A stretch of 64,000 nt of DNA from Alphaproteobacteria bacterium. GTDB lineage: Bacteria > Pseudomonadota > Alphaproteobacteria > CALKHQ01. Shown in pieces: positions 1-64,000 of this stretch. The DNA lies in contig CBDDFZ010000001.1 of assembly GCA_965227515.1 (NCBI GenBank), forward strand, positions 1,536,001 through 1,600,000. The letters run 5' to 3'. Position 1 is the stretch's first letter; each line of letters opens with the position of its first letter. The translations under genes and the position numbers were made by a program. Under the pieces are notes generated by a model. The model had not been told where the DNA came from, searched no databases, and worked only from the letters and a program-made list of their open reading frames with translations.

Positions 1-1215
1 CTGCTGTCGCTGCGCTCGGACTGGTCGGTCGAGGGCGCCACGCTGCCGGCCGGCGGCCTGGTCTCGCTCGACCTGGCGCATACGGCGGCGGACGGCCAGG
101 CCCGCAACGCCCGGCTTGTCGCGCCGGCGCCGGCGCGGGGCGCGATCCAGGGTGCCGCGGTCGCCGGCGACCGCCTGCTGATCCAGATGATCGACAACGT
201 GAAGGGGCGGATCGAGAGCGCCACGCTCGAGCCCGATGGGTGGCGTACCGCGCCGATAGATCTGCCGGACCTGGGCAGCGTGAACATCGTCGACGCCGAC
301 CCGATGGACGGCACCGCGTTCGTGACCTTCCAGGACTTTCTGACGCCGACAACGCTCTATCTCGTGCGCGGCGAGGCACCGCCGGAACCGATCAAGCAGA
401 TGCCGGCGCACACCGACACCTCGCCCTATGCCGTCGACCAGCACTTCGCCACCTCGAAGGACGGGACCGAGGTGCCCTATTTCCTGCTGCGGTCGAAGGA
501 CATCCCCGGCGACGGGACCACGCCCACCTTGCTCTATGGCTATGGCGGGTTCGAGATCTCGCTGACGCCGAGCTATCTGGGTCCGGCGCAGAAGGCGTGG
601 CTGGAGCACGGCGGCGCCTATGCCATCGCCAACATCCGGGGCGGCGGCGAGTTCGGGCCGGCCTGGCATCGCGCGGCGATGAAGCAGCATCGGCAGCGCG
701 CGTTCGACGATTTCTATGCCGTCGCCGAGGATCTGGTGGCGCGCAAGGTCACGACGCCGGCGCGACTCGGCATCTATGGCGGCTCGAACGGCGGCCTGCT
801 GGTCGGCGTGGCGATGACCCAGCGGCCGGAGCTGTTCGGTGCCGTGGTGTGCGCGGTGCCGCTGGCCGACATGCTGCGCTATCACACGCTGTTGGCCGGC
901 GCATCGTGGATCGGCGAGTACGGCAACCCGGACGTGCCGGAGGAGCGCGCCTGGATCGCGCGCTACTCGCCCTATCAGAACGTGCGCTCAGGCGACGGGC
1001 CGCCGGTGTTTTTCTGGACCTCGACCCGGGACGACCGGGTGCACCCCGGCCACGCCCGCAAGATGGCCGCCAAGCTGATGGAGATGGGCGCCGACGTGCT
1101 CTACTACGAGAATGTCGAGGGCGGTCACAGTGCCGCGGCGGACCTGTTGCAGCTCGCCCGCCGCGATGCGCTGACCGTGGTCTACATGCTGCAGAAGCTG
1201 GCCGACGCGGGGTAG
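1..1215 (+). CDS. Prolyl oligopeptidase family S9 serine peptidase (5' partial)
   Basis: YGYGGF, NIRGGGEFG, catalytic GGSNGG, DDRV and GGH motifs; frame open from base 1. Confidence 0.93.
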   Translation: MLSLRSDWSVEGATLPAGGLVSLDLAHTAADGQARNARLVAPAPARGAIQGAAVAGDRLLIQMIDNVKGRIESATLEPDGWRTAPIDLPDLGSVNIVDADPMDGTAFVTFQDFLTPTTLYLVRGEAPPEPIKQMPAHTDTSPYAVDQHFATSKDGTEVPYFLLRSKDIPGDGTTPTLLYGYGGFEISLTPSYLGPAQKAWLEHGGAYAIANIRGGGEFGPAWHRAAMKQHRQRAFDDFYAVAEDLVARKVTTPARLGIYGGSNGGLLVGVAMTQRPELFGAVVCAVPLADMLRYHTLLAGASWIGEYGNPDVPEERAWIARYSPYQNVRSGDGPPVFFWTSTRDDRVHPGHARKMAAKLMEMGADVLYYENVEGGHSAAADLLQLARRDALTVVYMLQKLADAG

Positions 1216-1231
1216 CGGCCAACCCTCCCTC

Positions 1232-1405
1232 GTCGCCCTCGCCCTTGTGGCGAGGGCCCATTTGCGTAGCAGTCTGGACCGGTGCCGAAAGTAGCTGGCA
1301 GGATGTCCTACCGTAGTCCGCCTGCCCGCCGTCTTGGATGCCGGCTCACCTCAACAGATTGAGTTTTGGACAGGAATGGGTCCTCGCTACAAGGGCGAGG
1401 ACGAC
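1232..1405. repeat. REP-like inverted pair, family A (GTCGYCCTCGCCCTTGTGGCGAGG)
   Basis: ~30-bp palindromic arms at 1232-1262 and 1375-1405; same arms at 24100-24282. Confidence 0.8.
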
Positions 1406-1454
1406 AATGATTGATTTGATGGGACCGCGCCTACGCAGCGCAAGCTAAGACAGA

Positions 1455-1817
1455 TCAACCGCCCGCCAGCACCTCGCGGGCCTTGGCGCGCAGATCCTCG
1501 ACCGAGAACGGCTTGGCGATGATGGCGGCGACCAGTGCCTCCAGATTGTAGGCGCGGCGCAGTTCGTCCGGGTAGCCGCTGACCAGGATGATGCTGGTGG
1601 CCGGGTGGTCCTTGGCGACCTTCAGCGCCAGCGCCAGGCCGTCCAGCTCGGGCATCACGATGTCGCTGATCAACAGGTCGACCGGCTGCTCGGCCAGTCG
1701 CGCCAGGGCCTCCAAACCGTCGCCGGCCTGAAAGGTCTCATGGCCGTCGCCACTGAGCGCGCGCGCCATGAAGGTGCGCAGCGCTTCTTCGTCGTCGACT
1801 ACCAGGATTCGTGCCAT
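1455..1817 (-). CDS. Single-domain response regulator (CpdR-like)
   Basis: ARILVVDDE, DIVMPELDG, SGY, KPF receiver motifs. Confidence 0.85.
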   Translation of the reverse strand: MARILVVDDEEALRTFMARALSGDGHETFQAGDGLEALARLAEQPVDLLISDIVMPELDGLALALKVAKDHPATSIILVSGYPDELRRAYNLEALVAAIIAKPFSVEDLRAKAREVLAGG

Positions 1818-1846
1818 GGACGTGCCCGAGCTGTCAGGCGAGGCGC

Positions 1847-2623
1847 TCAGCCCCCGTGATCATCGTCGCCCTGATCGTCGCCGTCGCTGTCGTCGGTAGC
1901 GCTGTCGGGGTCGGAAAACAGGTCGGCCGGAATCTCGGAGCGGTCGACCTCGACCTGCCAGTTCAACGGCGCGTCGCTGTTGCGGGTGATCACGCTCTCG
2001 AACGCCGCGGTCTCGCCCGGGCCAAGCTGCGATACCGGCGGCGGGATCGACCACGACCTGAGCGGGTCGCCGTCCGCGTCGTTCAAGGTGTAGGTGAGGA
2101 ACGAGGTCTGGCGCGGCTTGTCGTCGTTGTTGACCAGCACGCCGCCCAGGGTGACGACGGCGCTGCCGTCGCGCACGCCGGGTTCCTCGAAGGTCTCCGC
2201 CACCTGGATCAGCGGCAGCGGGATGCCGATCCAGTTGTAGACGTGCTCGGCCTGCGGCCACTGGTCGACAATCCAGCCGCGCGCGAAATAGCCGCCGGCG
2301 GCAACGCCGACCACGACGATGAAGAGCAGAATCCACGCGAAGGCCGCCAACGGACCGCCACCGCGCCGCCGCGCTTGCGATGGTGCGGCCCTGGACGCAC
2401 GGCCGGCGTCCTGGCGCGTATCGGCACGCGGCGGCGGCGGTGCGACCACGGGGTCGGGCGCCGGCGGCGGATAGGGGTCCACCGCGGGCGGCGCGGCGGC
2501 GGCCGGCTGTTGCGCCAGCCAGACATGGCTGCATTTGGCGCAGCGCACTTTCCGCCCGGCTGGTCCCAGGTTCTGGGCCTGGACCGAGAAGCGTGTCTGG
2601 CAGTTGGGGCACGACAGGATCAT
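1847..2623 (-). CDS. MJ0042-type zinc-ribbon membrane protein (DUF3426-like C-terminus)
   Basis: CPNC...CAKC, Pro-rich linker, single TM helix; divergent from ftsE as is usual in alphaproteobacteria. Confidence 0.8.
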   Translation of the reverse strand: MILSCPNCQTRFSVQAQNLGPAGRKVRCAKCSHVWLAQQPAAAAPPAVDPYPPPAPDPVVAPPPPRADTRQDAGRASRAAPSQARRRGGGPLAAFAWILLFIVVVGVAAGGYFARGWIVDQWPQAEHVYNWIGIPLPLIQVAETFEEPGVRDGSAVVTLGGVLVNNDDKPRQTSFLTYTLNDADGDPLRSWSIPPPVSQLGPGETAAFESVITRNSDAPLNWQVEVDRSEIPADLFSDPDSATDDSDGDDQGDDDHGG

Positions 2624-2877
2624 GCGGGGCTCCGAAGGCGCACGGGACGGCATGGCGCGACTCGCCGGGGGACCCGACCCGCTGACAAGCCTGCAAAACT
2701 AAGCGCATCCCCCGCCCGTGACAAGCAACAGCCGTGGACCCTTGCGCGCGCCCATGCCATCTTCCGGGTGCGCAGAGTCGAGACTGACGTCGCGAGGGGC
2801 TTCGTGGCGGAGGTTGTGATGGACGCCGTGGCGGGCGCCGCCAACCGGCACATGCGAGGCTGACAGGCACACGGGCG

Positions 2878-3567
2878 ATGGTGCGATTCGAGAATGTCGG
2901 ACTGCGGTACGGCGCCGGCGCGGAAGTGCTGCGCGACGTTTCGTTCGACCTGGCGCCCGGCTCGTTCCACTTCCTCACCGGGCCCAGCGGTGCCGGCAAG
3001 ACCAGCCTGCTCAAGCTGATGTACCTGGCGCTCCGGCCCTCGCGCGGGCTGGTCCACCTGCTGGACCATGACATCGCGCGCACGCCGCGCGACCAGTTGC
3101 CCGCCATCCGCCGCAAGATCGGCGTGGTGTTCCAGGAATACCGGCTGATCGACCATATGAGCGCCTTCGACAACGTGGCGATGCCGCTCAGGATCGCCGG
3201 CAAGAAGGAAAAGCAGGTCCAGACCCACACCCGCGAGTTGCTGCAATGGGTGGGGCTGGGCGACTATATGCACGCCCGCCCGCCCACGCTGTCCGGCGGG
3301 CAGCAACAGCGCATCGCGATTGCGCGCGCGGTGATCGCAGCCCCCCGTCTGTTGCTGGCCGACGAGCCGACCGGCCATGTCGACGACGAGATGGGCCTGC
3401 GGCTGCTGCGCCTGTTCGAGGAACTCAACAAGCTCGGCACCACCATCGTCATCGCAACGCACAGCACCGCGCTGATCGAGCGGTTCCGCCATCCGATCCT
3501 GCAGTTGCGCGATGGCGAGCTGAGTGTTGACCATAGGGCGGGCCCGCGCGCCCAGGCCGCGGAATAG
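2878..3567 (+). CDS. ftsE: Cell division ATP-binding protein FtsE
   Basis: GPSGAGKT, IGVVFQEYRL, LSGGQQQR, LLADEPTG; followed by ftsX. Confidence 0.92.
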   Translation: MVRFENVGLRYGAGAEVLRDVSFDLAPGSFHFLTGPSGAGKTSLLKLMYLALRPSRGLVHLLDHDIARTPRDQLPAIRRKIGVVFQEYRLIDHMSAFDNVAMPLRIAGKKEKQVQTHTRELLQWVGLGDYMHARPPTLSGGQQQRIAIARAVIAAPRLLLADEPTGHVDDEMGLRLLRLFEELNKLGTTIVIATHSTALIERFRHPILQLRDGELSVDHRAGPRAQAAE

Positions 3568-3576
3568 GCGCGCGCG

Positions 3577-4443
3577 ATGGCTGCCCTCAACGTGCTGCCG
3601 AACAAGACCGATGCCACGCGGCGCTACCTGCCGTGGATCATCTGCCTGATGGCCTATCTGGCCGCGCTGACGGTCGCCGGCATCCTGATGGTGGGCAATC
3701 TGCTGGAGGGCTGGCGGGCCGGGGTCTCCGGCGCGGTGAGCGTCGTGCTGCCGGTCGGCGACGATGGCGGGCCGGCGGCGGCCGAACGCCTGGCGGCGGT
3801 GCTGCGCGCGCGGGCCGACGTCGACAGTGCCGAGGTGATGGACGGCGCGGCATTGTCGGGCCTGATCGACACCTGGATCGACGGCGACATCGCGGCGATG
3901 GATCTGCCGCTGCCGACGGTGGTCGACGTCACGCTCGCCGATCCGCTGGACGATGGCGCGGCCCTGGCCGAGGCGGTTGCCGCCGAAGCACCGGCCGCGC
4001 GCGTCGACGTGCACCGGGACTGGCTTGCGCCGCTGGTCGACCTTGCCGGCTCGGTGCGCCTGATCGGCATGATCGTGGTCGTGCTGATCGCGTTGGCGGC
4101 GGCGGCGACGGTCGTTTTCACCACACGGGCCGGGCTGTCGATGCACCATATGGTGGTCGAGGTGCTGCACCATATCGGCGCGCAGGACCAGTTCATCGCG
4201 CGCCAGTTCCAGCGCCAGGCCTTCATGCTCGGCCTGCGCGGCAGCGTGTTCGGATGCCTGCTGGCGGTGCTGACGCTGGCGCTGCTGGCGGCGACCACCC
4301 GCTCCAGCGCGGCGGGGCTGGAGGAGGCGGCGATGCTGCCGTGGCAGTGGGGCCTGCTCGCCGTGGTGGCGGCCGCCGGTGCCGTGATGCCGATGATCAC
4401 CGCGCGGCTGACGGTCCTGCGCACCTTGGCACAGATGCCATAA
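3577..4443 (+). CDS. ftsX: Cell division permease FtsX
   Basis: 4 TM helices, VEVLHHIGAQDQFIARQF motif, downstream of ftsE. Confidence 0.88.
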   Translation: MAALNVLPNKTDATRRYLPWIICLMAYLAALTVAGILMVGNLLEGWRAGVSGAVSVVLPVGDDGGPAAAERLAAVLRARADVDSAEVMDGAALSGLIDTWIDGDIAAMDLPLPTVVDVTLADPLDDGAALAEAVAAEAPAARVDVHRDWLAPLVDLAGSVRLIGMIVVVLIALAAAATVVFTTRAGLSMHHMVVEVLHHIGAQDQFIARQFQRQAFMLGLRGSVFGCLLAVLTLALLAATTRSSAAGLEEAAMLPWQWGLLAVVAAAGAVMPMITARLTVLRTLAQMP

Positions 4444-4494
4444 GTGGGGGCCCAGATGCCATGAGTGGGAGCGCAAATGCCATAAGCGGCGACC
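4432..4494. repeat. Three imperfect 21-bp tandem repeats at the ftsX/plsC junction
   Basis: cagatgccataagtgggggcc / cagatgccatgagtgggagcg / caaatgccataagcggcgacc. Confidence 0.75.
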
Positions 4495-5336
4495 CGGTCT
4501 TCTTCCGGCGGCGGACGGGCATCTGGCGGCTGGTGCAGGCGGCGCGCTGCGTCGCCTTCTACCTGGTCAGCGTGATCTGGACGGTGGTGCTGGGCGTCTT
4601 CTACATCGTGCTGTTCGCGATGCCGCGCCGCTACATGCAGAATTGCGGCGCCTTTCACAGCCTGGGGCTGCTGGTGATCCTGAAATGGTGCGCCGGGCTG
4701 AGCCTGGATGTGCGCGGGCTGGAGAACGTGCCGCGCGGCGCCTGCATCATCGCCGCCAAGCACCAGTCGGCGCTTGAGACGATCAGGATGGCGACGGTGC
4801 TGGACCGGCCCGCCTACGTGCTCAAGCGCTCGCTGTTCAAGATCCCGATTTTCGGCTGGTATCTGAAGGCGTGCGGCCAGATCGGCATCGACCGGTCGGC
4901 GGGCGCCAAGGCGCTGCGCCAGATCGTGGCCGATGCCCAGTGGGTCATAAAGGATGAACGGCCGATCATCATTTTTCCGGAGGGGACCAGGGTCCCGCCG
5001 GGCGAGCGTCGCCGGTTCCAGGTCGGCGTGGAGGCGCTGTACGAGCGGCTCGGCCTGCCGGTGGTCCCCGTGGCGCTCAACACCGGCCTGTTCTGGCCGC
5101 GCGAGTCGTTCATCAAATGGCCAGGCCGGCCGATCATGGAGTTCCTGCCGCCGATGCCGCCGGGGCTGGATCGGGCCACCTTTCGCGCGCGTCTCTACGA
5201 CGAGATCAACACCGCCAGCGAGCGGCTGCCGGGGGTCGCACGACTTATCCAGGCCGGTGGTGCCGAAGCTGTGGATAACTCGGTGGAGAAAACACGTGCG
5301 GCACCGCAGCACGGGGCCGACAGCGCATCCATGTGA
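4461..5336 (+). CDS. plsC: 1-acyl-sn-glycerol-3-phosphate acyltransferase
   Basis: KHQSALE, IDRS, IFPEGTR, VVPVALN motifs; start codon uncertain. Confidence 0.85.
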   Translation: MSGSANAISGDPVFFRRRTGIWRLVQAARCVAFYLVSVIWTVVLGVFYIVLFAMPRRYMQNCGAFHSLGLLVILKWCAGLSLDVRGLENVPRGACIIAAKHQSALETIRMATVLDRPAYVLKRSLFKIPIFGWYLKACGQIGIDRSAGAKALRQIVADAQWVIKDERPIIIFPEGTRVPPGERRRFQVGVEALYERLGLPVVPVALNTGLFWPRESFIKWPGRPIMEFLPPMPPGLDRATFRARLYDEINTASERLPGVARLIQAGGAEAVDNSVEKTRAAPQHGADSASM

Positions 5337-5570
5337 TCCGGGGCATGACTCCCGGCGGATGGGAACGGGTGCCGTGGGGCCTCCGCATACGATCGGATTA
5401 ATCTTTTAATTTCATACAATTAGAAGATAACAGTGAAAGTGGTTGTTGCGGACGAAGCGGCTAGATGACTGTTTATTGACCGTATTGTTAAAGTGTTAAC
5501 GCGCGGGTTTCCGCACAGTGCACAACTTTGCGCCACAGTGCCGCACTCAGGTGGCAAATCGTTAACGCGA
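5245..5570. promoter_or_regulatory. DnaA-box cluster plus AT-rich tract (oriC-like or DnaA-binding locus)
   Basis: perfect TGTGGATAA 5270-5278, near matches at 5245-5253 and 5282-5290, AT-rich 5391-5440, TTAAC half sites. Confidence 0.4.
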
Positions 5571-5607
5571 TGGACAGGTCTTGGCACGGTCGCGGCAGCC
5601 CATTCCG

Positions 5608-6168
5608 TCACTCTCTTGAGACGGTTTCGGCGTCCTCCACCATGCGCACCAGGGTGCCCAGCTTGCCGGTGCACGCACCGATCTCCTCGATGTGGCGGAC
5701 GGTGTTGACCAGGTAGTCGCGGCACGATCCGCGCTCGCCGTGGCCCTGGCGTATCAGCCGGGCGGTAACGGCAAGGTCCAGCCGGCCCGTGTACTGGCGG
5801 TGGCTGCGGTCGACCACGAAGGTGATGGCCCGCACCCGGCGACCGTCGTGGTCGTGCAGGCCCAGATTCACCATCGTCGGCTTGTAGACGTTGGTGATCA
5901 TCTCCCGCTCCCAGAGATATTCGCGGATCGGCGGGAACTTTTCCGGGTCGACGCGATAGGCTACACCCTGGCACATGCCGCCCCGGTCCAGCCCCAGCAC
6001 AAGGCCGGGCTGCTCCTCGGTGCCGCGGTACCGGTAGGAATAGACGCAAAACGCCCTATGATAGCCATATGCGGTGGCGCGAACGGCATCGGCATAGTCG
6101 AAGCCTGGATTCCACATCAGCGACCCGTAGGCGAATATCCATATTTCCGACTGTTTTTGGGTCATCAT
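5608..6168 (-). CDS. chaC: ChaC-family gamma-glutamylcyclotransferase
   Basis: WIFAYGSLMWNPGF, RGT..PGLVLGL, LWERE. Confidence 0.88.
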   Translation of the reverse strand: MMTQKQSEIWIFAYGSLMWNPGFDYADAVRATAYGYHRAFCVYSYRYRGTEEQPGLVLGLDRGGMCQGVAYRVDPEKFPPIREYLWEREMITNVYKPTMVNLGLHDHDGRRVRAITFVVDRSHRQYTGRLDLAVTARLIRQGHGERGSCRDYLVNTVRHIEEIGACTGKLGTLVRMVEDAETVSRE

Positions 6169-6323
6169 CTGCCATATAGGGCGGCGCTTGGCGCGCCGGA
6201 ACGGTGCAATACAGGTGCCAATGGCGCGGGCGCCGACAGCAGGTTGCCCAACGCCGCGTGGGAGAGCGTTCGATCGTTCGGTATGGACAGAGTGGGCAGC
6301 ATGGCCAGGGTGGATAGCGCGCG

Positions 6324-7430
6324 ATGAGCGTCGATGCCAGCCCCCAGGATGCGGGCGCCCGGGCAATGCGCCCGAGATCGCGGACGCGCCGGCGCTTGAA
6401 GCGTTGGACGTTGGGCCTGACCGTGGCGCTGTGCGTCCTCTATGTCGGTTACTGGTTCTACCTGGCGAGCGAGCTGCGGCGGTTCGTGGAGGGGTGGATC
6501 GAGGACCAGCGCGCCAACGGCGTCGTCGTTGAGCACGGCACCATCGACGTCGACGGCTTCCCGCTCACGGTCCGCGCCGACATTCCACACCCGTCGATCA
6601 CCGCGCCGCAGCCGGACCAGACCCTGAGTTGGCAGGCCGAGAGCCTGGCGATCTCGTTCCCGCCGTGGGACTTCTTCACCTACACGTTCGAGATGCCGGG
6701 CCGGCATGTGGTGACCGGTGGACCGCCGGAAGCCCCGACGACATTGTCGGTGGATGCCGAAAGCGCCAGCGGGGTGTGGTCGATGGGCAGCGGCGACGTC
6801 GCTGGCCAGTTGCGCCTGATGGTGTCGGGCGTCGCTGCCCGCGATGAATTTGGCCTGACCGCCGAGCTTGCCGACGGCGAGGGCGTGCTGACGTTCTTGG
6901 CGCCGGCGGAGCCGCAGCCGGACTCCGAACTCGCAACGGTCGACATTCGTCTCGCCGGGCTGCAACTGCCCGAAACGGTGGAGACGCCGTTCGGCCCCAC
7001 CATCGCCGCCGCCAATGCGGACGTGCGCTATGCCGGGCCGGTGCTGCCGGATAGCCTGGAACTGCTGTTCGTGATCCTGCGCGATTTCGGCGGGCAGGTG
7101 CGCATCGCCGATCTGGCGCTGGACTGGGGCGACCTGAAGCTGCAATCGAGCGGCGCGCTTTCCATCGACCAGACCAACCACCTCGCCGGGCCGGTCGACC
7201 TGCGCATCGAGGGCCACGATGTGCTGATCCAGAGCCTGCAGGACGCGGGCGTGATCAACGGCATGGAAGCGTTCGGCATGAACGCGGTCGCCGGCGGGCT
7301 GGTGCGCGAGGATGAGGCCGGTACCCCCGGCGTCGAGGCCGAAATCCTGATGCAGGACGGCGAATTGCGGGTTGGCGGCATGCCGGTGATGGAGATGCCG
7401 CCGCTGATCGAACCACCGCTGACGCAGTAG
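6324..7430 (+). CDS. DUF2125-like membrane-anchored protein
   Basis: N-terminal TM with YWF..A, GFPL motif, LDWGDL; adjacent to chaC. Confidence 0.65.
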   Translation: MSVDASPQDAGARAMRPRSRTRRRLKRWTLGLTVALCVLYVGYWFYLASELRRFVEGWIEDQRANGVVVEHGTIDVDGFPLTVRADIPHPSITAPQPDQTLSWQAESLAISFPPWDFFTYTFEMPGRHVVTGGPPEAPTTLSVDAESASGVWSMGSGDVAGQLRLMVSGVAARDEFGLTAELADGEGVLTFLAPAEPQPDSELATVDIRLAGLQLPETVETPFGPTIAAANADVRYAGPVLPDSLELLFVILRDFGGQVRIADLALDWGDLKLQSSGALSIDQTNHLAGPVDLRIEGHDVLIQSLQDAGVINGMEAFGMNAVAGGLVREDEAGTPGVEAEILMQDGELRVGGMPVMEMPPLIEPPLTQ

Positions 7431-7445
7431 CCGCCCTGGCGATGG

Positions 7446-8312
7446 CTAGGCCGCGGCCTGCGTCCGGCTCGCCAGCCATGTTTCGCAGCACGCCTTGGCC
7501 AGCGCGCGCACCCGGCCGATGTAGGACTGGCGCTCGGCGACCGAGATCACGCCGCGTGCGTCCAGCAGGTTGAAGGTGTGGCTCGCCTTGATGCACTGGT
7601 CGTAGGCCGGCAGGGCGAGTTTGGCCTCCACCAGCTTCTGGCAGTTGGTCTCCGCATCCTCGAAATGGCGGAACAGGATCGCGGTGTCGGCGTGGTCGAA
7701 GTTGAAGTGCGAGTATTCGACCTCGGCCTGCTTGAACACGTCGCCGTACTTGGCGCCGGCGCCGTTGAAGTCCAGGTCGTAGACGTTCTCCACCCCCTGC
7801 ACGTACATCGCCAGCCGCTCCAGCCCATAGGTCAGCTCGGTTGAGACCGGGTCGCATTCGATGCCGCCGACCTGCTGGAAATAGGTGTACTGCGACACCT
7901 CCATGCCGTCGCACCACACCTCCCAGCCCAGGCCCCAGGCCCCCAGCGTCGGGCTCTCCCAGTCGTCCTCAACGAAGCGGATGTCGTGGGCCAGCGGGTC
8001 GATGCCCAGCGCCGCCAAACTGTCCAGGTAGAGCTGCTGGCTCTCGGCGGGCGAGGGCTTCAGGATCACCTGGAACTGATAGTAGTGCTGCAGCCGGTTC
8101 GGGTTCTCGCCATAGCGGCCGTCGGTCGGCCGGCGCGAGGGCTGCACGTAGGCCGCCTTCCACGGCTCAGGCCCCAGCGCGCGCAGGGTGGTCGCCGGGT
8201 GGAAGGTGCCGGCGCCGACCTCCATGTCATAGGGCTGCAGGATGACGCACCCCTGGTCGGCCCAGAAGTGCTGCAGGCGCAGGATCAGGTCCTGAAACGA
8301 CGGCGCGGCCAT
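7446..8312 (-). CDS. glyQ: Glycine--tRNA ligase alpha subunit
   Basis: [47 protein letters not shown]. Confidence 0.97.
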
Positions 8313-8328
8313 GATCTCGTATCCGGTT

Positions 8329-8580
8329 TTAGAAGGGGCAGTCGTTGCGGGCGCACGAGCCGCCATTCGGGTCGACATAGACACCGCAGACCTTGCACTG
8401 GGTCAAGTCGGCAGAGCCCGGACGGGGCGCGGCCTGTTGTTTTTGCGGCGGCGGGGCGGCATCGCGGGCGCGCGCAACGGCGGAGGCCAAATCCTTGGCC
8501 TTCTTGTCGAAGCCCTTGTAGGCGGCGAACACGACCACCGCCACCACGATGATGATGAAGACGTTCCAGAACGACAGCAT
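8329..8580 (-). CDS. Small membrane protein with C-terminal Cys motif
   Basis: TM helix, then CKVC...C....C; lies between the S49 peptidase and glyQ. Confidence 0.6.
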
Positions 8581-8663
8581 GGCCCGAGTTTATAGCGGTT
8601 GCGCGGGGCCGCCAATGCGACCCTTGGGATTCCAGGCTCAATTTGTACAAAGTCAACTAAAGC

Positions 8664-8740
8664 CGTCATGCCCGCACTTGTTGCGGGCATCCACGTCTAT
8701 GGGGCCGCCGATGCCAAGTCGTGGATGCCCGGGCATGACG
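8664..8740. repeat. REP-like element, family B (CGTCATGCCCG...CATCCAC...GTGGATG...CATGACG)
   Basis: nested palindromes; related copy at 11073-11183. Confidence 0.75.
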
Positions 8741-8802
8741 AGGTGCAAGGAATGCAAGCCCACCGCCGCACTTTGTGGCCTTGGGTCCAGCGGTCGCGAA
8801 CC

Positions 8803-9648
8803 TTACAACCCGTAGCGGCTCCACATCGCACGGTCGTCCAGTTCGGCGGCGATGCGGTCCACCGCGTCGAGCGCGCCGCCCGAGATGCTGGCCGAGGCGC
8901 CGAACGGCCAGCGCCGGCGGCGGCGCGGCGGGTTGACCAGCCGCAGCCGCACCTTCTTGCCCAGCTTCTGGCGCATCACGCCGCGCAGGTCGCCGATGCC
9001 GTCGATCAACCCCATCTCCAGCGCCTTGTGGCCGGCCCAGAACGCGCCGCTGAACATCTCCGCCTCGCTGCCCTTCAAAGCGTCGCCGCGCCGGGACTTG
9101 ACGTGGTCGATGAAGGCGCGGTGGATCTCGCCCTGCACGTGGCGCAAATGGCCGATGTCGTCTTCGCGCTCGGGCACGAACGGGTCCAGGATCGCCTTGC
9201 GCTCGCCGGCCGTGTGGGTGCGGCGCTCGATGCCGAGCTTGGCGATCAGGTCGACGAAGCCGAAGCTGGAGTAGACCACACCGATCGAGCCCAGGATCGA
9301 GCTGGCGTCGGCATAAACCTCGTCGGCGGCGAGCGCCAGCCAGTAGCCGCCCGATGCCGCCACGTCCTCGCAGAAGGCATAGACCTTGAGGTCCTTCTCC
9401 TCGGCGCGGGCGCGGATCCGCGAAGCGATCAGCGACGACTGCACGGGCGAGCCGCCGGGTGAGTTGATGAGCAATGCCACTGCCGCGGCGCGCTTGGTCT
9501 TGAACGCGCGCTCGATGGGCCGGGCGAGGTCGGCCAGCGACAGCGCGGCACGGCGGGTCGACATGCCGCGCCCAATCACGCCCTCCAGGCGCAGAACGGG
9601 CACGACCGGCGGGGCAGGCTCGCCACGCAGGCGCGAGATTAAGGACAT
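8803..9648 (-). CDS. S49 family peptidase (SppA/SohB-like)
   Basis: INSPGGS, AASGGY, GSIGV motifs. Confidence 0.9.
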   Translation of the reverse strand: MSLISRLRGEPAPPVVPVLRLEGVIGRGMSTRRAALSLADLARPIERAFKTKRAAAVALLINSPGGSPVQSSLIASRIRARAEEKDLKVYAFCEDVAASGGYWLALAADEVYADASSILGSIGVVYSSFGFVDLIAKLGIERRTHTAGERKAILDPFVPEREDDIGHLRHVQGEIHRAFIDHVKSRRGDALKGSEAEMFSGAFWAGHKALEMGLIDGIGDLRGVMRQKLGKKVRLRLVNPPRRRRRWPFGASASISGGALDAVDRIAAELDDRAMWSRYGL

Positions 9649-9761
9649 GCCGGACCGGGATTTGTTGGGAAGAGATCGGATGTGCGTTGCATGAACCTCT
9701 GTTATGGGGTGCGGGTGGCCGATTTTCCAGTGCCAGCGCACCACATCCGGGCCAACACGCC

Positions 9762-11051
9762 GTGAACCGACCGCCTGCCGCACATCCGCCGTCCTACTAC
9801 GCGGCGACCGCCAATGACGCCACGCGCCACGCGCGGCTGGCGGGCGACGTGCGCGCCGATGTCTGCGTGATCGGTGGCGGGTTCACCGGGGTGTCGAGCG
9901 CGCTCTGCCTCGCCGAGCGCGGCTATCGGGTGGTGCTGCTGGAGGCTGAGCGCATCGGCTGGGGCGCATCCGGCCGCAATGGCGGCCAGGCCGGCAGCGG
10001 CCAGCGCCGGGGGCAGACGGAACTGGAGCGGATCGTCGGCCGCGACCGCGCGCGGGCGATGTGGGATCTGGCGGAGGCGGCCAAGGCCGAGGTGAAGGAC
10101 CGGATCGCGCGCCACGCCATCGCCTGCGACTGGAAGCCCGGCATCATGAACGTGGCGCACAAGCGGCGCTACACCGCCGAACTGCACGAGGAGGCGGACT
10201 GGCTGGCGCGGCAGTACGACTGCACCTATTTGCAGCCGCTGTCGCCGACAGAGGTCGCCGAGCGGCTCGGTGCGCGGGGATATCATGGCGGCGTACTGGA
10301 CTCCGATGCCGGCCATCTGCATCCGCTGAACTTCGCGCTCGGACTGGCCCGCGCGGCGGTCGAGGCCGGCGCCGTGCTGCACGAGGAAAGTGCGGTCATC
10401 GCCATCCGGCGCGAGGGCGGCCGGCACGTGGTGGCGACCGCCGGCGGCACGGTCAGCGCCGATAATGTCGTGGTCGCCTGCAACGGCTATCTCGGCGATC
10501 TGATGCCGCCGCTGGCCGGGCGGATCATGCCGATCAACAACTTCATCGCCACCACTGCACCATTGGACGAGGCGGCGGCGCGCGCCCTGATCCGGGACGA
10601 TGTCGCGGTCGCCGACACCCGCTTCGTCGTCTACTACTACCGGCTGACCGCCGACCGGCGGATGTTGTTCGGCGGCGGCGAGACCTATCGCCGGACCTTC
10701 CCCGACGATATCGCCGGCCTGGTCCGCCGGCACCTGACACAGGTGTTTCCGCAACTGACGGATGCGCCGCTCAGCCATGCCTGGGGCGGCACGCTGGCGG
10801 TGACCGCGCGGCGAATGCCGGTGTTCGGGCGCACGCCCGACGGGCTCTATTACGCGCTGGGCTATTCCGGCCACGGGGTGGCGCTGTCGACCCTGGCCGG
10901 CCGGCTGATCGCCGAGGCCGTGGCCGGCGCGGCGGAGCGCTTCGACGTTATGGCCGACTTCCCGCAGCCGCGCTTTCCCGGCGGCACGCTGTTGCGCTGG
11001 CCGCTGATGGCCTCGGCGATGCTGTGGTACAGCCTCAGGGATAGGGTTTAG
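9762..11051 (+). CDS. FAD-dependent oxidoreductase (PuuB/OrdL-like)
   Basis: VIGGGFTG, GASGRNGGQ, HPLN, GYSGHGV. Confidence 0.85.
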   Translation: MNRPPAAHPPSYYAATANDATRHARLAGDVRADVCVIGGGFTGVSSALCLAERGYRVVLLEAERIGWGASGRNGGQAGSGQRRGQTELERIVGRDRARAMWDLAEAAKAEVKDRIARHAIACDWKPGIMNVAHKRRYTAELHEEADWLARQYDCTYLQPLSPTEVAERLGARGYHGGVLDSDAGHLHPLNFALGLARAAVEAGAVLHEESAVIAIRREGGRHVVATAGGTVSADNVVVACNGYLGDLMPPLAGRIMPINNFIATTAPLDEAAARALIRDDVAVADTRFVVYYYRLTADRRMLFGGGETYRRTFPDDIAGLVRRHLTQVFPQLTDAPLSHAWGGTLAVTARRMPVFGRTPDGLYYALGYSGHGVALSTLAGRLIAEAVAGAAERFDVMADFPQPRFPGGTLLRWPLMASAMLWYSLRDRV

Positions 11052-11072
11052 CGCCAACCCTCTAACACACAC

Positions 11073-11183
11073 CGTCATGGTCGGACTTGTGGAGCCTGTC
11101 CTCGGACTTGATCCGAGGAGCCATCCACGAATTGCGGCGCCGGTCTAAAGACGTGGATGCTCGGGACAAGCCCGAGCATGACG
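11073..11183. repeat. REP-like element, family B
   Basis: CGTCATG...CATCCAC...GTGGATGCTCGGGACAAGCCCGAGCATGACG between convergent genes. Confidence 0.75.
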
Positions 11184-11208
11184 ACGAGAGGATGGCGGCC
11201 ACGATCCC

Positions 11209-12576
11209 CTAATACGCATACTCGCTGAACAGCGGGTCGACGGAGTGGCCCCAGCGGGTCTCGTAGGCGTCGAGCTTGCGCTCGGCGGGCGTCAGGCCGG
11301 ACTCGACGATGTCCCACAACGGCTCCAGGAACACGGTCTCGTCGCGGCCGAAGCCGTCGCGCCGCTGCCGCGCCTTCAGGCCGTCGGCGGCGATGTTCAG
11401 CACCTCGCGGGCGATGTCGCGGACGTGGGTGCCGGCGACCTCGGCGTGCAGGCCCTCGCGCGGCACCGCTGCCCGCAAATGCTCCCGCTGCTCTGCCGAC
11501 CAGTCCTTCACCAGCGACCATGCGGCGGACTGCGCGGCGCTGTCGTAAAGCAGCCCGACCCACAAGGCCGGCAGGGCGCAGATGCGCTTCCACGGGCCGC
11601 CATCGGCGCCGCGCATCTCCAGGAACTTCTTCAGGCGCACATCGGGGAACAGGGTGGTCAGATGGTTCGACCAGTCGCCCAGGGTGGGCCGCCGGCCCGG
11701 CAGCGCCGGCAAATTGCCATCCAGGAAGTCGCGGAACGACTGGCCGGAGGCGTCAACATAGCCCGCGCCGTCGTAGACGAAGTACATCGGCACATCGAGC
11801 GCGTAGTCGACCCAGCGCTCATAGCCGAACCCGTCCTCGAACGCGAACGGCAGGCCGCCGGTGCGGTCCGGGTCGGTGTCGGTCCAGATCTGGCCGCGGT
11901 AGCTCAGGAAGCCGTTGGGCTTGCCCTCGGTGAAGGGCGAGCTGGCGAAAAGCGCGGTGGCGATCGGCTGCAGCGCCAGCCCGATGCGCATCTTCTCCAC
12001 CATGTCGGCCTCGGACGAGAAGTCCAGGTTCACCTGCACCGTGCAGGTGCGCAGCATCATGTCGAGGCCCAGGCTGCCCTTCTTGGGCATGTACGCGCGC
12101 ATGATCTTGTAGCGGCCCTTCGGCATCCAGGGGATGTCCTCGCGCGCCCATTTCGGGTTGAAGCCGAGGCCGATCATGGCGATGCCCAGGGGCTCGGTCA
12201 CCGCGCGCACCTGCTCCAGGTGCTTGTGCACTTCCTCGCAGGTGTTCTGGATGTTGCGCAGCGGCGCGCCGCTCAGTTCGAACTGCCCGCCGGGTTCCAG
12301 CGACACCGATGACCCGTCCGGGTCGGTCAGCGCGATGATGTTCTCACCCTCGTGGACTGGTTTCCAACCATACTGGGTCAGGCCCTCCAGGATGGCGCGG
12401 ATGCCGCGCGGCCCGTCATAGGGGACCGGGCGCAGGTCGTCGGTGGTGAACGCGAACTTCTCGTGCTCGGTACCGATCCGCCAGTCCTCGATCGGCTTCT
12501 CGCCCGACGCGATATAGGCGACGAGCTCATCCTTGCTGGCGATCTCGTGCGTGTCGGTTTGTGGAACCGCGGTCAT
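11209..12576 (-). CDS. gshA: Glutamate--cysteine ligase (alphaproteobacterial/plant type)
   Basis: [35 protein letters not shown]. Confidence 0.95.
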
Positions 12577-12684
12577 AAGCAGGAGTCCTCCCCAGGTCCG
12601 GCCACAGCACCGGCGCGGTCTTTATTGTGGGCCTGTGGGAATGCGCCGATGCGGCGCGGGCCCGGATAGATAGCGACAGCGCCG

Positions 12685-13425
12685 TCAGCGGTGCCAGTCG
12701 CCTGCAATCGCTTGCCAACATGCCAGCGCCGCGATGGCCGCGGTCTCGGCGCGCAGGATGCGCGGCCCGAGGTCGACAGGCCAAACAAAGGGCAGTGATC
12801 GCAGCAGGTCAAGCTCGTCCGGCGCGAAGCCGCCCTCGGGTCCGATCAACAGTGTGACCGGGCGCACATCGGTCCCCCGCGCAGTCTCCTGTGCCACGTC
12901 CGCAAGCGGCCGGCCGCCGCCGGTTTCGTCGGCCCAGATGACGGTGCGGTCCGACGCGGCGTCCAGCCACGCCGCCAGTGGCGCGGGATCGGCGATATCG
13001 GGCACGGACTGCCGGCCGCACTGCTCGGCGGCGGCGCGGGCGATGGCGGCCAGCCGGTCGGTGCGCACGTCGCCGCCCTGGGTGCGGGCGGTGACAACCG
13101 GTGTCAGCCGCGCGACACCCAGCTCGGCCGCCTTCTCGATCATCACCTCGAGTCGCTGGCGGCGAATCGGCGCGAAGGCGAGCCCCACGGATCCCGCCGG
13201 TTGCTGGTCGGCGACCCGCGCCTCGATCTCGATCGTAACGCCGCGCTTCTCGACGGCGGCGATCCGCCCGCGCCACTCACCGTCGCGCCCGTTGAACACG
13301 CCGACTTCGTCGCCCACCGCCAGCCGCAGCACGTTGCGCAGATGGTGCGGATCGGGTGCCGCCAGCCGCGCGCCCTGGTGCAGGTCGTCATCGGTGTGGA
13401 TGCGGGTCTTCACGCTTGGCGGCAT
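12685..13425 (-). CDS. rsmE: 16S rRNA m3U1498 methyltransferase
   Basis: HHLRNVLRL, EKAAELGV, AEQCGR, IGPEGGF, LGPRILRAETA. Confidence 0.95.
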   Translation of the reverse strand: MPPSVKTRIHTDDDLHQGARLAAPDPHHLRNVLRLAVGDEVGVFNGRDGEWRGRIAAVEKRGVTIEIEARVADQQPAGSVGLAFAPIRRQRLEVMIEKAAELGVARLTPVVTARTQGGDVRTDRLAAIARAAAEQCGRQSVPDIADPAPLAAWLDAASDRTVIWADETGGGRPLADVAQETARGTDVRPVTLLIGPEGGFAPDELDLLRSLPFVWPVDLGPRILRAETAAIAALACWQAIAGDWHR

Positions 13426-13488
13426 GGTGACGCCGTGTCAGGGTGCGCCGGCTGCATTGCAAGCCCGCCCTGCCAACCGATTGCCATC

Positions 13489-14403
13489 GTGAACCGCTCC
13501 GCCATCGCCGTCGCTGTCGTCCTCATTATCGGCCTGTGCGCGGTGGCGCACGGTGCGATCCTGGCGCGGCTGGCCGCCGCCGACCCCATCCTGATTTCCG
13601 CTTTTCGCACCGGCGTTGCAACCCTGATCATCCTGCCCATCGGCCTGGCCCTGTATGCGCGCTCGTCGAGACGCATCGACTGGGCATCGCTGCGCTGGCC
13701 GCTGCTGGGCGGGGTGGCGCTGGCGGCACATTTCGCGAGCTGGATTGCGTCCCTCGATCACACATCCATCGCCAACAGCGTGGTCCTGGTCAACACATCG
13801 CCGGTCTGGCTCGCGCTCTACACGCTGCTGGTGCGGCGCGAGCGGTTGGGCCCGATGGCACTGGCCGGCGTCGGCCTCAGCATCGTCGGCAGCCTGGTCA
13901 TCGGCCTGTTCGCGCCGGACCAGCCCGACGGCGGCGACAGCCTGTATGGCGACGCACTGGCGCTGGCCGGCGGCATCTGCATGGCGATCTACCTTTTGAT
14001 CGGCCGGCGCGCCCTGGGGCCGGCCGCGGCTGACACCTCATCTGGCGGGCCGATGCCGCTGCTGCTCTATCTCGGCCTGTGCTACGGCAGCGCGGCGGTG
14101 GTGCTGTGGGTGGCGGTGCTGGCCGGCGGGATCGCTGTGGTCGGCCTGTCGCAAACCAGCTATCTGGCGATGGTCGGCGCAGGCCTGGTCAGCCAGGTCA
14201 TCGGCCACAGCGCCTACAACTGGAGCCTGCTGCGCTTTTCGCCCCGGTTCGTGGCGATCTGCCTGCTCGGCGAACCGGTGGTGGCGACGCTGCTGGGGCT
14301 GGCCTATTTCGGCGAGGCGGTGCCGCTGACGACGCTGGCCGGCGGCGCCATCCTGCTGGTGGCGATCTACCTGGCGGCGGCGGGCGAGCGCCGGGCGCGA
14401 TAG
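13489..14403 (+). CDS. DMT/EamA family transporter
   Basis: ~10 TM helices, GDALAL, GHSAYNW, LGEPV; start inferred (GTG). Confidence 0.85.
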   Translation: MNRSAIAVAVVLIIGLCAVAHGAILARLAAADPILISAFRTGVATLIILPIGLALYARSSRRIDWASLRWPLLGGVALAAHFASWIASLDHTSIANSVVLVNTSPVWLALYTLLVRRERLGPMALAGVGLSIVGSLVIGLFAPDQPDGGDSLYGDALALAGGICMAIYLLIGRRALGPAAADTSSGGPMPLLLYLGLCYGSAAVVLWVAVLAGGIAVVGLSQTSYLAMVGAGLVSQVIGHSAYNWSLLRFSPRFVAICLLGEPVVATLLGLAYFGEAVPLTTLAGGAILLVAIYLAAAGERRAR

Positions 14404-14439
14404 GTCTTCGTTCGAACCTATCGGTGCAAGATGTGTCGT

Positions 14440-14480
14440 GGTTAAGTATTAACCGTTCATTTACGTTAATTTATAAAAGT
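14440..14480. promoter_or_regulatory. AT-rich promoter with CtrA-like TTAA sites upstream of the flaG-like gene
   Basis: ggttaagtattaaccgttcatttacgttaa (TTAA-N7-TTTA). Confidence 0.45.
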
Positions 14481-14558
14481 TGAACGAAATCCGAAGTTAT
14501 GAAAATTGACAATAATGACAATGCGGCCCAATATTTCGATATTGGAAAGGATTGAACC

Positions 14559-14993
14559 ATGTTGGCTGCACCAGTCATCACTTCCGTACCGCCCGCGCCT
14601 CTCCCCACGGAGACCAGCTCCGTGCTGGCCGGAATCCAGGGCGCCCGCGCCCCTGAACCGGTACGCGCGACGGAATTCGGCAATCGCACGGAAGACCGTG
14701 CGACGGACGAACGCGACGAGACACGTCAGCAGGACGCCACCGAGAAATCCGGTGCGCAGCCGATCGCCGTCGAGGCCCCGCCGGAGACCGCCGGACGGAA
14801 CCTCAACTTGGTATTCGAAGAGGATACCGGAAAAACCTTTATAGAAATTCTAGATCCGCGCACTGGCGACGTGGTCGAGCGGATTCCGCCGGAATTGCTG
14901 AAGGAACGCGAGGAAGAGACGGCGGAGAAGGATGGGGTGCTGGCCGAACGCGGCCAGCCCGACCGCGCCCAGGTGCTCGACCAGACGGTCTGA
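14559..14993 (+). CDS. flaG: FlaG-family flagellar protein
   Basis: NLNLVFEEDTGKTFIEILDPRTGDVVERIPPE matches the FlaG core. Confidence 0.7.
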   Translation: MLAAPVITSVPPAPLPTETSSVLAGIQGARAPEPVRATEFGNRTEDRATDERDETRQQDATEKSGAQPIAVEAPPETAGRNLNLVFEEDTGKTFIEILDPRTGDVVERIPPELLKEREEETAEKDGVLAERGQPDRAQVLDQTV

Positions 14994-15085
14994 CTCCGGT
15001 CAACAGATCAGGTGCCTGGCCGGCCCGTGGATCGCGGGACCGGTTTTGAACGTATTGAGCTGGCACAGATCAACCGAGAAATGAT

Positions 15086-15334
15086 CTAGCGTTCCCACAT
15101 CCGCTTCGAGCCTTCGCGAACGGCATCCGCTCGGGTGACGCCGATGTCGTGCAACGCCATTTCGTCCATCGCCATCAGTTGGCGGCGTTGCCGGCTGCGT
15201 TCGGACCATTCGATCAATGTGTCGATGGCTCGCGATACCAGGGCGCCCGCAAAGCTGCTGCGCCGTGCGGTCCAGTGGTCGGTTGGCGTGCCGATGGACG
15301 GGCGGTTTGAGTCCAGGTGTGTTGCCGAAGACAT
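15086..15334 (-). CDS. DUF1127 small protein
   Basis: WSERSRQRRQLMAMDEMALHDIGVTR...KRMW. Confidence 0.85.
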   Translation of the reverse strand: MSSATHLDSNRPSIGTPTDHWTARRSSFAGALVSRAIDTLIEWSERSRQRRQLMAMDEMALHDIGVTRADAVREGSKRMWER

Positions 15335-15369
15335 GATTTGGGCCCCTTGTTCGATGGGTGACTTGTGCT

Positions 15370-15564
15370 CTAGCGGCGCCGGCGCGGCGCGGGCCGAAGG
15401 TGCGTGGCATCAGCACGGCTGATGCCAATGTCGCGCAGCATGCGGTCATCGAGGTCTGTCAGGCGTCGGCGCTGCCGATGAAATGCCAGCCAGTCGACGA
15501 CCGGTGCGGCGAGGTGCGCCAGCACCCGCGCCAGGCTGGTGCGCAACGGTCGATTGACGGTCAT
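15370..15564 (-). CDS. DUF1127 small protein
   Basis: RQRRRLTDLDDRMLRDIGISR; start uncertain. Confidence 0.8.
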   Translation of the reverse strand: MTVNRPLRTSLARVLAHLAAPVVDWLAFHRQRRRLTDLDDRMLRDIGISRADATHLRPAPRRRR

Positions 15565-15756
15565 ATTTGGCCGGTAAGCCTGACTTCCGACCGTGTTCTC
15601 GCTTGTGCAGGGCATGGCGGCCTCCGTTCGCTGCCGGCGTGTGCCAGCGGTAAGATCATGGTTCATGAAATACGGGCGCCACGCCCGGTTTACAAACCAT
15701 GGTTCCTCAGGCTAAGCATTAGCTGATCTAATCCACGAGGACGCCGGGAGGCCCGG

Positions 15757-16716
15757 GTGCCGCTGCCACCTCTGTCCAGCCTGCGCACGTTCGAGGTGGC
15801 GGCCCGCTGCCTCAGCTTCACCCGCGCCGCGGAGGAGTTGAACATCACGCAGGGCGCGGTCAGCCAGCAGATCAAGCAGCTGGAGGCCAGGCTGGGCTAC
15901 GCGCTGTTCGAGCGGCGTCCGCGCCAACTCGCCCTGACCGAGGAAGGGGACGCACTAGCATCGTCGGTGCGCGCGGCACTGGCCCAAATCACCGGTACGC
16001 TGGAGCATCTGGAACAACGCCGCCATCGCGGGCCATTGACTGTCAGCGTGCTCGCCTCGTTCGGCGCCAAGTGGTTGTTGCCCCGGCTGTCGAAATTCCA
16101 CGAGGCCCATCCCGATATCGACGTCCGCCTGCAAACCGACGATGCCATGGCCAATCTGCGCAATGACGGCGTCGACATCGCCATTCGGTTCGGCCGCGGC
16201 AACTACCCGGGCATGGACGTCACCACCCTGGTGCGTGACCGGGTGATCGCGGTGTGCAGTCCGGATCTGGTGCGCGGGCCCGAGGCGATCCGCTCGGTCG
16301 ACGACCTGGCCCACTGCCGGCTGCTGCACGACGACGACTGGCGCGGCGGCAACGAGTTCAGTTGGACGTTCTGGCTGGACAGGTTCGGCATCACCCGTAC
16401 CCGCGACGCGGGCGGCAACAGCTTCAACCGCGGCGATCTCATGGTGCAGGCCGCGATCATCGGGCGGGGCGTGGCGCTGACCCGGTGCTCGCTCGCCGAC
16501 GAGGACTTGCAGGCCGGCCGGTTGGTGCGGCCGTTCCCGTTCTCGATGCCGAGCCCGATGGCGCACTACGTCGTGTGCCTGCCGGAGCGTGCGCACGCGC
16601 CGAACATCGAGGCGTTTCGCGCCTGGGTGGTGGCGGAGGGCGCCCGTGCCGCCGCTCACTACGACCTCGCCTACGCCGACCGGATGCCGGCGCAGCGCGA
16701 TGGGCATGAGGACTAA
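15757..16716 (+). CDS. LysR family regulator (GcvA-like)
   Basis: PPLSSLRTFEVAAR.LSFTRAAEEL HTH, WLLPRL, DIAIRFG. Confidence 0.92.
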   Translation: MPLPPLSSLRTFEVAARCLSFTRAAEELNITQGAVSQQIKQLEARLGYALFERRPRQLALTEEGDALASSVRAALAQITGTLEHLEQRRHRGPLTVSVLASFGAKWLLPRLSKFHEAHPDIDVRLQTDDAMANLRNDGVDIAIRFGRGNYPGMDVTTLVRDRVIAVCSPDLVRGPEAIRSVDDLAHCRLLHDDDWRGGNEFSWTFWLDRFGITRTRDAGGNSFNRGDLMVQAAIIGRGVALTRCSLADEDLQAGRLVRPFPFSMPSPMAHYVVCLPERAHAPNIEAFRAWVVAEGARAAAHYDLAYADRMPAQRDGHED

Positions 16717-16735
16717 GACTCTTCAGGGTATTTCA

Positions 16736-16808
16736 GTGACAGTTTACTGAATTGCAGCCGCTGCGCTCTGCGGCGCCTGTTGTCGCGCTGAATTTAGTAA
16801 ACTGTCAC
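16736..16808. repeat. AT-rich inverted repeat, family C (GTGACAGTTTACT.AATT)
   Basis: gtgacagtttactgaattgcagc ... gctgaatttagtaaactgtcac. Confidence 0.7.
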
Positions 16809-16835
16809 CTAAATGCACCGAAATATCGCATCTCG

Positions 16836-17729
16836 TCAGGCTGGTGGGGAGATGCGGCCTGCGTTGCCGGCCGACTGCCCGTCGACGATGGAGCCGATCG
16901 GCATCCGCTTGGCGTCCGCCGGGGGGCGAGCCAGGAAAAAGCGCGAGTGGATCATGCCGCGCGTCCGCTCCAGGTCTGTGGATTTGCCGGCGGCCTCCAG
17001 CTCGTCCAGCACATAGGCGCGTTCGGTGTTGTCGACGAACTTGCGGTGTGGCAGCGGGCGCTGGCCGAACTCCAGCTTCAGGCCGGCATCGTTGAGCGTC
17101 CGCAGCACACCGTCCACATTGACGTACCGGCTGGCGAAGAACGCAAACCATGGCAGCCGGTCCTGCCACAGCTCGGTCAGGCGGCCGAATGTGTTGGCGC
17201 CGATGTAGCCGACCCCGCCTGTCACGGTGACGAGGTCTGCATCGGCCAGCAGGTCCGCGGCCTCGTTCGTCAGGTCATTGTTTTCCAGGTCGATGCTCAG
17301 GCCCTGGTCGATCAGGTTGGTCTGGCGCGCGAAGCGGACCGCGCGTTCGGCGGCGTCGACGCCAATCATGCGAAAGCCCCGGTTCAAGTGCTGCTTGGAT
17401 TCGAAGAAGTACCTGTCCGCATCGACAATCTCGTCGCTCGACGCCTCCGCCATCCACGGGTCGCAGGCATAGCGGGCATAGAGCTCGGACATGGTCAACT
17501 CATGGCCCAGCAGCGCCCCGTTGACGCCATAGCCACAGCACAGATCGACCACGCGGACCGGCGCGCTCCGCTTCGACAGCGCGTCGATGCAGCGGCGGAA
17601 ATAGGTCGCGGCATGCTGGGGCAGGACATAGGTGTAGGGGGCCAGCGCCTGATAGTAGGCGCGCGGGTCCGGCTTGTTGTAGATGGCCGAGAAGTCGGCT
17701 TTGCCGGGGCTGGCGAACTTGGCGGTCAT
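16836..17729 (-). CDS. Putative class I SAM-dependent methyltransferase-like protein
   Basis: VVDLCCGYG motif I-like, IGVDAAE, TGGVGYIG. Confidence 0.6.
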   Translation of the reverse strand: MTAKFASPGKADFSAIYNKPDPRAYYQALAPYTYVLPQHAATYFRRCIDALSKRSAPVRVVDLCCGYGVNGALLGHELTMSELYARYACDPWMAEASSDEIVDADRYFFESKQHLNRGFRMIGVDAAERAVRFARQTNLIDQGLSIDLENNDLTNEAADLLADADLVTVTGGVGYIGANTFGRLTELWQDRLPWFAFFASRYVNVDGVLRTLNDAGLKLEFGQRPLPHRKFVDNTERAYVLDELEAAGKSTDLERTRGMIHSRFFLARPPADAKRMPIGSIVDGQSAGNAGRISPPA

Positions 17730-17858
17730 CGAGGTCTCCGTCGGGGTTGAGCCCACCGGCGTGGGCGCGTTTCGTCCTTGCCGGCTCCATCTGGGCCGGC
17801 CGGGCGGTGTCAGCGATGTGCATGCCGCGACGCAGGCGGCGGGTAGCGCGTCTTGCGG

Positions 17859-19361
17859 TTATGCGACCGGCCGATCCGACCAGTGGGCGACCAGGCCCAG
17901 CACCGCCTCCGGCATCTCGAGCTGGTCGGCCAGCAGGCTCTGGTAGGCGGCCTCCTCGCCGCAGCGCGGTGCCCTGCTCGCGGACGGGGCGGTGACGATC
18001 GCCCGGTCCTTGAAGCGGGTGCCCAGCATGTCGGCGAGACCGCTGCCTTCGTCGAACTGCGCCTTGTCGCGCCAGACGATGTCGTCCGGCAGCAGGTCGG
18101 CGAACGCGCGGCGCAGCAGCCACTTCTCCACCAGGCGGCCGTCGCCCCCATCATGGAGTTTCCATGTCGCCGGCACCCGCATCGCGGTCTCGATCATCGC
18201 GGTGTCCAGGAACGGCACCCGTGCCTCCAGCCCGTGCGCCATGGTCATGCGGTCGACGCGCTGCAGGTTGATGTTGTGCATGCTGGACAGCGAGCGCCTG
18301 AGCTCCTCGTTCAGCGCGGCATGGGGCACGTCGCGGTAATAGGTGTAGCCGGCGAACAGTTCGTCGGCGCCTTCGCCGGTCAGCACCACCTTCACCTGGG
18401 CCGCAGCCAATCGCGACACCATCCAGCACGGCACGGCGCTGCGCACCAGGTCCCGGTCGTAGGACTCCAGGTGGCTCAGAATGGCCGGCATCGCCGCATC
18501 GACCTCGCGGTCGTCGATGGCCATCTCGTGGTGCTCCGACCCGATGTGTTCGGCCACGCGGCGCGCGGCGGCCAGGTCCGGGCTGCCGGGCACGCCGACG
18601 GCAAATGTCTTCAGATGGTCCAGGTGCTTGGCCGCGACGGCCGCGATGATGCTGCTGTCGAGCCCGCCGGACAGGAACGCGCCCAGCGGCACGTCGCTGC
18701 GCAACCGCTTGACGACGGCTCGCTCCAGGGTGGCGCGCACCGCCTCGGTCGCCTCGTCGACATCCTCGAACATCTGCGTCGGCGCGGGCACGTCGTAATA
18801 GCGGGTGAACCCGGTATCGGACTCGTAGACATGACCGGCCGGGAATTCCTTGATGTCCTCGGCGATCAGGCTCAGCGCCTTGATCTCGGACCCGAAGCAC
18901 AGCGCATCCTGGGTGCCGCCCCCGGTGGCGCGGCCGTAATAGAGCGGCTTGATGCCCAGCGGGTCGCGCGCGGCCATGATCTGGTCGCCCTGGGCCTGCA
19001 CGAAGGCGAACATGCCGTCCAGGTCGGCGACCGCCCTGGCGCCCCTGATCGCGCAAGCGCGCAGGATCGATTCGGAGTCCGTGGTGGTGCGGAAGGCCGC
19101 GGCGCCGACTTCCTCGCGCAGGGCCTTGTAGTTGTAGATCATGCCGTTGGCGATAAGGCTGGCGTCGTGTTCCGGCGCCTGCAGCGGCTGGTCGCCGCCC
19201 GCCGGGTCGATGATGGCCAGCCGCCTGTGGCCGAAGGTGAACTTGTCGACCGGGTCCTCAAGCACGCCGGCCCCGTCGGGTCCCCGATGGGCAAGCGCCG
19301 TCATTGCGCGCTGTGCTGCCTCCCGATCGACGCGACCGCACAGCGCGATAATTCCACACAT
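17859..19361 (-). CDS. asnB: Asparagine synthase (glutamine-hydrolysing) family amidotransferase
   Basis: MCGI N-terminus, HRGPD, RRLAIID, LSGGLDSS, GEGADE, EARVPFLD. Confidence 0.9.
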   Translation of the reverse strand: MCGIIALCGRVDREAAQRAMTALAHRGPDGAGVLEDPVDKFTFGHRRLAIIDPAGGDQPLQAPEHDASLIANGMIYNYKALREEVGAAAFRTTTDSESILRACAIRGARAVADLDGMFAFVQAQGDQIMAARDPLGIKPLYYGRATGGGTQDALCFGSEIKALSLIAEDIKEFPAGHVYESDTGFTRYYDVPAPTQMFEDVDEATEAVRATLERAVVKRLRSDVPLGAFLSGGLDSSIIAAVAAKHLDHLKTFAVGVPGSPDLAAARRVAEHIGSEHHEMAIDDREVDAAMPAILSHLESYDRDLVRSAVPCWMVSRLAAAQVKVVLTGEGADELFAGYTYYRDVPHAALNEELRRSLSSMHNINLQRVDRMTMAHGLEARVPFLDTAMIETAMRVPATWKLHDGGDGRLVEKWLLRRAFADLLPDDIVWRDKAQFDEGSGLADMLGTRFKDRAIVTAPSASRAPRCGEEAAYQSLLADQLEMPEAVLGLVAHWSDRPVA

Positions 19362-19509
19362 GGATGCACCAGGCTCCAATTTTGAAAGGTAACGATGAAG
19401 TTATTCTCGGGCGACGAAGGTAAAGGAAGCTCAGTCCCTTCAAATAACTGTAACTGCTTCGTAATATTCATGGCTGTTTGCACAGCACATGATCCCCGAG
19501 TCAAAAATC

Positions 19510-19538
19510 ACCATATGTTCAATGCTCGCCGATGTCAA
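19510..19538 (-). promoter_or_regulatory. Sigma70-type promoter for asnB
   Basis: minus strand TTGACA-N17-TATGGT. Confidence 0.55.
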
Positions 19539-19704
19539 GCCGGACGGGCTGCCATATGGCCTGACATCGTTGAGCTTGAAGCGAAAAACTGGACTGAAGC
19601 CGGTAGAATATTATGGAAACCGAGCGGCGGCACTTAACCAGGTTAATGGCGCCGAATTGCGGACAGGCTTGGCCCCGGCACTGTCGCGGGCAATGCGTGT
19701 GGCG

Positions 19705-30164: not shown

Positions 30165-30806
30165 ATGCGGAAGACGAGCGCCAGGATCGCTCTTGCCCTG
30201 TTGTGTCTTGTGATCGCCGGTGCGGCAACGCCCGCCGGCGCCACGACCGTGCGCCTGTTCAACACCGGCGAGACCCAAGGGTCGAACATGGCGTTCTTCC
30301 CGCAGTTCACCGACATGCTGCGCCGCTATGCCGCCGACTTGCCGAAGGCCAACGAACCGTGCAGCGGCGGGGTGTCGACGCCGTGCGTGCTGCGGCAATG
30401 GTCGGATTTCATCGTTTCGCTGCGCGGGCTGGACCGGCGCACCCAGATCGAGCGCGTCAACAGCTACATGAACGACATCGACTATGTCGAAGACAGCGCG
30501 AACTGGGGCAGCGAGGACTATTGGGCGACGCCGGTGCAGTTCTTCACCCGCGCCGGCGACTGCGAGGACTATGCGATCGCCAAGTACCTGACGCTGCGCG
30601 CGCTGGGCGTGCCGATCAGCGCCATGCGCATCGTGGTGCTACAGGACCGCAACCTGGGGCTGGCCCATGCCATCCTGGTGGTCTACGACAACGGCACGCC
30701 GCTGGTGCTGGACAACCAGATCGACCACGTGGTGGCCGCCTCGTCGATCCACCACTACCAGCCGATATATTCATTGAACGAACAGAACTGGTGGCGGCAC
30801 TACTGA
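30165..30806 (+). CDS. LapG-like transglutaminase-like cysteine protease (C93)
   Basis: signal peptide, DYWATP, GDCEDYAIAKY, HAIL, LDN triad. Confidence 0.9.
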   Translation: MRKTSARIALALLCLVIAGAATPAGATTVRLFNTGETQGSNMAFFPQFTDMLRRYAADLPKANEPCSGGVSTPCVLRQWSDFIVSLRGLDRRTQIERVNSYMNDIDYVEDSANWGSEDYWATPVQFFTRAGDCEDYAIAKYLTLRALGVPISAMRIVVLQDRNLGLAHAILVVYDNGTPLVLDNQIDHVVAASSIHHYQPIYSLNEQNWWRHY

Positions 30807-30967
30807 GCCGGTGGGCCGAGTTTCGCCGCGTGGTTCCGTTCGCGGCGTGTCCACCGCTTTTTGGCCAACCCGGTGATCTACCTCACACCCTCTCGGCAAC
30901 GCCGTTCCCACCTGAATCGTAGGGAGCCGTGACCACGGTCACGTCGATGAGAGAGGGAGCCAAGATC

Positions 30968-31108
30968 ATGAAAAACATACTGTTTTCCGCCGCCGTCGCA
31001 ATTGCTGTCGCCATTGGCGCAATGGGCGGCGTCAGCGGTGACGCATTTGCCGCGCCGAAGCCTGGACCCGGTACCGTTTCCGAGATTGGCATCGGTAGTG
31101 GCCGCTGA
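30968..31108 (+). CDS. 46-aa secreted peptide (not in ORF track)
   Basis: RBS gagggag; MKNILFSAAVAIAVAIGAMGGVSGDAFA|APKPGPGTVSEIGIGSGR*; terminator follows. Confidence 0.65.
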   Translation: MKNILFSAAVAIAVAIGAMGGVSGDAFAAPKPGPGTVSEIGIGSGR

Positions 31109-31137
31109 CCGCCTCATCATATTTCTGATGACAAAGC

Positions 31138-31165
31138 AACGCGGCCGATCTCGGCCGCGTTTTGT
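31138..31165 (+). terminator. Rho-independent terminator
   Basis: aacgcggccga-tc-tcggccgcgtt followed by a T-rich tract. Confidence 0.65.
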
Positions 31166-31210
31166 GGTTTTGTGGTTTTGTGGGTCGGATTACCTGGTGA
31201 TGACGATCTA

Positions 31211-32031
31211 GGGCCTGTTGAGATTCATCGCGAGTTTATGACAGCTGCTGCGAGATGGATGATGGCGTTGAAGCTTGTGTCGGTTTTGTCTGCACGCATG
31301 GCGATTCGCTTGAACTCTTTGAGTTTGCAGAAGAAGTTTTCGATCAGATGACGCCATTTGTACATCTCGGCGTCGATTTGCAGCGGGCTGGCGCGGCGCG
31401 GATGCTGGGATATGACGATCTTGGCACCGCGCTCGTTGAGGTCAGCAACGATGGCGCTGGTGTCGAACGCTTTGTCCGCGATCATCGCCTTGAAGGAGAG
31501 TCCGTCGATGAGCGGCGGCACGCCAACCGTATCGTAGCGATGGCCGGGCAGGAGCACGAAACGCACCAGATTGCCAAGCGCATCACACAGCGCGAGGATC
31601 TTCGTCGTCATCCCGCCCTTGGAGCGGCCGATGGCCTGGCTTTGAGTCCCCCTTTTGCGCCCTGGCCGTGGCGGTGCACCTTGACAATGGTGGCATCAAC
31701 CATGGCGTATTCCATGTCCGGCTCGTCCAAGCAGGCCTCGAACAGCCGCACGAAGACGTCTGCTTTGACCCAGTCGCGGTATCGCTTAAAGACCGTGTTC
31801 CAAGGGCCAAAAGATGTCGGGAGATCACGCCACGGGCTGCCCGTACGCACCACCCACAGCACGGCTTCGACAAAGCGCCGGTTGTCAGCGCCACTGCGGC
31901 CCGGATCGCTCGGCTTGCCCAAGCAATGGGGTTCCATCTTCGCCCATTGGGCGTCACTCAGTACGAATCGTTCCATCCGAAGCTTGAATCACAACCAAGC
32001 ACGGAGAGGAATCCTGAATCTCAACAGGCCT
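31211..32031 (-). mobile_element. IS5 family (IS427 group) insertion sequence
   Basis: 16-bp TIR ggcctgttgagattca / tgaatctcaacaggcc, TA duplication at a CTAG site, two overlapping transposase ORFs. Confidence 0.92.
31225..31976 (-). CDS. IS5/IS427 transposase (orfA 31608-31976 plus orfB 31225-31611, programmed frameshift)
   Basis: LSDAQW, GSPWRDLP, DAT, ADKAFD, YKWRHLIENFF; AAAAGGGGG slippery site near 31648-31656. Confidence 0.9.
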
Positions 32032-32822
32032 TAGTTCACCGCGACCAGGTGGCCGCGCACCGCGCCCCAATTGGTGTCCGCCTCCAGGCGCACCGGGATC
32101 ATCGGCCCGCCGGGCGATGCCGGTGCCAGATAGACCACGAACTCCTCCGGGCCGCGCCGGTCCGGCGGCGCCCGCCAGAAACCGGCCTCGCGCCGCACGC
32201 CGATGGTGCAGCGCAGCCCATCGCCGCCATAGATGCCGTAGTCGCTTACCGGCAGGGCGGTCGCCTCCGACGAGTTCACCTGAATGGTGTAGAGCCGCCG
32301 ACCGTCGAAGATGCGCTGGTCGGTGCCGCATGTGCCGGTCTGGGCCGCCAGGTCGGTCGCCGCCAGCACGGCCGTGAACGGGTCGATGGTGTCGGCCCGC
32401 GCCGAGGGCGAGACCGGGTCGCGGTCGTCGTATTCCGGCTCGGGGTCGATCACCACGTCGCTGACGCGCGCGTTCTCATAGAGCACGTCGACCGTGCGGT
32501 CGTCGCCGTTGAACCGGCTGAAGGTGAAGTACCGCTGCGGCTGCAGGCCCTGGGGCATGTCCAGACCCTCGGCGGTGGCCTGGGTCTTCATCTCCACCAG
32601 CGCGGCGAACAGCCCGATCACCTCCGCCTCGACCTGGAAGGCGTATGCACCGTTCGATCGGTCGATGGCGACATCGACCACGCTCATGTGGCTGCCGCCC
32701 ATGTAGACGTCGTAGCGCAACCGATAGCTCTCTTGCCCCTCGGCCATGGCCGGCAGTGCAAGCCCGCCAGCCATGCCCAGAACTGCCAAGCCCAAAACAA
32801 CGTGCCGTGTCCGGATTGTCAT
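32031..32822 (-). CDS. DUF3108-like exported protein
   Basis: signal peptide, IDP.TA, IFDGRR, P..PVR; paralog at 59076. Confidence 0.7.
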   Translation of the reverse strand: MTIRTRHVVLGLAVLGMAGGLALPAMAEGQESYRLRYDVYMGGSHMSVVDVAIDRSNGAYAFQVEAEVIGLFAALVEMKTQATAEGLDMPQGLQPQRYFTFSRFNGDDRTVDVLYENARVSDVVIDPEPEYDDRDPVSPSARADTIDPFTAVLAATDLAAQTGTCGTDQRIFDGRRLYTIQVNSSEATALPVSDYGIYGGDGLRCTIGVRREAGFWRAPPDRRGPEEFVVYLAPASPGGPMIPVRLEADTNWGAVRGHLVAVN

Positions 32823-32898
32823 GCCGTTCGCCTCCTTGCGCTCTGGCCTGCTGCTGTGACACCCGTCGTGCCATTCGTGCAGGCCCGTCACCGACGCC

Positions 32899-32928
32899 TT
32901 GACTTCGCGGCTACCGGGTCTTTATATC
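32899..32928 (+). promoter_or_regulatory. Sigma70-type promoter for tRNA-Val
   Basis: TTGACT-N17/18-TATAT. Confidence 0.5.
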
Positions 32929-33053
32929 CCGGCCTTCGCCAACGTCGGCCATCACGTCTCGGTAACCGCGACTTTGTCTGGTTACGAAGCGGCCGGCACT
33001 CTGGTTCAGTGCCACATGCTGAAACCGGAGTCCCGAAAGGCGCCGTCTGTGAC

Positions 33054-33128
33054 GGGCCGTTAGCTCAGCGGGAGAGCGCTCGCCTCACACGCGAGAGGTC
33101 GCTGGTTCAATCCCAGCACGGCCCACCA
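33054..33128 (+). tRNA. tRNA-Val (CAC)
   Basis: cloverleaf gggccgt...acggccc, anticodon arm ctcgc-ctCACac-gcgag, GTTCAA T-loop, CCA end. Confidence 0.96.
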
Positions 33129-33130
33129 CG

Positions 33131-33220
33131 CTTCGCACTTCGTGCTTCGGCTCGGCAAGCCGAGACGAAGCCGATAGGAGAAGGCTGTCGCGCCGAAGTT
33201 CAGAAGGAACGTAGGCGGAC
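33131..33220. repeat. REP-like palindromic cluster next to the GIY-YIG gene
   Basis: cttcgcacttcgtgcttcggctcggcaagcc...ggctgtcgcgccgaag...aggcggac. Confidence 0.5.
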
Positions 33221-33287
33221 GTCTGGCGGTCGCGTCTCTCGATCATCTAATCTGTTTTCTTGTTGGCCTTCGATCATCTGGTTGGAT

Positions 33288-33527
33288 TTGATCTACGTTT
33301 ACATTTTGCAGAGCCTGTCAAACTCGGATCGGTACTATGTCGGTCTGACAGGGGATTTGAAATCGCGACTCAAAATGCACAACGCGGGGGAGGTCGTGCA
33401 CACGGCCAAATTCCTGCCATGGACAGTGAAGACCTACGTAGCGTTCTCTGATCGCGAACGTGCCGTTGCCTTCGAGAGGTATCTCAAGACAGCGTCCGGG
33501 CGAGCATTTGCCAAGAAACGCCTGTGA
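33288..33527 (+). CDS. Small GIY-YIG nuclease
   Basis: YVYIL...YYVGLT..L..RL..HN...T....PW...E..LKT.SGR. Confidence 0.85.
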   Translation: MIYVYILQSLSNSDRYYVGLTGDLKSRLKMHNAGEVVHTAKFLPWTVKTYVAFSDRERAVAFERYLKTASGRAFAKKRL

Positions 33528-33686
33528 CGCGACTTGGATAACCAGAGCCACCCACTCCTCCGCTGTGAACCAACGCCACCTTCATTTCGGCGTATTTGCG
33601 TGTAGGCTAAACGCCTTGCCGCCGGGGCCAGCCGCAAGGCGACCGGGCGGTTGACGTTCCACCGCCGCGCCAGATACGACATCTGC

Positions 33687-35204
33687 ATGATCCACATTCC
33701 GCTACGTTTCGCGGCCGTTCTGCCGCTGCTGCTGCTGTTGGCCCAGGCAGCCGGTGTGCTGCCCGCGCAGGCGCAATCGGCGGCTGCGGAGTCCTGGACC
33801 GTCGAGGTTTCGGCACAGGCCAACATCTTCGGCGCCGGTCAGCCGGTGCCGCCCGACCCGGGTGACGGCAGCGGCGGCCTCGCGCCGCCGTCGATCGCGT
33901 TTCCGGCCGGGCCGGGCAATGTGTTTCGGTTCGACGCGTCCGGCGCCACCGGCTGCTGCGGGGTCGATTATCAGCCGACCCTGCCGCCCGACGGCGGAGA
34001 CGGCTGCTGCGGTGGCGGCACCGCGATCTCCGGCAGCGGCGGTATCGCCGGCATCTCCGGCAACAGCCAGATGCCGCTGGTTGGCGTGTTCTTGGGTGAC
34101 GGGACTCCGCCGGCCACGGCGCCCGCGCCTTTGCCGGCGTTCGATCACGTCGCGGCGCCGGCAGAACTGTCGCCCGCGCTCGGCCAGCCGTTCTTCATCG
34201 GCGATGGCCGCACAGGCAATGGGTCCGGGGATGTGCAGGCGATCACGGCGCCGGAAGGTGCGACCCATCTCTACCTGGGGTTTGCCGACGCCGGCGGGTT
34301 CAGCGGCGCACCCGGCGCCTATACCGACAACCCGGGCGGCCTGACCGTGCGGGTCACCATGACCGTCGAGCCTGACGGCCTGACCGCACGCGCGCCGGCC
34401 ACGCTGACATTCACCGGCCAGGGCGACGACGACATGACCGCCTACGCGGCGGCACTGAGTTTCGTCGGCCAGAGCGACGAGGGCATCACCGCCTATGCCG
34501 ACGGCCTGAGTTTCGTCGGCCAGAACCAGGACATTCGGGTGGTGGTCGAGCAGGCGTTGGTCTTCACCGGCCAGAGCGACGAAGCCTTGGTGGCCCGGGC
34601 CCCCGCGCCGCTGACCTTCGTCGGCCAGAGCGAGGACACGATCCTGGCCTATGCCGGCGGTGTCGACTTCGTGGGGCAGGGGCAGGAAACCCTTGTCGCC
34701 TATGCCGGCCCGCTCAGCTTCGAGGGCCAGACGCCGGGGCCGGTCATCACCCAGACCGTGCAGCTCTTTGAAAACGTGCCGGACGCCTGGTCGGAGACCT
34801 TTCGCGCCAACACCGATCCGCGGTTTTCCATCGACACGACGGACTGGGACACCACGCCTTATCGCCTGACCTCCAGCTTCCAGGGCGTCATCGTGGTGCC
34901 GCCCAATGCGCGTGTGACCCTGGCGGGCGACAGCCTGGGGAGCGCGAGTTTCAGGATTGACAACTTCATCGCGCTTGAAATCGGCGACGGGCCCGCCGTG
35001 GTCCTGGGTGCCGTGGCGCCGGTAACCTTTGACGGCCAGGTGCTGGAGCGAATTGCCGGGGGCTACAACCATGCGGCCGGCAGCATCGACCTGACACCGT
35101 ATTTCGAGCCCGGTGTGCCCACGCAACTCATCGCCCATGCGTTCGACTATGGTGGCACGGGGTATGTCAGCGACGTTTTCCTCGTCATCGAGACGAGGCA
35201 GTGA
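33687..35204 (+). CDS. Secreted protein with seven F-x-G-Q repeats
   Basis: signal peptide (AQA), Gly/Cys-rich N domain, ~17-aa tandem repeats. Confidence 0.7.
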   Translation: MIHIPLRFAAVLPLLLLLAQAAGVLPAQAQSAAAESWTVEVSAQANIFGAGQPVPPDPGDGSGGLAPPSIAFPAGPGNVFRFDASGATGCCGVDYQPTLPPDGGDGCCGGGTAISGSGGIAGISGNSQMPLVGVFLGDGTPPATAPAPLPAFDHVAAPAELSPALGQPFFIGDGRTGNGSGDVQAITAPEGATHLYLGFADAGGFSGAPGAYTDNPGGLTVRVTMTVEPDGLTARAPATLTFTGQGDDDMTAYAAALSFVGQSDEGITAYADGLSFVGQNQDIRVVVEQALVFTGQSDEALVARAPAPLTFVGQSEDTILAYAGGVDFVGQGQETLVAYAGPLSFEGQTPGPVITQTVQLFENVPDAWSETFRANTDPRFSIDTTDWDTTPYRLTSSFQGVIVVPPNARVTLAGDSLGSASFRIDNFIALEIGDGPAVVLGAVAPVTFDGQVLERIAGGYNHAAGSIDLTPYFEPGVPTQLIAHAFDYGGTGYVSDVFLVIETRQ

Positions 35205-35256
35205 TCCGGTTCCGCAATCCGGGGCCACCAAGCACAAGACCGAACGGGAGTTTGAT

Positions 35257-35703
35257 ATGAAGGCAACAATCGCAGCCGTTCTGGCAGGCCTCGTGGGGCT
35301 GTCGGGGTTGGGCGCAACGGCGGCCCAGGCCGAGGACTTCACCATCATCGTGCCGGTCGAGGTCAGCAACCTGCCCGAGGGCGCCCAGCCGCAGGTTGAG
35401 TGCTATGTCTTTGCCGAGGATCGGAGCAACATCCTGGGCATCGGCGAAGCGGCGGTGCCGGGCGGTGCGGCGGACTTTTCCGGCACGGTGACGGTCGCGT
35501 TCGACCTGTTCGAGGGCACAGACACCGTCGTACCGTCCGACGCGACGGGCTATTCCTGCCACTTGATGGTGCATCCGGACGCCGACCATGCCGCGCTGTC
35601 GTGGGCGCGGTGCGAGGAAGTGGGCCGCGATCCGCGCAACGAGCCGTTGATCTGCGGTGCCCGCGGCGCGCCGGTGGTCGGCCTGGTCGAAGGGACGTTC
35701 TGA
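35257..35703 (+). CDS. Secreted hypothetical protein
   Basis: RBS gggag, signal peptide ending AQA, 4 Cys. Confidence 0.7.
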   Translation: MKATIAAVLAGLVGLSGLGATAAQAEDFTIIVPVEVSNLPEGAQPQVECYVFAEDRSNILGIGEAAVPGGAADFSGTVTVAFDLFEGTDTVVPSDATGYSCHLMVHPDADHAALSWARCEEVGRDPRNEPLICGARGAPVVGLVEGTF

Positions 35704-35811
35704 TCCGGCGCCTCAAGGCGCCACAGTCGACCGGCCGTTCGCCTTAAGCCGATCTTCAGCTAGTCCGGGCTACACGCATCCGTTGCAATGTATGAACGCG
35801 GAGCGTGGCGA

Positions 35812-36975
35812 ATGTTTCTTTACATGTTCATGGTGCGGCGTGGCTGGCCCAGAACCTATCTGGGCAAGATCCTGCTGGTCAGCTTCATCGGTGTGCACAT
35901 CCCGATGATTGGCGCGGTGGCCTTCGCGCTGCTGCTCAGCGACGTGCCGATGGCCGACCAGTGGCCGATACTGGTCGCCCTGTTGGCCGCGACGCTGGTC
36001 GGCACCGTGGCGACGATGCTGTCCCTGGGCGCGCTGCTATCGCCGATGCGGCGCGCGACCCATGCGATCAACGCCTATCTCCGCGAGAAAAAGACGCCGC
36101 GCCTGCCGTCGCAGATCAAGGACGAGGCCGGCGTGCTGATGGCCAGCATCCAGGAAGGCATCACGCGGCTGGATGCCGCCCTGACCACGGCCGAGCTGCA
36201 CCGCGACGAGATGAAGGACGGCCACGCCCAGAAGTTCCAGGTCATCTCTGGCATGAGCCACGATATTCGCACGCCGCTCAACCACATCCTGGGATTCGCC
36301 ACCATGATGAAGGCGGAGGCGATGGGGCCGCTGGGCCAGGACTGCTACCGCCAATATGCCTCCACCATCGACGAGTCCGGCCGCGAGCTGCTGGACACGC
36401 TGCAATCGGTCCTCGATCTCAGCCAGGCGGAATCGGCGCCGTTCCGTGCCGACGAACTCGCCCATGTCGATCTGGCCGAGGTGGCCGACGAAGCCATCGG
36501 GCTGGAGCACCTGAACGCCGAGACCAAGGGCGTATCGGTGCGCCAGGCCGGCGCGCCGGTGGCCGAGGCGCATTCCGATCGCGCAACCGTCAAGCAGTCC
36601 ATCAGCGTCATGCTGCAGGTCGCCATCGATACCTCGATGGCGGGCGACACCGTTGAGATCGCGCTTGGCTGCAGGCCGAATGGCGGTGGGGCGGAAGTCC
36701 AGGTGACCGATGCGGGCCGTCACTTCTGGCTAGAGGACGTGCCGCCGGAGATGCGCGGCCGAATCGCCGGCCTGAAGCCCTATGCGGCGTCGGGCACGGC
36801 GGAGGATGGCGGCATCGTGTCGACGTCGCGCACCGCGGTACGGCTCTCGTTGCTGGCGACACTGGCACAGTTGGTTGGTGCCAGCCTCGACATCCGCCAT
36901 CGCGACGGCGTTGGCAAGGTGGTGTCGCTGACGCTGCCGGAGTCGAGGTCCGGGGCGTTGAAGGCTGCCGCCTAA
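35812..36975 (+). CDS. Membrane HisKA protein with degenerate HATPase domain
   Basis: 2 TM helices, HAMP-like region, SHDIRTPLN H-box; N/G1/G2 boxes eroded. Confidence 0.75.
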   Translation: MFLYMFMVRRGWPRTYLGKILLVSFIGVHIPMIGAVAFALLLSDVPMADQWPILVALLAATLVGTVATMLSLGALLSPMRRATHAINAYLREKKTPRLPSQIKDEAGVLMASIQEGITRLDAALTTAELHRDEMKDGHAQKFQVISGMSHDIRTPLNHILGFATMMKAEAMGPLGQDCYRQYASTIDESGRELLDTLQSVLDLSQAESAPFRADELAHVDLAEVADEAIGLEHLNAETKGVSVRQAGAPVAEAHSDRATVKQSISVMLQVAIDTSMAGDTVEIALGCRPNGGGAEVQVTDAGRHFWLEDVPPEMRGRIAGLKPYAASGTAEDGGIVSTSRTAVRLSLLATLAQLVGASLDIRHRDGVGKVVSLTLPESRSGALKAAA

Positions 36976-37024
36976 GCGGCGTCAGTCCCGGGTGCTGGCA
37001 GGCGGCAGGTCGGCTGTCCCGGCG

Positions 37025-37959
37025 CGCGCCGCCAGTTGCCAGCGGCAGGCCTCGAAATGGTAGCTGGCGCGAAAAAACGCCCGTGACCGACTCGGCGAAT
37101 CTCGGGTCGGTAGCATAGCTCGCCTAATACCCCACGCCCTCTCACCTCCGACATTGGACACGGCCCGAGCCATCGTCAAACTTTATTATGGAGAAAAACC
37201 AATACCCCTGATATACTTTTGCGTGTAAATCATAGTGTGGGGCGTGGGCCAATGGGGAAAGTGATATTATGTCTATTCCTGCTCGCAGGATGTTCGTTCA
37301 AGGGCCAAGCCAGTGCAACAGCTGGCGCCGCGGCTGAGGTTCTACCCCAGCGTGCCATTCCGGCGACTGCCAGTGTGTATCTGTCGTCGGAGTTGTCCGG
37401 TCTATCCCGGACAGTCTCCCCCTCCTATGTGTGCGGAGCGCATGCCTACCCACTGAGCCTCGGGGCTGCGATCCAAACCAGCATCATCACCACGAATGAA
37501 GCCGCGTTCGATGCGGTAGTCTCCGGCAAGGCTGCGACGTCACCGGAACCCGGAGCCTTGCGACACATTGCGTTTGACCTAGAGCAGATGAGCGCGCGGC
37601 TGGAGTTCTCGCCGGGTTTCTTCACGGCGAACGCACAGGCCAATGTCGACTTGATTATGGGAGTTAGCGTGTACGATGCTGCTGGCACGCAGATCTTGCG
37701 CGCCGTGGTGCAGGGCAACGGCTTTGCGGAGCAACAGGGTGATTGTCCGAGCGGCTCATCAGTACTGGGTCGTGCGGCAACAACTGCGATTGAGCGTGCG
37801 TTGGAGGAGTACGTCTTCAAAGTGATCAATGCAGATCAAATCGGCCTAACTGAGGACGAGCTTGCTATCGGTAGCTAAGCGCACCAAGCACCGGTGGCTT
37901 TGGGCAATGGCTCGGCTGGTTACCCCATTCCCTTTCGCGCCGCCAGTTGCCAGCGGCAG
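37025..37959. mobile_element. 0.9-kb cassette bounded by 24-bp direct repeats at the aquaporin 3' end
   Basis: cgcgccgccagttgccagcggcag at 37025-37048 and 37936-37959; interior less GC-rich. Confidence 0.7.
37252..37878 (+). CDS. Putative lipoprotein
   Basis: lipobox LLAGC; atypical codon usage. Confidence 0.7.
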   Translation: MGKVILCLFLLAGCSFKGQASATAGAAAEVLPQRAIPATASVYLSSELSGLSRTVSPSYVCGAHAYPLSLGAAIQTSIITTNEAAFDAVVSGKAATSPEPGALRHIAFDLEQMSARLEFSPGFFTANAQANVDLIMGVSVYDAAGTQILRAVVQGNGFAEQQGDCPSGSSVLGRAATTAIERALEEYVFKVINADQIGLTEDELAIGS

Positions 37960-38597
37960 AACCCCAGCGCGGCCGCGGCGCCGACAAGCTGGGCGACGAT
38001 GAACAGCGGCATGTGCGCCGGGTCGATGCCGGCGAAAGTGTCGGAGAAGCTGCGCGCGATGGTGACTGCCGGGTTGGCGAACGAGGTCGACGCGGTGAAC
38101 CAGTAGGCGGCGGTGATGTAGAGCCCCACCGCCATCGCGACCGCCTGCGGGCGCGCCTTCAGGGTCAGCAGGATGGTGGCGACGAGGCCGAATGTGGCGA
38201 TGCCTTCCGCGAACCATTGCGCGCCGCCGGTGCGTTCCTTCAGCGAGAACTGGACCACCGCTTCCTCGAACATCAGGTGGGCGGCTGCCACCCCGGCCAG
38301 CCCGCCGATGACCTGCGCCACCACATAGGCGCCGCTCTCGCCGACGCCGATATCGCGTTTGAGTGCGAATACCATGGTCACGGCCGGGTTGAAGTGCGCG
38401 CCGGAGATCGGCCCCAGCATGGTGATCAGCACCACCAGGATCGCACCGGTCGGGATGGTATTGCCCAGCAACGCGATGGCGACGTTTCCGTCCGCCAGCC
38501 GCTCGGCCATGATGCCGGACCCGACCACGGTGGCGAGCAGGAACGCGGTGCCGACCGCTTCCGCGCCCAGCCGCTGTGCGAAAGATGCGGCAGTCAC
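37920..38597 (-). CDS. MIP/aquaporin of an arsenic operon (AqpS-like)
   Basis: SGAHFNPAV, STSFANPAV; follows arsC. Confidence 0.88.
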   Translation of the reverse strand: MTAASFAQRLGAEAVGTAFLLATVVGSGIMAERLADGNVAIALLGNTIPTGAILVVLITMLGPISGAHFNPAVTMVFALKRDIGVGESGAYVVAQVIGGLAGVAAAHLMFEEAVVQFSLKERTGGAQWFAEGIATFGLVATILLTLKARPQAVAMAVGLYITAAYWFTASTSFANPAVTIARSFSDTFAGIDPAHMPLFIVAQLVGAAAALGFCRWQLAARKGMG

Positions 38598-39112
38598 GCG
38601 GCCTGCGTTCCGTCGTCGTCGGGCGCGCCGATCCTGTCCAACCGCTTCTGCAGGGCGAGCTTGTCGATGCTGGCCAGCGGCAGGTTCACGAAGATCGAGA
38701 TCCGGCTGTTGAGCATGCGATAGGCCTCGGAGTACGCGAACGCGATCTCCGCCTCGCTGCCTTCCGCCGCCGCCGGATCCGGCACGCCCCAGTGCGCCGT
38801 CATCGGCTGGCCGGGCCAGACCGGGCACATCTCCGCCGCCGCGCTGTCGCAGACCGTGAACACGAAGTCCATCTGCGGCGCGTCCGGCCCGGCGAACTCT
38901 CCCCAGTTCTTGGATCGGGCGAAGCTGACGTCGTGGTTCAGGCTCTTCAGCAGGGCCAGCGCATGGGGCTTGACGCTGCCCGAAGGATGGGAGCCGGCCG
39001 AGAAGGCCTGGAACCTGCCCATGCCCTCGCGGCGCAAGATCGCCTCCGCCATGATCGAACGGGCCGAGTTGCCCGTGCACAGGAACAGCACATTGAAGAT
39101 GCGGTCCGCCAT
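38594..39112 (-). CDS. arsC: Arsenate reductase, LMW-PTP type
   Basis: CTGNSARS, TVCD, CPVWPG, HWGVPDP. Confidence 0.93.
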   Translation of the reverse strand: MADRIFNVLFLCTGNSARSIMAEAILRREGMGRFQAFSAGSHPSGSVKPHALALLKSLNHDVSFARSKNWGEFAGPDAPQMDFVFTVCDSAAAEMCPVWPGQPMTAHWGVPDPAAAEGSEAEIAFAYSEAYRMLNSRISIFVNLPLASIDKLALQKRLDRIGAPDDDGTQAA

Positions 39113-39125
39113 CGGAAATCCCTCG

Positions 39126-39455
39126 CTATCCGCAGGTCACCATTTCGATTACCGGCTGGCACAATTCGGGTGTGCCGCCGCAGCAGTCCTCCATCAGGTA
39201 GCCAAGCAGTCCGCGCAGGCCCTCGACATCGGCGAAATAGCGTATCGACCGCCCCTCGCGCCGGTTGCGCACCAGCCCCGCGCCCAGCAGCACCGACAGG
39301 TTGGTCGACATGGTGTTCTGGCGCACGCCCATGCGCTCGCCGATCTCGCCGGCCGCCATGCCCGCCGGACCCGCCTGCAGCAACAGGCGCAGCGCATCCA
39401 GCCTGGTTTCCTGGCTCAGGGCCGCGAAGGCCTCCAGCACCGTTGTCTTATCCAT
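39126..39455 (-). CDS. arsR: ArsR family repressor
   Basis: ALSQETRL HTH, C-terminal EDCCGG. Confidence 0.92.
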   Translation of the reverse strand: MDKTTVLEAFAALSQETRLDALRLLLQAGPAGMAAGEIGERMGVRQNTMSTNLSVLLGAGLVRNRREGRSIRYFADVEGLRGLLGYLMEDCCGGTPELCQPVIEMVTCG

Positions 39456-39544
39456 ATATCATGAATAGTAGATATAAAAGGCAATGTCCAGTGGTCGACA
39501 TGGCCGGTGGTCATGCCGCGACCGCGGTGCAGGTTTGGCCGGTC

Positions 39545-40330
39545 TCAGTCGTCGCGGTGGGGCAGGGCAGTGTTCAGCATCAGCATCTCCTGGCCGCGGA
39601 ACAGGCCGGCCACGGTATCGTTACTGGCGCCGCGCAACTGGTCGAACATCTCGCGGAAGGGTGCCGACGACAGATAGGTCAACGCGTCGGCATTGCTGTC
39701 GAACCACAACTCCAGGTTCCAATCGTACGAGGTCTGCCCCTCGGCGGGCAGGGTGGAGACGTAGCCGACCGGAATGGTCTTGCCGACGGTGGTGCCGAAG
39801 ATGTGCTCGCGGACCAGCGGGTGCAGACCCAAATCGGCGAAGCGCTGTGCGTACCAGTCCTTGATCGCGGCAGCGCCGTCATTGGCCATGCCGAAGGCGA
39901 TGAACTTGGAGATGGTGCCGTCCTCGCGGGCGCGATAGCCGCGGCGGAAGGTGCTGAACTGCGCCGGCTGCGACACCTCGAACTGCTTGTGGGTGGTCAG
40001 CGCGATGCCGGGCAGGGTGCCTGGGTCCAGGCCCATGTGCGCCATGCCGTCGCCCAGCAGCGCATAGCCGGTGGAGTGCACCCAGCAGGCGCAGGCGTCT
40101 TCCCAGGTTTCCCAATATTCTTGTGCCACGCGGAAGAACTCGCCGTGCGCGGCCTCCGGCTGTTCGGCGACCCGCCGATTGATCGAATAGCGGACGATCT
40201 TGTGCGCTACCTTCGCGAACTCGGTGTGGATGCCGAGGTACCACTTGTCGAACTTCTCCTCGCTCAGGTGGGCGGGCAACGTGATCAGCCAGTTGAAATT
40301 GATCACCGGCAATTCTCCCTCATTCTCCAA
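39545..40330 (-). CDS. Tandem EthD-like (dimeric alpha-beta barrel) protein
   Basis: EEKFDKWY..H, ..EYWET, LELWFDS half repeats. Confidence 0.55.
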   Translation of the reverse strand: MENEGELPVINFNWLITLPAHLSEEKFDKWYLGIHTEFAKVAHKIVRYSINRRVAEQPEAAHGEFFRVAQEYWETWEDACACWVHSTGYALLGDGMAHMGLDPGTLPGIALTTHKQFEVSQPAQFSTFRRGYRAREDGTISKFIAFGMANDGAAAIKDWYAQRFADLGLHPLVREHIFGTTVGKTIPVGYVSTLPAEGQTSYDWNLELWFDSNADALTYLSSAPFREMFDQLRGASNDTVAGLFRGQEMLMLNTALPHRDD

Positions 40331-40333
40331 GAT

Positions 40334-40525
40334 TAAAGATCAAGACTTTTTTTCAAAGATGATGGCAGCCCGTAGCGGTGTCAACATGGCTGCGGCATGG
40401 GGCCTGGTCAGGGTCGGCTACCGGCATGTCGCCACCGCGAATTCGGCCGGCTGTCGACCGAGCGCCAGCCGTATTGACACCCGCCGGACCACCCCTTAAC
40501 GTAAATATAAAGATGTTTGTTCTTT
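40334..40525. promoter_or_regulatory. Divergent promoter with two TAAAGA-N-CTTT motifs
   Basis: TTGACA-N17-TAACGT at 40474-40502; motifs at 40334 and 40508. Confidence 0.55.
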
Positions 40526-40580
40526 GGGCCTGCAGGGGGTGCCGCAGGTTCGTTCAACCGCTCGGTTTCGGAGGCAATCT

Positions 40581-41687
40581 ATGAACACCAAGCTTAGGCT
40601 GACAGCGACCGCACTGACGAGCGCGGTCATATTTGGGGGTGGCTTGTCGGCGTCGCAGGCCCAGGATTTCGAGCCCACGGGCACGCTCGAGGGCGAGGGC
40701 CGCGAGCTGGTGATGTTCACGATCACCGCCTCCAACGTGTATGGCGCGAACCAGATCGCCGGCGCGGAAGCCGAGGCCGAGCGCCTGGGCTACAATCTTA
40801 CGGTGTTCCAGAACAACTTCTCCCAGCCCGAGCAGGACCGCCAGGTGCAGCAGTACATCGCCAGCGGCGCCGAGCCGGCGGCGGTCATCTTCTGGCCGTG
40901 GGTTGCCGATGCGGCGATCAACGACGTGCGCCAGTTGGCGCAGATCGCGCCGGTCATCCAGCTGACCCAGGAGCCGAACGAGCAGTCCTGGCCCTACGTC
41001 CAGGCCTATTCCGGTGCCAACCAGATCCTGATCGGCCAGACCTTGGGCGAGATGATGATTCTGGCGCGCGAGGCCGCGCGCGAGGCCGGTATGGACTTCG
41101 AGACGCCGGAAGGCAACCTGCTGGTGTTCCAGCATCCCGAGGGCGAGAAGACCGGCACCGAGCGGATGAAGGGCTTCCTGGAAGTCACCGCCGACGAGCC
41201 GTTCAACATCATCCACACCGAATTCGGCGCCAACAGCCCGGAGACCGGCTACGAGATCGGCAGCCAGGTGATCCCGCGCTTCAAGGGCGAGTTCGACTTC
41301 CTGTTCGTGTCCAACCAGCAGGCGGCGAATGGCATCATCCGCGCCCTGATCGAGAACGACATTACCCCGGGTGAGGACGTCTACATCGTCTCCGGCGACT
41401 GCTCTGGCTCCCTGGACGCGGTGAAAGACGGCCAGACCTTCGGCACTGGAATTCAGCCGGCGGCGGTCGAGGGCGCGCTTGCCGTGCGCACCGCGGCACG
41501 CTTCATTGCCCATGGCATGATCGAGGGCGACGTGATCCAAATGGAAGTCGAGGCCGAGGCTCCGGAACTGGAGGACTCGCCGCCGGCGAAGTACAACTAC
41601 ATGCCGCACGCGCCGGCGATCGGCGCCGATGGCGTCGCCAATACCCTGATCTGGGGCTATTCGGCCGACGAGATCTGCGCCGGTTGA
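40581..41687 (+). CDS. Sugar-type ABC substrate-binding protein
   Basis: signal peptide, periplasmic binding fold, precedes ATPase and permeases. Confidence 0.82.
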   Translation: MNTKLRLTATALTSAVIFGGGLSASQAQDFEPTGTLEGEGRELVMFTITASNVYGANQIAGAEAEAERLGYNLTVFQNNFSQPEQDRQVQQYIASGAEPAAVIFWPWVADAAINDVRQLAQIAPVIQLTQEPNEQSWPYVQAYSGANQILIGQTLGEMMILAREAAREAGMDFETPEGNLLVFQHPEGEKTGTERMKGFLEVTADEPFNIIHTEFGANSPETGYEIGSQVIPRFKGEFDFLFVSNQQAANGIIRALIENDITPGEDVYIVSGDCSGSLDAVKDGQTFGTGIQPAAVEGALAVRTAARFIAHGMIEGDVIQMEVEAEAPELEDSPPAKYNYMPHAPAIGADGVANTLIWGYSADEICAG

Positions 41688-41722
41688 TGCCGCGCCGCGT
41701 GTGATCGCGGCGACAGGATAGC

Positions 41723-43258
41723 GTGAGTATGCAGACCGATCTGGACGCGCCGCGCTCTGGGCTCCCGAACTCCGGGCTCAGGGTGCGGCGTCTTTCCAAA
41801 CGCTACGGCAATGTGCAGGCCCTGGCCGAGGTCGACTTCGAGCTCAGGCCCGGCGAGGTGATGGCGCTGTTGGGCGAGAACGGCGCCGGCAAGTCGACGC
41901 TGGTGAAGATCCTGTCCGGGCTGGTCCAGCCCGACAGCGGCAGCATCGAGATCGATGGCACGCCGACCACGCTTTATCCCAGCGCGCGGTCCCAGGATGC
42001 CGGGGTGGCGGTCGTCCACCAGGAATACAGTTCGGTCCCGACGCTGAGCGTCGCGGAGAATTTGGTCCTCGGCCAGAAGGGCGTGTCGGCGCTGTGGCTG
42101 CCCCAACGCCTGAACGCCAACGCGCGCAAACTGCTGCAGACGGTGGGCCTGGAGCACATCAATCCGCGGACGCCGGTGGAGCGCCTCAGCGTCGCCGAGA
42201 TGCAGTTGCTGGAGATCGCCCGCCTGCTGGTGCGTGACGCCCGCATCCTGATCTTCGACGAACCGACGGCGGCGCTGGCCGACAAGGAGATCGAGCGCGT
42301 ACTGGCGGTGATCAAGCGGCTTTCGGCGGAGGGGCGCAGCGTCATCTACGTCACCCACCGCCTGCCCGAGGTGTTTCGCCTGGCCGACCGGGTGACGGTG
42401 TTCCGCAACGGCCGCAGCCTGCCGGCGCGCGCCGCCAGCGAGCTCGACGTCGATGCCGTCATCTCGATGATGCTGGGCCGCGACCTGGAGACCATGTTTC
42501 CGGCCCACGGCACGGCGACGGCGCAGACCCTGTTGCAGGTGCAAGCGCTGGAGGCGCCGGGCCTGGCGGCCCCAGTCGACTTCCAGGTGCGGGCCGGCGA
42601 GATCGTCGGCCTGACCGGACAGCTCGGCAGCGGCGCCGACGCGGTGGTGAAGGCGCTGGCCGGCATGTCGCCGCCACGAGGGGGCCAGATCGTGCTCGAC
42701 GGCCAGCAGGTGGCGCTGACCAGCCGCGCGTCCGCCCTGAAGCACGGCATCGCCTATTGCTCGGCCGACCGCAAACGCGACGGCATCTTTGCCGAGCGCT
42801 CGATCCGCGAGAACCTGTCCTCGCCATGGGTGCGCGCGGTGGCGCCGAGCGGCTTCATCTCCGCGCGCGGCGAGACGGCGCGGGCCACCGACATCGCGAA
42901 ACGGTTCGCCATCGACGTCAAGCGCCTGGGGGCCGCGGTCGGCGCGCTCAGCGGCGGCAACCAGCAGAAGGTGGCGGTCGGCAAGTGGCTGGGGGCGGAG
43001 CCGCGCGTGATGCTGCTTGAAGAGCCGACCCGCGGCGTCGACATCGGTGCGCGCGCGGAGATCTACCAGCGCCTGCGCGACCTGTGCCGGTCGGGCCTCG
43101 GCATCGTCATTGCCAGCTCCGACACCGCCGAGGTGCTCGGCCTTTCCGACACCATTGCCACGTTCTACCGTGGGCGGATGACGGCCATCCGGGCCCATGA
43201 CGATTGGACCGAGGACAGCCTCGTGCGCGAGGTGATGCACCAGGAGGCGGCCGCTTGA
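41723..43258 (+). CDS. Sugar ABC ATP-binding protein (RbsA-like)
   Basis: GENGAGKST, DEPT, LSGGNQQKV, EPTRGVDIGA. Confidence 0.93.
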   Translation: MSMQTDLDAPRSGLPNSGLRVRRLSKRYGNVQALAEVDFELRPGEVMALLGENGAGKSTLVKILSGLVQPDSGSIEIDGTPTTLYPSARSQDAGVAVVHQEYSSVPTLSVAENLVLGQKGVSALWLPQRLNANARKLLQTVGLEHINPRTPVERLSVAEMQLLEIARLLVRDARILIFDEPTAALADKEIERVLAVIKRLSAEGRSVIYVTHRLPEVFRLADRVTVFRNGRSLPARAASELDVDAVISMMLGRDLETMFPAHGTATAQTLLQVQALEAPGLAAPVDFQVRAGEIVGLTGQLGSGADAVVKALAGMSPPRGGQIVLDGQQVALTSRASALKHGIAYCSADRKRDGIFAERSIRENLSSPWVRAVAPSGFISARGETARATDIAKRFAIDVKRLGAAVGALSGGNQQKVAVGKWLGAEPRVMLLEEPTRGVDIGARAEIYQRLRDLCRSGLGIVIASSDTAEVLGLSDTIATFYRGRMTAIRAHDDWTEDSLVREVMHQEAAA

Positions 43259-44250
43259 GCGAGCCGGTCCGCGACGCCACGCTGGACATGCCGCCGGCCC
43301 AGGCTGCCGACCGCGGCATGCCGGACTGGCTGCCGTTCGCCGCGATCCTGGGCGTGGTCGCGGTCGCGGTTGTCGTCGCCATCATCGTCACGCCGAACTT
43401 CGCCACCGTCGACAATGCGCGCGCGATCCTGCGCAACGCCTCCATCGTCGGCATCATCGCGGTGGCGATGACCCCGATCACGCTGTCGGGCAACTTCGTG
43501 TCGCTCGCCATCTCGCAGTCGGCGATGCTGGCGATGGTCTCGTTCGTCGCCCTGGTCGGCGACGGCTGGCCGCAGGCGCTGGCGATCCCGGTGGTGATCG
43601 CCGGCCTTGTCGTGGTCGGCGTGCTGCAGGGCTTCGTCGTGGCCGCCGGCCTCAACCCGATCATCACCACGCTGGCGGCCGGCGCGATCATCTTCGGCGT
43701 GGTGTCGGAGGCGACGGGCGGCGGCATCGTGCGGTCCGGCGACGTCACCCTGACCTGGGGCCGCGAGACGCTGGCCGGCATCCCGATCCAGGTGCTGGTG
43801 TTCCTGATCTTCACCGCTCTCGTCAGCGTGCTGATGTCGCGTACCGTCACCGGGCGGGAGACCACCTTGGTCGGCGCCAATCGCGCGACCGCGCGGATCA
43901 GCGGCATCTCCGCCACCCGGGTCACCGTGGTTGCGTTCGCCATCTTCTCGGTCGGGCTCGCCATTGCCGGCATCCTGAACGGGGCGGCGTTCAGTCAGGC
44001 GACCGCGAACTCGTTCAGCGATGCCACCATCGACGTGATCGCCGCCCTTCTGGTCGGCGGCACCGCGATCCAAGGCGGGCGCGGCTCACCGTTGCGCTCG
44101 GCCGGCGGCGCGATCCTGATCGCGGTGATCTCCAACATGATGGTGCTGAACGATTTCTCGACCGGCGGCCGCCTCGCCATCCAGGGTGCCGTCGTGGTGG
44201 TCGTCGTCGTGCTGATGGAAATCGTGCGACGCAGAAGCGGGGTCCGGTGA
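43255..44250 (+). CDS. Sugar ABC permease
   Basis: NPIITTLA, GANRATARISGI, LVGGT..GGRGS. Confidence 0.88.
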   Translation: MSEPVRDATLDMPPAQAADRGMPDWLPFAAILGVVAVAVVVAIIVTPNFATVDNARAILRNASIVGIIAVAMTPITLSGNFVSLAISQSAMLAMVSFVALVGDGWPQALAIPVVIAGLVVVGVLQGFVVAAGLNPIITTLAAGAIIFGVVSEATGGGIVRSGDVTLTWGRETLAGIPIQVLVFLIFTALVSVLMSRTVTGRETTLVGANRATARISGISATRVTVVAFAIFSVGLAIAGILNGAAFSQATANSFSDATIDVIAALLVGGTAIQGGRGSPLRSAGGAILIAVISNMMVLNDFSTGGRLAIQGAVVVVVVVLMEIVRRRSGVR

Positions 44251-45251
44251 TGATGCGCGCCGTTGCCAACGCCATGCGGCCCTATGCGCTGCCGCTGCTG
44301 ATCCTGATCCTGACCTGGATCGTCATCGCCGCGATCACCCCCAGCTTCCGTGGCACCGGTAGCATCTACGCGGTGCTGGAGGGTTTCCCGCTGGTCGGCC
44401 TGGTGGCGCTGGGCCTTTCGATCACCATCGTTGCCGGCGAGCTCGACCTTTCCGTCGGGTCGATGGCGGCACTCGCGGCGGTGGTCGCTGTGCTGACGTC
44501 GCCGCTCGGCCTCATCGGCTGCCTCGCGGTGGCGACGCTGACCGGCGTGGTGCTGGGCGCGCTGCAGGGCACGCTGATCGGCTGGTTCCGCATCAACTCG
44601 CTGGTGTTCACCATCGGCACGCTGATCCTGCTGCGCGGGCTCACCTACATTTTCAGCGGGCATGCCCCGATCATCATCCAGAACATCGAGATCACCGACC
44701 CGCTGCTGGCCCGCTACTGGGTGTTCTCGTTCTCCAGCATCACCACCCTGGCGGTGTTCCTGCTCGCCGCCCTGTTCCTGACATTCACGCGCTGGGGGCG
44801 GGAGATCTATGCCATCGGCGGGGCGCGCAACGAGGCGATCGCGGCCGGCGTGCCGCGCGTGCGGCCGCTGACCATCAGCTTCGCCTGTTCCGCCGGCTGC
44901 GCCAGCCTGGCCGGTGCGCTCGCCGCCACACGCGGCGGCAGTGCCGCACCGCAGAATTATGAGGACCTGCTGCTCAGCGCGGCGGCGGCGGCGCTGCTCG
45001 GCGGTATCAGCCTCTATGGCGGGCGCGGCACCGTGCTCAACGTGATCCTGGGCGTCGCCGTGCTGTCGGTGGTCGGCGCCGGTCTCGCGGCGCGCGGCAG
45101 TGCCGCCTCCCTGGTGCAACTGGTCACCGGCGCTCTGCTGCTGACGATCATCGCCTTTGAATTCGCCACCGGGCGGCTGAGGCTCAGCGAGACGGTATTC
45201 GGCCGCATCGTGCCGAAACGTCCGCGCGCTTCCATAGATCCGGGTGGCTGA
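44250..45251 (+). CDS. Sugar ABC permease
   Basis: GELDLSVGS, GREIYAIGG, LGGISLYGGRG. Confidence 0.9.
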   Translation: MMRAVANAMRPYALPLLILILTWIVIAAITPSFRGTGSIYAVLEGFPLVGLVALGLSITIVAGELDLSVGSMAALAAVVAVLTSPLGLIGCLAVATLTGVVLGALQGTLIGWFRINSLVFTIGTLILLRGLTYIFSGHAPIIIQNIEITDPLLARYWVFSFSSITTLAVFLLAALFLTFTRWGREIYAIGGARNEAIAAGVPRVRPLTISFACSAGCASLAGALAATRGGSAAPQNYEDLLLSAAAAALLGGISLYGGRGTVLNVILGVAVLSVVGAGLAARGSAASLVQLVTGALLLTIIAFEFATGRLRLSETVFGRIVPKRPRASIDPGG

Positions 45252-45289
45252 CCAACCGATATGCGCATTTCACGGAAAGGACGGACACG

Positions 45290-46039
45290 ATGACGGGACG
45301 TTTGGCCGGCAAGACGGCAATGGTGACGGGGGCGTCGACCGGCATCGGCTCGGCGACCGCGCGGCTGATGGTCGACGAGGGCGCGCACGTGTTCGCCGTC
45401 GACATCAAGGCGCCGGGCGACGACCTGGCCGCCAAGCTGGACGCACACGGCGACGTGCTGAAGTTCGACACGCTGGATATCCGCAGCGAGCAGGCCTGGG
45501 CCGACGGGCTCGCCAAGTGCGTGGCCGCGTTCGGCCATCCCCATGTGTTGATCAACAATGCCGGCGCGCTCGGCTCCGGCAAGCCGGTGCACGAGGAGAG
45601 CGTGGAGGCGATGACCCGCGCCTTCGAGAGCAACGTCATCGGCATGTTCCTGGGCATGAAGACGGTGGTCCCCGGCATGATCGCGGCCGGCGGCGGCGCC
45701 ATCGTCAACGTGTCCTCGGTCTGGGGCTGGTCGGGTGTCGCCAACAACGCCGCCTACCAGACCGCGAAGGGGGCGGCGGTCATGCTGACCAAGAACGCCG
45801 GCGTCACCTACGCGCCGCACAACATCCGAGTGAACTGCGTGCTGCCGGGCTATGTCGACACCCCGATGTCGCGCGGGGTGACGCCCGACGAGGCCAAGAT
45901 GCTGGTCGACTTCACGCCGCTCGGCCGCCGGGCGGAGCCGCATGAGATCGCACCGATGATGGTGTTCCTGGCCTCCGACGAGGCGAGTTTCGTGGCCGCC
46001 GGCAACTACATGGTCGACGGCGGGATGGCCGCCCTATGA
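45290..46039 (+). CDS. SDR family oxidoreductase
   Basis: TGASTGIG, NNAG, NVSS, YQTAK. Confidence 0.93.
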   Translation: MTGRLAGKTAMVTGASTGIGSATARLMVDEGAHVFAVDIKAPGDDLAAKLDAHGDVLKFDTLDIRSEQAWADGLAKCVAAFGHPHVLINNAGALGSGKPVHEESVEAMTRAFESNVIGMFLGMKTVVPGMIAAGGGAIVNVSSVWGWSGVANNAAYQTAKGAAVMLTKNAGVTYAPHNIRVNCVLPGYVDTPMSRGVTPDEAKMLVDFTPLGRRAEPHEIAPMMVFLASDEASFVAAGNYMVDGGMAAL

Positions 46040-47049
46040 CGACAGAGGTCCACAGATTCGAGCTGGGCGACTTCGCGCTCGATGCCGGCGTCACCCTGCC
46101 CGGCGCGCACGTCGCCTATGCCACTTACGGCACGCTGAACGACGCGCGCGACAACGCGATCGTGTTCCCGACCTGGTTCGTCGGCAGCCACGCCGACGTG
46201 GAATGGCTGATCGGTGACGGCCAGCCCTTGGACACGTCCAAGTACTTCGTCGTCGTGCCCAGCATGTTTGGCAATGGGCTGTCGTCGTCGCCCTCCAACA
46301 CGCCGGTACCGTTCGACCGTGCGCGCTTCCCAGCGATCACCGTGCAGGACAACGTGCGCGCCCAACACCGGCTGATGACCGAGGTGTTCGACGTGGCCAA
46401 GATCCAGCTCGCCATCGGCGGGTCGATGGGCGCGTTCCAGGCCTATCAGTGGGGGTTGGCGCATCCCGACCTTGTCGCGCGGATCGCGCCCTGTTGCGGC
46501 GCGGCGCGCTGCAGCCCGCACTGCTACGTGTTCCTGGAGGGCGCGAAGGCGGCGCTGCTGGCCGATCCGGTCTATGCCGGCGGCGACTACGAGAAGACGC
46601 CCGAGGTCGGCTTGCGTGCGCTGGGCCGGGTCTGGGCCGGATGGGCGCTGTCGCAGGCGTTCTATCGCGACCGGCTGCACAGCGTGATGGGCTTCGACGA
46701 CCTGGATGCCTTCCTGTCGGATTTCTGGGAGGCGTTCTGGGTCGGCCTCGACGCCAACGACCTGCTGAGCCAGCTCCACACCTGGCAGACCGCCGACATC
46801 TCGCAAACCCCCGGCTATGACGGCAATCTGGTGCGCGCGCTGGGCGACATTCGCGCCAAGGCGGTGCTCAGCCCCGGCGAGAAGGACCTCTATTTCCCGC
46901 CCGAGGACATGGGCTGGGAAGCCGAGAAGATGCAAGATGCCGAGCTACGCACGATCCCGGGCGTGTGGGGCCATTTCTCCGAGGTCGGCATCGATGCCGC
47001 GTGCAACGAATATCTCGGCGCGTCGATCCGCGGCCTGCTGGCCCGCTGA
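46036..47049 (+). CDS. Homoserine acetyltransferase-like alpha/beta hydrolase
   Basis: YATYGTLN, GGSMG, DLYFP, WGH. Confidence 0.82.
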   Translation: MTTEVHRFELGDFALDAGVTLPGAHVAYATYGTLNDARDNAIVFPTWFVGSHADVEWLIGDGQPLDTSKYFVVVPSMFGNGLSSSPSNTPVPFDRARFPAITVQDNVRAQHRLMTEVFDVAKIQLAIGGSMGAFQAYQWGLAHPDLVARIAPCCGAARCSPHCYVFLEGAKAALLADPVYAGGDYEKTPEVGLRALGRVWAGWALSQAFYRDRLHSVMGFDDLDAFLSDFWEAFWVGLDANDLLSQLHTWQTADISQTPGYDGNLVRALGDIRAKAVLSPGEKDLYFPPEDMGWEAEKMQDAELRTIPGVWGHFSEVGIDAACNEYLGASIRGLLAR

Positions 47050-47121
47050 GCGCTTCGCGCACGACGCCTGCGACCTGTTGCACCAAGCGGTGTGAAACCG
47101 ATTGCAGGGGCGCTGGCCTGC

Positions 47122-47175
47122 TTGACACTGCTCCGCGCCGCTCCCTATTATCAAAAATAAAGACCATTGATCTTT
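47122..47175 (+). promoter_or_regulatory. Sigma70 promoter plus TAAAGA-N-CTTT motif
   Basis: TTGACA-N18-TATTAT, then taaagaccattgatcttt. Confidence 0.55.
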
Positions 47176-47191
47176 TGGAGAAGCGGCCGCG

Positions 47192-48706
47192 ATGGCGCTG
47201 ATGACCGTTCCCCGCCACGACGATGTGGAAATGCGCGCGTTCGGCCATCATGTCGGCGGCAGCGACCTGTCGCCGGACGGCGACCGGTTCCAGTCCATCA
47301 ACCCCACCACCGGGCGGCCGTGGGCCGATTTCCCGTTGGGCGACCGGTCGGTCGTGGACCAGGCGGTGGCGGCGGCGCGGGATGCGTTCGAGCGCGGCCC
47401 GTGGGCGGAGATGTCGCCGACCCGGCGCGGCCGGCTGCTGATGCGCTGGGGCGATGCGATCGCGGCGGATGCCGAGCGGATCGGCCGCCTGGAGTCGATG
47501 CAGAACGGCAAGCTGCCGGGCGAGATGATCCTGCAGGCCCGCATCGTTGCTGACTGGCTCTATTACTATGGCGGGCTCGCCGACAAGATTGAGGGTCGGG
47601 TCATCCCGCTCGACCGCACGTCGGTGCTCAACTACACGCGGCGCGAGCCGCTGGGCGTGGTGGCGGCGATCACGCCGTGGAACTCGCCGCTGTTCCTCAC
47701 CATCATGGCAGTGGCGCCGGCGCTGGCCGCCGGCAATACGGTGGTGATCAAGCCGTCGGAAGTGACCCCGGCGGGCCCGCTGGAGGCGGCGCGGCTGGCG
47801 GAGAGCGCCGGGATCCCGCCCGGTGTGGTCAATGTCGTGACCGGCGACCGCGCGACCGGCGAGGCACTGGTCGACCACCCCGACGTGGCCAAGATCGCGT
47901 TCACTGGCGGCGTCAACGCGGGCCGCGCCATCGCGGCGCGGGCCGGCGAGCGGCTGGCCCATGTGACGCTGGAGCTGGGCGGCAAGAGCGCCAATATCGT
48001 CTTTGCCGATGCGGCACTGGAGCAGGCCAAGGCCGGCCTGCTCGCCGGCATCTTCGCGGCGGCGGGCCAGACCTGTGTCGCGGGATCGCGCGCGCTGGTC
48101 CACCGCAGCCTCTATGCCGGGCTGGTCGACTGGCTGGCCGCGCAGGCGCGGGGCATCAGGATCGGCGATCCGTTCGAGGACTCGACCCAGATGGGTCCGG
48201 TGGCGACCGCCGCCCAACTGGAAAAGAACCTCAGCATGGTGGCGCGCGCGGCCAATGACGGCGCGCAGGTCATTGCCGGCGGCGCCCGCGCCGACGTCGC
48301 CGGGTTCCCGGACGGCTTCTTCTTCCAGCCGACGGTGCTGACCGAGGTCGCGCCGGAAAGCTTCATCGCCCAGAACGAGGTGTTCGGGCCGGTGATGGCG
48401 GTGATCCCGTTCGACGACGAGGACCAGGCGGTCGCGATTGCGAACACGACCGAGTTCGGGTTGGCGGCCGGCGTTTGGACCCGCGACATCAACCGCGCCC
48501 ACCGCGTCGCGGCGCGGCTGCGCGCCGGCACCGTCTGGGTCAATACCTACCGCGCCATGACATTCAACTCGCCGTTCGGCGGCTACAAGCAGTCGGGCAT
48601 CGGCCGCCAGAACGGCATCGAGGCGATGGATGCCTATCTGCAGACCAAGAGCGTGTGGTGCGAGATGAGCGACGAGGTGCAGAACCCGTTCGTCATGCGC
48701 GGGTGA
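47192..48706 (+). CDS. Aldehyde dehydrogenase
   Basis: ITPWN, LELGGKS, GQTCVAG, EVFGPV, PFGGYKQSG. Confidence 0.95.
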   Translation: MALMTVPRHDDVEMRAFGHHVGGSDLSPDGDRFQSINPTTGRPWADFPLGDRSVVDQAVAAARDAFERGPWAEMSPTRRGRLLMRWGDAIAADAERIGRLESMQNGKLPGEMILQARIVADWLYYYGGLADKIEGRVIPLDRTSVLNYTRREPLGVVAAITPWNSPLFLTIMAVAPALAAGNTVVIKPSEVTPAGPLEAARLAESAGIPPGVVNVVTGDRATGEALVDHPDVAKIAFTGGVNAGRAIAARAGERLAHVTLELGGKSANIVFADAALEQAKAGLLAGIFAAAGQTCVAGSRALVHRSLYAGLVDWLAAQARGIRIGDPFEDSTQMGPVATAAQLEKNLSMVARAANDGAQVIAGGARADVAGFPDGFFFQPTVLTEVAPESFIAQNEVFGPVMAVIPFDDEDQAVAIANTTEFGLAAGVWTRDINRAHRVAARLRAGTVWVNTYRAMTFNSPFGGYKQSGIGRQNGIEAMDAYLQTKSVWCEMSDEVQNPFVMRG

Positions 48707-48740
48707 GCACACACATGACCACGCCCAGGCACAAGACCCC

Positions 48741-50105
48741 ATGATCGCATCCAGCCATGCCGGCGGCGCCGCCGCCACCACCCAGCAACGGGCGCGGAAG
48801 TACCTGCGGCACCTGATCGTCGACTTCGAGGCGTTCGAGAAGGACTATCCGGGCCAATTCCCGCGGGCGATCACGGCGGGCGACGGTGCCTACCTGATCG
48901 ACGAGCACGGCAACCGGCTGCTCGACGCCGGCACCCACCTGGGCGCCTGCCAGATCGGCCACGGCCGCGCCGACGTTGCCGAGGCGATTGCCGAGCAGGT
49001 GCGGACGCTGGAGTTCGTGGCGCTGGACGGCGGGGTGACGCACCCGGCCGCGGTCGACCTGGCCGAGCGCCTGTCGGGCATTGCCGCCTGCGACGACGCC
49101 AACATCTCGTTCACCTCCAGCGGCAGCGAGGCGAACGAGCTTGCGGTCAAGATCGCGCGCAACTACCACGCGCGCCATGGCGAGCCTGAACGGGTGAAGG
49201 TGTTCTCCCGCCAGGGCTCCTATCACGGATGGACTTATGCCGGGCTCGCCGCCACCGGCATGAGCGTGTTCAAGAACGGCTTCGGCGAGCTCGCGCCCGG
49301 GTTTTACCAGGCCACGCAGCCCTCCCCCCGACGTTGTCGCCATTGCGGCGCGAACGTCGCCTGTACCCTCGCGTGCCTGGATGACCTGGAGTCCGCGATC
49401 CTCGCCGAAGACCCGTCGACGGTTGCCGCGGTCATCGCCGAGCCGGTGGCGATACCGCAGGCGGTGAAGGTGCCGCACGCGGACTATTTCCGACGCTTGC
49501 GCCGGTTCTGCGACGTGCACGGCATACTGCTGATCATCGACGAGGTGGTGTGCGGGTTCGGGCGCACCGGCAAGATGTTCGGCAGCGAGCATTTCGGCGT
49601 GCGCGCCGACATGGTGACCTACGCCAAGGGGCTGACCAGCGGCTACATCCCGATGGGCGCGGTCGCGGTGTCCGGCAAGGTCAATGCCGCGTTCGCCGCC
49701 AGCCCGCTGGTCCACCTCAACACCTATGCCGGCCATCCGGTTGCCTGCGCGGCGGCCCAGGCGTGCCTGGACATCATGCGCGACGAGGCCCTGGTGGAGA
49801 ACGCCGCGGCGATGAAGCATGTGCTGCGCCGCGAGCTGGAGCGGATGAGCCAGGCGGTGCCGCGGGTGCAGGAAATCTCGGTGATCGGGCTGCTGTCCAG
49901 CGTGGTGCTGGATATCGCCGACATCGGCGACCGCGACGCTTTGATTCGCCAGATGCGCTATCACGCGTATAACAACGGGCTGCTGGCCAGATTCGCCAAG
50001 GACGCCGACGAGATGAGCGTCCACTTCTACCCGGCGCTGACGGTCAACGAGGACGACATCATCATTGGCGTCGCCGCGCTGGAGCGCACCCTGCGCACCA
50101 TCTGA
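48741..50105 (+). CDS. Class III aminotransferase
   Basis: SGSEANE, SYHG, DEVVCGFGRTG, AKGLTSG. Confidence 0.92.
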   Translation: MIASSHAGGAAATTQQRARKYLRHLIVDFEAFEKDYPGQFPRAITAGDGAYLIDEHGNRLLDAGTHLGACQIGHGRADVAEAIAEQVRTLEFVALDGGVTHPAAVDLAERLSGIAACDDANISFTSSGSEANELAVKIARNYHARHGEPERVKVFSRQGSYHGWTYAGLAATGMSVFKNGFGELAPGFYQATQPSPRRCRHCGANVACTLACLDDLESAILAEDPSTVAAVIAEPVAIPQAVKVPHADYFRRLRRFCDVHGILLIIDEVVCGFGRTGKMFGSEHFGVRADMVTYAKGLTSGYIPMGAVAVSGKVNAAFAASPLVHLNTYAGHPVACAAAQACLDIMRDEALVENAAAMKHVLRRELERMSQAVPRVQEISVIGLLSSVVLDIADIGDRDALIRQMRYHAYNNGLLARFAKDADEMSVHFYPALTVNEDDIIIGVAALERTLRTI

Positions 50106-50158
50106 CCCGGTCCGCGCCCGTATCATCTGAAAGCCTGTCTCACCTGAAAGGTTGCTCC

Positions 50159-51328
50159 ATGACCCTGCGCATCCGCGAGGTTCGAGAGGCGTCCATCAAG
50201 CTGCACGCCGACATTCAGAACGCCGTCGTCAGCTTCGACGAGCATGACGTCTCGCTGGTCGCCGTCATCAGCGATGCCGTGCGCGACGGCCGCCCGGTCG
50301 TCGGCCTGGCGTTCAATTCGATCGGGCGTTTCGCCCAGGGCGGGCTGATGCGCGAGCGCTTCATCCCGCGGCTGCTTGCGGCCGATCCGGCCGGGTTGTG
50401 CGACGAGACCGGCGAGGCATTCGACACCGCCGCCGCCAGGGCCGCGATGATGCGCAACGAGAAGCCGGGCGGGCATGGCGACCGGGCCGGCGCGGTGGCG
50501 GCGCTGGAACTGGCGCTGTGGGACGCCAATGCCAAGCTCAAGGGCGTGCCGGCGCACCGGCTGATCTCGGATACCTTTGGTGTCGAAGGCAGCGATGCGG
50601 TGCCGGTCTACGCGGCCGGCGGCTACTATGCGGCGGGCGACGACTTCCAGGCGCTGACCGACGAGATGCGCGGCTACGCCGACAGGGGCTACACCTATTT
50701 CAAGATGAAGATCGGCGGCGCCGACCTCGCCACCGACATGAAGCGGATCGAGGCCGCGCTGGCCGGCGTGCCGTCGGCCGACCGCCTGGCGGTCGATGCG
50801 AATGGCCGCTTCGATTTGGCGACAGCACTCGCCTACGGCCGCGAGATGAGCGGCTACGGGCTGCGCTGGTACGAGGAGCCGGGCGACCCTCTGGACTATG
50901 CCCTCAACCGCAGCGTGGTGGAGGCGTATCCGCACCCGGTCTCTACCGGCGAGAACCTGTTCTCCCGCCAGGACGTTCGCAACCTGGTGCTGTTCGGCGG
51001 CATGCGCCCCGGCATCGACTACCTGCAGATGGACCCGGGCCTGGGCTACGGGCTGGGCGAGTACGCCGGCATGGTGGACGACATCGTCGAGCATGGGTTC
51101 GACCGCCGCCAGGTGCACCCGCATGGCGGCCACGTCATCGGGCTGCATGTCGCGGTCGGCCTGGGGCTCGGGGGCTGCGAGGCCTATCCCGGCGTGTTCC
51201 AGCCGTTCGGCGGCTATCCGGCGGCCTGTGCGGTCGGCGACGGCACCGTGGCCCCGACCGACGCACCCGGTTTCGGCATCGAGGAAAAGGTCGAGCTACA
51301 GCCGCACGTGAAAGCCTTATTGGACTAA
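50159..51328 (+). CDS. Mandelate racemase/enolase family dehydratase (TarD-like)
   Basis: FNSIGR, KMKIGG, VDANG, WYEEP, TGEN, PHGGH. Confidence 0.85.
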   Translation: MTLRIREVREASIKLHADIQNAVVSFDEHDVSLVAVISDAVRDGRPVVGLAFNSIGRFAQGGLMRERFIPRLLAADPAGLCDETGEAFDTAAARAAMMRNEKPGGHGDRAGAVAALELALWDANAKLKGVPAHRLISDTFGVEGSDAVPVYAAGGYYAAGDDFQALTDEMRGYADRGYTYFKMKIGGADLATDMKRIEAALAGVPSADRLAVDANGRFDLATALAYGREMSGYGLRWYEEPGDPLDYALNRSVVEAYPHPVSTGENLFSRQDVRNLVLFGGMRPGIDYLQMDPGLGYGLGEYAGMVDDIVEHGFDRRQVHPHGGHVIGLHVAVGLGLGGCEAYPGVFQPFGGYPAACAVGDGTVAPTDAPGFGIEEKVELQPHVKALLD

Positions 51329-51341
51329 CAGGAAATCGCGG

Positions 51342-52142
51342 TCAGTCCCCGTCCGGGCCGCGCGCTGCCACGGCCTGCTCCAGCGGCGCGAGGTGGACGT
51401 CGACCGCGTGCTCGATCTTGGCGCGGTCGCGTGTGCGCAGCGCGGCCAGCGTTTCCTCGTGCAGTGCGATCACGCTGTCCACGTCCTCGATGTCCTTGAA
51501 GTACTCTCCCATCCGCAGGAACAACTGCTCCAGGATCTGGTGCTGGTAGAGCGCCAGCGCCCGGCTGCGGGCCGCGCGGCCGATGTTGTAGTGGAACAGG
51601 TGATCGTGGCGGATGCGCGCCTCCAGGCCCTCGCGGCGGTGGTCGCGCAGCGCGGTGACGCAGCTCTCCAGCAGCGCGAAGTCGCTGTCGGTGGCGCGCT
51701 CCGCGGCCAGGATCGCCAGGCTGGTCTCCACCGGTCGCCGGGCCTCCACGATGTCCATCACGCTGAGGTGCGCCGCCTGGGTGCTCAACGCCATCACGTC
51801 GGCCGGGATGTCGTTGGTCAGCACCGTCAGGCCGCCATTGATGCCGCGCTGCACCTGCAGCACGCCGGCACGCGACAGCACCTTCAGCGCCTCGCCGATC
51901 ACCGGCTTGCTGACCTTCATGGTCTTCGACAGCGCCTCGATGGACGGCAGCCGGTCGCCCGGTGCGAACGCACTGGCGCGCAAGGCAAAGGTGATCTGCT
52001 CGACCACCGCTTCGTGCGCGCGTGCGTTGGCGATGGGGTGGAACGCCCATTGGTCGGTATCCGGGCGCGGGGCGCCGTGACCCGCCGCAGGCCGGTCGGG
52101 CTCTGCGTCCCCGGATTCGGTGGGCACGATGGCGTTTGTCAT
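51342..52142 (-). CDS. GntR/FadR family regulator
   Basis: PGDRLPS...VS..VI.EAL..L HTH, FCD domain. Confidence 0.9.
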   Translation of the reverse strand: MTNAIVPTESGDAEPDRPAAGHGAPRPDTDQWAFHPIANARAHEAVVEQITFALRASAFAPGDRLPSIEALSKTMKVSKPVIGEALKVLSRAGVLQVQRGINGGLTVLTNDIPADVMALSTQAAHLSVMDIVEARRPVETSLAILAAERATDSDFALLESCVTALRDHRREGLEARIRHDHLFHYNIGRAARSRALALYQHQILEQLFLRMGEYFKDIEDVDSVIALHEETLAALRTRDRAKIEHAVDVHLAPLEQAVAARGPDGD

Positions 52143-52297
52143 ATTCTTCAACTGCAATAGGCGGGCATGCCAAGCCGGCTGATCGGTGCGCTGACCTGGT
52201 CGCCCTAAAGCTCAAGCCTGTTGATGTTTACGGGCAGCCGGCGATTCCTGTCAACGCGACGGCTGGGCACATCTTGGCGCACCGGCCCGCGGTTGCT

Positions 52298-52327
52298 TTG
52301 ACTAAAGATAAACACCTTTTATAAAAT
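52298..52327 (+). promoter_or_regulatory. Promoter with TAAAGA-N-CTTT motif between -35 and -10
   Basis: TTGACT-aaagataaacacctttta-TAAAAT. Confidence 0.5.
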
Positions 52328-52390
52328 GGCCAATCCCATGTGCGGCTGGCAAGCTCGCGTGGACGCACCCAAGGCACGACAGGGACGACC

Positions 52391-53143
52391 ATGGACATCA
52401 ACTGCGACTGCGGCGAGAGCTATGGCAACTGGCGCATGGGCGCCGACGAGGCATTGCTGCCGCTGATCACCACCGCCAACGTGGCCTGCGGGTTCCATGC
52501 CGGCGACCCGGTCACCATGCTGCGGACAGTGGAGCTGGCGGTCGAGAACGGGGTCTCGGTCGGGGCACACCCTGGGTTGCCCGACCTGATGGGCTTTGGC
52601 CGGCGCCGGATGCAGATCTCGCCGGAGGAGGCTTACGCCTATGTGGCCTATCAGGCCGGCGGGCTGGCCGGCGTGCTCAGCCGCTTCGGGCGGACGCTCA
52701 ACCACATCAAGCCGCACGGCGCGCTCTACCTGATGCTGAACGAGGACCGGGCGCTGGCCGATGCGGTGGTCAAGGCAATCGTCGATGTCTGCCCGGCGCC
52801 GAAGCTCTATTGGCCGGCCCCCATCGCCGGGCGCGCGCTGCCGGAAGCGGCCACCGAAGCCGGCATCCCCGTGGTGCGCGAGGTCTATTTCGACCTGCAG
52901 TACGACCGCGACGCCAACCTGGTGCTGCAACGCCAGAAGGGCGCGGTCGATATCGCCGACCTGCGGCGGCGGCTGGAGACCTATTTGTCGACGGGCGAGA
53001 TCGTCGCGACAACCGGCGAGCGACTGAAGCTGGAGGCGGAGAGCATTTGCGTCCACGGCGACGGCCCCAACGCGGCCGAGATCGCCAGCACCGTCCGCGA
53101 CGTGCTTGCGGCGCGGGATGCGCCGGTGGCGGCCGCCGGCTGA
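52391..53143 (+). CDS. pxpA: 5-oxoprolinase subunit A / LamB-YcsF family
   Basis: DINCDCGES, ANVACGFHAGDP, HIKPHGALY, ICVHGD. Confidence 0.9.
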   Translation: MDINCDCGESYGNWRMGADEALLPLITTANVACGFHAGDPVTMLRTVELAVENGVSVGAHPGLPDLMGFGRRRMQISPEEAYAYVAYQAGGLAGVLSRFGRTLNHIKPHGALYLMLNEDRALADAVVKAIVDVCPAPKLYWPAPIAGRALPEAATEAGIPVVREVYFDLQYDRDANLVLQRQKGAVDIADLRRRLETYLSTGEIVATTGERLKLEAESICVHGDGPNAAEIASTVRDVLAARDAPVAAAG

Positions 53144-53166
53144 GACCACTGATCGGAACGCCCGCT

Positions 53167-54036
53167 ATGCAATATGACGAGCCCAGGATTCTGCCCGCCG
53201 GCGACCGGTTCGTGCTGGTCGAGTTCGGCAACGAGACTAACCTGGCGCTGAATTTCAAGGCGCAGGGGCTGGCCGCGATGATCGCTGACGGCGCCATCGA
53301 GGGCGTGGTCGAGACCGCGCCGGCCTTCGCCTCGCTGCTGGTCCACTACGACCCGGAGACGATCAGCTACAACAACCTTTCCGACGGGCTGATCGAGGCG
53401 TCTGGCGAGCTCAGCGCCGGCGAGGACCTGGTGCTCGACAGCCGCCTGTTCTACCTGCCGACCATGTATCTGGACCCGTGGAGCAACGAGGCGATCGACC
53501 GTTACATCCGCGACATCGCGCCGAAGCAGCGCGACGCGGAGATGATCGTCGAGCAGAACGGGCTGGAGGACACCGACCAGCTGGTGCGGGTGCACTCGGG
53601 GTCGGAATACTGGGTCTCGGCCATCGGCTGGTGGCCGGGGGTGCCGTTCATGATGGCGCTGGACCCGCGCTGCCGCATGGCGGTGCCGAAGTACAATCCG
53701 CCGCGGCTCTACACCAAGAAAGGCACGGTGGGCCTGGGCGGCTCCAACACCGGTATCTACCCGGAGGACCTGCCCGGCGGCATCCAGATCTTCGCGCGCA
53801 CGCCGGTGCCGATCTGGGACCGGGCGCAACGCTTCGACGTGTTCCGGGACTCGATCTGCCTGCTCCGGCCCGGCGACCGGATCAAGTTCGTGCCCTGCGG
53901 CCTGGAGGAGTTCGAGGCGGTCGAGCGCCAGGTCGACGAGGGCACCTACACCTTCAACGTGATCGAGTACCAGAAGTTCTCGGTGCCCGACTACAACCGC
54001 TGGCTCGACGACCTGGACACCAGCGTGCGTTTCTAG
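53167..54036 (+). CDS. PxpB-like carboxyltransferase subunit (allophanate hydrolase subunit 1)
   Basis: GDRFVLVEFG, SLLVHYDP, IYP..LPGG.Q, LRPGDRIKF. Confidence 0.85.
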   Translation: MQYDEPRILPAGDRFVLVEFGNETNLALNFKAQGLAAMIADGAIEGVVETAPAFASLLVHYDPETISYNNLSDGLIEASGELSAGEDLVLDSRLFYLPTMYLDPWSNEAIDRYIRDIAPKQRDAEMIVEQNGLEDTDQLVRVHSGSEYWVSAIGWWPGVPFMMALDPRCRMAVPKYNPPRLYTKKGTVGLGGSNTGIYPEDLPGGIQIFARTPVPIWDRAQRFDVFRDSICLLRPGDRIKFVPCGLEEFEAVERQVDEGTYTFNVIEYQKFSVPDYNRWLDDLDTSVRF

Positions 54037-54305
54037 GTGCTACACGTCCGAACCCAAATACCGGGCGAGCAGGCAGGGTGGGCGCGGCGCCTATTTGCGA
54101 GTCCAAAGAAAGAGATTTGGCGCACCCGGGAGGATTTGGTTCGAACATCCTATTCCAGACGCTGGAGGAATGGAGCAGGCTGCTGGAGGACAATTCGCTG
54201 TCAAATTCTATGGATTATGACTAGAGGGACGGTTGAGGCCCACTGAGGCGCACAACCGGTTCATATGGGCCGGGTTTGCATGGGGGCTGAGATCAAGTCG
54301 TTCCG

Positions 54306-54338
54306 CAAGATGTGTGTTGTACTACAACACACATCTTG
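54306..54338. repeat. Perfect 16-bp inverted repeat (oriT-like)
   Basis: caagatgtgtgttgta-c-tacaacacacatcttg. Confidence 0.7.
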
Positions 54339-54513
54339 GCAAAGGGGCGTGCCGCCCCCGTTGCATCCCTCCTGCCGGATGGCGCTACGCGCCAATGGAA
54401 CGTCCGGCGGTTCTATCACCACTCGGGGAATGTCCCCCGACACCCCATTCAAGCTCTATTGAGCGAGCCACGCCTCTCCTGCTGGACCTCGACGCCAGAT
54501 ATCATATACTCAA

Positions 54514-55029
54514 GTGGACTCAAATCGCGAAACTTGGTTATTTGGAATGTCTACGGGAAAATGGAAAGAAGCAGGCGTACCTCATAAAGACTGGACCAAT
54601 ATCGACATGGAGGACCTGGGGTCGCCAGTCGAAATATGCGAGATGTGCGAGGTTCGAGAGATTCGGTATGTCCACATCATGCAGCATGACAACTATCCAG
54701 AGGTACTTCGAGTTGGTTGTGTGTGTGCCGGCCATATGGAAGAAAACAAGGTGGGCGCACGCAACAGAGAGCATTCATTTAAGAATTTCCGCAAGCGTCG
54801 CCAAAATTGGCCGAAGCGTAAGGCGTGGAAAATCTCGACAAAAGGTAATCCGACAATAACCTCTGAGGGGTATCGAATTACTGTTTTTGAAAGAAGCAAC
54901 AGCTCGTGGTCTGGGGTAATCGAGAATCTTTCCACTGGTCAGAAGACCTGGGCCAGGAAGCGCTACAGGACCGAGGTTGAGGCAAAGCTGGCTGCATTCG
55001 ATGGGATGGTGTGGTTGATGAGCCACTAG
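54514..55029 (+). CDS. Hypothetical protein with Zn-binding-like motifs
   Basis: CEMC...H...GCVCAGHM, basic C-terminus; low GC; start uncertain. Confidence 0.65.
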   Translation: MDSNRETWLFGMSTGKWKEAGVPHKDWTNIDMEDLGSPVEICEMCEVREIRYVHIMQHDNYPEVLRVGCVCAGHMEENKVGARNREHSFKNFRKRRQNWPKRKAWKISTKGNPTITSEGYRITVFERSNSSWSGVIENLSTGQKTWARKRYRTEVEAKLAAFDGMVWLMSH

Positions 55030-55040
55030 GGGATATATCC

Positions 55041-55871
55041 ATGGAAACGAAAGATCAGTGGTCAGATTCGGAAGGTATAGAGTTCTTTTGCAGACATTTG
55101 ATTGCCCTGTGCATCACTTATAAAATCATTGATGAAGATGATGTTCAGGAAACAAATCTACGATTCTCTGCATATGCGGGGACCCTAATTCGCATCGAAG
55201 GCGCCTACTACTATCTCACGTCGGGCCACATTCTCCGGGAGATTGAGGCAGCGCTGGCAAGCGATGCAGTCAACATAGAAAACACACGACTAGCGGACAC
55301 GCTCGGATATAGGCGCATCAGCGATAACCCCATACCGATTGACCTTTCTAGCACTCCGCGTTTCTATGTAGATGACGATGAGCTTGGGCTCGATTACGGA
55401 TTGATGGCCATCCATCCTCATCATATTCGGCTGCTGGCAGCAAACAATGTCGTTGCTCTTGAGGAGGTAAATTGGGCTCATCAATCGGAGTTAACATTCG
55501 ACGCCTATATCATGCTTGGACTGCCTCAGGAATTTACATCTGAATTCGTATCGGAGTCTGGAGCAGGTACTGTTTCCCCGACGATGTTCAGAGTTCACAA
55601 AGTCGACCCGAATTCGGAAGAGCACACGAAAACCCACTTCCCACGGTTTGTCGGAAGGATCGACCCTGAACTTGAGCTAAAGAGCATAAAAGGAATGAGC
55701 GGCGGACCGATCTTTGGGTTCAAGATTGATAAGGAGACACGATATTGGGTGGTTGCGTTGCAAAGCTCTTGGAACAAACGAACGCGTGCAGTTTACGGTT
55801 GCCTCCTCCCTGTGCTTGCAGAGCATATCGCCTCGCTCCAAAGCCGGGTCGAGGATCGGACAGAATCTTAG
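55041..55871 (+). CDS. Trypsin-like serine protease
   Basis: LTSGH, DYG, GMSGGPIF triad; no signal peptide. Confidence 0.72.
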   Translation: METKDQWSDSEGIEFFCRHLIALCITYKIIDEDDVQETNLRFSAYAGTLIRIEGAYYYLTSGHILREIEAALASDAVNIENTRLADTLGYRRISDNPIPIDLSSTPRFYVDDDELGLDYGLMAIHPHHIRLLAANNVVALEEVNWAHQSELTFDAYIMLGLPQEFTSEFVSESGAGTVSPTMFRVHKVDPNSEEHTKTHFPRFVGRIDPELELKSIKGMSGGPIFGFKIDKETRYWVVALQSSWNKRTRAVYGCLLPVLAEHIASLQSRVEDRTES

Positions 55872-56220
55872 TTCCACCAACTATCAATTGACCAAGGGGC
55901 TTCGCCCCTCTCGCGCGCAAGGCATCCAAACGTCTCCCCGCTTTGCGGGGCCCCTCGTTCGGAGCGTCCTTGCGCTTGCTACCCTCACTCTCGGCGAGGG
56001 CCAATGGTTGCTGGCGCAACCCGTATGTGGAGTTAGAACCGCTTCAGCTGTTATGCCAAGCCATTGAAATGGCTAGCGGGGTCGGGCGCGCACAATCTGT
56101 CGATGATGACGCATCAAGCGGCACCAGACCAGAGCGATGAAGGAAATTTCGAACCGATTAGAACCAGATTTCTAATGGCAATTCAATATGTTGAGTGGAA
56201 AACTGCATAGAAAAGCAGGA

Positions 56221-56297
56221 TGGCGCACCCGGCAGGATTCGAACCTGCGGCCTCTGCCTTCGGAGGGCAGCACTCTATCCAGCTGAGCTACGGGTGC
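56221..56297 (-). tRNA. tRNA-Arg (CCG)
   Basis: gcacccgtagctcagctggatagag...ctCCGaa...ggttcgaatcc...gggtgcgcca. Confidence 0.97.
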
Positions 56298-56513
56298 GCA
56301 TGCGCCGTGCAATCGTGCACGCTCGCGCCGCACATGTAGCTTGCGGGGGCGCGGGGCGTCAAGTCGGGGCGATCCGTTGCGCCGCAAACCAGGCTCCACA
56401 AATGCGAACACCGGCCGTCCCGCGGCGGCCGGTGCTCTTCCAGGGTTCGATTGGGAGCAGGGAGGGGATGACGGGAGGATCGATCCCTGGTGTCGGGTTG
56501 ATCGGTCGGCCTG

Positions 56514-56690
56514 CTAGAAGCCGAGGTTGGCGCTGGGCCGGTAGTAGACCCCGCTGTTGCCGATCTCCGTGCTCGGCATATAGACGCCAAGCGACCCGTT
56601 GACCGGCAGGTCGGCCACTGGCTTCGCAGACTGGCAACCGGCCAGCGCGGCAGCAGCGGCAAGAATCACACTCAGAACCATCGCACGCAT
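56514..56690 (-). CDS. Small lipoprotein
   Basis: RBS aggagg, lipobox LAGC, C-terminal Phe. Confidence 0.6.
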   Translation of the reverse strand: MRAMVLSVILAAAAALAGCQSAKPVADLPVNGSLGVYMPSTEIGNSGVYYRPSANLGF

Positions 56691-56909
56691 GTTTCTTCCT
56701 CCTGTTGAAGGTCGCCGCCTCGCCCGTCCGCGGCCAGCCGGCAACATCGGGGTAGTCGCGCGACCGATGCGCCGGGTTCAAAAAAAGTGTCGCCCCAGGG
56801 GGTCATGGCCGTGGGTGAGGCGAGGCGGCCATTGGCGCGGTCCACTTTTTCGGCAAGATTGTGTGGTCCAGTGGCGAGGTGGGCTGGAGCCAATGCAAAA
56901 GGGGTGAAC

Positions 56910-57662
56910 ATGATGGATCTTGAACCGAGCCTGTCGACGTCGAGCCTGATATGCGCGTTGTTCTCCAGCGCGGCCGGTTGCCCCGACGGCCCGGCCCTGG
57001 ACGAGGCGATGCCCGAGATCGTGGAAGTGGGCGCCTACACCATCGAGTTGCAGGCGCGCCAGCAGCACGACATGGCGGTCCTCGACCAGGCTCTGGCCGT
57101 GATCATGGACCGGCTGGACGACGATGCCGGCACCCGCGGGATCACCGGCACCGTCAACGCCGACGGCACGCTGGTGCTGGAAATCGAGGCCGCGATGGAC
57201 GTGGACATGGTGGTGGACCTGGCGACCGCCACCGGCGCGGTGGACCTTTATGTGGTGGATGCCGACCGCACGGCGACCGGCGAGATCGGGCCGGGCTATG
57301 GCATATATGGCGACCGTGACGGCAACGAGTACGTGGTGGTCTGGGAGCCGTTGTTGCCGGCGGGCGCGTTCGAGGATGCGTACGTGCAACAACAGGACCA
57401 CGGGCCGGTCATCACGTTCCGACTTACCGACGAGGCCGGGCAGATCTTTGCGGACTTCACCGCCGAACACATCGGCGAGGCCATTGCGGTGGTGCTGGAT
57501 GGCGTGGTGCTGATGGCGCCCGTGGTGCAGTCGCCGATCACTGGCGGGTCCGGCCTCATCACCGGCAACTTCTCGGTCAGCGAATTGGAGACGATTGCCA
57601 CCATCCTGCGCTCCGGCCCGCTGCCCGACGGCATGTCGCTGGAATTCACAGCGATCCGCTGA
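56910..57662 (+). CDS. Stand-alone SecD P1-domain protein
   Basis: FADFT..HIG..IAVVLDG....AP.VQSPITGG...ITGNFS..E....A.ILRSGPLP; no SecD TM domain. Confidence 0.75.
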   Translation: MMDLEPSLSTSSLICALFSSAAGCPDGPALDEAMPEIVEVGAYTIELQARQQHDMAVLDQALAVIMDRLDDDAGTRGITGTVNADGTLVLEIEAAMDVDMVVDLATATGAVDLYVVDADRTATGEIGPGYGIYGDRDGNEYVVVWEPLLPAGAFEDAYVQQQDHGPVITFRLTDEAGQIFADFTAEHIGEAIAVVLDGVVLMAPVVQSPITGGSGLITGNFSVSELETIATILRSGPLPDGMSLEFTAIR

Positions 57663-57673
57663 GGGCAAGATTT

Positions 57674-58177
57674 TTGCAGGAGCGCGCGCGGTACCGGCCG
57701 GCCACCATTGCCGATCTGGAGCGGCACGGACCGGCGCTGGAGGCGCTCTACGACCGCTCGGCGCGCGCACTGCACGCCTCTCACTACTCCACGGCGCAGA
57801 TCGCGGGCATGGTACCGGAACTGGTGCGGATCAACCGGCAGCGCATTCCCGCCGGCCACCACATGCTGGCGCTGGTGGAGGACGATGTGGCCGGCATCGC
57901 CTGCTGGGTGCCCGGCGACTTTCACGGCGCAAGCGCGCGTATCGGCACGCTCTATGTCCTGCCCGAATACAGCGGCCGGGGCATCGGCAGCGACCTCGTC
58001 CGGCGCACGCTCGACGATGCCGCGGCGGCCGGTCATCCGCGCCTGGGCGTCAACGCGTCGCTGAACGCGGTCGACTTCTATGCGCGCTTCGGCTTCGTGC
58101 CGGTCGGCGAGTTGCAGATCCCGCTCGCTGACGGCCTCACGTTTCCGTGCATCGAAATGGTGCAGCCCGCGCCTTGA
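57674..58177 (+). CDS. GNAT acetyltransferase
   Basis: LYVLPEYSGRGIG, NASLNAVDFYARFGF. Confidence 0.85.
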   Translation: MQERARYRPATIADLERHGPALEALYDRSARALHASHYSTAQIAGMVPELVRINRQRIPAGHHMLALVEDDVAGIACWVPGDFHGASARIGTLYVLPEYSGRGIGSDLVRRTLDDAAAAGHPRLGVNASLNAVDFYARFGFVPVGELQIPLADGLTFPCIEMVQPAP

Positions 58178-58246
58178 ACGAGGCTGGCCTGGGGCCGATC
58201 TATGTACAACGACGGATTGCGTCACCCACAGGCCAAGGATCGAGAC

Positions 58247-58861
58247 ATGCCGCAACGCACCCGCCGCGCCCTGCTGGCGGCCACGCCGGCGCTGTTGCTG
58301 CCGACGCTGGCGCATGCCCTGCCACTGACCCCGCGCGCAACCGAAGGGCCGTTCTACCCGGTCGCCCTGCCCGAGGATCATGACGCCGACCTGATCCGCG
58401 ACGAGGCGGGGGTCCGTCAGGCCGGCGGCGAGGTGCTGCACATCGTCGGTCGGCTGGTGACCGCGGGCGAGCAGCCGTTGCCGCGCGGTATCGTCGAGAT
58501 CTGGCAGTGCGACATGGCCGGCGTCTATCTGCACCCCGGCAGCCCGGGCAGTTTCAACCCGGCCTTCCAAGGCTTCGGGCAGGTGGTAACCGATGCCGAC
58601 GGGGCCTTCTTCTTCCGCACGCTGTTGCCGGTGCCCTACACCGGCCGCACGCCGCACATTCACCTGAAGGCCTATGTGGACGGCAGCGACGTGCTGACCA
58701 CCCAGTTCTATCTGGCCGACCACCCGCAGAACGCGGGCGACAGGCTGTTCAACCGGATGTCGGCGGACGAGCAGGCGCGCCAGTCCATGGTGCTGACCGC
58801 ACGGCCCGACCGCACGTCCGGCACATACGTGACCCAGATCGACGTGGTGGTTCCGGGCTGA
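58247..58861 (+). CDS. Intradiol ring-cleavage dioxygenase family protein (probably Tat-exported)
   Basis: TRRALL leader, EGPFY, EIWQCD.AG.Y, Y.GRTPHIH. Confidence 0.85.
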   Translation: MPQRTRRALLAATPALLLPTLAHALPLTPRATEGPFYPVALPEDHDADLIRDEAGVRQAGGEVLHIVGRLVTAGEQPLPRGIVEIWQCDMAGVYLHPGSPGSFNPAFQGFGQVVTDADGAFFFRTLLPVPYTGRTPHIHLKAYVDGSDVLTTQFYLADHPQNAGDRLFNRMSADEQARQSMVLTARPDRTSGTYVTQIDVVVPG

Positions 58862-59075
58862 GCGGCGTCTCGATCCCGGGCGGTGTCCGCATATCGTTCG
58901 GCGGCACGGCCATGTTTGCGCCCATTTTGCGCCCCAATTTCGCGCCAATCGCCGCAAATTGTGCGGTACGGGGAATTTTCAGTGCAATGAAGCATCCATC
59001 CATGGGCCTTCGGACGGGTTTGGGTGCTGGCATCAGCGGCGGGCGGCATGCCGGCCCGGCGCAACAGGAGTTGCC

Positions 59076-59837
59076 ATGACCATAATCGCGCGTATGGCGG
59101 TTGCGGCCGGCGGACTGGCCATTGCAGCCGCTTCGTCCGGGGCCGCCCAGGCTGACACCGTCTACAGCCGTTACGAGCTGCTGCTGGGCGGCACGCCGGC
59201 GGCAAAGCTGGAAACCGAGATCACGATCAATGGCGGCGACTATCGCGTCGCCGCGCAGGCCGAACTGACAGGCGGCTACGCCGTCATGGCGGACTGGGAC
59301 CTGACGGTGCGCACCGTTGGTCTCGTGCAGGGCGAATCCTTGCTGCCGCTGGACCACTACAAGGTTTCCGACGGCGGGGACCGGTGGGTGCAGATCAACT
59401 ATGCCGATGGCCTGGTGACCAATCTGGACTACCGCCCGTCGTCGCTGACCGTCGACGTTCAGGGCCTGTCGCAGGAGACGATCGACACCGCCATCGACCC
59501 GTTGACCGCCATCGCGATGCTGTCGCGGCAGGTGGGCGAGACCGGCAATTGCAGCGCCACGGCCTGGATTTTCGATGGCCGCAAGTATTTCGAGGCGACC
59601 GTCACCCACGGCGGACAGACCACGCCGCCGGCCGGCGACTACAGTGGCAGCGCCTACCGGTGCGTCCTTCAACTGGACGACGCTTCGCCCTATGGCCGGG
59701 TCGACGACGATCCCAACCGTTTCGACCTCTGGATCGCCCAGCCGGTGGCGGGCGCGCCCTACGTGCCAGTGGTGATCGACACCCGTGTCGGCTGGGGTTC
59801 GGTGCGGGTCGTGCTGCTGAACGCGCGTTCGAGCTGA
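59076..59837 (+). CDS. DUF3108-like exported protein
   Basis: signal peptide, IDPLTA, IFDGRK; paralog of 32031-32822. Confidence 0.7.
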   Translation: MTIIARMAVAAGGLAIAAASSGAAQADTVYSRYELLLGGTPAAKLETEITINGGDYRVAAQAELTGGYAVMADWDLTVRTVGLVQGESLLPLDHYKVSDGGDRWVQINYADGLVTNLDYRPSSLTVDVQGLSQETIDTAIDPLTAIAMLSRQVGETGNCSATAWIFDGRKYFEATVTHGGQTTPPAGDYSGSAYRCVLQLDDASPYGRVDDDPNRFDLWIAQPVAGAPYVPVVIDTRVGWGSVRVVLLNARSS

Positions 59838-60000
59838 TGTGAGATCAGGTCGGCCGCGGCAGACCAACATCGGGGCTTGAGGAGGTGTAGATGGGCTAAC
59901 GGCCCTTGTTTGGTGGCGTGCATGAGTGGTCGTCCCTCAAGATGTCGGTGTCATACACGGAGTCGGGTTTGCCGCTCCAAGACATCGAGGAGAGACGACC

Positions 60001-61038
60001 ATGAACTACTATGCCGGGATTGACGTTTCTTTGGAATGGTCATCGGTGTGCGTTGTTGACGGCGCGGGCGGGATTGTCTGCGAGGCTCGTATTGCGAGCA
60101 CGCCGGCGGGTTTGTTGTTGTGGTTTGGGTCTTTGGGGATTTCGGTTGAGCGGATTGGTCTTGAGGCGGGGCCGTTGTCGCAATGGCTTGTGCGGGGATG
60201 TAGCGAGGGCGGTCTTTCGGTTGAGTTGCTGGAGACGCGTCATGTTGCGCGAGCGCTTTCGACGATGCCGGTGAAGTCGGACCGCTCGGACGCACGCGGG
60301 ATTGCTCAGCTGATGCGTGTGGGCTGGTTTCGTCCGGTTCACTGCAAGTCTTTGGCGGCCCAGGAGATGCGGGCCCTTTTGAAGGGTCGCGACCAGCTCC
60401 GCGCGAAGCTGCACGATCTTGAGATGCACCTTCGTGGTCAGCTGCGGAACTTCGGGCTGAAGGTAGGGCACACCACCAGGCGCAGCTTTTCGACACGTAT
60501 TTCGGAGCTTGTGGCGGGGCATCCGGTACTGGAGGCGGGGGCGCTGCTGTCGGCACGCGATGGCCTGTTGCTATCGTTCACGGCGCTGGACCGGCAGGTC
60601 CGGGCGGCGGCGCAGGCCGACGATCGCGCTCGCCTGCTGATGACGGTGCCGGGCGTGGGGAGCATTGTCGGACTGACCTACTTGTCGGGAGTGGACGACC
60701 CCGGGCGGTTTGCCTCGTCGCGCCTGGTGGGTGCGCACTTCGGCCTGACGCCGACCAAGCGCCAGTCGGGCGAGAGCGAGGTGATGGGGCGGATATCGAA
60801 GGTAGGGGACGCCGATGTGCGCTCGGCCCTCTATGAGGCGGCACACGTGGCTCTGACCCGGCCGATCGAGGGCGGCTGGCTGAAGAGCTGGGCGATGAAG
60901 CTGGCCAGGCGTGCGGGCATGAGGAAGGCGAAGGTCGCGCTGGCGCGCCGGCTCGCCGTGATCATGCACCGGATGTGGGTTGACGGCACACCGTTCAACC
61001 ATGCCGGACCGGTGCGCCCGGCGATGGCGACAGCATGA
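60001..61038 (+). CDS. IS110 family recombinase
   Basis: GIDVS, GLEAG, KSDRSDA (DEDD), VPGVG, GLTP...QSG, ISKVGD. Confidence 0.95.
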   Translation: MNYYAGIDVSLEWSSVCVVDGAGGIVCEARIASTPAGLLLWFGSLGISVERIGLEAGPLSQWLVRGCSEGGLSVELLETRHVARALSTMPVKSDRSDARGIAQLMRVGWFRPVHCKSLAAQEMRALLKGRDQLRAKLHDLEMHLRGQLRNFGLKVGHTTRRSFSTRISELVAGHPVLEAGALLSARDGLLLSFTALDRQVRAAAQADDRARLLMTVPGVGSIVGLTYLSGVDDPGRFASSRLVGAHFGLTPTKRQSGESEVMGRISKVGDADVRSALYEAAHVALTRPIEGGWLKSWAMKLARRAGMRKAKVALARRLAVIMHRMWVDGTPFNHAGPVRPAMATA

Positions 61039-61039
61039 T

Positions 61040-61275
61040 GGCCGCGGCATAAGGAGAACCGACACACGAGCTTCGACGGGCACCGACACCGGCCCGTCGA
61101 GCGCCGTCCCGCGCCGGGACGATGGATCAGGTCAGGCCGCCATCCGGGATGTCGCCTCGCATGAGAGCACGCTTCCGTAGATTGGACCGACCGATCCTCG
61201 CATATCCATCTTGGCGGCGGCCCTGCGCCGACCCCGTACAGAAGCATGACCCAGGCGCCGGGACGACGAAAAAGG
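61040..61275 (+). ncRNA. Putative bridge/seek RNA
   Basis: segments matching target (ccatccggg, cgtag) and donor junction (ccatctt, tacagaag); boundaries approximate. Confidence 0.7.
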
Positions 61276-61302
61276 GATTGACCAACAATGGCCCGTTACA
61301 GA

Positions 61303-61386
61303 AGCCCGGATGGAGCGAAGCGCAATCCGGGGAACTCTGAGGTGAAGGTATGTCCCCGGGTTGCACTTCGTTCCACCCGGGCTACG
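61303..61386. repeat. GTAG REP inverted pair, family F (left copy interrupted by IS110)
   Basis: [gt]agcccggatggagcgaagcgcaatccggg ... cccgggttgcacttcgttccacccgggctac. Confidence 0.8.
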
Positions 61387-61413
61387 ACTGAATCCGCGTA
61401 AGCCGATCCCGAT

Positions 61414-61836
61414 CTAGTCGTCGCGCTGCAAGCGCTCCATGCGCTCGTGGCGCTCCTGCGCCTCCAAGCTCAACGTGGCGATCGGCCGCGCCTCCAGGCG
61501 GCGCAGCGAGATCGGCTCCTGGGTCACTTCGCAATAGCCGTACGACCCGTCCTCGATACGCCGGAGCGCGGCATCGATCTTGGAGATCAGCTTGCGCTGG
61601 CGGTCGCGGGTGCGCAGCTCGATGGCGCGGTCGGTTTCCTTGGTCGCCCGGTCGGAAAGATCGGGCTCGGCCATGCTCTCGCCTTGCAGGCTGCGGATCG
61701 TATCGCTCGATTCCTGGAGCAATTCCGCCCGCCATTGCAACAGCTTGGCACGGAAATATTCCCGCTGGCGCCCGTTCATGAACTCCTCATCATCCGATGG
61801 GCGATAGTTGTCATCGATGATGATCTGGTCGTTCAT
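61414..61836 (-). CDS. dksA: RNA polymerase-binding protein DksA
   Basis: EEFMN, D..DRA, RDRQRKLISKI, YGYCE, RLEARP. Confidence 0.95.
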   Translation of the reverse strand: MNDQIIIDDNYRPSDDEEFMNGRQREYFRAKLLQWRAELLQESSDTIRSLQGESMAEPDLSDRATKETDRAIELRTRDRQRKLISKIDAALRRIEDGSYGYCEVTQEPISLRRLEARPIATLSLEAQERHERMERLQRDD

Positions 61837-62049
61837 TGTCAAGCCGGGCCCCACCTCTGCTCCCCACAGCAACCGGCGGCTATATATCAACGCCGCCACG
61901 ATGCCGCAAGCGCTCAGCACACCTTCGTGCGCGCTCCATGCGCGATGGCAACACCTTGAATTAAATGGACTTTGAATTGGGCCGGCTTGCAGTGCCGATT
62001 CAGCGGAAGCCGATCCTGGCCTAGGTCGGGATCAGCTTACGCTGAATCT

Positions 62050-62132
62050 GCGCCAGCCCTCTCCCCCACCCGGCCGCCCAATCAGGATACTGCCGTGGGT
62101 GGCCGGGTGGGGGAGAGGGCCGGTGCCGACTT
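62050..62132. repeat. REP-like long hairpin, family D
   Basis: copy of 26388-26471. Confidence 0.85.
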
Positions 62133-62145
62133 AAACGATCATGCT

Positions 62146-62574
62146 CTAGTCGCGCTCGTACTTCGCCAGTTCCACCCTGGCGCGCAACTCGATCTGGTCC
62201 AGAACCGCGGTCAGGCCGGGGTCGTCGGTGTGCGACCGCCGCGCCGACACCATGTCGGCGAGCCGATGCAACTGGCCGACGCTCAGGGTTCCGGCCAGCA
62301 GGCCCTCGCGCAACTCGTCCAAGGCGTCCAGGACGTCCTGGCCCTGGCGGGCCGCCTTGCGGTTCTGTTCGGTCGCGTCAGGCACCGCCTGAACCGCGAC
62401 GACGGAAGATACCGCGGCCAGCGAAGATGCTGCGTCGATGGCCGGCAGCGACGACGGCCCGTCGACGCCGGCGGCGGCCATGCTGTCGGAAAAGCGGGCC
62501 GAGGTGCCGCGCGTCTTGGCGGCCGGCTTGGGCGCAACGGCGGCTGAGGCCTGGCTGACGCGGTTGATCTTCAT
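62146..62574 (-). CDS. fliX: Flagellar trans-acting factor FliX
   Basis: G..VLDALDELR.GLL.G, IELRARVELAK; lies between dksA and flgI. Confidence 0.88.
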   Translation of the reverse strand: MKINRVSQASAAVAPKPAAKTRGTSARFSDSMAAAGVDGPSSLPAIDAASSLAAVSSVVAVQAVPDATEQNRKAARQGQDVLDALDELREGLLAGTLSVGQLHRLADMVSARRSHTDDPGLTAVLDQIELRARVELAKYERD

Positions 62575-62725
62575 GCCGTGAGATGGTCCTGGGCGACGAT
62601 CATGGGTGACGATGGAGCGCCGGGTCCGCTTGGCACCGGTCGCATGGGGCGCGATAGCCGGCTCTCCCGTCACCTGCTAACTGCGCCCAAAATGGTTTGC
62701 GCGGCGTTAACGCCAGCGAAACCAT

Positions 62726-62840
62726 GGGCAGCTTTTGCCGCGCCCCTGGCACAACCTGCCGTGCACCCCCTGCAATGCCCGGCAAATGCCAACGAAAAAG
62801 CCCGGTATTCCGCCAATTCCCGCTGGCACGCGCTTCGCTA
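62726..62840 (+). promoter_or_regulatory. Sigma54 promoter with FlbD ftr-like enhancers for flgI
   Basis: TGGCAC-N5-TCGC at 62824; upstream GGCA-N-TGCC sites (ggcagcttttgcc, ggcacaacctgcc, ggcaaatgcc). Confidence 0.6.
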
Positions 62841-62887
62841 GTGGAATGGCGCCGCCAGAAAAGACGCGGCCGAACTGCAGGATCAAG

Positions 62888-64000
62888 ATGACCCACATCG
62901 CTACCACATTCGATGCCCCGCTGCCCTCCGGCCGGACCCGCTGGCTCGGGCGGGTGCTGACGGCCCTGGCCGCGGCGACCATGGCATTGGCCTCCGGCTG
63001 GCCCGTTCCGGCGGACGCCGCGCGGATCAAGGACATCGTCGAGTTCGAGGGCGTGCGCGACAACATGCTGGTCGGCTACGGCATCGTGGTCGGCCTGGAT
63101 GGCACTGGCGACAGCCTCCAGAACTCGCCGTTCACCGAGCAGAGCCTGGTCGGCATGCTGGAGCGCCTGGGCATTTCCGTGCGCAACGCCAATCTCAGGA
63201 CCGCCAATATCGCCGCCGTAATGGTGACGGCGACCCTGCCGCCGTTCTCGCGCCAGGGCAGCCGCATCGACATCACCGTGAGTTCGCTGGGCGACGCCAC
63301 CAGCCTGTCCGGCGGCACCCTGCTGGTCACCCCGCTGTTGGGCGCGGACGGCGAGGTCTATGCGGTCGGCCAGGGGCCGATCCAGGTCGGCGGCTTCGTC
63401 GCCCAGGGCGACGCCGAGACCGTTACCCGCGGCGTGCCGACCACCGGCGAGATCGCCAACGGCGCCATCATCGAGCGCGAGATCGGGTTCGAGCTCGCCG
63501 AGCTCGGCGTGGTCCGCATGGCGCTGCGCAACCCCGACTTCACCACCGCACGCCGGCTGGCCAACGTGATCAACGCCAACATCGGCGGCGGCGTGGCGCG
63601 CGCCATCGACCCGACCACTGTCGTGGCCGACATTCCGGGCCGCTACAACGGCGACATCGTCGCTTTCATCGGCGACATCGAGCAGCTCGACGTCCAGCCC
63701 GATCAGGTCGCCCGCGTGGTGATCGACGAATCGACCGGCGTCATCGTCATCGGCAACGACGTGCGCATCAGCACCGTCGCCATCGCCCAGGGCAACCTGA
63801 CCATCCGGGTGACCGAGACGCCCCAGGTCGACCAGGCCCAGCCGCTGGCCCCGAATGGCGAGACAGTGGTGGTGCCGAACACCAACATCGTGGTCGACGA
63901 CGACGCCGACCGCCGGCTGGCCCTGTTGCAGGACACCATTTCGCTGGAAGAGCTGGTCAACGGCCTGAATGCCCTGGGCCTGGGGCCGCGCGACCTGATT
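62888..64000 (+). CDS. flgI: Flagellar P-ring protein (3' partial)
   Basis: ARIKDI, GVRDN.LVGYGIVVGL.GTGD, AAVMVTATLPPF, LRNPDFTTA. Confidence 0.95.
   Translation, partial: MTHIATTFDAPLPSGRTRWLGRVLTALAAATMALASGWPVPADAARIKDIVEFEGVRDNMLVGYGIVVGLDGTGDSLQNSPFTEQSLVGMLERLGISVRNANLRTANIAAVMVTATLPPFSRQGSRIDITVSSLGDATSLSGGTLLVTPLLGADGEVYAVGQGPIQVGGFVAQGDAETVTRGVPTTGEIANGAIIEREIGFELAELGVVRMALRNPDFTTARRLANVINANIGGGVARAIDPTTVVADIPGRYNGDIVAFIGDIEQLDVQPDQVARVVIDESTGVIVIGNDVRISTVAIAQGNLTIRVTETPQVDQAQPLAPNGETVVVPNTNIVVDDDADRRLALLQDTISLEELVNGLNALGLGPRDLI

Follow-up and report, generated by a model that had tools for sequence, protein, structure and literature searches.

An insertion sequence of the IS1111 group is very probably steered into the GTAG head of a REP family by its own putative non-coding RNA. 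The element is located at 59889-61304 of the window, i.e. the whole 64,000-nt stretch of contig CBDDFZ010000001.1 (Alphaproteobacteria bacterium, GCA_965227515.1) that was analyzed, and it lies on the forward strand, as do all features described here unless indicated otherwise. In the proposed mechanism, the recombinase would act together with a structured RNA of roughly 165 nt, encoded at approximately 61102-61268 and predicted to be composed of a closing stem and two arms. The loop of the target arm would provide a 9-nt guide for the top strand to the right of the insertion and a 4-5-nt guide for the left flank and core, and the loop of the donor arm would provide guides for both element ends as joined in the excised circle. 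Recombination at the AG core would place the element between the GT and the AG of the REP head, which would account for a single orientation without target duplication. A promoter that comes together only when the circle closes would drive transcription of the transposase gene as well as of the RNA encoded behind it. The RNA is presumably produced and bound by the transposase and, to judge from the analogous ISEc11 and IS621, its guides may be reprogrammable.

The borders of the element were set at the points where the flanks of its copies diverge. It measures 1416 bp with both AG cores and 1414 bp with one, the inserted DNA being 59889-61302 or, equivalently, 59891-61304. The left junction reads GGTGT-AG-ATGGGC (59885-59896) and the right junction TTACAGA-AG-CCCGGATGG (61296-61313). 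The left half of the split REP head is the GT at 59887-59888, which abuts the core in 21/21 copies, and the AG core is found at both ends of every copy (59889-59890 and 61303-61304 in the window). An earlier, sequence-only reading of this DNA had proposed these junctions together with four guide segments, and all strings were found where it had placed them. It had also drawn the element out to 61386; its range holds up to 61304, and the remainder belongs to a pair of REPs.

The genome contains 20 full copies and one deleted copy with 89-100% identity, and no stand-alone copies of the RNA region were found in it beyond these. In a DNA search, the element was found in 0/30 related genomes (0/26 among those that are at least 90% complete), and no near match was found in the plasmid collection searched. 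The contigs of four DNA runs, which cannot reveal rare circles, showed neither an empty-site joint nor a circle joint. In run X3, a single 1438-nt contig covers 59887-61306, a typical assembler outcome at a repeat, and the DNA-run depth of the element exceeds that of its flanks, a value that is not a copy number.

[quoted passage not shown] Subterminal inverted repeats of 18 nt (59897-59914 and 61281-61298, 78% complementary) are imperfect and slightly longer than those published for IS1111 elements, given as 7-17 bp in PMC11208160 and as usually 11-13 bp in PMC11187229. Terminal extensions are 8 and 4 bp with the core counted as part of the left end and 6 and 6 bp with the core counted as part of the right end, which comes close to, without equalling, the asymmetric IS1111 pattern (7 bp on the left and 3 bp on the right, in some cases 6 and 3). 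A terminator-like hairpin plus T-run (59893-59905) overlaps the left subterminal repeat. The 5' untranslated region can form a further hairpin (59927-60001; 12 nt, 92%), whose 3' arm includes the region of ribosome binding as well as the first start-codon base. Its arms are recognizable in homologs too, and it may have a role in translation control.

The transposase gene (60001-61038, 345 aa) matches PF01548 (E = 9e-13), PF02371 (E = 2e-20) and the NCBIfam model NF033542 'IS110 family RNA-guided transposase' (231 bits, cut-off 140). A PDB search, in which the family is represented by IS110-group structures only, aligned its C-terminal domain with IS621 (E = 5e-11) and ISCro4, with GIDVS, LEAG, SDRSDAR and GLTPxxxxSG opposite their counterparts (the D, E, DxxD and SG positions); the N-terminal part of this alignment scored low. 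The translated GLTPTKRQSG fits the IS1111 motif GL-P----S(t)G, and the length of 345-347 aa falls within the 330-350 aa range. These sequence matches support a DEDD/serine recombinase of the IS110 family, IS1111 group.

The open reading frame of 345-347 aa is kept in 20/20 full copies, in line with an active element. Two codons present in most other copies are missing from the window copy. The family could thus be RNA-guided and the window copy itself defective because of this 6-bp in-frame deletion, being mobile only with the help of other copies. Among the copies with a guide ending in CCGGG (G-guide), it is indeed the only one with the 1416-bp form and 345 instead of 347 aa, and contigs from a public run have six additional bases after 60533. 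We nevertheless consider such a defect unlikely, as the deletion preserves the frame, L015 of the other subfamily likewise encodes 345 aa and 11 other copies have an RNA region identical to that of the window copy.

All 21 copies are inserted at GT-AG-CCYGGRTG in one orientation, and none shows a target duplication beyond the AG core. This target is the GTAG head of a REP family, of which a census counted 135 heads (114 empty and 21 occupied), including 38 convergent pairs. Together with the protein matches, it bears out the assignment to IS110/IS1111, the AG core and the REP target of the sequence-only reading. In the window, the rest of the split REP unit (CCCGGATGG...ATCCGGG) follows the element at 61305-61333, as seen from the copy flanks and the inverted repeat. 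The inverted partner that had been proposed was confirmed on the reverse strand at 61353-61386 with its GTAG head intact (census head at 61374-61385), the two units forming a 31-nt inverted repeat with 87% complementarity (arms 61303-61333 and 61353-61383). Elsewhere on the contig, a RAYT-like gene matches PF01797 barely above the cut-off (C1:1603908-1604246, 23.9 bits against 23) and is flanked by REP heads in inverse orientation at 1603786 (+) and 1604418 (-).

The four guide segments follow each other in the 3' non-coding region. Guide 1 (CCATCCGGG, 61140-61148) complements the right target flank CCCGGATGG on its top strand. Guide 2 (CGTAG, 61176-61180) is identical to the left target plus core and hence complementary to the bottom strand; its GTAG fits as previously claimed, and its first C mismatches the left flank of the window copy (T-GTAG) but matches in 15/21 copies. 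Guide 3 (CCATCTT, 61206-61212) complements the left element end together with the core, as joined in the circle, and guide 4 (TACAGAAG, 61237-61244) is the same as the right end plus core. The top-strand match is thus located 5' of the bottom-strand match, the order that PMC11187229 describes for the seekRNAs of the IS1111 family.

The covariation of guide and target, a check suggested in the sequence-only reading, was assessed within the genome and across homologs and was positive at both levels. Within the genome, guides ending in CCGGG (13 copies) are found at 11 C-sites and 2 T-sites, and guides ending in CCAGG (G-to-A, 7 copies) at T-sites in all 7 cases and at C-sites in none (Fisher p = 4.6e-4). 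Nine of the 13 G-guide copies reside in the perfectly matching CCCGGATG class, which comprises 20% of the sites (p = 1.7e-4). Occupancy amounts to 9/27 for sites with a perfect match and 2/62 for sites with one U-G wobble. An RNA U facing a target G appears to be tolerated, which would give each guide a broader reach. For the targets GTAGCCCGGATGG, GTAGCCCGGGTGG and GTAGCCTGGGTGG, insertion between GT and AG is predicted, with the G-guide expected to prefer CCCGG and the A-guide to require CCTGG.

Across homologs, the guide test was performed on 16 homologous or variant elements with 43-68% aa identity. Guide 1 matches the own right flank over at least 7 nt in 12/16 elements versus 6/204 non-cognate pairs, and none of the 204 non-cognate pairings reaches 9 nt. 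For guide 2, a suffix match of at least 4 nt was found in 12/16 cognate versus 19/220 non-cognate pairs, a moderate excess for a short guide. Guide 4 equals the right end over 7-8 nt in 16/16 elements, with three co-varying variants (ACAGAAG, AGAGAAG and AGCGAAG). Guide 3 matches the left end over 4-8 nt in 17 homologs, and its covariation is weak because this sequence is mostly conserved. The guide fits the flank poorly in L025 (5 nt), L032 (4 nt) and L048 (3 nt), and likewise in the first of the two target-binding modules of L039 (5 nt). Three elements were excluded from the 16-element test: L027, a near-duplicate of L026 from the same assembly that matches by 8 nt, L023, which lacks a right end, and L034, of which the downstream sequence differs from the family. 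L029, L037 and L041-L051 were also outside this test; the RNA-model search gave no match in L029, L041, L049 and L051, and L037, L042-L048 and L050 were checked separately, the right end not being recognizable in L046 and L050. Among loci found solely by the RNA model, the guide matches the flank over at least 7 nt in 6/7. As the homologs share a common ancestry and several share one target family, these observations are less independent than their number suggests; the distinct guide/target pairs amount to about a dozen.

This covariation also bears on the proposal that the transposase alone reads the REP hairpin or the GTAG head and that the 3' matches are incidental. Palindromic REPs are recognizable as structures, and the closest homologs (L024 and L026) are inserted at GTAG heads as well, which could mean a conserved protein preference. 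Against this, the 9-nt guide tracks the right flank over about a dozen targets from a fixed structural position and with strict complementarity, a G-to-A change in the guide accompanies a C-to-T change in the target within one genome, and the RNA is required in relatives according to the experiments described in PMC11187229. Recognition by the protein alone is therefore highly improbable.

The predicted RNA structure agrees with guidance by an RNA. The closing stem P1 (61102-61117 with 61251-61268) forms in 17/17 full-region folds and has a mean duplex energy of -25.6 kcal/mol for cognate versus -15.4 kcal/mol for non-cognate strands. Above it, the basal stem of the target arm (61120-61136 with 61187-61200) was recovered by a covariance-model alignment of 27 hits, in which 88.6% of the cells are paired versus 76.6% in shuffles, with compensatory changes in 7/11 pairs; a long version of this stem is present in 16/17 per-sequence folds. 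The distal hairpin of the target arm (61149-61175) is seen in per-sequence folds and differs in length and sequence among clades. In the donor arm, the distal hairpin (61212-61236) includes three RNAalifold pairs with compensatory changes, and the basal stem of 3-5 bp was assessed by eye. Taken together, the models support a placement of the guides in internal loops of two arms above a closing stem, the arrangement of four segments in two loops for which the sequence-only reading had asked a fold, now with covariation behind the structure.

Single-sequence folds leave the guides partly paired with each other, and the minimum-energy fold of the entire 3' non-coding sequence does not outperform shuffled controls (z = -1.29); the structure was instead assessed by folding sub-regions and by comparative tests. 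RNAalifold recovered 8 pairs on a MAFFT alignment, a low yield because bulges move the register between clades, and the sequences were therefore realigned with a covariance model built for the basal stem. Since such an alignment is fitted to the model, its pair counts are biased towards structure, the safeguards being slid controls with 36-54% pairing and the 9 hits from beyond the seed. A search of 59700-61600 against Rfam 15, which may contain no IS1111 RNA model, returned no family beyond two microRNA matches at chance level.

That the complementary segments are DNA-level sites or captured REP fragments would fit the similarity of guide 1 to a piece of the REP stem and the DNA-level signals that the subterminal repeats place at the element ends, but it can hardly be reconciled with their position in internal loops, with a cognate-specific closing stem and a compensatory basal stem around them, i.e. 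co-varying stems as expected of an RNA rather than of DNA sites, or with homologs that have non-REP targets and keep a matching segment at the same position. We thus retain the steering of the element by its putative RNA. When the element ends are joined in silico, TTGACN, a spacer of 17-18 nt and GAAGAT appear in 14/17 elements. In the window, the candidate -35 box is TTGACC (61278-61283), and the -10 box GAAGAT would run from the right end across the core into the left end. A sigma-70 promoter scan of the integrated copy found none. Circles presumably form, and their junction would carry a functional promoter.

RNA-guided or REP-specific insertion is already known from ISPa11, IS621 (PMC11187229, PMC11208160) and ISPpu9 (PMC12288879). 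ISPa11, an IS1111-family element of Pseudomonas aeruginosa, likewise has its non-coding region downstream of the transposase gene and targets a host REP, and its transposase co-purifies with a seekRNA in which the top-strand match is located 5' of the bottom-strand match (PMC11187229). It differs in host class and REP sequence, as judged from its published description. IS621 (IS110 group, Escherichia coli) shares a DEDD/serine recombinase, a two-loop RNA and insertion into REPs; its natural target ATCAGGCCTAC has the GTAG head on the opposite strand and is one position off the guide-encoded target, comparable to the wobble positions observed here (PMC11208160). ISPpu9 and ISPpu10 of Pseudomonas putida are likewise multi-copy at one REP position; ISPpu9 recombines at an AG found at both ends and, unlike here, is described as an IS110-group element without subterminal repeats, and ISPpu10 circles create a hybrid promoter (PMC12288879). 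ISEc11 of the IS1111 family also has a downstream non-coding region, which encodes an 82-nt seekRNA and a longer form, and it was retargeted by reprogramming the guides and the donor flank; it differs by a short linear non-REP target and terminal extensions of 7 and 3 bp (PMC11187229). IS621 is otherwise distinguished by a bridge RNA encoded ahead of the gene at the left end, very short subterminal repeats and a reversed guide order. The core of IS621 is CT.

The mechanism is thus not new, and the element or a close relative may be present in the ISfinder-wide tables of PMC11208160 or PMC11187229. We lean slightly towards a lineage that acts as a 'REP-head specialist', in which the left guide and the core are fixed on GTAG, a head that many REP families have in common, and only the 9-nt right guide is retuned to the REP stem of each host, with sublineages that differ by the G-to-A guide change dividing the C and T REPs. 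If true, this would represent natural, ongoing guide reprogramming in one genome, where a one-base guide variant changes the site class. The 21 independent insertions and 114 empty sites form a natural specificity table within a single genome, which can serve to compare how mismatches are tolerated and how guides evolve. The element extends a family of current interest for programmable DNA insertion by an alphaproteobacterial IS1111 member that is active, present in many copies and equipped with a guide code that can be read.

Sequence comparisons support the reading of the element at 59889-61304 (+, both AG cores included) as an RNA-guided, REP-targeting insertion sequence of the IS1111 type. 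Its transposase gene, the sole ORF of the region (60001-61038, +), translates into a protein of 345 aa that matches both IS110-family transposase domains in Pfam (PF01548, E = 9e-13; PF02371, E = 2e-20) and the NCBIfam model NF033542 ‘IS110 family RNA-guided transposase’ (231 bits vs a cut-off of 140). A search of solved structures matched the IS621 and ISCro4 transposases via the C-terminal domain, and the GIDVS, LEAG, SDRSDAR and GLTPxxxxSG motifs align with their counterparts in these structures. The non-coding ends measure 112 nt (left) and 266 nt (right), and an inverted-repeat search identified an imperfect subterminal repeat of 18 nt (59897-59914 / 61281-61298, +). This layout matches the one described for the IS1111 group in two reports (PMC11187229; PMC11208160). 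A terminator-like hairpin plus T-run also points inwards from each end (59893-59905, +; 61290-61306, -); it overlaps the subterminal repeat and may block read-through from neighbouring genes. The sequence-only reading had given the range 59889-61386; the inserted DNA stops at 61302/61304 and the rest is the REP pair. All strings that it quoted were found at their positions, and the interrupted REP unit indeed has an inverted partner (arms 61303-61333 / 61353-61383, 31 nt, 87% complementary).

A predicted bridge RNA/seekRNA block, composed of a closing stem and two arms, occupies ~61102-61268 (+). The entire 3' non-coding region folded no better than shuffles. The closing stem, in which the 5' end of the conserved block pairs with its 3' end, was obtained in 17/17 separately folded sequences; its strands vary among clades while complementarity is kept, with a mean duplex energy of -25.6 kcal/mol for cognate strands vs -15.4 in 224 cross-clade pairings. 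In a 7-clade matrix, the cognate partner was best in every row, with one near tie. A local hairpin (GUCCC...GGGAC) may compete with part of this stem. The basal stem of the target arm (~11 pairs) was present in 16/17 folds. When 27 hits (24 distinct rows) are aligned with the covariance model, 88.6% of the stem's cells are paired, vs 76.6% when shuffled (0/500 shuffles reach the observed value) and 36-54% with a slid partner, and 7/11 pairs display compensatory changes. Guides 1 and 2 (61140-61148 and 61176-61180) are predicted to sit between this basal stem and a distal hairpin that varies between clades. Guides 3 and 4 (61206-61212 and 61237-61244) flank a second hairpin, likewise recovered by RNAalifold, in a donor arm whose short closing stem of 3-5 pairs was judged by eye only. 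The predicted folds and covariation agree with four segments in two internal loops, the arrangement that the sequence-only reading had put forward as a check. The guides come in top-strand-first order, as do those of published IS1111-family seekRNAs (PMC11187229).

In the source genome (5.52 Mb, two contigs), the element is present in 20 full copies plus one with an internal deletion (89-100% identity), and the ORF of 345-347 aa is intact in 20/20 full copies. Once aligned in a common orientation, all 21 copies have GT to their left, CC[C/T]GG[A/G]TG to their right and AG at each end. The element thus inserts site- and orientation-specifically, with the AG core within the GTAG repeat head. The targeted repeats form a genuine REP family, with 114 unoccupied GTAGCC[C/T]GG[A/G]TG heads and 38 convergent pairs in the genome. 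About 4 kb past the window end (C1:1603908-1604246, on the same contig), two inverted REP heads of this family flank a Y1-transposase (RAYT-like) ORF; no such heads lie within 1.5 kb of a second Y1 match (C1:2017088-2017375). An identical 12-nt head is listed for a Pseudomonas mendocina REP by Nunvar et al. (PMC2817692, Table 1). The deleted copy (827 bp, G000:C1:998355-999182, loci L021/L022) retains both ends and the donor arm, but the target arm and the gene's C-terminal half are gone. It is inserted in a REP head like the others, which makes it a candidate for a non-autonomous derivative.

By their 3' non-coding region, the full copies split into two groups that differ by one base of guide 1: of the 20, 13 have CCATCCGGG (G-guide) and 7 have CCATCCAGG (A-guide). 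When sites are classified by the base facing this variable position, the G-guide copies occupy 11 C-sites and 2 T-sites, whereas all 7 A-guide copies are at T-sites and none is at a C-site (Fisher p = 4.6e-4). T is found at this position in 34% of all heads, so 7/7 A-guide copies at T-sites has p = 5e-4. The perfectly complementary CCCGGATG class hosts 9/13 G-guide copies, though it makes up 20% of heads (p = 1.7e-4). Occupancy is 9/27 at perfect-match sites and 2/62 at CCCGGGTG sites, where one U-G pair is needed. G-T and U-G wobble pairs would explain the two G-guide copies at T-sites and the copies at ...GGGTG sites. A six-base gap at 60533 (two codons; 345 vs 347 aa) sets the window copy apart from the other 12 G-guide copies and from the consensus of contigs from a public run, all of which have these bases.

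Covariation of guides and targets, a test that the sequence-only reading had proposed, was also found among homologs. A scan with one genome per species yielded 29 loci with relatives at 39-69% identity, chiefly from alphaproteobacterial metagenome assemblies. Guides were compared with flanks for 16 elements or variants whose right end could be recognised. Guide 1 is complementary to its own right flank over 9, 5, 9, 9, 5, 8, 9, 11, 9, 4, 12, 10, 7, 11, 5 and 11 nt. Runs of ≥ 7 nt thus occur in 12/16 elements, vs 6/204 non-cognate pairs (guide against a flank from another target group; ≥ 9 nt in 0/204); the loci are related by ancestry, several with a common target family, and represent about a dozen distinct guide/target pairs. 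The low values belong to L014, L025, L032 and the first module of L039; for L014, an A-guide copy of the source genome, the run rises to 9 when G-U pairs are allowed. Guide 2 equals left flank plus core over ≥ 4 nt in 12/16 cognate vs 19/220 non-cognate pairs. Guide 4 equals right end plus core over 7-8 nt in 16/16, including three co-changing variants (ACAGAAG, AGAGAAG and AGCGAAG). Guide 3 is complementary to the left element end by 4-8 nt, which says little on covariation because both are conserved. Searching with a target-arm covariance model added nine loci from outside its building set. Seven of these have a right end and six complement their own flank (13, 9, 10, 7, 10 and 8 nt), L048 being the only misfit (3 nt).

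The insertion sites of L025, L032 and L048 are unlike their guides (5, 4 and 3 nt match), which may reflect off-target insertions, later flank rearrangement or decayed guides. At L032, the left guide fits by 8 nt and the right guide does not. A further homolog looks interrupted by another element, as its right end is gone and, beyond the donor arm, its sequence no longer resembles that of the family (L023:2700-2900). The L039 homolog (43% aa identity) has a 3' non-coding region of 537 nt with two target-arm modules 175 nt apart (L039:2583-2672 and L039:2759-2847) and different guides (TTCGATCCC/CCGTTAG vs TTCCGTCCC/CCGTCAG). At its insertion site, the right flank fits the second module over 10 nt and the first over only 5; the arrangement could be read as a pair of alternative target loops or as a partial tandem duplication.

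In L024 and L026/27, the nearest homologs, left target plus core remains GTAG, and the right guide tracks a different multi-copy GTAG-headed repeat in their own genomes (6 and 23 intact copies, respectively; 0 for reversed control patterns). Members of another clade (L030-L033, L037, L038 and L040, ~52% aa identity) are inserted immediately ahead of the 3' arm of another palindrome, delineated by eye as GATGTCCGC...GCGGACATC. Host-repeat targeting in the lineage is therefore not limited to GTAG REPs.

No sigma-70-like promoter was predicted in the integrated copy. When the ends are joined in silico, 14/17 elements have TTGACN separated by 17-18 nt from GAAGAT, over the junction. This motif resembles junction promoters described for the IS110 family (PMC12288879) and is a candidate junction promoter. 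A 12-nt hairpin in the 5' UTR (59927-59938 / 59990-60001, +; 92% complementary, by inverted-repeat search) is conserved in homologs. Its 3' arm overlaps the ribosome-binding region and the first start-codon base, and the hairpin probably damps translation of the transposase.

Family matches, the 21/21 sites and covariation together support the earlier view of an RNA-guided IS110/IS1111 recombinase with an AG core and a REP target. REP-inserting IS110-family elements have been on record since 2003-2006 (IS621, ISPpu10, Tobes and Pareja; cited in PMC11187229 and PMC11208160). In 2024, RNA guidance was demonstrated for IS621 through a bridge RNA (PMC11208160) and for the IS1111-family elements ISEc11, ISKpn4, ISPst6 and ISPa11 through seekRNAs (PMC11187229). 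Like the window element, ISPa11 targets REPs (PMC11187229), and 93% of the catalogued IS1111 elements have a predicted bridge RNA in their right end (PMC11208160). Since RNA guidance and REP insertion were already described for relatives, the window element is a well-resolved addition to known systems. Its newness is modest and lies in the partitioning of the REP variants of one genome by a one-base guide switch, and in the retention of GTAG on the left by L024 and L026/27 while the right guide follows a repeat of their own genome.
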